A stretch of DNA of 61,614 nucleotides, the filler included. It is 11 parts of 11 records of this genome, joined end to end, with 100 filler letters (N's around TTAATTAATTAA, not from the genome) between each part and the next. Parts side by side here need not be neighbours in the genome. Positions count along the whole stretch, not along the records: positions 47,619 to 53,945 come from SRR7504441_4849; 10 more parts are not named here. One strand, 5' to 3'. A model generated the notes under the pieces. It did not search any database and was not told the DNA's origin. It worked only from the letters and a program-made list of their open reading frames with translations. Positions 1-61,614 of the stretch are shown here, piece by piece (positions within the stretch are counted from its first letter, which is position 1; every line of letters starts with the position of its first letter). A program made the position numbers and the translations under genes.

Positions 1-1428
1 TGCTTCACCCACGGCGCAGGGGCCTCAAGTACTTCCCGGCCGGGATCAAGGGCAGTGCGCTCCAGACCATCCTGGACGAGCACGAGGAGCGCCGAGGTGC
101 GCGCCCCGAGTTCTGAGCAGCGCCCCTAATTTTGGCCGCAGTCGCCGAGATCGTCGAAGCGGACGGGGCTGAGATGGAGGACCCGCTGGTACGGCTGGTA
201 CCATGGTGGGCCGCTGATCGCCGGGGTGCAGAGGGAGCTCCCAGACGAGGCGCACGCCACTGAGCTGAGCGCCACGCACGAGTCGCTTCATCAGGCGCGG
301 CTGGGGCCGGCAGCTGGGGCTGAGCTGGACCCAGGCGAACGTGGTGGCAGTCAAGTTTAGCCCGCACGACCCCCACCTGCTGGCCAGCGGGGGCGCTGCC
401 TCAAGAGTCGTGCTCTCGGACTTGGAGGGCAACGTGAGCCGGACTCTCGATACCGGAGGGTCGGGCGCGCTCATGTCGCTGGATTTTCACCCCAAAGTGC
501 GAGCCGAGCCACAGTGTACCTGACTGGGCCGCAGGACCCGCGGTGGCTGCTCTCCTCTTACATGGACGGTTCGCACGCGATCAGCGACGTGACCAACGGC
601 GGGCTGGTGCAGCACTTCAAGGACCACCAGAAGTGCGCTGCCTGGCGCTGGCCCCGCGAGGTTGGCTGGGCAGGTTTGTGACTAAGGTCGCCTGGTCGGC
701 GTGTGGGAGCATGTTTGCCTCGTGCTCGCACGACTGCACGGTCAAGATCTACAAGCCCGCCGAGCAGGGTGACCAGCCGACCTCGAGCCGTGTGGGCGAG
801 TTTAGTTGTGCAGGCGAATGGGCGGTGGCCGCGACCCACAGCTTTAGTGGGATAGCGGAAACCATGTGCTTTGGGGAAGGCGCGCTGGTTGTGTCGGTCC
901 GAGACGATCACCGGCTGCACTACATCGACCTAGCCACTGGCCAGGTGGACGCACTGGCTTGGGAGCTGTGCTGACAGCAGAGCTAGGTTTCTCATCAGAA
1001 TACGTCCAATATCGAGAATGACACGCATCTTTGGTGCTCTGTGCTTGACCTGTCGCTCTCCCCGTGCGGCGGTTACCTGCTGCTATGCACGGACAAGAAC
1101 AAGAACGTCGTAATGCCGTTCAAGGGGCCGGCAAAGCACGTCAGGTGCCTGTACGGCGCTGTGAACGACCAGGTATTATCCGCTGCCTGTTCTGTAATTC
1201 ACCGTGTGCTGGCAGCTCTCTACGCCACGTGCCGTGTGGAGTCCGCAAGGCCGGAACGTGTACTGCACCTCGCAAGACTACAGTGTGATGGTGTGGGACG
1301 TGTCCAACCAGGAGGTGCTGGGCCAGCTGAAGGGACACACCAAGACTGTGCGAGCGATCGACCACCACCCGACCAAATCGATGCTCGCCTCGTGCTCTTT
1401 CGACAAGTCAGTTCGGCTATGGATTTAA
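1..1428 (+). CDS. WD40-repeat protein, multi-exon, 5'-partial
   Basis: ORF pieces 341-523, 543-974, 1041-1451 and 1204-1428 join through short introns (e.g. 295-334, 497-534, 1173-1215). The spliced product has WD repeats such as FASCSHDCTVKIY and LKGHTKTVRAIDHHPTKSMLASCSFDKSVRLW. Confidence 0.85.
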
Positions 1429-1733
1429 AGCAACATAACTACTTGTATTGAGAACGCCACTAGGAACCCACGTGCCGCACTCTTATAAACTATAAACTCT
1501 TAAGTAGCCGCGTTTTATAAACACAAATAAACTGATCTCGAAACAATGTCATGTTCATGCATTTGACCGTTTTGTACAATCATGTACACGAACGTGCAAA
1601 TCAGACACAAACGATTCACTTGTTGGGCGAAGCATTAGGAGACTGATTCCAATCCTCCGCTGGCTCGGTGCCACGACCACCGCCAAACAACAACAGCGGT
1701 GCCCCTGCATAAGCAATCAGTCAGAGCAAACAA

Positions 1734-4642
1734 TTACATTTGGCTTAGGCTCGCACCAAGGTGCAGCTTCTCCTCATCTGTGAGGAACCGGCTTATGGTG
1801 TTCCGAGCTGACTCCTTGGTGCCCTTCAGCATCGCAAATAGCTCGTCGACCATTTCCTGGATCATGCTCCTCGCATAATCTGGCATGTTTTTCAGGTGAA
1901 CCATCGCGAGCTGCTGGCACATCTTCCTGCATCGGTCCACACCTTTCGCAAGCTCCCACACGTGTGTGATAAACGCTAGCCTCGGCGCCACCCCCGTTTC
2001 GCCTGTATTGTTGTCCACAAACTGGTCTTCAATCTCCTTCAGCGCAGCTTCTAGCTTCTCGCTCTTGAGCCGAGCTTTAGTGAGCTCAGCACGGAGCTTG
2101 TTGGTGCCCTCGCCCTTTTGCACTGGGCTGCCCATGCTGCCCCGCCTCCCTGACTGCGCTAGCTGGACTTGGCTCTTCTGGGAAATCAGGCTCTCGTGCT
2201 CCCTCTCTAACTGCGAGTAGGCCATTTCTAGCACATCCACCTTGTCCACCAGCTGCGCGATCTGCTCCTGCGACTCGGCATCCTTCCGACGCAGCCCTGC
2301 CAGCTCCGCGTTTGCTTTCAGACGCTCAGCTTTGTAAGTGTCAGCAGCCTCTGTCCTCATCAGCTGCTCCTCGAATGCGCTCTCCGCGAGCGCCATGGCG
2401 TCGCGGGTGGCCTGCTGCTGGCTGTCGCACTTCTGTCTGGCGGCGGCCAACGCCTGCTCAGACTTCATGAGCTGCTGCTTGAAGCAAGCGATCGCAGCCT
2501 CAGCTGCCGACATCGCCTCTACCGAGCCATGCTGCTGCTTCTCGCACTTGGACCGAGCAGCGGTTAGGTCGCCCTCGAGCTGCGTCAGCTGGTCTCGGTA
2601 CGCCCCCTCCAGCGCCACCGCTGAGGCCTGCTTCAAATCGTACTTCTGCTCGGCCATTGCTGCCACCGAGGACAGCTCCTCTCGCTCTTGGGCAAGTCGA
2701 TGTACCCTGTCTGCCGCGGCCTTGGCCGTGTTTTCATACTCTGCGAGCCTTTCGTGCCACTGTTTCTGCTCGGCTAGCCAAGCGTTTTCGCAGTCCTGCC
2801 ATACCTTCTGCTTCCCGGCCCAGAGCGACTCAGACTGTTCGTAGGCACACACACAGGCCTCCAACCGGCGCACTTCACCCGCCAGCCTCTGCATCTGACC
2901 ATCCGCCTGCGCGCACCCGTGAGCGGCCAATCGAGCTGGGCTGGCACCTCGGCCGCCTCCTGCCCAGCCTTGTGCAGCCGCTCGTCGCGCTCTTTTATCA
3001 AAGCCTCGAGCTTGTCTGTCTGCTGCTTGGCAGCCTTGGCAGAGAGCTCATGGTGCTCTCGCTGCTCGGCGAGCGCCTGGACGTGCTCGTCCCTCTCCAC
3101 CTGCAAGTGCCGCACGGCCTTCTGGATTGCTTCAGCCCGAGTATCTTGCTCTATCGACAGCCTCTCCTCGACGTCCTCGTTGATGCCCCGGGTTCTGATG
3201 AGCTCCAAATGCTCCGCATCAGACCGGCGCTTGGCCGCATCCTCCAGCTCCACCACCCGCTCTAGCAGCGTATCGTTCTCCTCCCGCAGCATCCGAACCC
3301 GCTGCGCCAGCCGGGTCGCTGAATCCTCTTCAGTCAGCTCAAGCCTGGATGTCTCGAGCCCCTCTGAGGGCAGACCTCGCTGGAGCTCAAACACATTGAG
3401 CGTCTTGTCGCTGCCCGAGATGCTCCACACCTGGTGCTTCTCCAGCCGCTGTGCCGGGGCCAGTCCGGAGATGTAGCCTTTGTGGTGCTCCAACACCTGA
3501 AGACACTGCCCCGCCACGTCCCACACCCGGATGCTCTTGTCCATCGAGCCAGACAGCATCAGACCAAGCGCCCGCAGCAGCTGGAGCGCCGTCACGTGCC
3601 CAGTGTGCCCGGTGAGCACTCGCTTGCTCGTCCCGTCCGACCATTCCCAACACCGGATCGCGCAATCAGCCCCTCCCGACCACATCTCCGCGCTGCGATC
3701 CCCGGGCGAGGCCATTGCGAGCACACCCCCAGCGTGGCCCTTCCAGACTTGCAGCCTCTCAGCCGTCTCCAAGTCGTGTACCTGCCCCTGGCGCTCGGGC
3801 TTGGCACGCCACACGGCCCACCTGGATGCTGCAGTCATCGCTCCCGGAGAAAAGACAGCCCTGAAGCACACACAGGCAGCGCACGCCCCCAGTGTGATCC
3901 GGGAACCGCCGGAACGGATCCCCGGTGCGCACGTCCCATTCGATGACCTGACGGGCAGGGTGTGAGGCAGCGGAGGGCAGAGTCTCACCACAAAGTCGTT
4001 CGAGCCACTGTACACGTACCCACCGGCTTGCACCATGCAGTGGACCCCACCCGTGTGCGCCGCGAGCGTGCCCACTCGGGCCAGACTCACCGGGTGCATC
4101 ACCCGTATCAGCCCCTTGCTCGTGCCCACCCAGACCGTGCTATCGGACCCCAACTGCTGGTTCACCTGCCGGCGCTCGCCCTGCAGCCCGCCGCCCCGGG
4201 CCACCTGGAGCAGCGACCAGCAGAACTCCTGCACCGCTTCCTGCGTGGTCCGCTGCTTGCCGCCCCCCACCATCGAGCCCCGCCCGCTGGCGGCGTCATC
4301 CCCCCGGAACGCCTCAATCCACCCGTCCTCGTTCACCTGCCGCTCCCAGTGGGCCCAGCGGCGTGGCCGGCGCACCGCTCCGGTGGTCGGGTCCCGTATG
4401 GTGATCGAACCGTCCCGCTCACCGCACCACATCGTGGGCCCGGCCAGCCCCGACACCATCGTCATGCAGCGCAGCGCGGCCGACTCGCTGCGGGCGCTGC
4501 GGTAGCGAAGCCCGGCCAGGCCAGGCTTGGGCCGAGTCCGCGAGACCCGCAGGTCCGCCGCGCTCAGCTGGCCCGAGGCGTCCGGTTCGAGTGGAGGAAT
4601 TGCCGCCCCGAGAGCCGCCGAGATGATCTCAGCCGCTTCCAT
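1734..4642 (-). CDS. WD40-repeat protein with long C-terminal coiled coil, multi-exon
   Basis: WD repeats (GHAGGV...WSGGADCAIRCW; GHTGHVTAL...SGSMDKSIRVWD) followed by an E/Q/A/K-rich heptad region (ORF 1734-2930). Start placed at ATG 4642 (MEAAEII) to avoid overlapping the SDR gene. Confidence 0.8.
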
Positions 4643-4703
4643 CCTCTGCTGTATCAAAACTCCATCAAAGATCAAAGGTCCGTTGTCGCTCGGCCTGCCG
4701 GAC

Positions 4704-5621
4704 ATGCCGGGGCTGGGGCTGGTCGGCGCGATACTCGGGACGGTGGTGCTCATCACGCCCAACCTGGACGGCCAGTTGATGCTGGACCGCCTGCTCTACC
4801 CCGCCCAGCCGATGCGCTGCGCCGGGAGCCAAGCGCTGGTGGTGCTCACGGGGGCGAGCACCGGGATAGGGCGGGACGCGGCGCTCGAGCTGGTCAGGCG
4901 GGGCTTCACTGTCCTGGGCACCGTCCGCAAGCCAGCAGATGCAGCAAATCTGACCCAGGCGGCCTCGGGGGCGGCGGGGCGGCTGCTGCCGGTGATATGC
5001 GACGTGAGGGACGACCAGTCTGTGCAGCGGCTCAAGGCCAATGTCACCGCTCTCAGGGGCCAGGGCAAGCGGCTGATCGGGCTGGTGAACAACGCGGGGG
5101 TGAGCGCGAGGCATGGGTACGATGACTTTGTGTCCGGGAAGGCGGCGGAGGACGCGGCCTGGATGAGCGCGGTTAACCAAGTCGGGATCGTCCGGACCAC
5201 CGGCGCCCTGCTCCCTGCGCTCAGCGCGGACGCGGCCGAGTGTGGGAGCGCGCGGATCGTGAATGTGGGCTCGTTGGCTGGGTACGTTGCTGCGGCTGAG
5301 TCGGTGGTGTACTCAAGTACGAAAGGGGCGGTCGAGAGAATGAGTGACGGGCTTCGGAGGCTGCTGGCCGGACGGAAGATCTGGGTTTCGATCATCCAAC
5401 CGGGCTTCGTGGAGAGCGAGATGTGTAACCGCGCGCAGTGCAAGGGGACGGTGCCGAGCGACACGACCACACCGGCTATCTTGCATGCGCTGGTGGACAG
5501 CAGGCCGAGGACGCGGTATGGGGTGGCGGGGGCGGCCGGATTCCCAACCTGGATGATCAGGAGCATGATGAGTCACTTGCACGACTGCGTGACCGACCTG
5601 ATCATCAGCACCTTCTCCTGA
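4704..5621 (+). CDS. Short-chain dehydrogenase/reductase (SDR) with N-terminal signal or anchor
   Basis: Rossmann motif VVLTGASTGIG, NNAG, catalytic YSSTK (YxxxK) and IQPG. Hydrophobic N-terminus from ATG 4704. Confidence 0.92.
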   Translation: MPGLGLVGAILGTVVLITPNLDGQLMLDRLLYPAQPMRCAGSQALVVLTGASTGIGRDAALELVRRGFTVLGTVRKPADAANLTQAASGAAGRLLPVICDVRDDQSVQRLKANVTALRGQGKRLIGLVNNAGVSARHGYDDFVSGKAAEDAAWMSAVNQVGIVRTTGALLPALSADAAECGSARIVNVGSLAGYVAAAESVVYSSTKGAVERMSDGLRRLLAGRKIWVSIIQPGFVESEMCNRAQCKGTVPSDTTTPAILHALVDSRPRTRYGVAGAAGFPTWMIRSMMSHLHDCVTDLIISTFS

Positions 5622-5849
5622 GCCTTCCGCGCAGCCATCTATTAGTTGTGATGAGCTAGTTGATACTATATTAATACAACACTCTGTGCATGCGCAATAA
5701 GTGCTTGACGAACAGAGATGAATGTGCAGCGGATTGGCGACCTAATCAATGGAATCTAAATACCAGATTGTAGCGACGGCCTTTCAATTTCATTAAAATA
5801 AAAAAGGGTCGCACTTACTCGATTATACTAAGCCTTAATTTGCACCTCT

Positions 5850-5949
5850 NNNNNNNNNNNNNNNNNNNNNNNNNNNNNNNNNNNNNNNNNNNNTTAATTA
5901 ATTAANNNNNNNNNNNNNNNNNNNNNNNNNNNNNNNNNNNNNNNNNNNN
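5850..5949. other. Artificial contig spacer N44-TTAATTAATTAA-N44 (first of ten)
   Basis: The same 100-nt six-frame-stop linker recurs at 11743-11842, 15653-15752, 19300-19399, 22913-23012, 36429-36528, 43071-43170, 47519-47618, 53946-54045 and 57153-57252. Confidence 0.99.
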
Positions 5950-6033
5950 GTCGTGCCAGGTGACCGAACAGGTCGAGCTCGCGCCCCGAGGCTCCTCGCC
6001 GCCCACCGGCGCGTACCGGTGCTGCCCTGGCAT
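5950..6033 (-). CDS. Probable 5' end of a gene truncated by the contig edge
   Basis: ATG at 6033 opens MPGQHRYAPVGGEEPRGASSTCSVTWHD into the gap, head-to-head with the TMEM45-like gene. No family assignable. Confidence 0.3.
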
Positions 6034-6095
6034 CGCGAGGGCGAGTCAAAAAGATCGGTTGGGCTTTTGTTGTGGGCGCCGGGTTGCCTTCTCTG

Positions 6096-6175
6096 AGCCT
6101 GCTCAGCCGGCCCGCACCGGCCGTCAGCCGGGCTTTAGCCTGCTCAGCCGGCCTGCACCGGCCGTCAGCCGGGCT
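6096..6175. repeat. Tandem duplication, 41-nt period, two copies
   Basis: agcctgctcagccggcc(c/t)gcaccggccgtcagccgggct at 6096-6134 and 6137-6175, one mismatch. Confidence 0.9.
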
Positions 6176-6243
6176 GTGGGTGCGGCTTGCGCCTGGCATT
6201 GCTGTCCGGCTGGGCCAGGACCTTGCGGATCCAGAGCGTTGGG

Positions 6244-7110
6244 ATGGTGGCGGGCAACGGTACGGCTGCGGGGCATGTCTTCCCCGGGCTGGTCTTGGCT
6301 TGCACCGGGCTCTGGTGGTCGACCGCCGCCGCCGCACACGCGGTGGCCGGCAGACCTGGCCCGGCCCCGCTGCTGCCGCCGGCTGGCGGTGTTTGGATCA
6401 TGCTGTTCGCAGGCGCTGGGGTGATCCCTGACGCAATGCTCAGCTTGACGGCCAGTGAACCGCTCGATCACTTGATCCACGCCAGCTTCCACCTGTGCTT
6501 CTTCTGCGCCGGGCTGGCCAGCTGGCAGGAGCAGCGCCGCCGGCTGGCAAGTGGCAGCACACACTGCGCGCTGGCGCTGGCGTTTGGGCTGGAGGCGCTC
6601 ATGCTGGTGTGGCATAGGACCAACAGCGAGCCTGAGCAGGCCGGGCACCAGCTGCTGGCGGCGGCGGCGGCCGGCACGGGGCTGCTACTGTTGGCCGAAC
6701 TCGGGACGCCCCGGGGGCTGCCCGGCCGGCTACTGCCGCACGCACGGGCGCTTCTCACCTGTGTCCAGGGCAGCTGGTTCATCGTGCTGGCGGTGCTCTT
6801 CTGGAGCTCGGCAATACCGGACTGGCTGCAACGGGATCGGGCCGGGATAGCGCTTCTATTCTGTTGGACCTGTCTGGCCGTTGGGGTCGGATTTGGGATC
6901 GTGGCAAATTGGGTGGTGCCTCGGCTAAAGTCGGCAGCACAGCCGGATTTCAAGCGAGTCGCGGAACAGGAGGCGGATGAGCTGCCGCTGCAGGACGTGC
7001 GCGACGACAACGAGGCGTGCTTTGCTGATGAGTCTGATTTTGACATTGATTACGTGTGGCTCGAAGCCGATGAATTCTGTCCACTGTCCTCAATAATAAA
7101 CGCAACTTAA
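6244..7110 (+). CDS. TMEM45/DUF716-family multi-pass membrane protein
   Basis: N-terminal GHVFPG motif, about 7 hydrophobic segments, conserved His residues, and AFGLEALMLVWH and QGSWF motifs typical of TMEM45. Confidence 0.75.
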   Translation: MVAGNGTAAGHVFPGLVLACTGLWWSTAAAAHAVAGRPGPAPLLPPAGGVWIMLFAGAGVIPDAMLSLTASEPLDHLIHASFHLCFFCAGLASWQEQRRRLASGSTHCALALAFGLEALMLVWHRTNSEPEQAGHQLLAAAAAGTGLLLLAELGTPRGLPGRLLPHARALLTCVQGSWFIVLAVLFWSSAIPDWLQRDRAGIALLFCWTCLAVGVGFGIVANWVVPRLKSAAQPDFKRVAEQEADELPLQDVRDDNEACFADESDFDIDYVWLEADEFCPLSSIINAT

Positions 7111-7185
7111 ATACTAGACACATGGCTTACTTTCCATATAGATCAGTTATAATGTTACACGTGGTTTTCATTCAGGTCTAGATCT

Positions 7186-7208
7186 CCTAACCCTAACCCT
7201 AACCCTAA
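7186..7208. repeat. Interstitial telomere-type repeat (CCCTAA)n, ~3.8 copies
   Basis: cctaaccctaaccctaaccctaa between two tandem + strand genes. Confidence 0.9.
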
Positions 7209-7317
7209 AGATTTTAGCGGGTCGGTGCGCGGTCGCGGAAAAGCTGATTGGATTGGCGGATCACTGCTTGCTGCGCCTGCGCCAGGAAACAACTGGCACG
7301 CTGGTGCTCAGATCGGG

Positions 7318-8397
7318 ATGACCCCGCTGGAGAGGCGGCGTCGGAGGCTCGAGCAGGAGGAGCAGGCGGAGGCGCTGCGCCGCGAGCAGGAGCAACGACC
7401 GGACAACAGCACGGCCGAGCACTGGGCCGAGCGTAGCCCAGTGGCCGGCTGGGCGGGCGCGCTGGCCTCTGGGGACGGCTGCGGCGCCTCGCGGGAGGAG
7501 CTGGAGGCGGTTCAGGCCCAGTGCGAGCTGGTGTACAAGTACACCATCGACACGCAGTGGATGCAGGCCGACCGGCAGCCCCGGTGCCTGCTGGAGCGGC
7601 TGGCGCTGGAGGTTTTCCAATTCCACGCCGGGGGACATCAGTTCGACCCCTCCCGCTCCGGGGCCGAGTGGTGGGTCCAGGCCAGGGACCACCTGTTCAG
7701 GGGGGCTGACAACCGAGCCGGGATACACTGGCACTGGGACTTTGACACCCGGCTAGCGATCGAGCACAAGCAGCGGCGGTATCCTGTCTACGCCACAGTG
7801 ACGTACTTGAGCGACGACGGCGCGCCCACCATGATACTTGCCGACCAGCACAGCTACTGCTCCACACCGTACGCCGGCCGGCACATTGTGTTCAGAGGGA
7901 GCATGCTCCACGGCGGACCCGACACGCTCAGCGACACTGCGCTTCCGTACACTCGCGTGACGCTGCTAGTGAATATCTGGCTTGACCACCAGCCAGGCGA
8001 TGCCAGCCCGCTTGCCGACTCAGTAGTGCGCGTGCTGGCTGGAGAGCCTGCCGGCCCGGAGATGCAAGTCTTCCAGAAGCGCGAGCTGACCACCCGCTGT
8101 GAGCTTGCTCTATTGGAGAGGATCAAGTTTGCGCCGGTGCACAGGCTGAGTGAGAAAGCCGTGAGTCGGGAGGAGGCCGAGTACGGGTTGGTGCAGAGGA
8201 CGGCGCTGAGCTGTGGGTCGAAAGCTCGGCTGCAGATGCGGCTGCCTTCGGTATGTGCAATTGCAAGATTGCGGGACGAAGCAAGGATGCTGAGAATCGA
8301 CTTGGCTGAGGAGTGCAAACTGGTCCAGGCAGAGCACCCCGCAGAGCATTATGATCTGAATGACTATCATGGGCAGCGATGTCTCATCAACAAGTAG
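7318..8397 (+). CDS. 2OG-Fe(II) oxygenase-like protein
   Basis: GAEWWVQ, HWD (HxD), ATVTYL, GAPT and distal FRGSMLHG supply a His-x-Asp...His triad. RVTLLVNIW supplies a candidate 2OG-binding Arg. Confidence 0.7.
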   Translation: MTPLERRRRRLEQEEQAEALRREQEQRPDNSTAEHWAERSPVAGWAGALASGDGCGASREELEAVQAQCELVYKYTIDTQWMQADRQPRCLLERLALEVFQFHAGGHQFDPSRSGAEWWVQARDHLFRGADNRAGIHWHWDFDTRLAIEHKQRRYPVYATVTYLSDDGAPTMILADQHSYCSTPYAGRHIVFRGSMLHGGPDTLSDTALPYTRVTLLVNIWLDHQPGDASPLADSVVRVLAGEPAGPEMQVFQKRELTTRCELALLERIKFAPVHRLSEKAVSREEAEYGLVQRTALSCGSKARLQMRLPSVCAIARLRDEARMLRIDLAEECKLVQAEHPAEHYDLNDYHGQRCLINK

Positions 8398-8538
8398 CAA
8401 ATGACTTACTATATAATTACAGTGAAGTTCAGTCGGTGAATTTGTACATACATGATTGTGGCCGGCCATGTAGAATTTATATTCGACAATACCGGTACTC
8501 GTATTTGATTTGCTATGTCACTCACCACCGCGTCATGG

Positions 8539-11500
8539 TCACCCGTTCGGATCGTTATCATCGGCGCCTAGGAGTTGAACATACGCAGGAGCACGACTGG
8601 CCATCAGCTGCTCGTGTGTCCCCTGCCGAGTGGGCAGCCTCAGGCCCAGTGGGCGAAGGCAACCACCTGGTGCTTGACGTTCCCACTGTCCAGCACAACA
8701 ATATGGTCCATGAACCGTGCCATTTCCTGCGGCAGACACTGATCAAACGCTGCAGCTTGGCAAGACGGACCACTTCGTGCGTGACCAGTATCAGTGTCAT
8801 GTTATGCCCTCGAATAAACTGGAGCAGCTTGGGCAGAATCACCTAGTTTCGGGCTCAAGGTGAGCGCTGGCCACACAAGCCTCGCGCTTCTTGACAGCGT
8901 CCATTTGCCCAAACGCCTCATCGAGTATCACAATTGAAGCAGACTTACGCAAGAGCACCCTGCATCATCGGCCATGAACAGAGCGCTCGCGAGCCAGCCA
9001 TCACCGTGCCAGCGCCACCGACTGCACCATGCCCCCCGAGAGCAACGCCCCTCCGGAGCCGGTCTCACGGTCAAGGATCTCCCGCGATCCAGGCAAACTG
9101 TCGGACTGCCCGCGCCAGCTAGCCGAGTGCTTCTCCAGTCCCGCCTGGGGGATCAGCCTGTCCGAAACAGGTCAAAACAAAGCACCTGAACCGCCCGACA
9201 ACGGACCTGCCCGCTATGCATTGCCGGCAGCCGACTGCGCTCTTGGCGATGTGCCTATGCTCAATCACATGGCCCCCAGCTGCCAAACCAAGCACTCACA
9301 GTGCAGCCCAGGATGAAAGCCGACCTGACTTTGAGCCTGGTAGTAGCGATGCCGCGGCATGAAACCTGCGGCGACAGAGGCAACGGAAAGCCTGAGTCTG
9401 CTGCACAGAACAGTTGGCTAGAGCCGGACTAACACACACACCGGGCCTGGCACACTGCTGTTGTCAACAGAGAACAGCCCGGCTGCTGAGGCCGCTTCTA
9501 GCACTTCTGCATAGCTCGCTGCAGGGTTTGCCACCTAAAGCGAGACTCAGCTCTCTCGCGCCCAATGGCCACTTACAGCGATGTTTTCATACACTGTGCC
9601 CGGAAAGATGTACGGTCTCTGCAGGCACCATCCACTTACTGGCTGCCCAGAAAGCTGAGTACCGACCTGTGAGACATAAGAGACGAGCGATCGGAGAGCT
9701 GTCCGCGAGACTTGCTCGTACGGCATCCCGTTCAGCTGGAGCCGGCCGCGAGCGAGCTTCGTCTGGAGCTTGCATACGAGCTGAAGCAGCGTTGACTTAC
9801 CACACCTAAAACCCGGCTCAGGTAAAGAGCAGGGGAGTGCACCCGTTGCGGCCCAGCAAGGCGTAGGTGGTACACGCCCTGAAGAAGATGGTGGCTGTAA
9901 AGTCAAGAGCTGGCGGGTTTGGAGGCGCTGTGGGATCTAGCTGCGGGTAACTGCCAGCGCCAGCTCAGTCGCTGGGCACAGCCTCAGGCCACCTGAAGCA
10001 AACATCGTGCACGCTAATCTGCCTGAACGGCCGGACATCAGTGAGCAGAGTGCGGTCTTCGGACATGAAATTTGGGATCTTGAGCAGCCTGATGATCTTG
10101 GACTGATCGCGGATCGAACTGTACCTGCCCAGCCGCCTCCGAGCGACAAGGCTGGCCCGCACCCGGTGGACAAGTTACGTAGGATCTTGAGCCCCAGTCG
10201 GGCCACATGCCCCACGTCAGCCGATATCCTGGAGTACTGGGCGTAACTCAGGTGCTTGCTCCGCATCGTGTGATGGACCACCCAAACCTCTGAGGCGTAG
10301 TCCAGCAGCTCTCGATTAGTCAGTGTATTCAGCACCTGAAACAACACAAATCACAACCAATCAGCCCGGCCGACTCGCCTTGGTAGCATACACGTTCAGC
10401 CCGTGCTTACTCTCCAGCTCGTGCTCGGTCAAAGCGTCATGTGCCGCCAGCTGCGACTGTTGGATTGTATTCACCTACTCTCCATCGTGCCCGGCCGTCC
10501 TCTCCGGCCCACCTGGATCTCTGCTAGCCCCTCCGATATCCCCCGGAGCAGCTGCGAGCTCTCCCGCTGGTTCTGTTTAACTATCTTATGCTCCCTTCTA
10601 TCCCTGCCCGCCGGCTCGCCCGGCCCCCGCCGGACCGCTGACCAAAGCCGGTATTTGAACGACTCAAGAGCTTGCGACAGCACCCCAACTAGCACAGGCC
10701 TGATCAACACCAGAGGGTCGATCCGGTCTCTAATCCGGAGCAGCCCAGCCCCCTCGACCAGCAGCGTGTACGCCGCCCCAGCCAGCGTGGGCAGTGTGAA
10801 TGAGACCTGTCCTTAGTCCAGCCTGAGCGGTGGGTGCGGCCGGACCAGCTGCATTGTCTTGTTAATGTCCTGCATCACCCGCGCCTCCAGCGAGCTGGCC
10901 CCATCCTCGCCCACAATGTGCTCCAGCTCGCCTGGCACAAGTCAACACCGGCCGGCTCACGGACCGACCTATCTCTGAGTGCAGCAATTTCTCAAGAACC
11001 ATCCGCCGCACCAGACAGCCCTGCGCATGAGACAGCCTCTGCTGCATCTGCCCGCAGGCTGACGCACGACCATCCAGCCGGCGCCTGGAATCGGAAGGTG
11101 GAGAGCAGTGCGTAGAGCACAGTGAGGACGGCGTACTCGCGCACCAGCCCCAGGTGGAATGATGCAGACTGCACCTGCCCGCCGAGCTTCAGGCGACCGC
11201 CGGCCAGGCCGAGGGACCATCCGGGCGTTGATGTTGGTCTTGGTCTGCCGGAGCCGCTGGGCGATCTTGCGCTGGGAGAGCCAGTACACACTGGCCGGGC
11301 CGGTGGGCCTGGGGACGGGGCAGGCCGCACGGCAGGCTGTCCAGGAGCAGCGGGTAGCCATAGTTGAAGAAGAGCGACCAGAAGAGCTGGGCGCTGCCCG
11401 GCCGGCTGGCCACTGGCAGGGCGGTGGCACCACCGGTTATGCCGCCAGAGGTACTGGTACACCAGCAGCACCGGCATGTTGACCAGCCGGTCGCGCCAGC

Positions 11501-11650
11501 TCAGCGCAGCCTGCCGCCCGAGCTCGCAGGGCGGGTGGGCGGTGGGGCCTTTTTGCGCCGGGTGACCGCGCTCACCAGCGGGATCCGGCTCCGGCGGGCC
11601 CGCCCCCGGTGCTGGCCGCCCCCCAGCACACCGATGACCTGATCCAGCAT
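8539..11650 (-). CDS. ABC transporter (single TMD-NBD), intron-rich
   Basis: Spliced Walker A GRNG|CGKST, Q-loop YVSQ|RPYIFPGTVYENI, signature LSGGMVQSVALAR, Walker B IVILDEAFGQMD, H-switch LILVTH and terminal GTHEQL. Hydrophobic exons lie upstream. Start codon is tentative. Confidence 0.82.
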
Positions 11651-12159
11651 GGTCTCGAGAGATCTGTGTGCACACTGCACACACTGCAGTGCAGTGGGTC
11701 TGTGGGAGCCGCTGAGAGGCACCTTCACGAGTCTTGAGGACTNNNNNNNNNNNNNNNNNNNNNNNNNNNNNNNNNNNNNNNNNNNNTTAATTAATTAANN
11801 NNNNNNNNNNNNNNNNNNNNNNNNNNNNNNNNNNNNNNNNNNGCAAAATAGTGTGCATTATCAACTGGCCGCGAGCGGCGGAGCGGAGCCAACTGGTACC
11901 GGTGCATGATCGTTGTCCAGTTGGTTATAGCTGGTACCGGTCTGATAGATGATCAGCGGGGCGAGTTCCCACAGGAACACAGACCTGCCTCGCCGAGGCT
12001 TACCCATGCATGCCAGCTAATAACATCCCAGCGCCGGCCTTCCATTTACTTCCATAGAAGCCATGGCCACCCAACTGTAGCTGGCAAGTTAGCAAGTTCG
12101 ATTCGGGCACCCCGCACATCAACTGACTGCGCACGCGGGCAGCGAGCTCGAACTTGTCC

Positions 12160-12946
12160 ATGGCGGGGGCGGACGCGGCCTTCGACGCGATGGACCTGAA
12201 CGGGGACGGGCTGGTGGACCGGGTGGAGTTCGAGGCCGCCGCACTCACCCGCAAAATCAGCCATATCTCGACTATGGTCCGCGAGCGCCGGCCCGGCCAG
12301 TACATAGAGCGGCTCCGGTTAACAAGCTACGCCCCGGACCGGACTGGCTCCCGGCAGCAGGGCCGGCGGACCCCGCGCCACAGCTCACCGCCCTCTGGAC
12401 AGCCAGTGCACCCTGAGCCGACAGTCTTGGACGACCAGCCTAGGCGCCGGCGGACCCCTAGGGGCAGCTCGCCGCCCTCGCCAGACCGGCCGGGAGTGCC
12501 CGAGCGGACTGGGCCGATCTCGTCGCTGTGGGCTGGCGGGTGGCTGCCGGCGGATGAGCCTCCGGTGTACCGGTCTCAAATTATTCACGCGATACTCAAT
12601 GATGAGCACCACGCGGGGCACCTTCGACTCGATCAACGACTCCAACTCCCAGATGGACATCACCGAGTTCACCAAGTTTGCCAGGGACTTTGGGCTGACG
12701 GAGGTGCTCAAACTGCCCAAGCTCAAAGTGATTTTCCAGAGTGCCAACGTGGGTGAAGGTTCGGATGATCGGAGGGGGACACTCAGCACGGAGGAGTTCG
12801 GGATTGCAGTGGCGAGCTGCATCGCCCAAGCCACCGAGGAGTATGGCAAGCATGGCAAGCCAATTAGTGATGGGCTAAGGCGGTTGACACTACTGACACG
12901 TGAGGGGCCGGGGGTGGGCCCAACATTGCACTCAGAGAATGTGTAA
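12160..12946 (+). CDS. EF-hand-containing protein
   Basis: Canonical loop DLNGDGLVDRVE and an R/S/P-rich linker, then a frame change via a probable intron (~12528-12558) into EF-hand-like MDITEFTKFARDF...LSTEEF. Confidence 0.65.
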
Positions 12947-13026
12947 TCACCCACGGGTATATCAATGGCTAATTCGCCATTAATTGAGCACTTAATGCTC
13001 CATCGATTGCGTTTAATTAATGAGGC

Positions 13027-13760
13027 TCAGCTTCCTACACGACCTATATACCCGTGGCACGCTATCTGGTCGTGTTGCTCTTTGCCGTTTTGTGACTCTT
13101 TGCCGCCTTCTCCTTCTCCTTCTTCCGCCTCAGCCTGACTATGTCCGGGTCGAACCCCTGCATTCTCCCCATGATCTGCTTCTTGTGGCCTGCCCGCGCT
13201 CAGCCCCGCGCAGGCCGGCCGACCACCTTCATCCATCGGTTTGTCCCAGGCCGACCGCAGCGCCTTGGGCGCCTGAGAGGGCGGCTCGGGCCAGGGCGCA
13301 CGGCCAGGGGGTCACCGGTGAGGTGGCATCGTGCTCCCAGGTCTCCTGCTCGACCACGGTGCTGCTCTCACTAGGGGCTGGCCAGGCCACATCCTGCTCG
13401 CACGGCTGCCAGTCCTGCCCGTCGTCCCAGCCCTCCGGCTGCCCATCCACGGGCTCCTCCTCCCCCCACTGCCACTCCTCATCCGCCCCGTCCGCCTCGC
13501 ACGGTATGCTCCCGTACCCCTCCTGCCCCGCCCTCCGCGCCCCGGTCGGCCGGTCCGGGAGCAACCTCGGGCGCCGGCGGCTCGTCGTCCGGCGGCACCT
13601 CGGGGCCGGCCTGGGCGGCGTACACCTTGTCCAAATCCGGGAAGAGCGCCTTGTCCACGTCGATCTGCTGCGATCCACCGGCCTCGGCCACCGCCAGGAT
13701 CTTCATCACGCCGGCCAGGATGTCTGGGTCGACCTCCAGTCCTGGTTCTGCGCCCGCCAT
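13027..13760 (-). CDS. Hypothetical acidic low-complexity protein, multi-exon
   Basis: MAGAEPGLEVDPD... continues in overlapping minus-strand ORFs 13479-14189, 13229-13678 and 13027-13236. No family recognised. Confidence 0.45.
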
Positions 13761-13829
13761 AGTGATGAGTGGCAATAAAAAAAAATCGATCTGGGGGTGG
13801 GGCCAGTGCGGGCAGGCTGTATGGGAAAA

Positions 13830-14888
13830 ATGTCCACGCTTGTTGGGCTCATCGTGGCTGGGTTCGCAGGTCTTGCGGCGGGGGCCTGGCGGTGCACCGA
13901 TCCGGTCCAGTGTCAGCTCCTCTCCGCGAACGGCCTGTCTTTCCAGTGCCGGCTGGCCGGGCCGCCCTCCGGGCCCGGAGTTGTTATGCTGCACGGCTTT
14001 CCCGAGTGGAGCTCGATGTACCTGCCGCTGATGCAAATCCTGGCCGGGCACGGGCTCCGGAGCATGGCCTGCAATCAGCGCGGCTACTCCCCCGGGGCCC
14101 GACCGGGCGTCGAGTCCGCTTTCAACTACAACCTGCTCGCGTCCGACGCGCTGGCGCTGGCAACAGCGGCCAACATGAGCCAGTTCCACCTAATCGGGCA
14201 CGACCACGGCGCCATGCTCGGCTGGTTTGTGGCCGCGTCCTCCGAAGGCCGTCGGCGAGTGCTCACCTACACCGGGCTGTCGGTGCCGCACCCGGCCGCG
14301 TTCTCGGCTGGCCTGTTCGGGCCGACGGCAGATGTAGGCCAGCAGGTGGCCAGCCAATATTTTACAATGTTCACAATGAACGACTCGGCCACCCGGGATC
14401 TTGGCCTGTTCTACCACACCATCAGTGCCAGCGCTAACACGCCGGACGAAGAGACGTTTGGGTCTGCCCTCGCTGTCCAGCAGGCGCTTTGGTGGTATAA
14501 TGGCGCCATGGACGCGGGCGTGATTGGCATGCCACCCATCTTCAGCGCCACGGAGCTGCTCATTAAGTACAAAAACCCGTCGATGGCCGCGCTGAGAGCC
14601 GGCTTCGCGGGCTGCGACCGATGCAAGAGGAACGGTGGCCAAGGTTTTAAGCCAGACCACCCTGTAGGGAACGTGAGTATGCCCTCCCTGTTCGCGTGCG
14701 GATCCAACGACACCGCACTGTTGTGCACTAGACCGTACGCTTTACGCACGCGTGAGTACGTTTCGGGCGAGTATCAATATCTGTCGAACGGATGCGGGCA
14801 TGACCTTCTGACCGAGTCCAAATCATGCCCGGCCGACCAGGTGGCCAAGGTGACCGACGCTATCGTGGCACTGATCAGCAGACACTGA
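13830..14888 (+). CDS. Secreted alpha/beta hydrolase, epoxide-hydrolase-like
   Basis: HGFPE oxyanion motif, QRGYS, GHDHG (Asp nucleophile), C-terminal GH and a signal-peptide-like N-terminus. Uninterrupted ORF. Confidence 0.88.
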   Translation: MSTLVGLIVAGFAGLAAGAWRCTDPVQCQLLSANGLSFQCRLAGPPSGPGVVMLHGFPEWSSMYLPLMQILAGHGLRSMACNQRGYSPGARPGVESAFNYNLLASDALALATAANMSQFHLIGHDHGAMLGWFVAASSEGRRRVLTYTGLSVPHPAAFSAGLFGPTADVGQQVASQYFTMFTMNDSATRDLGLFYHTISASANTPDEETFGSALAVQQALWWYNGAMDAGVIGMPPIFSATELLIKYKNPSMAALRAGFAGCDRCKRNGGQGFKPDHPVGNVSMPSLFACGSNDTALLCTRPYALRTREYVSGEYQYLSNGCGHDLLTESKSCPADQVAKVTDAIVALISRH

Positions 14889-15165
14889 CCAAGTGTTGAT
14901 GTGAAGTGCATGGTGAAGTGCATGATTGCGTACCGTTTGTTACTAACCAAACAACGATTCATGCGATAGTATTTACATGTAACTCTGCATTGAATTCAAT
15001 GAACAATTACATAGCTAGAACCATCCCACACCAAGTTTGTTACTTGTAAATGTTGCAACTTAATATCTGCTCGATGAGCCACAGTGACGCTGACTTGAAG
15101 AACAGCCTTCCGTTGGCTTGGCTGGTGGAGGCACATCGGCCGGCATCCGCGGCCCGGCGTGTGGG

Positions 15166-15652
15166 ATGGTGCTGTTTTATGGCCCCAACGGGTTTGGTCA
15201 GCTCGTCGGTCGGCATACTTGGCTCAGCCCCGGCCGGCAGGTTTTGCCCCGGTGACCAAGACCCTAATGCTCACCACGGCCGGCCTCTCGCTGGCTGGGC
15301 CTGTGCTCGCCCCCGGCCTGAGCTTCGAGCTGAGGCTTCCGCTGCTGCTACGCGGTCAGCTCTGGCGGCTAATCACCAGCAACCTGGTGTTCAGCACCCC
15401 AGCTGAGCTCCTCTTTGGTCCCGCCGCCCCCAGCCCACCCAGCCTAGCCGATCGGGCCAGGTCTGCTCCTCCTGTACTACATGCGGCTTGTTGAACGGCA
15501 ACTTGGGCTCGAGAACTTCTCGGTCAGCCGCCCCCCAGCCGCCCGACTGACCGGCCTCCGCAGGCGTTCGCGGCGCTGAGCTTTGGGCTGAGCACGCTGC
15601 TGCAGATCGGCGGCTCTGTTGTGCTGCCTAAGGGGTTGAGCAGCTTCGCCTC
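15166..15652 (+). CDS. UBAC2/Dsc2-like rhomboid pseudoprotease, 3'-partial
   Basis: Spliced MVLFYGPNGFG|FAPVTKTL, GQLWRLITSNLVF and LLLLYYMRLVERQLGS match the UBAC2/Dsc2 rhomboid-like pattern. Confidence 0.72.
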
Positions 15653-15752
15653 NNNNNNNNNNNNNNNNNNNNNNNNNNNNNNNNNNNNNNNNNNNNTTAA
15701 TTAATTAANNNNNNNNNNNNNNNNNNNNNNNNNNNNNNNNNNNNNNNNNNNN

Positions 15753-18700
15753 GCGGATAGACAACTACGACCAGCGGATCACGGACGACTTGCAGCTCTT
15801 CCTGCAAGGATTCCTCGGGGCGATCATCGGCAATTTCAACTGCTTCATCCCGATGCTCTTCACCGTGATCCAGGCCATGGCCGGGCTGTTCGCGCTCATC
15901 CACCTGGGCGGGGACACCACCGGGTGGACTGTGCTCACCTGCGTGATCGTGCTGCTCCTGCTCGGCGCGGGGGTGCTGTTCACCATCAACCGGCTGTGCA
16001 ATCTCCAGTTCAGCCAGCAGCTGCGCGACGGCGACCTCCGGTTCGCCCACTCCAGGGCGGTGGCGCACTCGGAGTCGATCGCCTTCTACGGTGGCGAACA
16101 GCGCGAATTCAATGAGTGCAACTCGCGGTTTTCGCGGGCTGTGGTCAACTTCAGGGAGCTGATAGTGTGGCAGAGTCTGATCTACGGACTGCTGCAGGGC
16201 TTCACCTATCTGACTACCCCGCTGGCACTGCTGCTGCTCTATCAGTGGCAGGCGATCAGGCACAGCTGCACCGAGTCGTTCAAGGACATGTTTGAGGCTT
16301 TCCAGCTGATCCAGCTCTCGATCACCTCCTTCTACAACCTGCCGGCCGTCTACTCGAGCCTGACTCAGATCGCCGGGGTGACCCATCGTGTGGGCGAGCT
16401 GATCGAGGTGCTCGAGGAGCTCGAGGCCGACCTGATCCTCCGCCAGTTCTCACAGCAGGTCCAAGTGCTCGAGGAGAGCTCGGCCGCCCCGGCCCTGATC
16501 GAGCTCCGGGACGTAACCGCTGGCCCGCCCGGCACCGCCCTCCACCTTTTCAACAGGCTCAACCTAGTGGTGAGGGAAGGCGAATCAGTCGTGGTCCAAG
16601 GCCCGTCCGGGTGCGGCAAGTCGTCTCTGTTGCGGGTGATCTCGGGGCTGTGGGAAGTGGACGATGGGACGGTGATCAAGCCCCAGACCATAGGCCGCGG
16701 TGGCATCTTCTTTGTGCCGCAGCGTTCGTATATTGCGTTTGGAGGGCTGAGAGACCAGGTGACGTATCCACAGACCATCAAGTACGAGACTGGCAACTCG
16801 GACCCGGACGTGCTGGCTATCTTAGAGCTGGTCAAGTTGGACTATCTGGTGGCTCGATGGGGGCTGGACACCCCAGCAGACTGGTCCGGGCTCCTCTCAG
16901 GCGGGGAGAAGCAGCGGCTGGGGCTGGCGAGGCTGTTCTATCACGCACCCAAGTTTGCCGTGTTGGATGAGTCCACTTCAGCGCTGGATGTGCCGATGGA
17001 GAGCCGAATTCTCAAGTCTTGCCTCGACCGCGGAATGACTCTCATCTCAGTAGCACACCGCTCATCAGCAGTCCCAATTCACAAGCACATCTTCAGGTAC
17101 AATCCAAGCACCAAGGATTGGACACAGCACGAGGTGCCTGCTTCAGATCACGAGGCAGCAATCAAACAGGGCGCTGAACAGCAGCAGAAGTATGCTGAGA
17201 AGACAGAGTCCGATCCAAACGATGTGAGGGCAACAGATTCAGCAGAAGTGCCACGGCTTAAGGAGGCTCCGCGCAGTGGTATGTGGGATGCTATTCCGCG
17301 GCTTTGGAAGTTTATAAAACTTTCATCCCAAGAGATCAAGAGACCTCTTGCTGAGCAGTGCTTTGTTCGTCTGATTGCTGCATCTCTACTGGTGACAATA
17401 TGCTACTTCATTGGGGAAGCATTTGAGCGGATAGCTCTCCAAAGTTCTTGTAGCAGCAGTGCTGTCTCGTATGGGGCACTCGCCGTAGTGGCCGCCATTG
17501 GATGGGGAGTGTGTGATGGGGTGGGTGCATGGTATGCTTATACTTTAGCAATCGGAGTGCGAAAGGCTGTGGTCGACCACATGCATAGGCTGTACTTCCG
17601 ACCCAAAGTCATCTATGCCACAAACCACATTAGCAGGCTTGACACAGTCGATCAGCGATTCGTGCAGGATACAGTCGGAATGACTCAGTTCTTGGCGATT
17701 GTGTTGTTTGGATCCGGACCAGGTGTTGGTATGGTTGGACTGTTTGTATTTATTGTTGTTTGCTCCATTGCTGGAATGGTCTTCTTCTCCTGGTTCGTCA
17801 CTCTGAGTGTCCTGCTCTACTTTACTCTGGCTTACCTCTCTGTCCTTCCTGTTCAGAACCGGGTGACTGGCAATCAAATGGGTGTGCAATACTCTGAGGG
17901 AACTCTGCGCTTCTTCCATGCTCGCGTTCGATTGTTCACTGAGAGCATAGAGTTCTACCAAGGCGAGGCTGTCGAGCTGCAGAATGCTGACATGCTTCTG
18001 GATGGTGTGGTTGATGCTTACATTGAATGGGTGTGGAGTGCTGTGCCGCTCATGCTTGTACTAGTGGCTCAAGTCTTGCTGGGCACACAGATAGCATTGA
18101 TTATTCTATGCGTGATGCAATTTTATATGGATTCGATCTCTATCTCAGATAAGGATTCTGTGATCACTGCAACCTTCATATTCTTCACCCTCTTCTCGAA
18201 CATGTTGGGGGTTCTGGGTGTCTACTTTGGCCTGACAGCTTTTTTAGCAGGGTATGTGAATCGGGTTGCTCAGCTTGAAGAGACAATTGCTCAATATGAG
18301 CACTACGGCAATAATAACGAGGCAAGGATACAGAACTGTGACACTGTGCAGCTGCACGACCTCACTGTTGAAACACCAGGTGGTGATAAATGCCTAGTGC
18401 GTGGTCTCTCAATTTCAGTGGAGCATGGGGCCAGTTTAGTGATCATGGGCGAGTCAGGGGCTGGGAAATCGTCTCTACTTCGGGTTGTTGCCGGGCTCTG
18501 GGGTCCCACTAGTGGTTTTGTATCGCGCCCACTTGTGGGTCAGAGTCTCACAGGCGTGTTATTTATGCCCCAGACAAGCTATACAACCATTGGGACTCTC
18601 AGGGATCAAATTGTCTACCCACACCAGAGCACTGTCCGAGGAGCGCAAGGAGACAACCGGTTACTGCTAGAACTCCTTGAGGTGGTCCAACTGAGATATC

Positions 18701-19119
18701 TCGCCGAACGCTGGGGCCTAGACACAGTGGTGATCTGGGATGATCAGCTGTCTGGAGGTGAGGCACAGCGGTTGGGCTTTGCTCGGCTGTTCTACCACAA
18801 TCCAAGATATGCAATTATGGATGAAGCAACCTCTGCCATGGATGATGATCTTCAACACAAAATGATGTCAGAATGCTTGAACCGAAGTATCACAATCATA
18901 TCTGTTGCTCATAGACCGCAGGTGATTGCCTACCACGAGAATATCTTGCGACTAACTGGGGATGGATCGTTTGAGCTAGTGGCAACTAGTGCTTCAAACG
19001 AGAAATTACCTCTGATCTCCTTTGAAAAGAAAATTCTTAATCAATCCACCGAGGCGCTCGTGGGAGTTGCACTGCCGTTCATGAAGTCAATGGATGATTT
19101 AAAAGAAGACAAGTTATAG
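15753..19119 (+). CDS. Full-size ABCD-family (peroxisomal-type) ABC transporter, 5'-partial, intronless
   Basis: DNYDQRITDD, EAA-like HSESIAFYGGE, two NBDs (GPSGCGKSS and GESGAGKSS), LSGGEKQR and LSGGEAQR signatures, and LDESTSA and MDEATSA Walker B motifs. Confidence 0.93.
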
Positions 19120-19399
19120 AAAAGATTTCTTAAATGTCATTGAAGTCGGTTAACTTTTGATTAACTTTTGATCTAGACTAGCAATATTTTACTATTAATG
19201 ACTCCGGCGACGTAACTGTGCTGACCTATCTTGGTTATTACTTAGGACCGAACGTTTGCTCACTTTGATGTTACTTTGATGTTGCATGTAACTTGCTTAN
19301 NNNNNNNNNNNNNNNNNNNNNNNNNNNNNNNNNNNNNNNNNNNTTAATTAATTAANNNNNNNNNNNNNNNNNNNNNNNNNNNNNNNNNNNNNNNNNNNN

Positions 19400-19518
19400 A
19401 GGAGAAGAAGGAGAAGAAGGAGAAGAAGCAGAAGAAGAAGGTCCGTATAGATTCCAACTCGGTGGTTGCGCCGCCTGAACCCGAGGTCGAAGTGAGCCAA
19501 AGCTTTTTGTTCGGCTAG
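19400..19518 (+). CDS. 3' end of a Lys/Glu-rich protein (partial)
   Basis: A (GAGAAGAAG)n repeat reads EKKEKKEKKQKKKVRIDS...SFLFG*, followed by AT-rich DNA. Confidence 0.45.
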
Positions 19519-19682
19519 CTACGTAGATAATTGATTGGCAGCATGAACATCATGATTTGAGTACAGTACAATCATGTAGTACGGCCTTAAATACAACTTA
19601 AGTAGAGTTTTTACTCAATTAGGGGACTTAGAGATGATTTAGGATGTGTATTTTGATCGCGAACGAGATCGTGGTGATCGAT

Positions 19683-21597
19683 TTATGCGGTCTTCGAGTA
19701 TCGTTGGATTAAACACTCGATCAAACCAAAGTTCAAAGCTTTCCACCGTGTAATCCGACTGAATGCCAAACAGTCATTCGAGACGATCGGGGCACTCACC
19801 GCATCGATACTTTCAGCAACCAGCTCGCCAATAGCGTCAGGTGGCACCGGGATCTCAAGCTTGACACAAAGAGCGGTGCATAGCATACCTGGCAAGACCT
19901 GCTCATCACGGCCCGGCGTTTGGGCGAGCACATAAGTCCTCCGGGTCGCTAATCCGACCACACCCGTCCAAATCGAACCTGCAGATCCATTCCAACCTGA
20001 GCTGGCTCGAGACGACTCTGGCCAGACTCACCTCATGAAGTGTTTGGCCATGATCGCCTGCCGCTCAGGCTGGAGCTCCGCAGCTGCCCCGACCGGCGGC
20101 TCTGAGGGCTCGGGCGGTGGCTCGGACGGCCGATCTTCGATCAGGCCATTGAGCTGGTCCAGCAGTGCTCGGGTTGCGGTTTCTGACTCTGAGCGGGCCA
20201 TCTTGCGGCTGGTCTCGAGCACGGACTGCAACTGCCCTGCGGCTCAGCCACAGCCCAGCCTGCGCGCCGCCTGTGCCAGCGGTACTCGGTCGGCCAATGC
20301 TGCACGCGTGTACTCATGCAGCTGCTGCAGCCCTGCCCCGGCTGGCCAGCCGCTGCGGCCCTACACCCACCTTGGGCCAGCCGTGGACACTGCTTATCTA
20401 CTCCCAGCTCCAGCAGCCGCCGCTCCGCCATCTGCCCGGCCGCTGACCGGCTGGATGGGCACGCCGCACCTGAGCCTGCCCCCGGAGCGAGGCTATGAAA
20501 GGCCGCTTGGTCACCGCCAGCCCAAACAGTTCAAGCGAGAGCAACGCCAGCTGCCCGCCATCAGCCCGCACTCGGCGCGCTGCATTGCCTGGTGTTCTAC
20601 CGCTGCAAGGCTGTCGCTGTCGGCCAGTGCGAGCAGCCCTTTGAGCGTCGGCTCTATCGGGCCTGTAGGAGCCGGCGACAAGGCAGTAGGTTTCCGCTTG
20701 CCAGCCGCCGTGCGAACCCGGGCCATCAACAGCCCGAGCAGCACTACAAACGGCTCGGCCGCGTCGCTCTCGAACAACAGCGCCACCTGGTCGAGCAGCT
20801 GGGCGGCCGCATCCCAGAGCGAGAGGACAGTGGCCTCGCAGCCCATGATCCGCATCTCGATCTGCATCAGCCCGCTTTGCCTCTGGCGCATCAGCATCGC
20901 CTGCCGCTGCCGCTCGCTCCTATTAAAGTCAAAGTTTTGCATTACGCCTGCCCGACTAGATCAGCACCAGCCGGGCTGGACCGCCGCACGCTGCACCACT
21001 GTGCGCCGTGTCCCAGTCGCCGCCTTAATCGCGCCGACCGCTTCGTGCATCTGGGCCTGGATTTGGCTCTCGGACTCGCTCTCCACAAACTGGTGAATCG
21101 GCTCGCCTGCCCCGGCTGGCGCGGGCTCGAGTGGCGGCAGGTCCACCAAACGCGGCGATGGCGGTGCGCAGCAGTTGGCTCAGGTTACGCTTGGCTCTCT
21201 CCAGCCCGGCCGAGCCCCGCCAGGCCTCCTCTTTGAGCCGGCGTGGCTTGGGCGCTGACGGGCTGGCCGAGCTTGGGCACAGCTTATTCCCCTCGTAGAT
21301 CCCACCGGCCTGCAAACGAATCAATCAGCGCTCACACCCGGCGGCCGGCGCCTTGGATGCGGGAGGACGCGGGCTGGCGCGCCGAGCGTTGCGCGAGTTT
21401 CGTGCCCGGTGCATCGCCCGCTGCTCGCGGCGATGCACTGCGATGTTGGGCAAGCTGATCAGCGTGCCAGCGCTTGGTGGCTCCGGCCTCTGGAAGAGGT
21501 GGTTGGCGTTTGGGCTCGGAGAGATGTCATCAAGCCTTTGGAAGAGGTTGGCCGTTTGGATTCTTTGAATCTTCGCGTCCAAAAAACCATCGCTCAT
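19683..21597 (-). CDS. Hypothetical helical protein, multi-exon
   Basis: A chain of minus-strand protein-like ORFs (21325-21597, 21025-21324, 20961-21149, 20511-20942, 20028-20231, 19683-19961) separated by intron-sized frame changes. Confidence 0.55.
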
Positions 21598-21635
21598 CGC
21601 TCAGCGGCACGTTCGCGGAGCTGGTGCCTGAACCT

Positions 21636-22912
21636 ATGGAGTCTGTTTGGGGGGTGCCGCCGGAGCTGCTCGAGGTGGCCCCGGACGACGTGCGCGCCAC
21701 GGTGCTTCCGTACTGGCCGGAGGTGGCGCGGCCGTGCCCGGCTTCCCCGGTGCTGCCGGTGTCCGGCTATATCGGCGCTGGCATCGAGCTTGGGCTGCGC
21801 TGGGGCCGGGCCGGGCTTGATGAGGACGACCCGCCGCTGCTCGAGGCCGTGGTTGCCACCCAGGCCGCCACCATTGCAAAGCTTGAGCAGCTGGCCGAAT
21901 CGCGGGCGGAGGAGCTCGCGGCGATGCACCAACAGATGGGCCGACTGGAGGCCTCGCGCAGCCGGGAAGGTAACCAGTGGAGCGAGATCGACAGCCTCAA
22001 GCGCGAGATGGAACGGCTGGAGCGGCAGCGCACGCCTGAGCGCCAGTCGGAGGAGGCCGAGTTTGCCAGCACGGTCGCCCAGATGCAGCGCACGCTCTCG
22101 CCGGATGCGGACACTGACGTCGGTCGGTCTTTATTCAGCCTCCCGGTGCCCGAAGGCGGCCAGGACTCGAGAGATAATGATGATGGATCCGACTGGCGGG
22201 ACAGCCTCGCTCTGCTGCACAGGAACAATGCAACCCGCAAGAAGCGCTCAATGCGGGCTGTGAGCGAACAGGCATTGGAGAGCGCGCCTGCTGGGCCACG
22301 CACTGGGTCGGCAGACAGTTCCGGACAGGCACAGTTTTCAGCAGAACTTGAGCAAGACCCGAATGCAGCAGAGGCGGCACCGAAGGAGGCAGCAACAGAG
22401 GCGGCAGCAGAGGCGGCGCCGAAGGAGGCAGAAGCAGCACTAAAGGAGGCGGCAGCACACGCAACAGTGAGGGAGGCAGTGGCGGTATCAAAGGGGGCAG
22501 ATACTGAGCGGTTGCTGGCATCGCCTTCTCCAGGCAGGGCTGAAGTACGATCGATGAGTGCGGCGGATGAGTCGACACAGTGTCTATTCTCGGAGCTCGA
22601 ACGGCTCAAGGCCGAGAACGCCGAGCTGAGCGCCAAACTTGCTGCCCAAGCACAGCCTGCACCAGTCTCGGCTGAGCCGGCAACGCCATTGAACAATGAT
22701 ACCAGGGCTGGCAAGCTGGAGGGCTCGGGGGTGGATGTCTTAGTGCGAGCAGTGTCACCGGGAAGCCCGATCAGAGACGAGCACAAAAGGTTGAGCAAGC
22801 AGCTGTACAAGATGCAGCAGAAGCTGCTCAGTAATCTTCTCAACAAGCGAGAACGTGATGCACTCAAAAGAGAGATACAGAGCTTAGATGCACAGATTCT
22901 AGCCCTCCAGCC
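21636..22912 (+). CDS. Hypothetical coiled-coil protein with EAAPKEAA repeats, 3'-partial
   Basis: Long ORF to the contig end with heptad-rich segments. Repeat at ~22369-22455. Confidence 0.6.
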
Positions 22913-24067
22913 NNNNNNNNNNNNNNNNNNNNNNNNNNNNNNNNNNNNNNNNNNNNTTAATTAATTAANNNNNNNNNNNNNNNNNNNNNNNNNNNNNNNN
23001 NNNNNNNNNNNNCGTCGGTAGGGAACTGATCTACATGCGTAGATGTAGCTACGTAGGTAGTCCATTCTGGTAGTATCTAGGATCCATGTGAGGCAAGTCG
23101 TGCATAGTCAGGAAGTGCAGACACGCTTGCAAGTCTTAGTGCGAGGTCTTACGTGACGTCTTATGTTTCAACTATTGATCATTCGCATAATTACATGGTG
23201 TTTTATCATAAACGCCTAAGCTCATAAAAACAGGTGAATCTGCATGATTGATGTACTCATGTCCTGATTGTCATTGAGTTCCTTTGGGTCTCCGCCGGTC
23301 CGCTCACTGGCAACAGGCAATCCTATCGGCACACGCTGCTAGCTGGTTGAGCACTTGTCTTCAACCACAGTTTTCATTGCGCGAGCTGGCGACTTCCTCC
23401 CGGTACTCAATAGTCGGCCACCCACATCGTCTGGTTGGGGAACCGCTCGGGCGGCCACTCGGCCGCCATGCCAGCACCGAGGATATCCTGGCGATCGGCG
23501 CATTGGAGCGACGGCCCTGAGTGGTACTGCTCCGGCTCGGGAGGCCACTCTGCGGCCCAACCCGCATCCCGGGCAGCATGGGCCAGGGGAGCTGGCGGGG
23601 GTGCCGCCGCGTCCTCTCGTGCGCCGAGTGCCCCAATCAGTTGGGCACACCGCTTGGGGCGACTGGTGCCGAGGTGGGGCTGGGTGGTGGCTTTGTAGCT
23701 GTCAGCGGTGGTGCAGTTGGACTGAACAGGCTGAGTGGTGGCTTGTGGCTGGATGCCGACCGAGGCCCACGCCGAATCGGAGGCCCAAGCTGAGTGCGCG
23801 CCGCTGAATAGATCGCGGTCGTCGAGAGGCTTCAGACGATCCCCTCCCAGGCTGCACCGGCTCCAGACATGGCAGGTGGCGGGGTTGTAAGGTTTTTGGA
23901 TGACGAGCTGCCCCCGTCCTCAGCAGGCGGCCGGGCTTAGGCCAGGCACCATTGGGGCATGTAAGAGTGTGCTGGGTGTGGTTGGTGGGCAAACCAGGGT
24001 GGGCCTCTCGAGTCCAGATGTCCGTTGAACTCACCGGCTGGCCCGTGGCATATATGATGAGATCCTG

Positions 24068-27000
24068 ATGGCAACGCCCCGGGCCTCGGGCGTGGATGAG
24101 GCCCGTGCGCCCCCTGCGACCAGCTGCGAGCTTCTGCCGGATGCTGCTGCCCACAGCGCAGCGGTCGAGGGGCACAGCGCGCTGGAAGGGACGGTCGAGC
24201 CCGACGGCGAGCTGCAGGGCTGCGCCGGCGAGGGCCCCGAGGCCGCAGCCGGCGACCAGGCCGCGGAGGAGGCAGCTGCAGCAGCAACAGGGCAGGAAGC
24301 AGCTGTGGGCCTGCTGGGTGGCGCCGACAGCCTGGCTGCAGCGTCCGGTGCCCCGGGCGGCGACCAGGCCAGCGCTGCGGCCGAGCAGCCTGCGGGCCCG
24401 GAGAGTAGTCTCGACAATGAGGACCCGGGCCAGGGAGCTGCGCTCAGGTCGTCCAGCAATATGTGCGTCGAGCTCGACAGCCGCGCCGTATCGGAAGATG
24501 CTGGTCGCCGCGGGGGGCTGGCTGCTGCTGAGTGCGGGCAGGTCCCGCGAAAGGCTGCGGGCCGCAGGAGCTCGAGGCGCTCTACGACATTGGTGCGCCG
24601 CGCGCTAGTGACGCGGGCGAGTCCGGATGCAGGCTGGAAAGCGGCGCTGGCTACCAGGATCGCTCTGATCGGTTCGGCCTGCACGCCATTTTTCCCGGGG
24701 CAAGATCTGGAGCCGTCTGCTGTGACAGGCGTCTACTTGGTATGCTACCTGTGGTGCGCCATCTGCAGCCTGTCCGGCTAATGGCACGGCCAGGTTCCAG
24801 TGGCGATACTCAATGCGATACCGCGGTCGAGGACCCGGATGCTTGTGGATGTTCTATTTTCTCATGATCTTCGCCAGTGTGGTAGCTCTGGCTCAGGCTG
24901 GCCTCGGGACCGCTGTGCACCTGGGCCGCGTGAGTGTGCCGTCCGGCTGGTGCGAGACGCTGCTCCAGTACACGGTTTTTCAGACCAACCTGTGGGCTCC
25001 GCAGATATCATACTGGCGAGTTATACTCACACTGTCGCCACATGTCGTCGTGTGCACCGTGTGCATTTGGGTGCTCTGTGCCACGCGGGATGGGACTATG
25101 ACATTTGCTCCGCCCAGCACTCCACCTGGAACTGCCTTTTTCCGGCTGGCGTTGGTTGCTCTTGTTCTGTGCTCACTATTGGCCACTTGTGATCCATCAG
25201 TGTCGACAGCTCCGAGTCTGGTACTGGTGCTATTTGGTATGAATTGGTATGGAGCCTTCCGATTTCCGGTTTGTCGCAGCATTCGATGCGAGATTGGTTG
25301 ACCGGCTTGTGGACAGATCCCGACAGCTTTTTGGATTGCAGTGCAGCTCAGCTGTGCTCTGTGGTTTGTTGCAGCCTTTGTGCTGCAGGCGTCTTGTTTT
25401 GATCCATATCAGACCCCAACTAGCCTGCCGAATGGCACGGACGCAGCATCATTTAGGGATGAGTACCAGAAATTATTCAAGCTGCTAGGGTTCACAAGCT
25501 TCAACAACCTGGGGCAATACTGGGTTGGAATTGTAGCAGCGAGCTCGCATCTGATCCTGGACATCCTGGTGTACTGGGTGACTAGCGACGTGGCACAGCT
25601 CTCCATTGTCTGCTACAGAGAGGTGCCTGCGTGCCCAACTATCAAAACTGACTTTGTTGGTGTGCAGAGGACAAATCCGGAGAATGGTCTGCCCGAATCC
25701 GTCCTGACGCGATTCATGAGAGGTTTCATCCGAATACCAGCCTGTTCTTTACGCTGGGCCTGTGGCTTGCAGTCCTACGAGAGTCGCTACACACCTCTGA
25801 GCCAAGCACGAGTCCTGCAGAGAGTCTCTCACACAGGGATTCGCTGACCCCAAGGAACGGTATGTGTGGGAGCAGCTCGATGATTAAGCTGCGCTGCCTG
25901 TGACAGACTCAGGCCCTCGATCCGGCGTGGGTATAGGCAGTGGGAGCTTGTCTCTGGGGGGGGCGCCTGCTGAAGGCTCCCTCACGTCTGAGCCAATTGA
26001 GCTTCAGATGGTCAATGTTCAAGATGACGATGATCACTCAGAACGCTCAGATGATGGTCAACTGCAACAAGACGGTGACCTTGATGAAAAAGTCAAACCG
26101 TGTGATGATGACGAATGGGTTTACAGAATTTGGCGGTGTGGCTTGCGCTTGCTTTGTCTCACAATCTGGTGTGCGCACCAGGTTCAACTCCAGCAACTTA
26201 TTAAGCTTTGGATGTGGACTTTGGTCACTTGTTTGTCCTTCTGCGATTGCGTTTGCCCTGCTTCTTCTTGGCTTTGCAGTCATTCTGGCACCAGTCAATA
26301 TTTCTGCCAGGCGTGTGCTTCTGGCCCAAACCATTTTGCTGCCTTGAGCGCTTGTTGGTCAGGTTCTCGGTGTTCATCTCCTGGTTTGCTTCACTTTACT
26401 TGGTTATCCAGTACGTTTCCAATGTACTATATTGGACAGGTCTGATAATAACTGCTAAATAGCTTCGGGGCGCTTACTTTGGCTCCAGGTTACTGGTCTC
26501 CCGAGGAGTTGTACGAGGAGATCGGTTTCGTTAAGCATGACATTCCGTGGTTTCCTCTCAACGTACAAATCGCCATCCAAGCAATGCTCATGTTTCCATA
26601 CGTGCAGAGATCGCATAATATCAATGCTCATTTTGAGGCTGACCAGCGGGCTTGGAATGATGCAGAGCACTTCCCCCCTTTTATTGACAGATTTATCAGG
26701 CTGTTCTCTGTCGCGTACGTGCTCACCCTCTTCGCTGCATACATAGGTGGTGTTGTTCTCGCCCCTACCGTGTTGCACTTCGGCTACTTGGTGCTAGCTG
26801 TGGTATTCATATCTTTCACCCAGATCGTGGAACGGTATTGGATTGTAATTATTATTTACTTCCAGATCGTTATTTTCACATTGTACGGAATCCAATTCAC
26901 CAACATAGACACAGACGAGGAATACACCAAAATCATTGGTCTTGTCTCATTTGACCTTTCATGGCATTCAGATAAATATACTCGGTCGATCTGGGAACTG

Positions 27001-30000
27001 ATCTTCTCGATCACTGTACTGACTGTTGCTGCTGTGCAATACCACTTCTACAGGACTGGGATGAAGGAGGTGCATGACGAGGTTAGCGCAAAGAATGCAG
27101 TCGAGGGTTGGAATTGGCATACTTTCTGGAATTCCAACTTTCGAATCACATTAGCGTATCTTGCATTACTTCTCTGGTTGTTGGTCGCGGCGCTGACACA
27201 GACGGGAAATTATCTTTCTCTTGGTCTTCTTCTCTTTTTCTTTGTCGCTGTCCATGCGCTCGACAACAGCACCCTTGAAAATCGATTGTTTGGTCGATTT
27301 CTGAACGTTGTGCTCAGTGTGCTCCTGGTTTACGTTGGTGCAGACATATGTGGGCTTTTTGCTTCTGTCCTTAAGTGGGAGGTTAAATCGCCCCTAGTTA
27401 TAGATGGATACTAGCGCCCAATGCATGAGACAGCTGCATCTTTAGTGATCGCATCCCGCTGAAATCGTCGTTTAGGTGCCTTACGCGATGGAAGAGATCT
27501 TTGGCACCCCAGAGCATGGCTCCAGTAGATGGTACTTTGACATAACCTCCTTGTCGTTTTTGTTTGCACTGTCAGTGTTTCGACGTCAAGCATTCAGGAC
27601 TCATGAGGAGTCTGCACTCTTGCTCAGCCAAAATGGCCATGATGGCGTTGATAATCGCACCATCGAAACCCAGAGTGTGGATGCAAAGGACAATCATGAC
27701 GTAGAGCATCTGCCTCCGAATGGCAACCCAAGGGAGGGTGTACTTCCTCATGAAGATGCGAGTCGTGATAACTCCTTGTCTGAAGGTTCTAGCGTGCCAA
27801 TGGTTTCTGCGTATCCAGGAAGCGAATGTCAGTGGTTCCGTACGGTGACGAAGGAGGAGAGAGGTATCCATGAACTCGATAAAGCTGCTCCAGGAGAGGC
27901 GATGTCAAGTCATAGCACTGGTTCTGAAGCAGGCTCTGCATCTGACCTGGGCTCAGGGGCGGGTGCTGTGGTCCAAGAACCGAGCGTGTATGGCGACAAC
28001 ATTCATATGATGGCTGAAGAGTTGACAGCAAAGCATGAAAAGCAGGCCGAAATGAGAAGGGCAGAGTACAGGGGTAAGATAAAGCAGGCGTTCGCTCAGA
28101 TCAAAGGATTCTGTATACGAGCTGTTGCCTTATATAGCCGTGGTTTCTTTTCTCTCTATGTGTTTGTTGTCGCTTTGTATTATGGAAGCGTCATCACCCA
28201 GATTTTTGGAACTTATGCTGTTCTAGATTTGATTTTGCATTCCAATTTCTCTACAGACTCAGAAATTGCTCCAGAAACGATACCCAGAAGAGTGAGTAAC
28301 TATAGAGGCGGCACTGCCCAGAGTCAGCAACTTGTTGCTGATACCGATCATACTACAGATATCAATGAGCCTGGAGCTTGGGCGAACTGGATGTATCATG
28401 AAGTGCGGGTACGTAAGTCACCGAATGCAAGCAGATTCATCACACGCCAAGGGAATTGGCTACCTCTGATGCCTCTCCTGATAGCTGTCGAGATCTATGT
28501 CCTGTCGCTGTACTTGTACCAGTATGATTATACCCGGGATGTCACGCCAATGTGGAAGTTTTCGCAATATATCTCTGAGGACGACACTGACACGGCAAGG
28601 CAGAATGCCCTTGACTGGTTCGGCTGGCGTAAATTTGACGAAAGCTCGAATAATTATGGATCGGTCTTTGAAGAGCTGCTGCCCTTTGTGTTCATTCTGA
28701 TTCTGGGCGTGCTTGCTAACATTGCGCCGCTTTGGGGTTTGCAATATGCCATCAAACATCCAAAGTATGAACGCCGCGATGGCATTGCAGTGTGTTGGCT
28801 GTTTTCGCGCGAAAGAGATGAAATCGCTGACCACCAAACCACCCTGAAGCACCGGGTCTATCGAGCACTAGAAGCAATTTTCGAGTCACACGGACGCTCA
28901 GTGGTTTGCTTCGTCTTGATGTTCGCTGCGACTGCCTCCGGGTGTGTTGCTTCGATCCCATATGTCTTGCTCACTGGATGGGTGTCGCTTTGTCCTATTG
29001 GAACAGTGGTACGCTGGCTGATCTGCGTCATGTGGCTGATTTGTTTGTACGTCCTGTTTCAATTTTGGATGTTGATAGTTCTCGACTATCCTAAATTGGG
29101 GGATTTGCCGTGGTCCGACTTGAGCTCAGACTATCAGGAGTGGCTTGGACTAACGCTTGAAAACAAGTACCTGCTCATTCTGGACATTGTCGCCCTCCAA
29201 ATTTGTGGTGTATGGTGTGCTGCCGACCCACTCTGACATTTAATGGCATATGCTGGCAGGCATCGGACCCTTTGCTCAATGGGCGAGGACAAGTTGAATG
29301 ACTGGCTTGCTAAAGCAGACAGTGCCAGACTCCTTATCTTGGCAAATCCAGAGGATAAGTTTCACTTCACTTATCTGCGGGTGTCTCGCACAGCGCGCAA
29401 GCACTTCTTTATGGATAGTGTTTGGTCAACTCTGTGGGACCAGATGATAAAGCAGGTTCATAAGAAGAGCAGTGGCCTGCGTGATTCGACGAAGTCCGAT
29501 GAGGGGTCCAGTAATCGCACCATGACGCTAGGTCAATGGCAACAGGAGTTCTATCAGGTTCCACTCCGTCTGAGATGCCTGGCTTTGTTGTCATCATACC
29601 ACCGCTTCCCCTTGATTTGGGCCTAACAGTGCCTTGTGTTAGGCTGCAATGCACTGCAAGTTGTTTCAACGCTGGGAGCTGGTGCCTCCAAACGTGGAGA
29701 CGTTCCGCATGAATTTCAAGGACTTCATGCACCACCTGCAAACCGTGAATGAGGGGTTGCTTGCATACCGCTATCACTGGAATTTGCCTGATAGTCACCC
29801 ACTGTGCGAATGGCACGATGAGATGCTTGAAAAACACACCGATGACTGTCCGGGATGCTTGTGGTGCTCGCTACGTGATGTGCAAGAGACTGAAAAGTCG
29901 ATTAAAGAGTATGTGGCTCGCGTCCGTCCAGAGCTCTCAAATGATCACGCGCTAGACCAGGTTCGGCTCTGTAAGCAGTCCCATGGTATGTTTCTTTGGC

Positions 30001-33000
30001 TGTTTTATCAGAGGCATTACATGATTCCAGCAAAGGTCAACGACTTCAGGCCACCAGATTACCGTCTTCGATATCATGTTGCTTTCAACTTACCTCGGAC
30101 GGGCCTGTTCGTCATCTTCATGCTCGCAATCGTGGATTCCTCGTGCCTCAATTTCGCCTACCTGCTTTTTCTGGCGTACTATGCCTGCAGGTCAAGATAT
30201 CTCAGCTGGTGTCCTGATCCCTGGTGAGGCCCTGCCCCGCCAGTTGGTGTGGCCCTCTGATTAGCCCTTAGGTTGCTCTCCTTTCGTCTTTTAAACATGA
30301 TCGGCTGTATCTGTATCTTTTTGGACAATGCACCCTTCACGCCGCACAACAGCGACCAGAACAACTGGGCTGGCAACCTCATTCTTGATAAAACTGGCGA
30401 TTGGTGGATTCATCCGTTCGTGTTTGGTATCTTGAACATCATTTCAGAGGTTTATCTCTGGCCGAAGTACATTGATACGGTGATGATGAGATTCATCAAA
30501 GAGCACGTTAGCAATGAATCCTTTAGAAGACTGATGACCAATGAGGTACACACCCAAGCGCACAAAGTTCTTGAGCCATTTTTGATCCCCGTGCTGCAGA
30601 TAGATGAATGGAGAAGAGCAGAGATCAAGGAGGCCAACGACAACGCCAAGTTACAGAAGTACCTTATGGAAGTGGGGGGCGTTTTTCACGGTTAATAATG
30701 ACTGGCGCTCAACTAACTGATTGGTGTCCCAGGCTGGGAAGTTGCGAACAAGGCTCAGAAAAATGCTGAGGTCTGTTCAACACAAGAATACCTAAATGCA
30801 ATCGGCTCTACACAAAAACATGTATGCTCCATGTCTGCTAAGTCTCAAATCTGGTCTAGGACTGTGCTTGTGCTATTGGCTCAGTACCTGAGTCTGTTCT
30901 CTCGCCCCATCGCTTGTAATAAGGATCAAGACAGGCTTGCCCTGAGTTTTGTCGTTTTGTCGAAGGTGCTTGAGCGCATCGCGTCTGGGACAACGCAGAG
31001 GCTCCGGCACAGCGAAAGTCAGAGGCTCGTAGAGGAGATCAAGGCATCCCAACAGGTAAGGAATGCAACGGAGGCCTTTGCCAACCGGCTGCATGAAAGC
31101 ATGCTCGGCTCCTCATTTGCTGGATCCTTGGATTCTGCATCAGACTGCCTTGCCTACGCTGTGAAGTTGAAGAATCGCCTTGAAAAGAGGAGTTTTGTTT
31201 TTTCTGGAGCACCGGTATCTCCTAGGAAAGCCAGACTACCTCCGGTATCTCCTAGGAAATCAAACGTCCAAGAAGAAGCAACAAGCAAAGAAGACAGCTT
31301 CTGCGAGCAGACGCTGCAATTCTTGAGCAGGCTCTGTCACCTCTTGGGAAGGGTGTTCCTAAAGTGCTTCTATTTTCTCGGAGGGAACTCAAAGGATTCA
31401 CCCCAGCTAGATAAGTTCACGGTCAACGAAGATCAGGTTGACGATGAACTCTTCGCGCTGCAATTTTTGTCTGGTTTCAATGCATTGGTGCCCGGACAGC
31501 CCATGATCAATAAGATGACCAACCTGCCAGCTCATGATCAGTTTACAATAATGTTGAATTCATGGGCTCACTCGAATGTGGACATCGAAAAGATAGTTGC
31601 TGCCACTATACGCCGAAGAGTGACTGGCGAAGAAAATCACCAACTTGGATCGGAGTTCTGCGATAATATCGAGCGTCATGAACTTCAGGGCAACAACGAG
31701 CGCTTGTGCAAGGAGTGTCAAACCATGCAATTGCTGTTCAGGCCAAAGAAGGAAGGTGTAAATGGGAGGGAGGGCGGATCAGAGTGTCAGGCTTGTGGCC
31801 TGTATCTTGATTTCCAGAGGGCTTTCGTTGGGTATAGCAGCACAAGGCGGCGACGCGGTCCAGCCGGGCGAGTTCCGTCAATGACAGGCAGTAAAGACTT
31901 CAAAATGCATCTGGAAGCAACGCTTGCCCCCAGAGCTTGGGAGCCACTGTGGTATCGCTTAGGAATCCAATGGGATCATCTGCGAGCGCTGGTATGCTGC
32001 CAAAGTCAGCCAGCTAATGATCTCTGTCGTTAGGTGCGTAACAAAGTGTTAGCCTCGAGCAACATGCCTCAAGATACTCTAGCTACGAGCATATCTTGGA
32101 AGTGTAACAAGGTCATCGAGGTTGTCTGGGATCGCATGGAATTGCAATGTGCTGCTCTTGTTCAGAAGCTGCGTGATTTGCGCGTACGCGAGGAGGAAGC
32201 CGGGTTTAACTCGCCGCATGTCGATGCTTGTAGTCTTAATGTGAGTCATACAGTCCAAGAGCGCTCAGAAGATGAAGATGCCGACGAGTCACTGGGTAGT
32301 GCCCAGTCCGATTGGAGATATTCTCACCAATCGGACAACTGCATGTGTCTTTCCTGCCTATTGTGTCGTAATGTGCGATCTGTTATCTACACACTTCCAG
32401 AAAATCAGAGCAACGCCAGGTGCACCAAGTTTCTGTCTCATCTGGAGATTTTGGAACATCCAACCGCTGGGATGCCGTCAGGCATTTTTCTAGCGCAGCG
32501 CTTGGAGCGTAGGCAGAAGATAATATCTGATTTTGAAAGTGACACCAAGGCCCGTCATCTTGCTGTTCGGCGTACCCTTCTTCAGGAAATCGAGAAATTC
32601 ATCAAGGCTGTGATTGATGCTGGGAAAAGTCCTCTGGAGGTGCCTTACAAAGACGTAGACGACTTGGTATGCCCAAACAGCAAATAAATCATGACAGAGT
32701 GTGTGTTTGCCATGCAGCTTGAAAGCATTCTACACCTAGCAACCATTATCATGAGCATCGAGCTTCTCAGACTCCAGGTATCTTCTGCGCAAAGCAGTTA
32801 TTGAGATTGTATTTTGGTCAGTATTTCAAAGTTGGCTCCTCTGCATTAGAGTCTCGTGAACTGCTCGAGGCTGTGGAGCGACTGCAGCAGGTTTGCGGCA
32901 CCACTAGCTAGGTACTAAAACCGTGTGCAGCTCGAAGGAATATGGTCAGGACAAGCAGACGATGATAGTCACACAAGGTCTCGGCATGACGAGACAAGCG

Positions 33001-36000
33001 ACATCGTAAAAGCCGACATGGACTTGTTTTACTATGCAGGCAGTGAATACCTCCATGATCTCAGAACCTCTTTGCTGGAGCACATTCCGTCAGCAATGCG
33101 CGTATGGACAGTGCGCCTTCTAATCTGGCTAGAGATGGCATCCAAAGATACGAGAGTCGTCCGGTATTCCACAAGTCACAGTGAAGAGCAAAAGAAACTT
33201 TCAAGTGTGTTGGATTACGGTAAGGATATGCTCTCAATAAGTTTCCAAGTGGCAAAAGCTGGCCTTAAAGCTATGCAGAACCAAGCAGATACTGTCACAT
33301 TCATACTTTGCTTTGTGGCCCATGCATACTCTGGCTCTCTGACTTCGATGGTTTATCCGCTAACTGCAATTTGCTATGGAGCTATGGTTCGCCCACGGCC
33401 ATCAAAGTACTATTGGCAGTTCGTTGTCTTCTACTCGTTGTCTCTCATATGCCTGAAATTTTGTTTCACCGTCCGAATATGGTGTAAGAGTGACGACGAT
33501 TTCTCTCTGGCACTACATAATAGCTGCAGCAGTGAATCGACAAACTCTGTTCCGTCCTATTACGAAGTCACGTATCTTTTAGGTATCTTTCCCGGAAGCC
33601 GCGGGTGGTTTTTCGCGGAGATTGCTCTGGAATTCTTTATATGCTTGTTTGCACACATGAAACAGACGCATCTTGTTGCCATCGGACAGTGGCGTGCTAA
33701 TCAAAGGAAATACCTCAATGATCTGGCGGCTAGCATGCCAAAGTGTGGCCTCAGTTATAAGACACGCCGAAATTACGTGCTATACGAGAATTGCGAGGAC
33801 TACACTAGAATCGTGACTCCAGAACGAGTGCGGGCCGCTGTTGTAATTCAACGCCGCTGGAGAAAAGTGCGACGTTGGAGAGCCTATGTAAAATCAAAGC
33901 AGCAAAAGGACCTATCAGGATTAGACGCATATCTAGCCCAGCAGCGTGAGGATGAAGATGAAGTGGGCAAGGCATACAATGCCAGATACTATGCGGAAGA
34001 TTACTACGTTCAAATCTTGGGGTGGTCAATGATCGGGTTTCTCTGGATGCTCATCTTTTACCCCACAGTGAATCCCGATTGGTTTGACTATTATTCATCT
34101 GGAGCTGTGACTGATGTCAGAACTGTTTTCAGTATGGACACCATCGAGATCTCATACCTTGGATGTTTGATGGCTTTGTTTGTCTCAATGGTGATCGATC
34201 GTGTGATTTATCTCTTGAGAGCCAGATTTGCGAAACAGATATATCAATGGTTTTGTGTTCTATTGCTCCACCTATGCATGTTCGTCACCTTCAAGATGCA
34301 GGCGACCTCTCCGTATTACCGCTGCATCCTGGTTTCTATATTCTACTTCATCGAATGCATGTATTTGTATTATTCGTCGCTGCAAATCCGAGCTGGCTAC
34401 CCATCAAACACCCAACAAGATCATCTGTTGTCAAGGGACGAGGTCCATCGTGATCTACCTAGCGACTATACGCGCAAAGATCTCATCCACTCCATTGAGC
34501 TTCGTCCAAGTCTGTTGACTAATATATCATATTTGGGGTTCAGGGCTATTCCATTCTTATTTGAGATGAAGTGCATATTGGACTGGTGGTTCATTCCTAC
34601 CACGTTGGATCTGATTGAGTACATCAAGTTGCAAGATTTGCACGGCACTGTCTTTTCAGTTGCGTACACACGCACAATCGAAGAGAAGGACAACCGCTAT
34701 GTGGGAGAAAGGCAGGTTAGATGGTACAAGTACTTAGCCGGTGGCTTGGTCTTTGTACTTCTCGTTGCCCTCATATGGTAACTTAGACAATTGTAGGCAG
34801 CACATGAAACCAGTGTTTTGCAGGGGACCTCTTCTGATTTTCAGCAGTATTTCGCCTTTCCTAAAAGAGAACGGGGCGAACTCTATTAGTTTCGAGGTGA
34901 GCTTGGTTGGTGCTGCATCAGAGACTGTTATTTTCACATCGTCAAGCCGCCAGTATGCAAGCCCGAGCGATGGCCAGTACAATGCGTATAGCAGGTGGCT
35001 TAGTAATAATCCTGGACGCTGCATAACTGAGATATTTTGCAAGGAATACCATAGATATTGCGACGCCAAGGCAAGTGGACCAACTTTGGGCCTTCGAGCG
35101 GACCTCGTCAACAATGCTTTTGGTGGGGCTCCCCATGTGACATCTCTTTCACCCCTTGCAGGTGCCTGCAAGCTATCTGGAATCGTGGCTTTCGACTTGG
35201 ACCAGCCAAGAAGTGTCAATAGAATATGTAGTCACGCGCAGCGAGCCTCCTAGTCACGAGGTACGACACCGATTCTCAAATGGCACGCTTGCTCTTCGGC
35301 CGAGGCCTAGTTTTTGACAACTATTTTTTGATCAACGCACTCTTGAGAGTTGCCTGCATGCAGGTTGTCACTAGGACAAACACATACCCTCTCGATAGTA
35401 GCACAGTGACCAATGCCAAAACCGCGATCGGTGCAGTCATCGAGAGTTACAACTTGCGCCAATCGAACACGCAGCAATTCAGCCTTGGCAACGTGTGGAC
35501 CGATGCTCTCTCGTGCGGCCAGACTGGCTGCAGCGACACAAACACATACTTACATGGTTTAACAGCTGAAGTAGAAACCAGTGGATATGAGGTCACACTC
35601 CTGACCTGGCCCCAGTGGATTAACCAGTCTATTGACAGATCTGGTTTCGCTTGTGCATAGAAGCTTACTGTGCCTCCTCAACAACCCAGGGCGAAAGCCA
35701 GGGCCTTGAACTGTTTTTGAAGAATGACGGGGTGCCAATCTTAGCGAATCTGCTCTCAAGTTGGGAATGCAGGTGGTCACTGGCATTTTTGCAAGCGATA
35801 GTTTCTCCTTGACTGCTATCTACCTGACAGTCGTACTGGTAGTTGCAAACATTATTCGTCAAATGCTCAAGGTATCTAGATTGACAGAGGTATGATAATT
35901 GATGGAATTTGCGTCAGGGTGTGGCTCTAAAAATCATGTATCACGATATGGAGGATACGCGGGTTCCTGTATTCCTGTGCTCAACAATTGCCAAGGCACG

Positions 36001-36281
36001 GCAAGCCAATAATCACTACATCGAGCATGAGCTTTACCTGTACTTGATACAGCTGTTCAGGCGACCAATTCTCATATCTAGAGTCGATTCATGCGTGTTG
36101 CAGGCGTCCTGAAATGTTGTACGAGTACACCACTAAGTTCGAAGACCGTCGAAATGGCCCTTGGTGCTGTAAGGCCCTCGAATACGATAAAGCTTCAGAC
36201 CCTGATCACCCTGAACACGAAACATGGAAGATGCACAAACTTGCGACTGAGCATCATGTCGGGATACGTGAGCCTCAATAA
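24068..36281 (+). CDS. PIEZO: PIEZO-family mechanosensitive ion channel, multi-exon
   Basis: Many TM-rich exons. Hallmarks PRPSKYYW, SMVIDRVIYL, LQIRAGYP, anchor PFLFEMKCILDW, outer helix KYLAGG...IW|GPLLIFS, and CTD IMYHDM...ELYLYLIQLFR|RPEMLYEYT (intron 36061-36103), with stop at 36279-36281. The 5' boundary is less certain. Confidence 0.92.
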
Positions 36282-36390
36282 TCACTTAACGTTATCTTCT
36301 TAAATAACAACTAATTGCAAGGAGTCACTCAGATGAACACATGTACACCTTATAAATGTACACCTAATCAGGTAGAGGCGTGTCGAGTCA

Positions 36391-36428
36391 TAACCCTAGC
36401 GCTAACCCTAACCCTAACCTCAACCCTA
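36391..36428. repeat. Degenerate telomere-type (CCCTAA)n tract at contig end
   Basis: taaccctagcgctaaccctaaccctaacctcaacccta runs into the spacer. Confidence 0.8.
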
Positions 36429-36528
36429 NNNNNNNNNNNNNNNNNNNNNNNNNNNNNNNNNNNNNNNNNNNNTTAATTAATTAANNNNNNNNNNNNNNNN
36501 NNNNNNNNNNNNNNNNNNNNNNNNNNNN

Positions 36529-37658
36529 ACCCCTGAGATTGGAGCAAGGTTCTCGCTCAGACTGATGCACCCCGGGCGGCCGTCCGGGAAGTACCGTGTT
36601 GAAGCAGCGGTCGGCTATCCGCCACAGCTCGGCCAGGCGCCGACTGCCACAGCGACCGCGGTCGAGCCAAAGTTGGAAGCAGCCGTCAGCACTGGTCAAG
36701 CCTCTGATGGGATCCCTGGCAGTGCCGGTGTAATTGCTGGAACTCATGGTCGTTGCGAATCAGCAATGGAGCTGTACTTGTACCTGTGTGGTCCACTCCA
36801 AGACTCATAGCCGCAATCATTATTGCAAAGAGGTCATTCGGACTTAGGAATTCGCTTGCGCAATAGGGGCCATCAGGCGAGCAGCTGCCATGGCAGTTGT
36901 GGCAACTGCATGGAGCGAGAAGGCAGAGGCGGCACGCTGCGGCTCTGAGCCTGCAGAGCCACACCGAGAGGCACTTTTGTCCCGACTGCAGTGGGGACAT
37001 TGCCCCACAATGCATAGCTGCGTGCATGGCTCGCAGCGTTGCTTCACCTTTCACCACCAAGTCAGCACGATTTCAGGAGGTCTTTCATCGCGCACCCAGG
37101 AGCACTTCTTTGAGACAATTCGAGCACTATTCAAGCAGCTGTCCGTGCGCCAAATGTCATCCTGTTTAATTCAGAAGACAAAGGGCTCTGCACTCCCTGA
37201 TCTCTCAGCAGGAGGTAGCTCAAGCCGTGTCTACACGCCGCGAAATTTGTGGGTTGCAGGTGGCGGCTGGCGCTCCGCAATCGCCGCTCACAGCCGCAGA
37301 AGTTCTGTCGTCTCGAGAAGCGGAGCTGTATTTCCACTTCCTTCGCGGGAGGAGCGCCGAAGGCTACTTTCATGGTTATTGTATTGCGCGCATCTCCATT
37401 ATCCAGCTCGTTCCGTACAGGCAAGAGACGCTGGCTAAACAATATAATCACCGCTGCATGGCGGCACAGGCAGCAGCATTGAGAGGCGCGCAAGAGGTGG
37501 AAGCCAAAAGGCGAGATTCTCTACCGGCGGCTGAGGTGCCAAACCTGCCGAATTATTATCATGGCGTCTCATCGTGGTGGTGTAATCAGGTTTCAGGCTC
37601 AACAGAGACTTTGATACAGATTTTGAGGAGGATACATGGTACGAGTAGTGCAGACTAA
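36529..37658 (+). CDS. 3' part of an intron-rich hypothetical gene
   Basis: Short protein-like segments (GDIAPQCIAAC...RQFEHY; EVLSSREAELYFHFL; TETLIQILRRIHGTSSAD*) separated by intron-like stretches. Exon structure not resolved. Confidence 0.4.
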
Positions 37659-37933
37659 CAAAGTCGATCGCAACTTGCGTATGATTCGGTGCTCTATCGG
37701 TGCTAAGACAAGACTAGAAGAATTAAACGCGTGTCAAAGATTCTTTTAGGTGGTACTGGGTGGGAATGGTAGGGGAATGGGTGGGGATATAGTTAGGATA
37801 TAGTGGGGATAGATGATCGTTATAATTACATGTTGAGCTCAAGACTACAGTCATAGTACATGATTGTACGGACATAGGGAAAATAGGCCTTTAGATATCA
37901 ATAAACGACGACTTTAACGCTCTCTGATTATCT

Positions 37934-40484
37934 TCACTTGGCATCCGCCACACACCGGAAGCCAATGGTGCCCGCCCGTTCATAGCTGCCACCCATCAAG
38001 AAGTACTTGCCGTATGTGGCTAGGTCAAACGCTGGAGGAAAGTACCAATGGCTCCCACCCATGAGGTGGGGCGTTGAGCCTGGCACCGGCGTGCGCGAGG
38101 TCTCGTTGAAGCACGCCGGCGGCTCAGTTCTTGGTGTACCGTCATCGTTCTCGATCCAGCGGCACTCAGCGAGCCGAGACGGGCCGTAGTTGGAGCCGCC
38201 TCTCAGGATCAAAGATCGCGTGTGCTCGTCCTGAAATTCTGTGGTCATTTGCCAGACACTGCGCACGAGGTCTTCTATCCCAAACGGAGAGGCGCCCTGC
38301 GGGTATTTGCCAACTGGCTCTGGTCCCGGGTTGCGGTAATCGTTGTTGGCAATGGGAGCAAGACGGCCAGAGCTGTCATCGGCGTCGCCCCATGGATAGT
38401 GGCGCGAAGCGTTCCCACCCTGTAACGGGTCAAGCCCAGGCAGAGCTACAGCCAAGCACCTGCGCAAAGTATTGCCACTCGTATGTGTGAGGCAGCCGCT
38501 TATTCTGGTGCTTGCAATAGGCGCGGGCATCGGCCAGGCTCACATACGTCACTGGCTTGTCCTCCCAGCCGACCTTTGGGCCAACCGGTGCGGGTCCATC
38601 GAAGTCAAAGCTCTGCTTGAGCCAATTGGCCCTGTCTTGAGGGGAATATCTGGTGGCTTTGAGGAACTGAGCGTACATCAGATTGGTCACCGGGTGTTTG
38701 TCGACGTACATCGAACCAATGTCGAGCCTTTGATCGTGCGCCCGCTTGGGATGAGCTTCCCAATCAAACTGCTCACCCACACCCGAGTTCAGCTGGCCTT
38801 CAATCTCGACCCCGGCGGCGATAAAGTGGTAATTCCCGCCAGGGACATAAACCTCTCCGCTCTGTGTATCATTGCGCAGCCGGATCGCTGTCTTCGCGTT
38901 GGCAGCCACCATTGTCTGGTTCAGGTAATGAAAATTTCCGTCAAAGGCGGATAAAGGTTTGCTCGTGAGTGCAGCCATGGTGGCGAGCAGCCCAGTCAGA
39001 TCGCCCGGCACAGCAGGAGCACCACCCTCGAGCCGCAACGCATCAGCATCAAATTGCAAGAGTGGAAACTTGGTAGCATTAGGTGTCGCAATCACGCAGC
39101 CAAACCCGTTTCCTTCAATCGTGAAGGAGAGCGTGCCATCATGGGCCAGGCTGAGCCTTTTGCCGTTGTAGCAGTCATAGTAATTGAGGCCAGGGGTGGC
39201 ACGAGCCTGCAGCTGGGCCCCAGTCCTTGGCGACGCATTCCGATTCACAAGCGCCCAGAGCGTTTCCTCAACGACAGGGAAGGACGAGCCGAAGACCCCA
39301 TTGCGAGTCTGAATCACCTCCGGCGTGTGAGGCGTCCATTGCGTTGCAGTCGTAAAGCCGCGGCGGCCAAAGAAACGAAGCAGCAGCGCCACGCGCCGAA
39401 TCGCCTCGCCATCTCGGGCAATCATGCCGTTCCAAGTGCCCCAGACATTCTCCCACGTCTCAAACCCGAGCGTGTTGAACCAGGCGACTTGGATCTCGGA
39501 GATCTTGTTGTTGGGCTTGCCATCCTTCCATGTCGCTGGGTCGCCTTGCCAGCGCGTGCACCAGTTAGTCATGCTTTTACCGAAAGAGAGCCACTTGGGT
39601 TTATCCACATCCGGCGCATTATTGTAAGCCCCTGGCTCGTCCTGGGTCCAACCTTCGGCCCAGCCGAGCGTCTTGAACTTCAGATCCCACTCGGGCAGCC
39701 CCCCCTCGGATTCAATCGCTATCGGCTTGTAGATCGCCTTCGCTGCATCGTAGAACGCTCTGGGCGTGTGCTGCATCGTGTCGGCATTGAACCCATCAGC
39801 GCCCGTATCCCGGAGCAGTTGGGCCATCGAGTCGAAGTCGGTCTCGTTGTTCCGTTGCTGCCCGTTGGTCGAATGATCCCAAGGATGGTACGGCCACAGT
39901 ACTCGCACTCCCCGTCGCTGCAGCTGACTGACCACCTCGCGGATCCCGGCTGTCCCGCCGGGCATAGACCGTATCAGCTCCCAGGTGTTCCGATCATCAA
40001 TTCCAATCTGCCCGCCCAGTCAGCCGCGACCCTCCAGGCCGGGTACGTTGGTGTATGTAGGCCAAACCAAAGCCTTATCGATGCCTCCGTACCGCTGGTT
40101 CAGATCGGCCAACCAGCGGTCAACCGTGTAACCCGCCCCGCCGGTGCCGTTGCCCAGGCTGGGGTCGTAGAAGTACCTGTCGTACGGGTGCATCTGCGGG
40201 CTGATGAAGGCCGTCTGTGTCCAGGCCAGCTCGGGCTCCTGGGAGATGGCCCCAGGCGCCAGCGGGTCAAACGCTGTGGCGTTGTTGCAGGCCGAGCGCA
40301 TGGCGCGCATCCTGGCGTGCCACTGCCCGAGGCCGGCCGGGCTCCAGTCGGCTGGCGCTTTGACCTGAGCGCTGCCGGTCCGGCCGCCACCCATCGGCAG
40401 GTCGGCCGGGAGGCACTCGGGCGGGGGGCCGTTCGCGGCCAGTGCCTCGACGCCCAACAGGACGATGCCGGCGACAACCAACAT
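37934..40484 (-). CDS. Secreted protein with large N-terminal domain and C-terminal FGE/SUMF1-sulfatase domain
   Basis: Signal peptide and YTVDRWLADLNQRYGGID...N|IGIDDRN (intron 40008-40046). FGE-fold motifs DKHPVTN, PVTYVSLADARAYC, RLPHTYEWQYFA, YPWG, SPFGIEDL, RGGS and GFRC. Confidence 0.85.
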
Positions 40485-40604
40485 GTACTTGGCTCGAGTC
40501 GGCTGGCAGCTGGGCGGCCGTGGAGACCCAGCTCGTTCATTGGCCATGGTATATGATGCCCGGACAGCCGGTGAAGTCCGTTAGAATAACGGACGTGGAT
40601 CTCA

Positions 40605-42983
40605 ATGATGGCTGGCCGGCTCAATGCCGCAGGAGTAAAGCCGTGGGTGGCTATCCTCCTGGCTTCGGTCTCGACAGCCTCTCTCGATCCCCGCACGCAG
40701 CCTGTGACAGATGTGCTGACCCGGGTGTGCGGACCAGACACAGCCAGCGTCTTCGCGCTCGCGCTGGACCGCTCAATGCCTCAGGGCTTTGAGCTCGCGT
40801 CGCACAGCAACGGCACAATCTCGGTCCGCGCCTCGGGCCTGCCGGAGCTGGCCTACGGCGCGGCCTTCTACCTCCGGCGTTACGCCCACTTCTCGTTCAG
40901 TTGGGAGCGCACCGGCGGCAACCAGGTGCGGCCTCCGCCAGGGGCGGCCTGGCCACCAGTGCCGAACGGCAAACTGCTGGTCAAGAAGACCGCAAAGTGG
41001 TCGTATTATCAGAACGTGTGCACCCAGTCGTACTCCATGTGGTGGTGGGACTGGGCCCGGTGGGAGCGCGAGATCGATTGGATGGCGCTATGGGGTATCA
41101 ACCTGGTCCTAGCCTACACCGGGCAGGAGCATGTGTTTCGAAGCGTGTACAACCAGATCGGAGTCAACGACAGCATGCTCGCCAGCACATTTGACGGCCC
41201 GGCCTTCCTTACGTGGTCCCGAGGCCAGGGCACTTTCGGCTATGGCGGGCCCTTGCCAGTGAGCTGGATGGAAAGCCAGGCAGCGTTGCAGATGAAGATA
41301 GTCGCCCGGCTGCGTCTCCTCGGCATGGAGCCCATCTTGCCGGGATTTCAAGGCAACGTGCCAATGGCCCTCAAGACGGTCCTTCCCCAGGCCAATACTT
41401 CAGGCGGCTGGCTCGATGCCATGGACCCGGCGTTCGCATCCATTGGCACCTCCTTTGCCAAGGGCGTCACAGCCAGCTTTGGGGAGCCAAACTACGTGGA
41501 GGCAGACGGTTGGTTCAGCCTGGAGACGGGCCCATGGCTGAGAACCGATCACGAACGGCGTGTGGACCGATCCTTCGGTGCGCTCGTCAAGCTGGCGTCG
41601 GAGGAATTCGTCCGAGGACCAGACGTGGAGGGTCCGGTGTGCAGCTTTGGTGCCGGAGACTTCATCGTGCCTAGCGAGGAGGAGGCCTATGTGCGTGCGC
41701 AGCGTATATTTTCCGTCATCACCTCTGCGGTGGGGTCTAGCGGTGCCACTTGGGTCTATCAAGGCTACCCCTGGTTCCGAGTCTACAGCGCTTGCCCACA
41801 GCTGCGGGACCAATTGCGGCGGTTTGTTCGCGGGTTCACCCGCGCAGTCCCTAAGGACAAGCTGCTTGTCCTCGATCTTGTCGCGGATAAACCTGACTCG
41901 GCACTGTGGCGATATCCTGCCGACAAGTCGCTCGGGACGTTTGTGCAAAACGCGTCGCTGGTCTGGTGTGCTCTGAGCAATTGGGGTGGCGCCGTTGTGC
42001 TCGGAGGCGACCTAAGCCTCGCGCTGAGCGAAGCTCGGGCAGCTATCGCCAATACACCCGGTGGAGAGGGAGCCAGGACGACCGGGGTGGGCCTGACGCC
42101 CGAGGGCATCGACGCGAGCAATGCATACTTCTCGATCGTGCTAGACGCGCCATGGGAGCAGCTGAATGCCACCCAGACGAATGCAGCGGAGTGGTTTGTC
42201 GAGTGGGGCCATGGCAGATGCGGCCGGTCTGGTGTAGTTGCTGCCGAGCAGGCCTACCAAAAGCTTTTTGAAACAGTTTATCGCCCGGGGCAGCCGTACC
42301 TGTGGTGCTGTAGCCAGCCCAAGTATTGCCCCACGATGCTCCCCAGCGAGGCCGGTAGCGTCTTCCGTCCGACCTGGAATGCGACCGAGCTACGCGCGGC
42401 GCTGGAGCTAATGGTCGCTGCTGCACCCGAGTGTAACACCTCGGCCTTCCTCTTTGATCTTGTTGACGTCGCAAGGGAGTGGCTGTCATCGACCCCCTGC
42501 CTCGACGCCTTTGATGCGGTCAATGCCACAGCCTTGCCCGCGGAGCTTAAGCAGCAGACCGAGCGGCTTCTTGGTGTGCTTGCCGACGTTGACGCAGTCA
42601 TGGCAAGCGAACCTGGCGGCGGGTTCCTACTAGGGCGGTGGCTAAAGAACTCGCGGGCAGTTGCAGATTGGGACGGTTCGCACGGCTCGCTGGCCGATTT
42701 TTATGAGCTCAATTCGCGACTACAGGTCAGTGTCTGGGCCGGGGCCTACTCTCGGAGGGAGTGGTCTGGTATGGTCAAGGGCTACTACGGCGGGCGGCTC
42801 CAGACCTGGCTCAACTGCACAATTGATCATAAGGGTTGCCCTGCTCGGAATGTAGCCGGCGCAGTGAGCGCATTTGAGCAAATGTGGGTCAACGAGACCT
42901 GGAATCCGAAGATGCTGCCTGCATCTCCAGTCGGAGACCCAATAGTTTTGGCAAAGGCGATGCTCGAGAAGTACAAGACTTAG
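40605..42983 (+). CDS. NAGLU: Alpha-N-acetylglucosaminidase-like (GH89), intronless
   Basis: YYQNVCTQSYSMWWWDWARWEREIDWMALWGINL, GPAFLTWSR, PILPGFQGNVP, LLVLDL, GVGLTPEGI, FDLVDVARE and REWSGMVKGYY are all GH89 motifs. Confidence 0.9.
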   Translation: MMAGRLNAAGVKPWVAILLASVSTASLDPRTQPVTDVLTRVCGPDTASVFALALDRSMPQGFELASHSNGTISVRASGLPELAYGAAFYLRRYAHFSFSWERTGGNQVRPPPGAAWPPVPNGKLLVKKTAKWSYYQNVCTQSYSMWWWDWARWEREIDWMALWGINLVLAYTGQEHVFRSVYNQIGVNDSMLASTFDGPAFLTWSRGQGTFGYGGPLPVSWMESQAALQMKIVARLRLLGMEPILPGFQGNVPMALKTVLPQANTSGGWLDAMDPAFASIGTSFAKGVTASFGEPNYVEADGWFSLETGPWLRTDHERRVDRSFGALVKLASEEFVRGPDVEGPVCSFGAGDFIVPSEEEAYVRAQRIFSVITSAVGSSGATWVYQGYPWFRVYSACPQLRDQLRRFVRGFTRAVPKDKLLVLDLVADKPDSALWRYPADKSLGTFVQNASLVWCALSNWGGAVVLGGDLSLALSEARAAIANTPGGEGARTTGVGLTPEGIDASNAYFSIVLDAPWEQLNATQTNAAEWFVEWGHGRCGRSGVVAAEQAYQKLFETVYRPGQPYLWCCSQPKYCPTMLPSEAGSVFRPTWNATELRAALELMVAAAPECNTSAFLFDLVDVAREWLSSTPCLDAFDAVNATALPAELKQQTERLLGVLADVDAVMASEPGGGFLLGRWLKNSRAVADWDGSHGSLADFYELNSRLQVSVWAGAYSRREWSGMVKGYYGGRLQTWLNCTIDHKGCPARNVAGAVSAFEQMWVNETWNPKMLPASPVGDPIVLAKAMLEKYKT

Positions 42984-43260
42984 TGATATAGGAGATAATT
43001 TTAATGAAGAATTAGATACATTGTAAGCCTTTCGGAAGGGCCGTTCAATTCGTTTAGTATAACCTAGCTANNNNNNNNNNNNNNNNNNNNNNNNNNNNNN
43101 NNNNNNNNNNNNNNTTAATTAATTAANNNNNNNNNNNNNNNNNNNNNNNNNNNNNNNNNNNNNNNNNNNNGTCACAAACCGAGCCGCACCCCCGACTGAC
43201 CGGAGTGACAGACATGCGTGTCCCGCCAGCCCCGAAAGGCCGCGCGACACCCCCGCCCAG

Positions 43261-44094
43261 TTAGCTCGCATAGCGAAGCACTGAGTAGGGCGCCTGGATC
43301 CGCCGGATCCGGTCGGCCATGTCATTCACCATGAAAATGTCTGAAGTGGATATGGGAACTTGGAAACTGCTATTATCGGCTTGGCCCACCACCCCAAGCG
43401 TGAGGCAGGTGCGCCGGATCAGCTGGCCGGCCACCAGCACTACCAGCCCGAGAATATAGAACACGATCGGGGCTGCGTTGATCCCGATCTGGTAGTCGTT
43501 TGACACATGCAGCCCAAGCTCCTCATAGTTCACCACGCCACCCAGGATCAAGATGATCCCTATCGCCATCAAAATCGGGTTGAACCGCTCCTTGATCACC
43601 TCAATGCAGCTCACGTCTTTGATCCAGGCGTCGATCGGCACCCCGCCGTGGCGCTCGCACCAGATAGTGGACAGGCTCATTATCACTCGATAGTTGGTCA
43701 GCTGCAGGGTGTCCTCGATCTCCGTGATGATCCGCTCGCCCCGCAGGCCCACCCGCCCGCCCAGCAGTACTATGTTGTCGTCCTCGCCCACGAACCCTTC
43801 GTCCAGCCCCGCCCCCGGCTCAGTCCCGTCTTCGTTGTTCTGCCACCCGGGCACTCAGCCCGCTGGCCACCAGCTACGTACCGGCCGACTTCGCGGCGAG
43901 TCTAGCGTGATCCTGCCCGCCGAGCCGGGCGGCGGTTGCGACCGGGGCTCAGGAGTCTGCGGGGAGTTGCCAGTGCCATTAGATCGGCGCTGCCCCGAGT
44001 CAGGCTGGGCCGGCGGGGGCGGCACGTGCAGGCCCTCGGGATCCTTCTCGGGCAAGTCCAACGAGATCCCGGGCGGAGAACCGTCCCCTTCCAT
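43261..44094 (-). CDS. Hypothetical membrane protein with two TM helices in a possible PH-like domain
   Basis: Pro-rich N-terminal exon (MEGDGSPP...), then LQLTNYRVI and two hydrophobic segments (PILMAIGIILILGG; PIVFYILGLVVLVAG). Confidence 0.55.
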
Positions 44095-44254
44095 CCTCGG
44101 GAGCCGGGCGCTCTCTCCCCCCTCGCCTACCAACCGTCCAGGGGCCGCCGGTGGTGGCTCTTCTCCCCTGGCCAGTGTGGGAGACCAACGGAAGATCAGT
44201 CTTCGAGTTGCCCGAGGTTGCTCGAGAGTTGCCTAGGGCATCAGAACCATCAAC

Positions 44255-45329
44255 ATGGCAGCTTCGCAGTAAGCTGCCCGCCCCAGCGGCCCGACCTGAC
44301 CTGGGGCAGGTATTTCGAATCGACCAAGGTGGCCGCGATGGGCATGCTCGCCAACGAGTTCCCCGCAAAGCTGGCCAGCCTGCAGCCGTGGACCGCGGTG
44401 GACACCGCCGGGCTCCCGGCCGGCGGAGTGCCCTTCAAGCTGGGGAGCCAAGACTGCGCCACGCTCAGCCTGAGCGAGGCCGAGGTATCGTTCCGGGCCG
44501 AGCTCGAGGCCAAGCTGGCCGAGACCAACCCCGGTGCACCCCCGAGCCGCCGGGGCCGTGAGCCGGGGCCAGCCGAGACCGGGGTCAACCCAAAAGTGAT
44601 GCAGTGTACCCAGTTCGTCCGGGCTGAGCTGATGGTGCGCGCCCGTGCGGCGATGGTCGAGCGTGGGGGCCGCAGGCCCTGGTGAACGCCCTCCGAACCA
44701 TGGAAACCTGGTGCGGCCGCCCGCCGCACTGCGGCCGAGCCGGGGCAGGGTGCACCTTTCAGTGCCGCAGATCAGCGACGGGAACAACTTTGGGGTGGAG
44801 GTAGCGCGCAGGCCGGGGCTGTGGCCAGTGCAGGGGTGGCAGATCCAGGAGCACATTTGCAAGAAGGTGATTGAGCACAAGACCGGCGCCAAGACGCTGC
44901 TTGAAGGGCTCGCAAAGTACTCGCAGGAACGGGCTGGCGCCTGGGAGAAGGCCGTGTTCGCTCAGACGGTTGGCTCAAGCTTGGCAAGCGGCTGAGTGTG
45001 TCGCAGACTAAGACCTCAGGAAGCCAAGAGACAAAGAAGTCCTCGGGTGGCGAGAAAGACACAAACGAGTCGTCGCAGACTGAGGTGCGCCCAGGGCGCT
45101 GCTGACCAGGCTCAAAAGTGGGCAGTCGGTGGCTTCGGCCAAGCACATGGTGGCGAGCGACGCGGTCGAGTTCTTGCTGGCTATGGACCTGGCACAGTAC
45201 TTCAGCCTCCACGCGACCGTGCAGGAAATCTTCAAGAGCTACCTGATCGTGCTCGACATGATCACCAAGAACTTGGCCAAGCTCGAGGACCCGCGCGGCG
45301 ACGCCGACAACCAGATGAGCATGTTCTAA
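44255..45329 (+). CDS. Proteasome activator PA28/REG (PSME3-like), multi-exon
   Basis: Activation-loop motif VPQISDGNNFGVEV|QE and C-terminal LDMITKNLAKLEDPRG...SMF*. First exon ATGGCAGCTTCGCA is followed by a gtaag donor. Confidence 0.88.
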
Positions 45330-45555
45330 GCCAGGAGCTCTCAAAGCTTGCATTGCCCAATGTCCTCGAAGCTAGCGTACAAGTCATGTATTGGAGATCA
45401 ATTGGGTGGAAATAGGGTGAAAGAGAACGAGCGCTAAAACAAGAAATAGTGTACACATGAAATGCTAATGAAATGCTTGATCCTTCGTCGCTATAAAATC
45501 GCCTTCAATTTAATACGTACAAGTCATGTAAGCTTAACTTACAAGTACAAAAGGG

Positions 45556-46488
45556 TCATAAGTTTGATTTGTGCCTGGCGTTCCCGTGTATATCAGTCAT
45601 CACTCCCCAGGCCCATTTGAGGTTCCGCTTCGTCTTATCATACAGCTTCCTGCGCTGCTCGGGCGCATGCTTGATTCTCTCCTTGAGCTTAGTCTTAACT
45701 TTCCTCAAGTACAACGTGCTTGGAGCTACCCCAAAATTCTCCGGCTGCCCTCCCACATCGGCCCACGCCCACCGCCCCACGCACCGTGGCCTCCAGCCCA
45801 AGCGCCGCCCCGATCGCCCGCATTGCCGAGTCGTGGTGCACTGCGTGGTGGAACACAAAGTGCAACTCCCTCCCCACCTACCACCATTCTGCCAGCCCGC
45901 GCCAGGCCGGACCGTGCTTTCCATCCATACCGGCGCCTCTGCAGTGGTCAGCATCACCACCCGGATCGGGTCGCCCGGCCGGGCCATCTGAACCCCCTGG
46001 ATCTCCTCCAGCTGAGCCAGCACTCTCGAAACAGCCTGCGCACCGCTCGCCTGGCAGCAGCTGCCAACAATCACCCGGAGCGATCTCTCCGGCCGCAGTT
46101 CCAACGGCGAGAGCTACCGGCCAGTCGGCACCCGTTGGGCCAGCGGAGGGCACCCCGGCTTTGAGCTTCCTGTCGTCGTATTTGACTGCGAGCCCCGGCT
46201 GCTGGATGGCGTCGCACAGTGAGATATAATGCTCCAGCGCGTGCCGCACGTGCTTCCCGATCGTGCTCGGTGGCCTGGCCGGGTGCTCAGCCGCCGGGAA
46301 GCCCAGCCGGGTGCACCCCATCACGCGGCAAGGGGCGGCGTACACGTACTCTGGGCAAGCGGCAACGAACTCCCCCAGCTGTCCGGCCGGTCGGCGGGCG
46401 GCGGCTGGGCGGCCGGTGCCTGGGTGAGCTGGGCCATGCAGCACTCGATGATCGCCTGGGATGTCCAGCGCGCCCGGGCCTCGGCCAT
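45556..46488 (-). CDS. DinB/YfiT-superfamily putative metalloprotein, multi-exon
   Basis: IGKHVRHALEHY, YDDR, RELHFVFHHAVHH and FGVAPST. First intron 46379-46419 is GC-AG. Confidence 0.78.
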
Positions 46489-46609
46489 CGCAGGGTGCTG
46501 CAGCCTGATGCAGACTGCAGTGGTCAACTCGGACCGGTCGCTGATGATGAGGATTTTTTATTACTGAGCGTTACCGGTATTGGAGCCACAGGCCACGCCA
46601 CTGCCGCCG

Positions 46610-47489
46610 ATGGGGCAAGACCTGTCGAAGAGCCTGTCGTCGGTCGAGCTGGCCCAGCTCCGAGCCGACCTGGAGGCCTCCTACCTGGCTGTGGCGGCCG
46701 AGGCGCTCGAGCGCCGGCAGAACGCTGGGCTCTCAGGGCACACCCGACAGGCAAATCTGGAGCGGGAGGCTCAAACAGTCAAGGTGGACGCGGTGGCAGG
46801 CTGGGTGCGAAACGGCTGGCACGACCCGCTCAACCCAGCCAACCAGCAGAAGTGGCTCAATTACGGGCTGGTGGTCGGGTCGAGGGTGATGCAGACTAAT
46901 GCGGCTGGCTGCCCGGCCACCATGCAGTTGCTCGACCCGTGGATCAAATTCATCGAGGTGGCCGGGTTCTCGTGGCTGCAGCCGGGGGCGCGCATCCCGG
47001 AGCACACCGACGACCGGGATCCGTTGGCGTGGTCCAAGGTGGTCCACCTCGGACTGCAGGTGCCGGATCAGAACCAATGCTACCTCGAGACCAGTCAGCA
47101 GGCGGCTGGGCTAGATGAGTCAGATACGGTGCTCCGGCTGGACGAGGCGGAGGGCAAGAGCTTGTGCTTTGACGACATGTTCCCGCACAGAGGTGCCTGG
47201 CCGCTGATACCCCAGCGCTTGTAACACGAGTGTGGTCACAGCGTGGAACAACAGCGAGCACGACAGAGTAATTCTGTACCTCAAGTGCAGGACTCTCCCA
47301 CCCAACAGCGAGCGGGAGCGGCTCGAGCGCCAAAAGCAGCTGCTGGCCGAGAGCGTGGCCGAGTGCGAGGAGAGGAGAGAGGAGGAGCCTGGTTGTGTTG
47401 CTCCGGCAGCTAGCATGAATAGCAGGACTGCGGCGCTGCAGGAGCTGGACAACCAGTTGAAGCGGACCCTCAAGTTGCATACGAGGTGA
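46610..47489 (+). CDS. Aspartyl/asparaginyl beta-hydroxylase-domain 2OG-Fe(II) dioxygenase
   Basis: AGFSWLQPGARIPEHTD, VHLGLQVP, EGKSLCFDD and AWNNSEHDRVILY, plus a short coiled-coil tail. Confidence 0.85.
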
Positions 47490-47618
47490 GGAGTCGCGCG
47501 TGCAGTGTAGCTTAAAAANNNNNNNNNNNNNNNNNNNNNNNNNNNNNNNNNNNNNNNNNNNNTTAATTAATTAANNNNNNNNNNNNNNNNNNNNNNNNNN
47601 NNNNNNNNNNNNNNNNNN

Positions 47619-49232
47619 TGGTGGGTTCGATTTCTGAAGCAATGCACATTTGGAACCTTCATTAACACAATGATCATCCTGAACGTCTTACTCGCAGTGT
47701 TTGTGTATCCACGGGCAAAATATCAGACTGATCTAGAGAAGCGGACATGCACCAGTGGTGACAACCTATGGCAATTTTTCTTTGGATTTGTTTTCCTGCT
47801 TGACGTCATTATCTGCTCTCTCGGACAATCCACAAAGCAGCAACCACTGCGGTACCTCTACTCGCGGCAGCCAGATAGTGAGCACGTTTACAACTGGATG
47901 GATATCCTAGTTGTGCTCATGATGTTGTTGAATAGCATCTTTACTTGCATCGCTGCCCCCCGCTCAGGTATGATCGAGAGCTTTGTTGGTATCCTTCGTG
48001 TTTGTAGGGTTTTCCGCATTGTACTTCATTTCAAAATATTCAAGAAGATGTACATTGCAAGCAGCCGCGTGATTCCTGCAGTCGCGCCGCAGTTGGGGCT
48101 TTTTGTGATTTTCTATTATGGGTTCTCAGTCATTGGCATGACATTGTTTGCGGGCTGTGTCACTGAAGAGGTCGACTACGGCGGCCCTGGACGATGGGAG
48201 ACCACACCATGGGACACTTACTTCTTTGCTACGGCGGGAACTAGTTACTACAACCTCAATTTTGACAATTTGTGGTCAGCAATTGTGACTCTTTTTATGC
48301 TGATGATCCAGAACAACTGGCATGTCACAGTAGACGGCTACGTCCAGTGCACAAATACCAAATGGACCAGGCTGTATTTCTTCCTATTCAACTTGACTGT
48401 CGCTCAGGTCATGATCAATATCTTCGTCGGTATTCTGCTCGACGTGTTCCAGGTCTACTGGGACGAAGAAAGGAGGGAAGGTGACGCCTCTCACGAGGAC
48501 TCTACTATCAGCTCATTCTACATGGTACTCGTGCAGAGAATGCAATATCGGCGCAATTCAAGTAACATTCTGCTAGCTGACAAGTGGCAACTTGAGCGCA
48601 AGATCTCTTCACAGGATGTCTATGCCGGACCAAGCGATGCCGCAAGACTAGCTGGCGAACTGGATGTGAAGACTGAAAGAGAAGGTATCCGCGATATTGC
48701 CTTTTCGATGCCAATTCCTGCATACTGCCGGACTTCAACCAATAAGATTGCATATTGTAACCAGGCATTCGCTGCATTGTACAATACCAAACCTGTGTCG
48801 CTCATTGGATCGTATGCAAACCACGAGGTCATTCATGATAAGCCGCAGAAGCTTAGGGATGTGAAGTGGAATGAACTGGCGCGTGAAAGGGGTGCATGCA
48901 TCGAATACAATGAGACCGCGATCTTTCCAGACGGGACGGAAGTTAGCTTCAAATGCCATGAGCAGCCTATCAAATTTCCCCCCTTTCATAACACGACTAT
49001 CGTGTACATGTATCCTGCAGGACCAGGATGTAGCAATTTGCGCCAGTTGGTTGATCGAGGGTTTCTCACACCGCCTACGATTTCTCGGAAACGTACTTGG
49101 TTTGGTGTGCCGGCTCATTCTGGTATGGAGAAAAGGCCAGGGGAGGACGCACAACAAAATAAGTTAACAGGGGATGCAGCAATCAATTATAAGACGGATG
49201 CTGAGGAATCTGACCACTGCACCAACATTTGA
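47619..49232 (+). CDS. Two-pore channel (TPC) domain II with C-terminal PAS-like domain, 5'-partial
   Basis: Six TM segments, S4 LRVCRVFRI, pore YYNLNFDNLWSAIVTLFMLMIQNNW and S6 INIFVGILLDVF. PAS-like segment at ~48687-49015. Confidence 0.85.
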   Translation, partial: WWVRFLKQCTFGTFINTMIILNVLLAVFVYPRAKYQTDLEKRTCTSGDNLWQFFFGFVFLLDVIICSLGQSTKQQPLRYLYSRQPDSEHVYNWMDILVVLMMLLNSIFTCIAAPRSGMIESFVGILRVCRVFRIVLHFKIFKKMYIASSRVIPAVAPQLGLFVIFYYGFSVIGMTLFAGCVTEEVDYGGPGRWETTPWDTYFFATAGTSYYNLNFDNLWSAIVTLFMLMIQNNWHVTVDGYVQCTNTKWTRLYFFLFNLTVAQVMINIFVGILLDVFQVYWDEERREGDASHEDSTISSFYMVLVQRMQYRRNSSNILLADKWQLERKISSQDVYAGPSDAARLAGELDVKTEREGIRDIAFSMPIPAYCRTSTNKIAYCNQAFAALYNTKPVSLIGSYANHEVIHDKPQKLRDVKWNELARERGACIEYNETAIFPDGTEVSFKCHEQPIKFPPFHNTTIVYMYPAGPGCSNLRQLVDRGFLTPPTISRKRTWFGVPAHSGMEKRPGEDAQQNKLTGDAAINYKTDAEESDHCTNI

Positions 49233-49526
49233 CGACGCAGGATTCATGTAAAGGAATCCAGACGGAACCACGTTTCATGTTCGGACAAACATAGGACAAA
49301 CATAGGACAAACCATAGTAGTAAGCAAAACAACCATGAGTGATATATGAGTGAGTGAACATTTGAGGTTAATTTGAGGTGAAACTAACGAGCCATTGAGT
49401 TCGTGAGGAATTTAGAGGAATTGTTAGAACACCAGGTGCCTCTACTTAATTAAACAAGCAAGCAATCATAATATAGAATAACCTCCGATCTCCAATGGCG
49501 TTTATTTTGTTTCGATTAAAATGACT

Positions 49527-52079
49527 TTACTTGTCATCGTCGACTTCTTGGATTTTGTTACCCGGAATGAGTACCCGGGCAGCCACCGAAAGAGCATCAT
49601 TCGCAAACTTTTCAAAGTAATTTGGAAAGTAGTCAAAGTGCACTGAATTGGATGCTATGTATTCTTCAATGATTGTGTTGCCGATAGGTGAGGCTCCGTC
49701 TTCCTTCACCAGATCTTCGACTGCGTCCAAGCATGTGGTGAATAGCTCAAATATCACGTCTGAAAGGCGCGATAAGCTAGAAACCACTTCCATCTCTGTT
49801 ACTGAGCCGTCGCCATCGATGTCAAGAATTCTGAACAGATGAGGCAATTTTGAGGCAACATCTAGTTTAGGGTCAGCAAGTTTCACAGCACTCTCGAATT
49901 CTTCCTGGTCCACAGTGCCGGAGTCATTTCGATCCAGAAACCGAAAGTAGGAGGTGACCAAACCATTTGGGTTCGCAGCAGCCTTTTCTCTGACCTTCTG
50001 CCCAAACTCGGAGGACAGTCGAAGTGTTTCCTGCATCGATTTGGGTACACCCTCTGAGTCAGGTGCAGGAAGTGAAGGTAATAGAGCCAAGAACAAATCT
50101 ATTTGATTTGCCATGATGTTGACTGACAGATCTGCGAAGCTCTCTGTCGTCAGCCCCTCAGCGGCGCAGCTGCTTGGCAAGTTCAGTTTCAACTAAATTT
50201 CTCAACTTTCTCACGCTTTTGAGATCTTCCTTGCCCGTCAGTGACTTGATCAGCATCTCTATCGGTGACATCCATTTATCGCCAAAATCTACAGATGCAA
50301 GCCATTGCAAATGAGCAGCGATGAGAAATCCCAGCGACTCACAATCGGCTATCGGCTCATCGCCATCGTCCTCAGACAGATCGTCAAAGAAGGACATCAA
50401 TATTTCGCGATGCTTATCACTATTCTTCTCTCCAACTGCTGCTATTGCAAGTAGCTCGCTATGTCTTGCTCTCAAGAATGAGACCTGCTCTTGCACAGGC
50501 AGCAGCTCATCAATCGCTTGTGAAACCCCGAACGGTAGCTTACTTTTGACATTGGCCAGGTCTTCAACCTCCATAGAGAGAATCCTTAACTCGCGCTGCA
50601 GCTTAGCGGCCACTTTGGTGAGCCGAGCGTTGTCTGATTCTAACTCTAAAAGCTGCCTCTTGAGTGTCAAAGTGCTCCTGTGCACGGTGCTTTCTGTCAT
50701 TTTCTGACTCTTCACCTTTTTGGCCTCGGTGAGCAGAGCATTAAGTTCTTCTATTTCCTCAGTTCTTATCATGTCGTCAATGTTGTCTTCAGCAGGGTTC
50801 TGGCAGCCAGCCGCGCCAGGGCGCTTCTTGGCCTTTGGTACGGCACAGCCTTCCTTTCGGAGATCCTTTTCCAGTTGCTTACAATGCTTTTTTAGCCCCA
50901 GCATCTCTAGTTGCGAGGAGCTTAGCAGTGTGTTCAAGGACTCTGCAAACTTCACCGCCTCATCATTTGAGTGGTTGCACGACAAAGTTGCCCGCTGCTT
51001 GGCATTGATATGGGCGCGAGTGAACTTCCTCTGTACACATGGGCGTTCAGTCAGGAGTACAGACATGCAGGCTCTAGGCCACTTGCCTCTGTTCCTTGAC
51101 GTTCTGTTGAATTGAATAACTTGGCCCATTCCAAATGTGCTGCTTTGGCCTGCACAGTCTGTCAGGACCATGCTGCTCTACAAGATTACCTGCCCAACGA
51201 CTTTTCTCGCACGCTCACTGCCATCTACTGCATGCTGCAACCGCACCCTTCAGGCTGCTATTTCCTGGCTACGCACCAACAGTTCAGCACACTTATCCAG
51301 CAGGTCTCGGTAAGCAGATGGCTGTACCTCAGGAACCTGCTCCACTGGAGGTGCTAGCACCTTTGGGGCCGCAGGGACGGGCGTCTTTGTCTTCGGCTTC
51401 GACTGCGTCACCTTCGGCATCAGCTGCTTTGCCCTTGCCTTCTCCTGAGCCTCGGGTGGTGCTGGCTCTGGCGTTTGAGCTGGCTCCTTGGGTGGCTCGA
51501 TTCCAGCAGCTCTGCACACGCCGGAAAGGGTAAATATGATAAAGTGGTGCACAACAGAGATACTTATCATTGTAGGGCTTTTGTCCAGTCTTGCCCAGCG
51601 CCTTCCAGAGGGTCCTGCACAGCAGCTGGGTGGGCGACCGGAGTGCCCATGCTCACTTTAGTTTGGCTTCGACGCCATCCTCGTCCAGCTCAGGGTACTG
51701 CTTGGCCAGCGCGTCCTCCTTTGCGTCCACAAACATATCGAAACCAGTGGGCTTGGGATCTGTCCCCGGGTGGGCGGGTTGTCGCTGCAGCGTGCCACCT
51801 TCGAATCGGATGGTGTACGGGTGCGTGCTGCCGCTGATCACCTTTGCCACTGCGGGCGGCTTCAACCCGAGCAGGTCGCACACTGCCAGCCAGCTCAGGC
51901 TGCGCGCGCCGCCTGGCCGGACCCTCGCCGTTGGGTCGGGTGACGGCGGCGAACAGCATTCCGATCGAGTCGGCCTTGTCCGCGCCTGCGCTGAGCACGT
52001 AGGTGCCTTGCTCGTGGGGCGCCAGTTTGAGCCCCAGCGGCCCCTTGGCCGCCACCTTGACCTCGATCGACCCCGGCAT
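49527..52079 (-). CDS. Multidomain protein: PDZ-like, HMG-box-like, coiled coil, paired EF-hands; multi-exon
   Basis: KGPLGLKL...PYTIRFE, then spliced PKPTGFDMFVDAKEDALAKQYPELDEDGVEAKLK|TLWKALGKTGQKPYND|KA, a heptad region, and loops DRNDSGTVDQEE and DIDGDGSVTEME. The junction near 50160-50190 is ambiguous. Confidence 0.68.
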
Positions 52080-52219
52080 CTCGGCCCGGCTCAGCCGCCC
52101 GCCGCCAGCCTGCTGCACGGGCACCTCAACACTTTGGTGGGCAAAAACGATCACAGTAACGGCATTGCATGCGGAGGGAGGAGAGGTGCTGAGCAGGGGC
52201 GGGATGTAGCAGGGGCGGG

Positions 52220-52675
52220 ATGGTGCTGTACCTGCAGGGGGCGCCGCTGGACACATTATTCCAGATCTGGGTGTACATCACCTTCTGGATCGTGCTCTAC
52301 TTCGCCGGGGTGTACACCCTCTGCGGGCTCTACGTAGGCTGCCGGGTGATCAGCCGCTGGCACGGGCTGATCTGGGCCCCGCCGCTGGCGCTGCTGGTGG
52401 GTGCGGTGGTCGGATTCCTCACGGGGGCGATGCCTGGGCTAGTGATCGCCGGGCTGTACGAAGTCGGCGGGTTCTCGATGACGGAGCTGCACGCCCAGCT
52501 GTGGGCGGTGGTGGTGGCGGTGCTGATGCTGTACAACTCGCTCGGGCGCAAGTATTACACCGGCGGCAAGCACTTTGATGAGGTCGAGCTGAGCTCCACC
52601 AGCGGCTACTCCACCCCGCGGCATAGGGCCACAGGCAACAAGAAGTTCGGGGCGGACACTTCGGACGCGTTCTAG
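52220..52675 (+). CDS. TMEM170-like small membrane protein
   Basis: 151 aa with three hydrophobic blocks. LDTLFQIW...FW and IAGLYEVGGFSM...LW resemble the TMEM170 pattern. Confidence 0.6.
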   Translation: MVLYLQGAPLDTLFQIWVYITFWIVLYFAGVYTLCGLYVGCRVISRWHGLIWAPPLALLVGAVVGFLTGAMPGLVIAGLYEVGGFSMTELHAQLWAVVVAVLMLYNSLGRKYYTGGKHFDEVELSSTSGYSTPRHRATGNKKFGADTSDAF

Positions 52676-52884
52676 CCCGAAGTCGATAGATAGGCCGGGC
52701 GTAACCCAAGGGTTGGCGAGCAGCTCCCTACCTCGGATAAAGGCATTCACGCTTATTCACACTAATCTAGAGTACGGGTACATACATAGGACCGTGCTCT
52801 ATTTCGAATCACATGTACGCACTACCGTAGCTACCGTACCAAGCGATACAATATACGTGCGATCCATCGAGCCTCGGAAGTGTG

Positions 52885-53761
52885 CTACAGCTTGCTATCG
52901 CCCAGCAGCGACCTAGAGAGCTCGGCGAGCGCCGGCTGCATCCCGAACAGTGCATCGAGCCTCGGCCGCACGTCGGGCAGCGTGTCGAGTTCTCTCAGCA
53001 GCCTGAGCACCACAGGGAAAACATCGTCCGGCTCGCCCACGAAGTCCGGCACCTGCCCGCACTCAACCGGCCGGCCGGACCGGCGCGCCATGATTCCGTT
53101 CTGCGGCTGACATATAAAGCTCATCGGGTTGTTGTCGACCTGCGGCCACTCGGCTCTGCGCCTGCCCCGGGCCTGACCAGCACGCAGCGATCAAGCTGGT
53201 CGGTGATTACACTTAGATCCTTGAGGTACTGCAGCCCGCCGTTCTGCGCCACCCGCACCCGCCTGCCCGTCGGCTGGCCCGGCGGCCGGCTGAGCTTGCC
53301 GCCTGCAGTGGTGCCGATAGAACCGCCCCTTGATCAGCGACCCGGTCGGGTCCAGTCGGTCGAGCAGCGGCTCGGCGTACGGCTGGGTGCCGGCCGTAAA
53401 TACAAAGCAGTCGAACTCGGCCGCACACTCGGCCAGAAATTGATCCAGGCCCGGCCGCTTCAGCACCTCGCACCCGGACCCATCGGCCTGTCCGCCAGTA
53501 GGTGGCCAGCCGGCAATCGGGCACCATGGTCAGCCAGAATGATTCAACCCCTGGGCGCGGGGCGACGCGGTCCGGTCGGCTAGCCTCGTGCTGGCGCAGG
53601 TCGGACGGTACCGAAAAGCCCGTGCTATGGATCAGACATTCGTCCATGTCCAGCACAACCACCAGCCGGCCAGGCCCGGCCTGCTCCGACAGCCGGCGGG
53701 CTGGAGCCGGGCGCACCCCTCGGAAACGAGCACCCTCGACTGCCGATCGCAGCCGCCGCAT
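52885..53761 (-). CDS. NIF/FCP1-like (CTDSP-type) HAD phosphatase, multi-exon
   Basis: VVLDMDECLIHS, VLKRPGLDQFL, VFTAGTQPYA, FYRHHCR, YLKDL and VDNNPMSFICQPQNGI. Confidence 0.88.
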
Positions 53762-54154
53762 CTGAGAAGCGCTCCGCTTCTCTACGCCGTTGCAACACGT
53801 CGTCGGCGATCGATGGGTCAAGGACGACAGTGCACGAGTGGACAGCAGTGCAACAGTGGACAGCTGAGTAAATTGTGGGCGGAGACTAGTGAGGCGATCT
53901 CAAACACAAGCGGCAGTAGGCTCGGCGGCAAGCCATCGTTGTCCTNNNNNNNNNNNNNNNNNNNNNNNNNNNNNNNNNNNNNNNNNNNNTTAATTAATTA
54001 ANNNNNNNNNNNNNNNNNNNNNNNNNNNNNNNNNNNNNNNNNNNNAACGAGCAGAATGCGTGCATCATATGCTAAAATCGCATGAAATATAATTGTCGAT
54101 CGTTAGGATTAGTACGGGTACATCGTTACGACCAGACGCTCAAGAACTGATCAA

Positions 54155-55282
54155 TCACTTGGGCTGGCCACCGGGTGCGGCACACCAGACCCCGAGCACA
54201 TCCATGTCGAACTGCGGGTAGAGCCCGGCAAACTGCCAGAACCCGTCCAGCCGGCCGGCCGCCCAGTCGACCACCCCGACTCCAGCAACAATGTTGCTCG
54301 GACTCGACTGGCAAGTCAGCCCCACGAACCCCGCACCGTCGGCCCCCAGCCCGGCGATCAGCTGTGCGTTGTCCTCCGGGTTGTCTATCGGAATGCACCC
54401 GACCGGGCCGGCCAGCGACTTGTTGGAGAACAGGCCAGTCTCGAGATCTAGCTTGTTCCACCGCCAGCTCGACTCAACTGCCATCTTGGACTCCTGGTTC
54501 TGCTTGCCGGCCCCGAACAGCGCATTCGCGGCCGGCACGTACAGCATGTTCATCCAGTAAAACGCCGGGACGGCAGTCACCCGCCAGCTCCGCTCTGTCA
54601 GGTTGACGTGGTAGATCACTTGGCCTTGATAGACCCTGTCCACGGCCAGGTGAAGCACAGCTCTGTCCTGGTCGAGTCCGGCCATCCCCTGCACCATCTC
54701 AAACGCCTCCAGCCCGAGGTCCAGCCGCCAGTGCACCGCGAGCGAGCTCGGATCCAGGCTGAACAAGGTCCAATTGCGGGCATCGCGGGACCAGGAGGTG
54801 GGCCCGCCGACCAGCAGCTGCCCGTTCCACCAACGGATCAGCAGCTGGTGTCCGTCCCAGTCGTCGATCGGGTCGTGCCCGCGCCACATGTTGACCACCG
54901 GCAGCCGGGCCGAGCGGGCCAGCAGCTTGCCCGCCCGGACGTCCACCGCCGCCAGCTCGAGCCCGCCCACCTCCGACGAGTTCATGCTCACCGCCTTCTC
55001 GCCCAGGGCGTACAGCACGCCGGTCGGGGACAGGTCGGCCACGCCGGCGCCCCATTGCTGTTCGAGGAGCCTGAACCCTGCGATTGAGAGCAGCGGCCGC
55101 CCGATGGTCAGGTTGCGGCCCGACTTGATGGTGAGTGCTGGAGCTACCCAGGTGACCACCGGCCGCCGGTCGTACACGTTGTCGGTGGTGTTGCCGAGCA
55201 GCGCCACGAAACCGCCCGGGCAGATCTGGGACGGATCGGCAGCCGCCGCGACCGCTAGCGCCGCAAGCCAGATCATGGCCAT
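54155..55282 (-). CDS. Hypothetical secreted protein, possibly beta-propeller-like
   Basis: 375-aa uninterrupted ORF with signal peptide MAMIWLAALAVAAAA and repeated beta-strand-like segments. Confidence 0.6.
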   Translation of the reverse strand: MAMIWLAALAVAAAADPSQICPGGFVALLGNTTDNVYDRRPVVTWVAPALTIKSGRNLTIGRPLLSIAGFRLLEQQWGAGVADLSPTGVLYALGEKAVSMNSSEVGGLELAAVDVRAGKLLARSARLPVVNMWRGHDPIDDWDGHQLLIRWWNGQLLVGGPTSWSRDARNWTLFSLDPSSLAVHWRLDLGLEAFEMVQGMAGLDQDRAVLHLAVDRVYQGQVIYHVNLTERSWRVTAVPAFYWMNMLYVPAANALFGAGKQNQESKMAVESSWRWNKLDLETGLFSNKSLAGPVGCIPIDNPEDNAQLIAGLGADGAGFVGLTCQSSPSNIVAGVGVVDWAAGRLDGFWQFAGLYPQFDMDVLGVWCAAPGGQPK

Positions 55283-55349
55283 GGTGGCCAGGAGGATGTA
55301 GCGGACGGGCGCCGCGGCCCGCGCGGGTGGCCGTTACGTTTGGCTGAAA

Positions 55350-56783
55350 ATGGTGCGCAAATTTCTGCGGAACTGGCCTTGAGCCCAGGTGGGGCAGGCG
55401 TCGGTGGGGCTCAAAGCGCGCAACAACCGGGTGCACACCTGGGGCTGCGGCTTCATGGGCCAGCTCGGGCACGGCGACCGGTGCCCTCCCCCGCCCTCCC
55501 CGCGCCCGATCGACCGGCAGCTCTTCGTTCGACAAGCCGCGGAACTTGGTGGCGCTGGACGGTGGTTACGCCGTCCAGCTGGCGCTCGGACCGGGCGACC
55601 ACGCGGCGGTGCTCACAGGTTGGCCCCTGGGCCAGCACGCTTGAGGCGGCGGGGACAGAGAAGGGCGACGTGTACAGCTGGGGGAGCGGGGTGGCCGGGC
55701 AGCTGGGTCACGGGCATCTGCGGAACGAGACCGTGCCAGTCAAGGTGGAGGGCCTGCCGTCCAAGGAGGAGGAGCGGGTTGTCCAAGTGGCCGCCGGCTG
55801 GAGCTTCACAGCCGTGGTCACCGACCGCGGGCACGTCTACAGCTGGGGCTGGGGCGACGGCGGCCGGCTCGGGCATGGCGACACGGTCAACCAGGCAGCT
55901 GCCCGGCCCGGCCGGTCGTGATACGGGGGCAGGCGTACCCACGGTACGTGGCAGGGCTGGCCAAGTGGCGTGTGTCGCCAGTTCGCTCGATTGCGTGCGG
56001 CTACGGGCACTGCATCGCTCTCACTGGTGCCTCCCGCACTGCCCGCCGGCTCACTGGTCGGTTCAGAGGCTGGCGACGCGCTGGCCTGGGGGAATGGCGC
56101 GTATGGCGAGCTCGGGATGGGCCAAGGGGACACGGCGACCCCGCTGCTCTGGGGCGTTCCTCGTGTAATCACCGGACTCAGCGGGATCCGAGTGCTCACC
56201 GCGGCTGCCGGGGCGCACCACTCGGCCTGCGTGGCCGAAGGCGGGACCGTGTACACCTGGGGCAGCTCGGCTGAAGGGCAGCTCGGGCGAGAGGTCGGGA
56301 ACAACAGGTTTGATGGGCAGCCGCGCCCACTTGCAACGGCCGAGGGCCAGTCGCTACACGGATCACAGGCTTGCTGGCGCCGGCATGCGGCCGGCTGAGT
56401 TTGGGCAGGTGGCCTGTGGGTTCGCGCACACGCTGGTCCTCACGGAAGCCGGCGACGTCTGGGCGTGTGGTAGCAACCTATCGGGACAGCTCGGGCTGGA
56501 CAATTCTTGCTGCCAGGAGAGGGTTGCGCCCATCCCTGTTTTTGAGGGCAAGGCCTGCACGGCGGTCGCGGCTGGGCGCGAGCATTCGCTCGTGCTGACT
56601 GGCAAGAGCGAGGTGGTGGCTTTTGGATGCGGACTCTCGGGTCAGCTCGGGGTCGGGGCTGACACCTCGCGCAATGCGTGCCACGGAGGGCCTGTGCTGG
56701 TCGAATCGGTCTCGGGGCCCACAAAGTCGGTCTCGGTGATCTCCGCCGCCGGAGACTTTTCAGCTTGCATCACCACTCGATGA
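55350..56783 (+). CDS. RCC1-repeat protein, multi-exon
   Basis: Repeats VHTWGCGFMGQLGHG, VYSWGSGVAGQLGHG, VYSWGWGDGGRLGHG, VWACGSNLSGQLG and VAAGREHSL. ATG-only first exon followed by intron 55353-55388. Confidence 0.9.
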
Positions 56784-57252
56784 TTTGCACCCAACTTGTG
56801 TTCAATGAAGCGGCATAACGTTGAATAGTCGCGTAGTCGAAAAAGTGCCGGGGATGACTTGTGTCCATACGTTGTTAAATTAAATTAATTACTTTGCTTC
56901 TCCATTATGAATAATCATGTACTACTATCAATCATGCACAGTACTCTCCGACGAGCATTAAACATGGATACCTATCACTTCATCTATTCCTTGTCAAATT
57001 ATTGTCAAATCAAATGCGTCCCTCCGCTCGTCTCCCAGCCACCGGCCATTGCCCCTACCCCCACCCCGCCCATCTCTTCCGCGGCAAGCTCCTCCCCGCT
57101 GTCCTTGGCTTGATGGAAGGCACCCACTCGGCTCTCCCGGATGTGAGTCTCCNNNNNNNNNNNNNNNNNNNNNNNNNNNNNNNNNNNNNNNNNNNNTTAA
57201 TTAATTAANNNNNNNNNNNNNNNNNNNNNNNNNNNNNNNNNNNNNNNNNNNN

Positions 57253-57675
57253 AAGAAGGTGTGCCATCACCACAACTTCAAGGGTTTCTGCGGGCAGTGC
57301 CACCCCGACGGGTCGTACTGCGTGCTGCTCGACCCGTGGCAGCACGTGGTCTGCCACCACTGCAACTTCCAGGACGTGTGCAGCAACTGCCACGTGGACG
57401 GGAACAACTGCAAGCTGGACGACATCCCCATGATCAAGTTCGTGCAGGCCCAGATGTGCCAGGCTGACATCGACAGGATCTGCGGCCAGTGCACCACCAC
57501 CGTCACCACCGTCACCACCCAGCAGGCGCACGTGCCGCCTCCGCCTGGGCACGGCGCACAGTCGGCGTGGAAGGAGTACTATGACGCCGGGAGCGGCAAG
57601 AACTACTATGTGAACAGCCAGACTAACGTCACCCAGTGGGAACGCCCGATGGGTGTGGCGATCTCGCAAGGGTAA
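57253..57675 (+). CDS. Cys/His-rich repeat protein with C-terminal WW domain, 5'-partial
   Basis: WW domain WKEYYDAGSGKNYYVNSQTNVTQWERP, preceded by two VCHHxNFxxxCxxCHxDGxxCxL repeats. Confidence 0.8.
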   Translation, partial: KKVCHHHNFKGFCGQCHPDGSYCVLLDPWQHVVCHHCNFQDVCSNCHVDGNNCKLDDIPMIKFVQAQMCQADIDRICGQCTTTVTTVTTQQAHVPPPPGHGAQSAWKEYYDAGSGKNYYVNSQTNVTQWERPMGVAISQG

Positions 57676-58019
57676 TCGCGCCGCAAGACCTGCTGTCTAT
57701 TTCACACAGCAAGTGCGCCGTAGGGGCTTGAGAGGATATCGACGCCCCCAATGGATGACGATTGAAAACTGATAATTATTGCAAGCTTGATGTACTCATG
57801 AATACAGTATATTTGATTAGAAAATGATTTAGTTGACTAGCCGACTGTCCGAGCTAGTTGCCACATACGCATTGATGGATCCTAGAGAGCATCGCCAGTC
57901 GCTAGGCTTGGACCTTGATACATCTTGCATGACATCCTTGTACTCGTACTCGTATCTGCGCTCTTGTGTAAGTAAACTTTAGCTTTAGTCCGACTGGTCC
58001 GTAGGGACTGCTACTAGCT

Positions 58020-58958
58020 TCAGTGCCGCGCAGCAGCCGGGTGTGCGGCGTACGGTGTCGGCCACGTCGGTCCGGCGGCGGGCTTAGGGGCGGCCTGGGC
58101 TGCCCCGATGTTGGCCCAACTGAGAAGAACGAGCAGCACGCCGACCCCAAACACAAGGGTATGCCCAGCGCCAGAGAAGCAGCTGAACAGCCAGCAGAGC
58201 ACCGCGCTGGCCATCAGCCCTGTCTGCAGCTGCTCCGAGCGATTCGGCTGCCTCTGGCACACCAGCAGCCCTACGAGCGAGCCGACGAATCCATTGAAGC
58301 TCACACCAGAGAGCCACGAGCTTGCATGCGCCGTCTGCCCGTACGCCAGGCAAGCCGCGCAGAGTCCGAGCGTGAAGGTGGACTGCACCCGCTGGCTCCT
58401 CTGTGTGGCCGTGCCGAACAGCCCTGCCGCCAGCAAGGCCAGCACCGCCCACTGCCCCAGGGCCAGCCCTGTGGCCAAACCGAACCAAGACGCCGCCAAC
58501 AGCCCAACCCCCACCGCGCCGAGACCGACCGCTGCCCGAGCGCTCGGCGGCGCCGGCTCGGACGATGGGGCGGGTGGGGCCGCCTGGGGGGCGCTGGAGG
58601 GCTGGCTGGTTGAGGTGCGCATCTCCTGGTTCAGCCGTCGCACTTGGTCCTCCAGCTCGCCGATCAGAGCCCGGGCGTGCTCGAGCTCGGCCTGCAGCCG
58701 GATCCGCTCCTGGTCGGCGTACCCGCCCGGGCTGGGCGCGGGCCGGGCCGGGTTTGAGAAGCCTATCCCGCTCCGGCGGAGGGGAGTTGACTTGAGCGCC
58801 GGGTCGCGCGGGCGGGAGAATGGCGAGGCGTTTCCCTTGCTGGCGGAGAAGGCGAGCAGCGGGGTCCGATGCCCGCCACCGGTGCCCGGGGTCGAACGCG
58901 AAGGGGGCTCATGCCGCATAGGGCTGATCCGGTGCCCGGCGAATTGACTCGGATCCAT
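58020..58958 (-). CDS. Hypothetical protein: S/P/R-rich N-terminus, coiled coil, multi-pass C-terminus
   Basis: ORF from MDPSQF with ERIRLQAELEHARALIGELEDQVRRLNQE, then about 5-6 hydrophobic segments. The 3' end may be spliced. Confidence 0.6.
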   Translation of the reverse strand: MDPSQFAGHRISPMRHEPPSRSTPGTGGGHRTPLLAFSASKGNASPFSRPRDPALKSTPLRRSGIGFSNPARPAPSPGGYADQERIRLQAELEHARALIGELEDQVRRLNQEMRTSTSQPSSAPQAAPPAPSSEPAPPSARAAVGLGAVGVGLLAASWFGLATGLALGQWAVLALLAAGLFGTATQRSQRVQSTFTLGLCAACLAYGQTAHASSWLSGVSFNGFVGSLVGLLVCQRQPNRSEQLQTGLMASAVLCWLFSCFSGAGHTLVFGVGVLLVLLSWANIGAAQAAPKPAAGPTWPTPYAAHPAAARH

Positions 58959-59052
58959 CGAATTCGATCGAAAACTCGTCAGAAAAAACTGCAACGGAAC
59001 GATGTCGATGGAGGCGAGGGCTCCTCTTCATGATCACTAGGAGGACGTAGCG

Positions 59053-60027
59053 ATGTGGGACAACCTGACCCAGATGGCGGCCGATCTGGACAGCCAGATC
59101 AGCACCCAGCTGGCCGAAGAGTACGCCCAGCCGCCCGTCGAGCCTGCCCGCATCAAGTGCCCGCCCGGCCGGCCCCTGGCCCACCCCTGTACCCCAGGGC
59201 CCCGCAGACCGAACCGGCCGCCCCGGAGCCTCCAGCCCCCGTCCCGGCCGAGCCGAGCGAGGAAGACGGGTTCGAGATCGTGGTCCAGCCCGACCGGTGC
59301 CCCGCCGCTTGCCCCGGCTCTCACTGTTATCCGTCGCCCAGCCTGCCCAGCCCGCAGCCCGACCACCCCCTCCCCGGCGGGGAACGGGGGGCGGCCGACG
59401 AGCTGGCGCACACACAGACGGCACTGGCCAACCTGCAGGTGGGCCGACTCGGCCGGGCTGGGCCAGCGGGGGCTTCAGGCTTGTCTGGAGGAGTTTCAGG
59501 CCGGTCAATCGGCCGAGCGGGCGCAGGCGGCGGACCAGGCGGAGCAGCTGCAGGCGGCGAGCAAGCAGCTGGCGGCGCAGCGGACTGACTGCGAGAGCTG
59601 GCGGGAGCGGTACGAGACGAGCGAGGCTGGGAGTGCGAGATTGCAGCTCGAGCTCAACACAGCCACGCACAGGGGTCGGTTGCTTGAAGAGTCGTTGATG
59701 CAGGAGCGAGCAGCGGCCCGAAGGATGGGGTTCGAGCTGTCGGAGCTCAAGAACGCGCAGAAGCGGCAGGCCCGGCGGGAGGTGCCCTGCGGGGAGGGGA
59801 GGCGGGATGTGGGGCAGGACGGGACGCTGACAGTCACAACTCACGTTAGCGTGGAAGAGACCAGAGGGGAGCACGCCGGTGCGGGGCGGGGCGGGGCAGG
59901 CCGAGTGGTGGCAGGCGGGCTGGGCGTGCTGTTTGAGAAGGGGCCGTTTGGGGTGCCTTTGTGGTTCATAATCTACGTGATGTTTGTTCACTTCCTCGCG
60001 TGGTACTTTAAGCGGGGCTGCGTCTGA
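59053..60027 (+). CDS. Tail-anchored coiled-coil protein (golgin-84-like), multi-exon
   Basis: Coiled coil ending in a single C-terminal TM, WFIIYVMFVHFLAWY, with the Y-x4-H spacing seen in golgin-84/CASP tails. Confidence 0.5.
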   Translation: MWDNLTQMAADLDSQISTQLAEEYAQPPVEPARIKCPPGRPLAHPCTPGPRRPNRPPRSLQPPSRPSRARKTGSRSWSSPTGAPPLAPALTVIRRPACPARSPTTPSPAGNGGRPTSWRTHRRHWPTCRWADSAGLGQRGLQACLEEFQAGQSAERAQAADQAEQLQAASKQLAAQRTDCESWRERYETSEAGSARLQLELNTATHRGRLLEESLMQERAAARRMGFELSELKNAQKRQARREVPCGEGRRDVGQDGTLTVTTHVSVEETRGEHAGAGRGGAGRVVAGGLGVLFEKGPFGVPLWFIIYVMFVHFLAWYFKRGCV

Positions 60028-60253
60028 CCAGCTCCCCACCCATTAACATAGCTTGTACAGTAGCCAATCATAATACATACATGCGTGAAATCATTTCGTC
60101 TCTTCTACAGCGCTCACGAGTGCTCCCGATCCTCGTGCTCCCGATTTACGGCCCCTGTCAGGCTCCTAGGCTCCTGTCAGACTCGAATTAGAGACAACTT
60201 GAACAAAAGCACCAGGTGCTGGGAGCGGGTCTGCTGTCGGGCGGCGGGCGAGG

Positions 60254-61614
60254 ATGGAGCAAATCGTGGAGACCACGATCGGGCTATACGCCAACCTGAT
60301 CAAGAAGCCCAAGATGACGGCCAAGCTGCTCAACAAGCCACCGTTCCGCTTCCTGCACGATGTGTTCAGCTCGGTGACCGCCGAGACTGGGTACGCCGCC
60401 GGGCTCTATGAGGGCCCCGAGGCCGACTCCGGGAGCATCAAGGTGCTGGCCCGACCCGCCGGGGCTGAGCCTGGCCGGGCAGGACAAGGAATCGAAGATC
60501 GGCTACCTGCAAAAGATGCTCGACTATACCTCGGCCGCTCGGGGGGCCCCTGTCGACATCCGGCTAGGCAAGGTGGTGGCCGGTCTCGAGCCGGAGAACA
60601 CCAACGCGCTGCTCCAAGCGATCGCGCAGTGCGCTACGGACTCGGGCGTCGACCGGAACAGCGCGCTCCGGGCGGCCCTCGGGGACGTGGCGGGAGGTGG
60701 CCAGCCGGAGCAGCAGTGGGCCCCGGAGCCTGAGATAGCGCCGCCGCCCGTGGAGCCCCCGCCGCCGGCCCCACCGGCTCCGCCGGCCGAGCCGGAGCCG
60801 GATATGCAGGCGCAGCAGCAGGAGATGGAGAGGCAGATGCTGATGCAGAGAGAGCAGGAGCAGCGGATGCTCGAGCAGCAGCAGCAGCAGCAGGAAGAGG
60901 AGGAGCGCGCCCGGCAGGACATGCTGCGGCAGCAGCAGGAGCAGGCGGCCCAACAACAGGCGGCCCAGGAGCAGGCGAGCTACGGCGGCAGCCGGCCTCC
61001 GAGTGGGCCAAATGGGTCGCAGCAGGATGGGCACGAGGCCACCAACCCGCTGGGCAAGTGCGGCGCCGAGAAGTCCAACTTTTATGGAGCCTTCAAGAAA
61101 CAGCTGATAAAGAACCCCTCCGACTGCATGGTCTCCACCGCCTGCCCGCTCGTCTACTCAACATTCATCGAGCCGGTGCCCAATGGCGGGATCCAGTACA
61201 GCCACTGCGGCGAGCACGAGTGGTCTGTCTGCTCGACGAGCGGACTGGCGGAGGAGGGCGAGCCCGTCGTCGTGCCATGGGTCAGCGGCGCACTCGGTGG
61301 CGAGGCGGAGACGGCAATCAGCGCGATCAAGGCCTTCAACGGCGCCGAGACCACCTGTCAGATCCGCTCCGGTAACGACGTTCAAGATAAGGCACTGGCG
61401 CTGGTGGAGATGACTGGTGTCGAGACCAACCAGGAGAAGAACGGCGGTGCAACGTATGGCTCCATCCTGACTGCAACGGACGCGCAGGTCGTTAAGACAC
61501 CATGATATTCGCGCCCAAACTGTCTCAGGTGGACGCGCAGCTCGCCTTGTTTCTCCCCTCGGAAGTTGATGATGGGAATCCATTCCGAGTAGGGTGGGAT
61601 ACTTTAGCAGCGAG
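60254..61614 (+). CDS. IFT54/TRAF3IP1-type CH-domain protein with atypical C-terminal region, probably 3'-partial
   Basis: [22 protein letters not shown]...GLY...[13 protein letters not shown]...[16 protein letters not shown] (intron 60443-60482). A probable intron at 61488-61528 removes the stop at 61505 and leaves the frame open to the window end. Confidence 0.85.

Follow-up and report, generated by a model that had tools for sequence, protein, structure and literature searches.

A clade of two-pore channels from marine microbial eukaryotes carrying a C-terminal PAS domain with a putative role in gating

Introduction

In animals and plants, the release of ions from vacuoles and acidic organelles is governed by two-pore channels (TPCs). 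How messengers gain access to the gate of these channels is a matter of long-standing debate. A reading frame in marine environmental DNA, in which an initial annotation recognized the pore of a TPC followed by a PAS-like sensor domain, raises two questions: whether such a fusion exists, and what the PAS domain would contribute to the channel. The data presented here argue that the frame very probably derives from a genuine TPC with a true PAS fold. Taken as a whole, they moderately favour the view that the C-terminal domain has a sensing role in the regulation of gating.

Results

A reading frame truncated at a contig end

The window (the whole stretch of DNA analysed, 61,614 nucleotides) contains ten identical artificial joins and is thus a chain of ∼11 short contigs. 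The frame of interest, which encodes protein P0001, is open without stops from 47619 to 49229 and is closed by a TGA at 49230-49232, giving 537 codons. The uninterrupted frame previously placed at 47670-49232 therefore begins inside a stretch that is open from 47619, and the positions assigned at the same time to the peptides NFDNLW (from 48258), QNNW (48309-48320), IRDIAF (from 48687) and YMYPAG (from 49005) proved correct. The 5′ limit of the frame is not a start codon but the first base after an artificial join, ∼10 residues ahead of S1 of repeat II, and the 5′ half of the gene is missing because the contig end at 47619 cuts it. Searches of the rest of the window with P0002, P0004 and P0010 (tblastn) did not find repeat I. 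P0001 encodes TPC repeat II and the whole cytosolic C-terminus (Table 1), and its frame is a real, conserved coding sequence of an uncultured marine microbial eukaryote.

Table 1. Features of the TPC-PAS locus (positions along the window; residues of P0001).
Feature	Position	Strand	Remarks
Artificial contig join, N44-TTAATTAATTAA-N44	47519-47618	.	Sequence read; marks the 5′ truncation of the gene
ORF, 3′ part of the TPC-PAS gene, protein P0001	47619-49232	+	537 codons plus TGA
Complete six-transmembrane (6-TM) repeat II, S1-S6, residues 11-278	47649-48452	+	Pfam Ion_trans E 5.5e-21; hydrophobic segments
Repeat II S4, GILRVCRVFRIVLHFK, residues 124-139, candidate voltage sensor	47988-48035	+	Arg at every third position
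Repeat II pore helix and selectivity filter, ending in QNNW (48309-48320, residues 231-234)	48258-48320	+	
Post-S6 cytosolic linker, family-conserved motifs DKW (48579-48587) and YAGPSD (48621-48638)	48453-48677	+	Low pLDDT
PAS domain, residues 354-474, N-terminal cap helix and β2-α4-β3 core	48678-49040	+	
PAS core, residues 365-467	48711-49019	+	
F-x-C-x-E on the fourth PAS strand, FKCHE, C446	48948-48962	+	Motif in 14/17 family sequences
Poorly conserved C-terminal tail, predicted disordered	49041-49229	+	pLDDT 26-47

The C-terminal region adopts a predicted PAS fold

The PAS-like domain proposed in the initial annotation was borderline by Pfam, where PF00989 scored 22.3 bits against the whole of P0001, just under the cut-off of 22.6, while AF2 modelling followed by Foldseek returned a PAS fold. 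Against the P0001 tail alone the Pfam score rose to 24.5 bits (E 2.9e-5), and across the family PF00989 was found at E≤0.01 in only 3 of 17 members. Because Pfam calls the PAS domain in a minority of members, the TPC-PAS design is easily missed. The AF2 model of the tail displays a five-stranded antiparallel sheet (strands 49-52, 58-61, 109-116, 122-131 and 141-148 of the model) with helices at 63-67, 73-76 and 97-105, arranged in the order β2-α(3-4)-β3 with a pLDDT of 72-88, and superposes on solved PAS domains. A profile built from six tails matched 333 proteins at E≤1e-3 among 1.84 billion, reaching multi-PAS proteins at values down to 9e-16. The ten of these 333 that were scanned comprised five long multi-PAS proteins, three of them with histidine-kinase domains, three proteins with Ion_trans and two without a Pfam match.

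In residues 320-480, which cover the linker plus the PAS domain, 26 positions are conserved at a level of at least 90%. Within the F-x-C-x-E motif F444 (12/12), C446 (11/12) and E448 (11/11) are almost invariant, and C446 is the sole conserved cysteine of the PAS domain. Downstream of the domain, VDRGF (49050-49064) occupies the position at which relatives have the EF-hand-like loop DxDGDGxL. The loop occurs in 9 of 17 sequences and is absent in P0001, and thus the regulatory logic may differ within the clade.

A candidate cytosolic module for control of the gate

As the termini of TPCs are cytosolic and the PAS domain lies ∼80 residues past the gate-forming S6 helix of repeat II, the domain is most likely an in-chain cytosolic module, which suggests a built-in regulatory function. 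In a sensing role, Y369, R371, T372, N381, Y430, E432, C446 and E448 would detect a small ligand or a change in redox state; the conserved residues that appear to face inwards were assigned from the strand register. Either the gate or the EF-hand domain would then receive the signal, and the open probability of the channel, presumably a voltage-dependent endomembrane channel permeable to Na+ and Ca2+, would be altered. Judged by its family alone, the channel would have an endolysosomal or vacuolar location. That the PAS domain regulates gating in some way is probable, while the proposal that it does so via ligand binding or redox sensing is tentative, and here we lean slightly to the sceptical side.

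Alternatively, the tail of P0001 may be a ligand-free structural or allosteric docking module that acts by protein contacts only and thereby influences the kinetics of gating, the assembly of dimers or trafficking. A precedent is the N-terminal PAS (eag) domain of KCNH channels, which is regarded as a module of this kind. Consistent with docking, no cofactor motif was found, and the pre-PAS linker is conserved as well (W323 in 12/12, S331 in 12/13, G337 in 12/13 and D340 in 13/13), as a surface for docking would be. Three relatives (P0019, P0041 and P0167) also tolerate loop insertions of 87-130 residues, as expected if only the core scaffold is constrained. However, R371, T372, N381, E432, C446 and E448 are polar or reactive and near-invariant in the core strands or first helices, which exceeds the needs of packing. 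Most structural neighbours of the tail are, in addition, ligand-binding PAS domains (VqmA with DPO, PYP, and RpfR with a fatty acid), although a shared fold alone shows no function. Docking by contacts only is therefore a serious but rather unlikely account. Prediction of a PAS homodimer (residues 320-480, two copies) gave a score of 0.01, which is informative in neither direction.

Relatives identify the channel as a TPC

Repeat II of P0001 aligns to repeat II of the solved TPC3, TPC1 and TPC2. In P0002 the equivalent S4 aligns with repeat II S4 of solved TPCs, and the equivalent pore segment aligns to the VNNW segments of TPC1, TPC2 and TPC3, with Gln in place of Val as the first filter residue. 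This x-N-N-W alignment agrees with the earlier suggestion that QNNW is closer to the animal than to the plant filter, which are VNN (animal TPC2) and MGN, respectively, in the accessible text of PMC11085791.

The contig stops immediately upstream of S1 of repeat II, and we therefore infer the two-repeat state of P0001 from its relatives. The complete metagenomic relative P0166 (1,133 aa, with an in-frame stop upstream of the ATG) carries both repeats, seen as two Ion_trans stretches on either side of an EF-hand pair, and has the same tail. When the AF2 model of P0166 was compared with solved structures by Foldseek, ranks 1-16 were all TPC1, TPC2 or AtTPC1, with whole chains aligned and a TM by target of 0.52-0.74, compared with at most 0.34 for Cav and Nav channels. 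P0002 and P0004 likewise rank solved TPC3, TPC1, TPC2 and AtTPC1 over every Cav/Nav, TPCs filling the top 14-15 places; for P0004 the values are 9e-33 to 1e-20 for solved TPCs versus 8e-21 for Cav/Nav. The repeat I and repeat II pore motifs of the relatives align residue for residue with those of solved TPCs, and the motif TTANxPD is present in every relative that covers repeat I (P0002, P0004, P0166, P0168, P0169, P0170 and P0171). The original assignment to the TPC family is thus sustained by relatives that carry repeat I, the EF-hand linker and repeat II and that rank solved TPCs first.

Some observations would fit a single-repeat, tetrameric channel of the voltage-gated type with a PAS tail. 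No repeat I was detected in the window; two transcriptome proteins, P0009 and P0012, start with Met shortly before repeat II, and P0009 is labelled a complete ORF by its source. On repeat II alone, moreover, the top solved match of P0001 is Cav3.2 (2.6e-20), marginally over TPC3 (4.9e-19). The contig end at 47619 nevertheless accounts for the missing part, and P0001 lies inside the clade of P0002 (51% identity), P0004, P0166, P0168, P0170 and P0171, all of which carry TTANHPD. A single-repeat channel is therefore very improbable, and the TPC assignment is retained below.

TPC-PAS proteins form a clade

In the tree, a 99/99 branch separates all 11 tail-bearing rows, together with a fragment that stops short of the tail, from six tail-less TPCs, and P0001 is placed inside the tail-bearing clade. 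The two groups also differ in the repeat II filter, which is QNNW in 18/18 family sequences versus VNNW in 6/6 tail-less TPCs. A tail HMM matched 28 of the 47 proteins scanned but none of the six tail-less TPCs. These data define a distinct, PAS-bearing TPC clade that probably had a single origin. In complete members an N-terminal region is followed by 6-TM repeat I with its T-A-N filter, the EF-hand pair, a second 6-TM repeat in which the S4 is rich in Arg and the filter is Q-N-N, the conserved linker and the PAS domain. In most members, though not in P0001, the EF-hand-like loop comes next.

NCBI and UniRef sources contributed none of the tail-bearing sequences found. The nearest named relative, a Thalassiosira exigua TPC (P0172, 25% identity), ends soon after S6 and is without a PAS domain. 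No report of a TPC-PAS protein was found in the literature searched; in PMC12558739 ‘TPC' occurs only within DOIs, and in the accessible text of PMC11085791 the term ‘PAS' occurs once, outside the TPC section (2.3). TPC-PAS is a conserved and apparently undescribed channel design.

Evidence for an intact channel-PAS junction

The P0001 frame is 50.7% identical to the metatranscriptome protein P0002 over 456 alignment columns (tblastn), and identity to seven aligned relatives ranges from 33 to 52%, P0002 being the closest. Three RNA libraries contain contigs with near-identical pieces of the channel (47767-48244 and 48354-48520) and of the PAS domain (48680-49210), in which no joints were seen. 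These RNA contigs leave 47619-47766 and 48520-48680 uncovered, and DNA may contaminate RNA libraries.

The window derives from a fragmented, composition-heterogeneous metagenomic assembly, and no single RNA contig spans 48520-48680, which would be compatible with an assembly chimera at the channel-PAS junction or with an ORF that is a decaying pseudogene. Such an origin is, however, highly improbable: a DNA contig from another run crosses the junction (48471-48703) with zero differences, the junction recurs in independent sequences that carry five different source labels (merc, Logan, EukProt, JGI and ENA), and the frame is stop-free and conserved throughout.

Runs that share sequence words with the window are all marine metagenomes or metatranscriptomes, with a word share of at most 0.21. 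On visual inspection, the 5′ end of L001 showed no evident dinoflagellate spliced leader. None of 76 pattern matches in viral contigs was a relative, and the idea of a giant-virus origin was abandoned.

Cofactor signatures

In PAS domains that bind haem through histidine (FixL/DosP type), the proximal ligand is a histidine on the F helix. A light- or gas-gated channel, in which the tail would be either a flavin photoreceptor of the LOV type or a haem sensor with a His ligand, is the most far-fetched of the readings, for although LOV domains are the top Foldseek matches of the tail and the haem-PAS DosP is among the list, the flavin-adduct cysteine motif G-x-N-C-R/K-F occurs in 0/17 family sequences, in line with the absence of the LOV motif noted at the outset, and no conserved His is among the 26 positions conserved at a level of at least 90% in residues 320-480.

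Comparison with known channels and PAS sensors

The best sequence and fold matches of the relatives of P0001 are canonical TPCs (animal TPC1, TPC2 and TPC3 and plant TPC1; PDB 6c96, 6nq0/8ouo, 6v1q and 5dqq), with which these relatives share two 6-TM repeats, TTANxPD in repeat I, x-N-N-W in repeat II and an Arg-rich S4 in repeat II. The EF-hand pair between the repeats is as in plant TPC1. In contrast to canonical TPCs, the family has Gln for Val at the first position of the repeat II filter, and its C-terminus adds the conserved linker and the PAS domain. Diatoms, too, are marine protists with TPCs: their TPC1 combines EF-hands with a filter of the animal type (VNN), while diatom TPCL has VND and is without EF-hands, according to the accessible text of PMC11085791; the filter of the family described here is instead QNN. 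A conserved marine-protist TPC clade in which a PAS domain is fused below the gate helix, together with a clade-specific QNN filter, represents a natural experiment in sensor-to-gate coupling, and it indicates a route of signalling in ocean plankton that is as yet unexplored. Messengers activate animal TPCs by way of accessory proteins that are separate from the channel, and thus a natural sensor in cis, if confirmed, would be a tractable model of TPC ligand gating. A PAS-gated cation channel that is compact and can be engineered would be a further gain. That the clade contains the first TPCs in which an in-chain ligand or redox sensor directly opens or closes an endomembrane Na+/Ca2+ channel is a stronger claim, which we consider doubtful at present. 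On this view the PAS domain would either bind a small messenger or metabolite of the cytosol or register thiol redox state by means of its one conserved cysteine.

KCNH channels (EAG, ERG and ELK) resemble the family in having a PAS domain in the same chain as a channel of the voltage-gated type, and KCNH fragments are its nearest Protein Atlas clusters by language-model features, at 0.86-0.88, which is under the 0.9 threshold for a lead. KCNH proteins combine an N-terminal PAS domain, a single-repeat K+ channel and a C-terminal cyclic-nucleotide-binding-homology domain. By contrast, the PAS domain of the family is C-terminal, the channel has two repeats (in the relatives) and the filter is QNN; in P0001 Pfam finds only Ion_trans and PAS, and no cyclic-nucleotide-binding-homology domain. 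The likeness to KCNH is one of domain composition, not of descent, and the family adds to KCNH another, independent instance of PAS within the voltage-gated channel superfamily, located at the other terminus of the protein.

Stand-alone or kinase-linked PAS sensors (the HTR-like protein 3fc7, VqmA 6ugl, NtrB 3b33 and PYP 1odv) are 13-17% identical to the tail, and their ligand-binding residues are not mappable onto it. The output module also differs, being an ion channel gate in the TPC-PAS family and a kinase, cyclase or DNA-binding domain in the PAS sensors.

The open frame and its message

The 61.6-kb window comprises ~11 short contigs rather than a single molecule, joined through identical spacers (TTAATTAATTAA flanked by N) that place a stop in all six frames. 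As the contigs adjoin through these artificial spacers, their proximity in the window is no evidence of linkage. The larger ORFs are eukaryotic, encoding Piezo, a peroxisomal-type ABC transporter, an alpha-N-acetylglucosaminidase, a WD40 protein and an FGE-sulfatase-domain protein, and the public runs containing parts of the stretch are exclusively marine metagenomes and metatranscriptomes; together these identify the source as an uncultured marine microbial eukaryote.

The ORF encoding the two-pore channel (TPC)-PAS protein, P0001, lies at the extreme start of its contig. Its 5' limit is the contig end, ~10 residues ahead of S1, and P0001 comprises only repeat II and the C-terminus; no repeat I was found elsewhere in the window by tblastn. 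The peptides quoted in the initial annotation were recovered at their positions. Of the 8000 candidates scored in a word-indexed protein search, 10 emerged as relatives (E<=1e-3); these derive from a catalogue of marine metatranscriptomes, a pair of EukProt transcriptomes, Logan, and JGI and ENA assemblies. The closest, P0002, displays 51% identity (50.7% across 456 alignment columns in tblastn). The same architecture, a search for which had been proposed from the sequence, was found in relatives from these sources and at a metagenome locus, L001.

Near-identical pieces of the ORF are present in contigs from three RNA libraries, two of which were poly-A or oligo-dT selected, and no joints were seen within the matching contigs. 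The stretch 48520-48680 is bridged by no RNA contig; a DNA contig of another run, however, crosses this stretch with zero differences. It should be noted that DNA can be present in RNA libraries. The transcriptome-derived relatives P0004, P0009 and P0012 contain channel and PAS within one frame, and P0002 likewise joins the two in frame, its PAS being shortened. These sequences suggest that channel and PAS form one message, the transcriptome relatives providing stronger evidence than the RNA contigs mapped to the window. Two contigs from RNA run X1 depart from the window sequence, in one case 20 bases ahead of the stop codon, and may derive from a related strain or reflect an alternative 3' end.

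Features of the window and of the encoded proteins (window positions unless a protein or locus is named)
Feature	Position	Strand	Remark
P0001 ORF	47619 to TGA at 49230-49232	+	open frame, 537 codons
TPC contig	47619-53945		GC 39-50% until ~51.1 kb, thereafter mostly 53-73%
Spacers	ten sites within 5850-57252, e.g. 47519-47618		44 N + TTAATTAATTAA + 44 N, all identical
RNA contigs, channel part	47767-48244, 48354-48520		near-identical
RNA contigs, PAS part	48680-48830, 48832-48982, 48804-49210, 48916-49113		near-identical
DNA contig, other run	48471-48703
X1 divergence points	48325, 49210		loose ends 131 and 32 letters
Degenerate loop VDRGF	49050-49064
Ion_trans	P0001 11-278		E 5.5e-21 (Pfam)
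PAS (PF00989)	P0001 363-451		Pfam
Modelled PAS stretch	P0001 365-474 (tail 46-155)		pLDDT 72-88
Conserved linker positions	P0001 W323, S331, G337, D340
Conserved PAS positions include	P0001 P365, P367, Y369, R371, T372, N381, F384, Y388, R413, Y430, E432, F444, C446, E448, T460, M464, P466
Tail HMM match	P0166 882-1081
Cys-rich insert	P0166 ~960-990
P0167 ORF	L002 1-3105
ABC-transporter ORF	15757-19119	+	third-position GC 0.94 at 5' end to ~0.45-0.55 at 3' end
Piezo-domain ORF	32919-34781	+	unbroken, 620 codons, E 1.2e-49
Aspartyl/asparaginyl beta-hydroxylase domain ORF	46568-47224	+	E 2.7e-16
EF-hand protein ORF	49527-50192; overlapping coiled-coil-like ORF, 50158-51177	both -

Relatives identify the channel as a two-pore channel

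Repeat II of P0001 alone is ambiguous, matching Cav3.2 at 2.6e-20 versus TPC3 at 4.9e-19. In its relatives P0002 and P0004 the repeat I pore is followed by an EF-hand-matching linker, repeat II and the tail, and against the PDB TPC3, mouse TPC1, human TPC2 and Arabidopsis TPC1 outrank all Cav/Nav channels for both proteins. The repeat I motif LYVALTTANHPDIMM of the relatives aligns on the TTAN-PDVMM of TPC1, TPC2 and TPC3, and their repeat II pore on the VNNW of the same channels. P0004, although labelled 'complete', is probably 5'-truncated; its residues 1-23 resemble what we take to be translated sequencing adapter.

At L001, identified in a metagenome scan, an in-frame stop lies 12 bases upstream of the first ATG of the ORF, and the encoded P0166 (1133 aa) is therefore complete. 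P0166 displays an EF-hand pair between two Ion_trans stretches, followed by the tail. Its AlphaFold model, best in the PAS domain and repeat II, is of only moderate quality overall (mean pLDDT 60); nevertheless, TPC structures occupy Foldseek ranks 1-16 (TM normalised by target: mouse TPC1 0.69, human TPC2 0.70-0.74, AtTPC1 0.52-0.67; Cav/Nav channels <=0.34). Thus, while repeat II of P0001 cannot distinguish the possibilities by itself, the TPC assignment in the initial annotation is supported by the PDB ranking of the relatives, their architecture and the fold of P0166; by every feature testable in the relatives, the window gene is a TPC family member.

The tail adopts a PAS fold

PF00989 scored 22.3 bits against the whole of P0001, where the curated threshold is 22.6, and 24.5 bits (E 2.9e-5) against the tail alone. 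A profile of the tail matched 333 proteins at E<=1e-3 among 1.84 billion representatives, 30 of them at <=1e-10 and 4 at <=1e-30, the strongest matches being fragments of the TPC-PAS family itself. Among ten matches checked by Pfam, five proved to be long proteins with several PAS domains (three of these also with histidine-kinase domains), three contain Ion_trans and two were unmatched. The window tail, folded using an alignment of six tails (A2), is predicted to comprise a cap helix, two strands, short helices, a longer helix and three long strands, and Foldseek returned 322 PDB matches for this model at E<=1e-3, with LOV and other PAS domains on top. Because Pfam, profile similarity and fold agree, the tail is identified as PAS, as originally proposed, and by its modelled structure it belongs to the PAS fold.

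Across the linker and PAS domain (residues 320-480), 26 positions are conserved at >=90%, none of which is a histidine. The flavin-cysteine motif occurs in none of 17 family sequences checked, in agreement with the earlier observation that the LOV motif is absent. This makes a flavin photoreceptor improbable, and likewise a haem sensor with a His ligand. The sole conserved cysteine, C446, is within an F-x-C-x-E motif on the fourth strand in 14/17 sequences and, from the strand register, appears to face the core. Loop insertions of 87-130 residues are tolerated in the PAS region of P0019, P0041 and P0167. In nine of the 17 sequences (P0003, P0004, P0005, P0006, P0009, P0012, P0018, P0166 and P0168), the last PAS strand leads straight into an EF-hand-like loop, DxDGDGxL; the window protein has lost this loop, displaying a degenerate sequence instead.

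One subclade (P0166, P0004, P0005, P0006 and P0018) contains a Cys-rich insert (4-5 Cys and His) in the PAS ahead of the long helix, which may be a metal site and is not present in the window protein. P0167 contains ~450 additional residues past the PAS with no Pfam match, and an Ala/Gln/Asp-rich low-complexity stretch in its S6-PAS linker.

A PAS-tailed clade with a distinct filter

The tail HMM matched 28 of 47 proteins scanned, the remainder being pre-tail fragments, cluster members P0013-P0017, tail-less TPCs, four-repeat channels and P0170; for the latter and its sister P0171 the Pfam PAS match was no more than weak (16.9 and 21.2 bits, respectively). In an unrooted maximum-likelihood tree of repeat II (18 rows, all retained), all 11 tail-bearing rows, together with P0010, a fragment ending ahead of the tail, lie on one side of a 99/99 branch; on the other are six two-repeat channels that lack the tail, one of them from Thalassiosira exigua. 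A single gain of the PAS tail is the simplest reading of this unrooted tree.

The repeat II filter follows the same split, with QNNW in 18/18 family members versus VNNW in 6/6 tail-less channels. This x-N-N-W filter, aligned on the VNNW of TPC1, TPC2 and TPC3, bears out the view that QNNW is nearer the animal than the plant (MGNW) sequence. Published filters are MGN in plant TPC1, VNN in human TPC2 and diatom TPC1, and VND in diatom TPCL, and the plant channel becomes Na+-selective on an MGN-to-VNN change (PMC11085791); QNN therefore adds a new variant to the animal-like side.

A full-text literature search found no description of a TPC bearing a PAS domain, and none is mentioned in the TPC section (2.3) of a diatom TPC survey (PMC11085791). 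The architecture is undescribed in the sense that it was not found in the literature searched. No tail-bearing sequence came from NCBI or UniRef sources, and Pfam recognises PAS in only 3/17 family members, a low detection rate that would keep the architecture out of sight in domain databases. The design would surprise a channel specialist; its function is predicted.

Proposed mechanism

Repeat II S4 of P0001 has arginine at every third position, the equivalent S4 of P0002 aligns with repeat II S4 of solved TPCs, and the P0001 filter contains two asparagines. From the arginine-rich S4 and the filter, we read P0001 as a putative internal-membrane channel that is voltage-dependent and permeable to Na+ and Ca2+. 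In the TPC family the termini face the cytosol and the gate is lined by S6 of repeat II. The PAS domain hangs ~80 residues beneath the gate helix, via a linker bearing its own conserved motif, a position from which it could bind to the channel's cytosolic side and influence opening.

Assignment of the window gene as a KCNH channel, LOV domain or FixL-type haem sensor was rejected because the defining features tested were absent. A sensing role for the PAS domain, responding to thiol redox or to a small ligand, is the reading preferred here, tentatively. A rival nearly as likely is that the domain binds no ligand and serves in docking or assembly, in the manner of the KCNH eag domain.

Neighbouring sequence

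Abrupt GC changes occur within single contigs, including that of the TPC gene, and even within one ORF, that of the ABC transporter; they could reflect a 5'-to-3' GC gradient, a mosaic genome or chimeric contigs. The beta-hydroxylase ORF is on the preceding contig and is physically unlinked to the TPC gene. The ORF with Piezo THU9/anchor and transmembrane helical unit domains, on a different contig of the same bin, is a mechanosensitive-channel homologue. The EF-hand protein ORF, convergent with the TPC gene and ~300 bp past its stop, shares part of its length, in a different frame, with a coiled-coil-like ORF of 339 codons that has no Pfam match, and the two may be a single gene with a short intron or frameshift.
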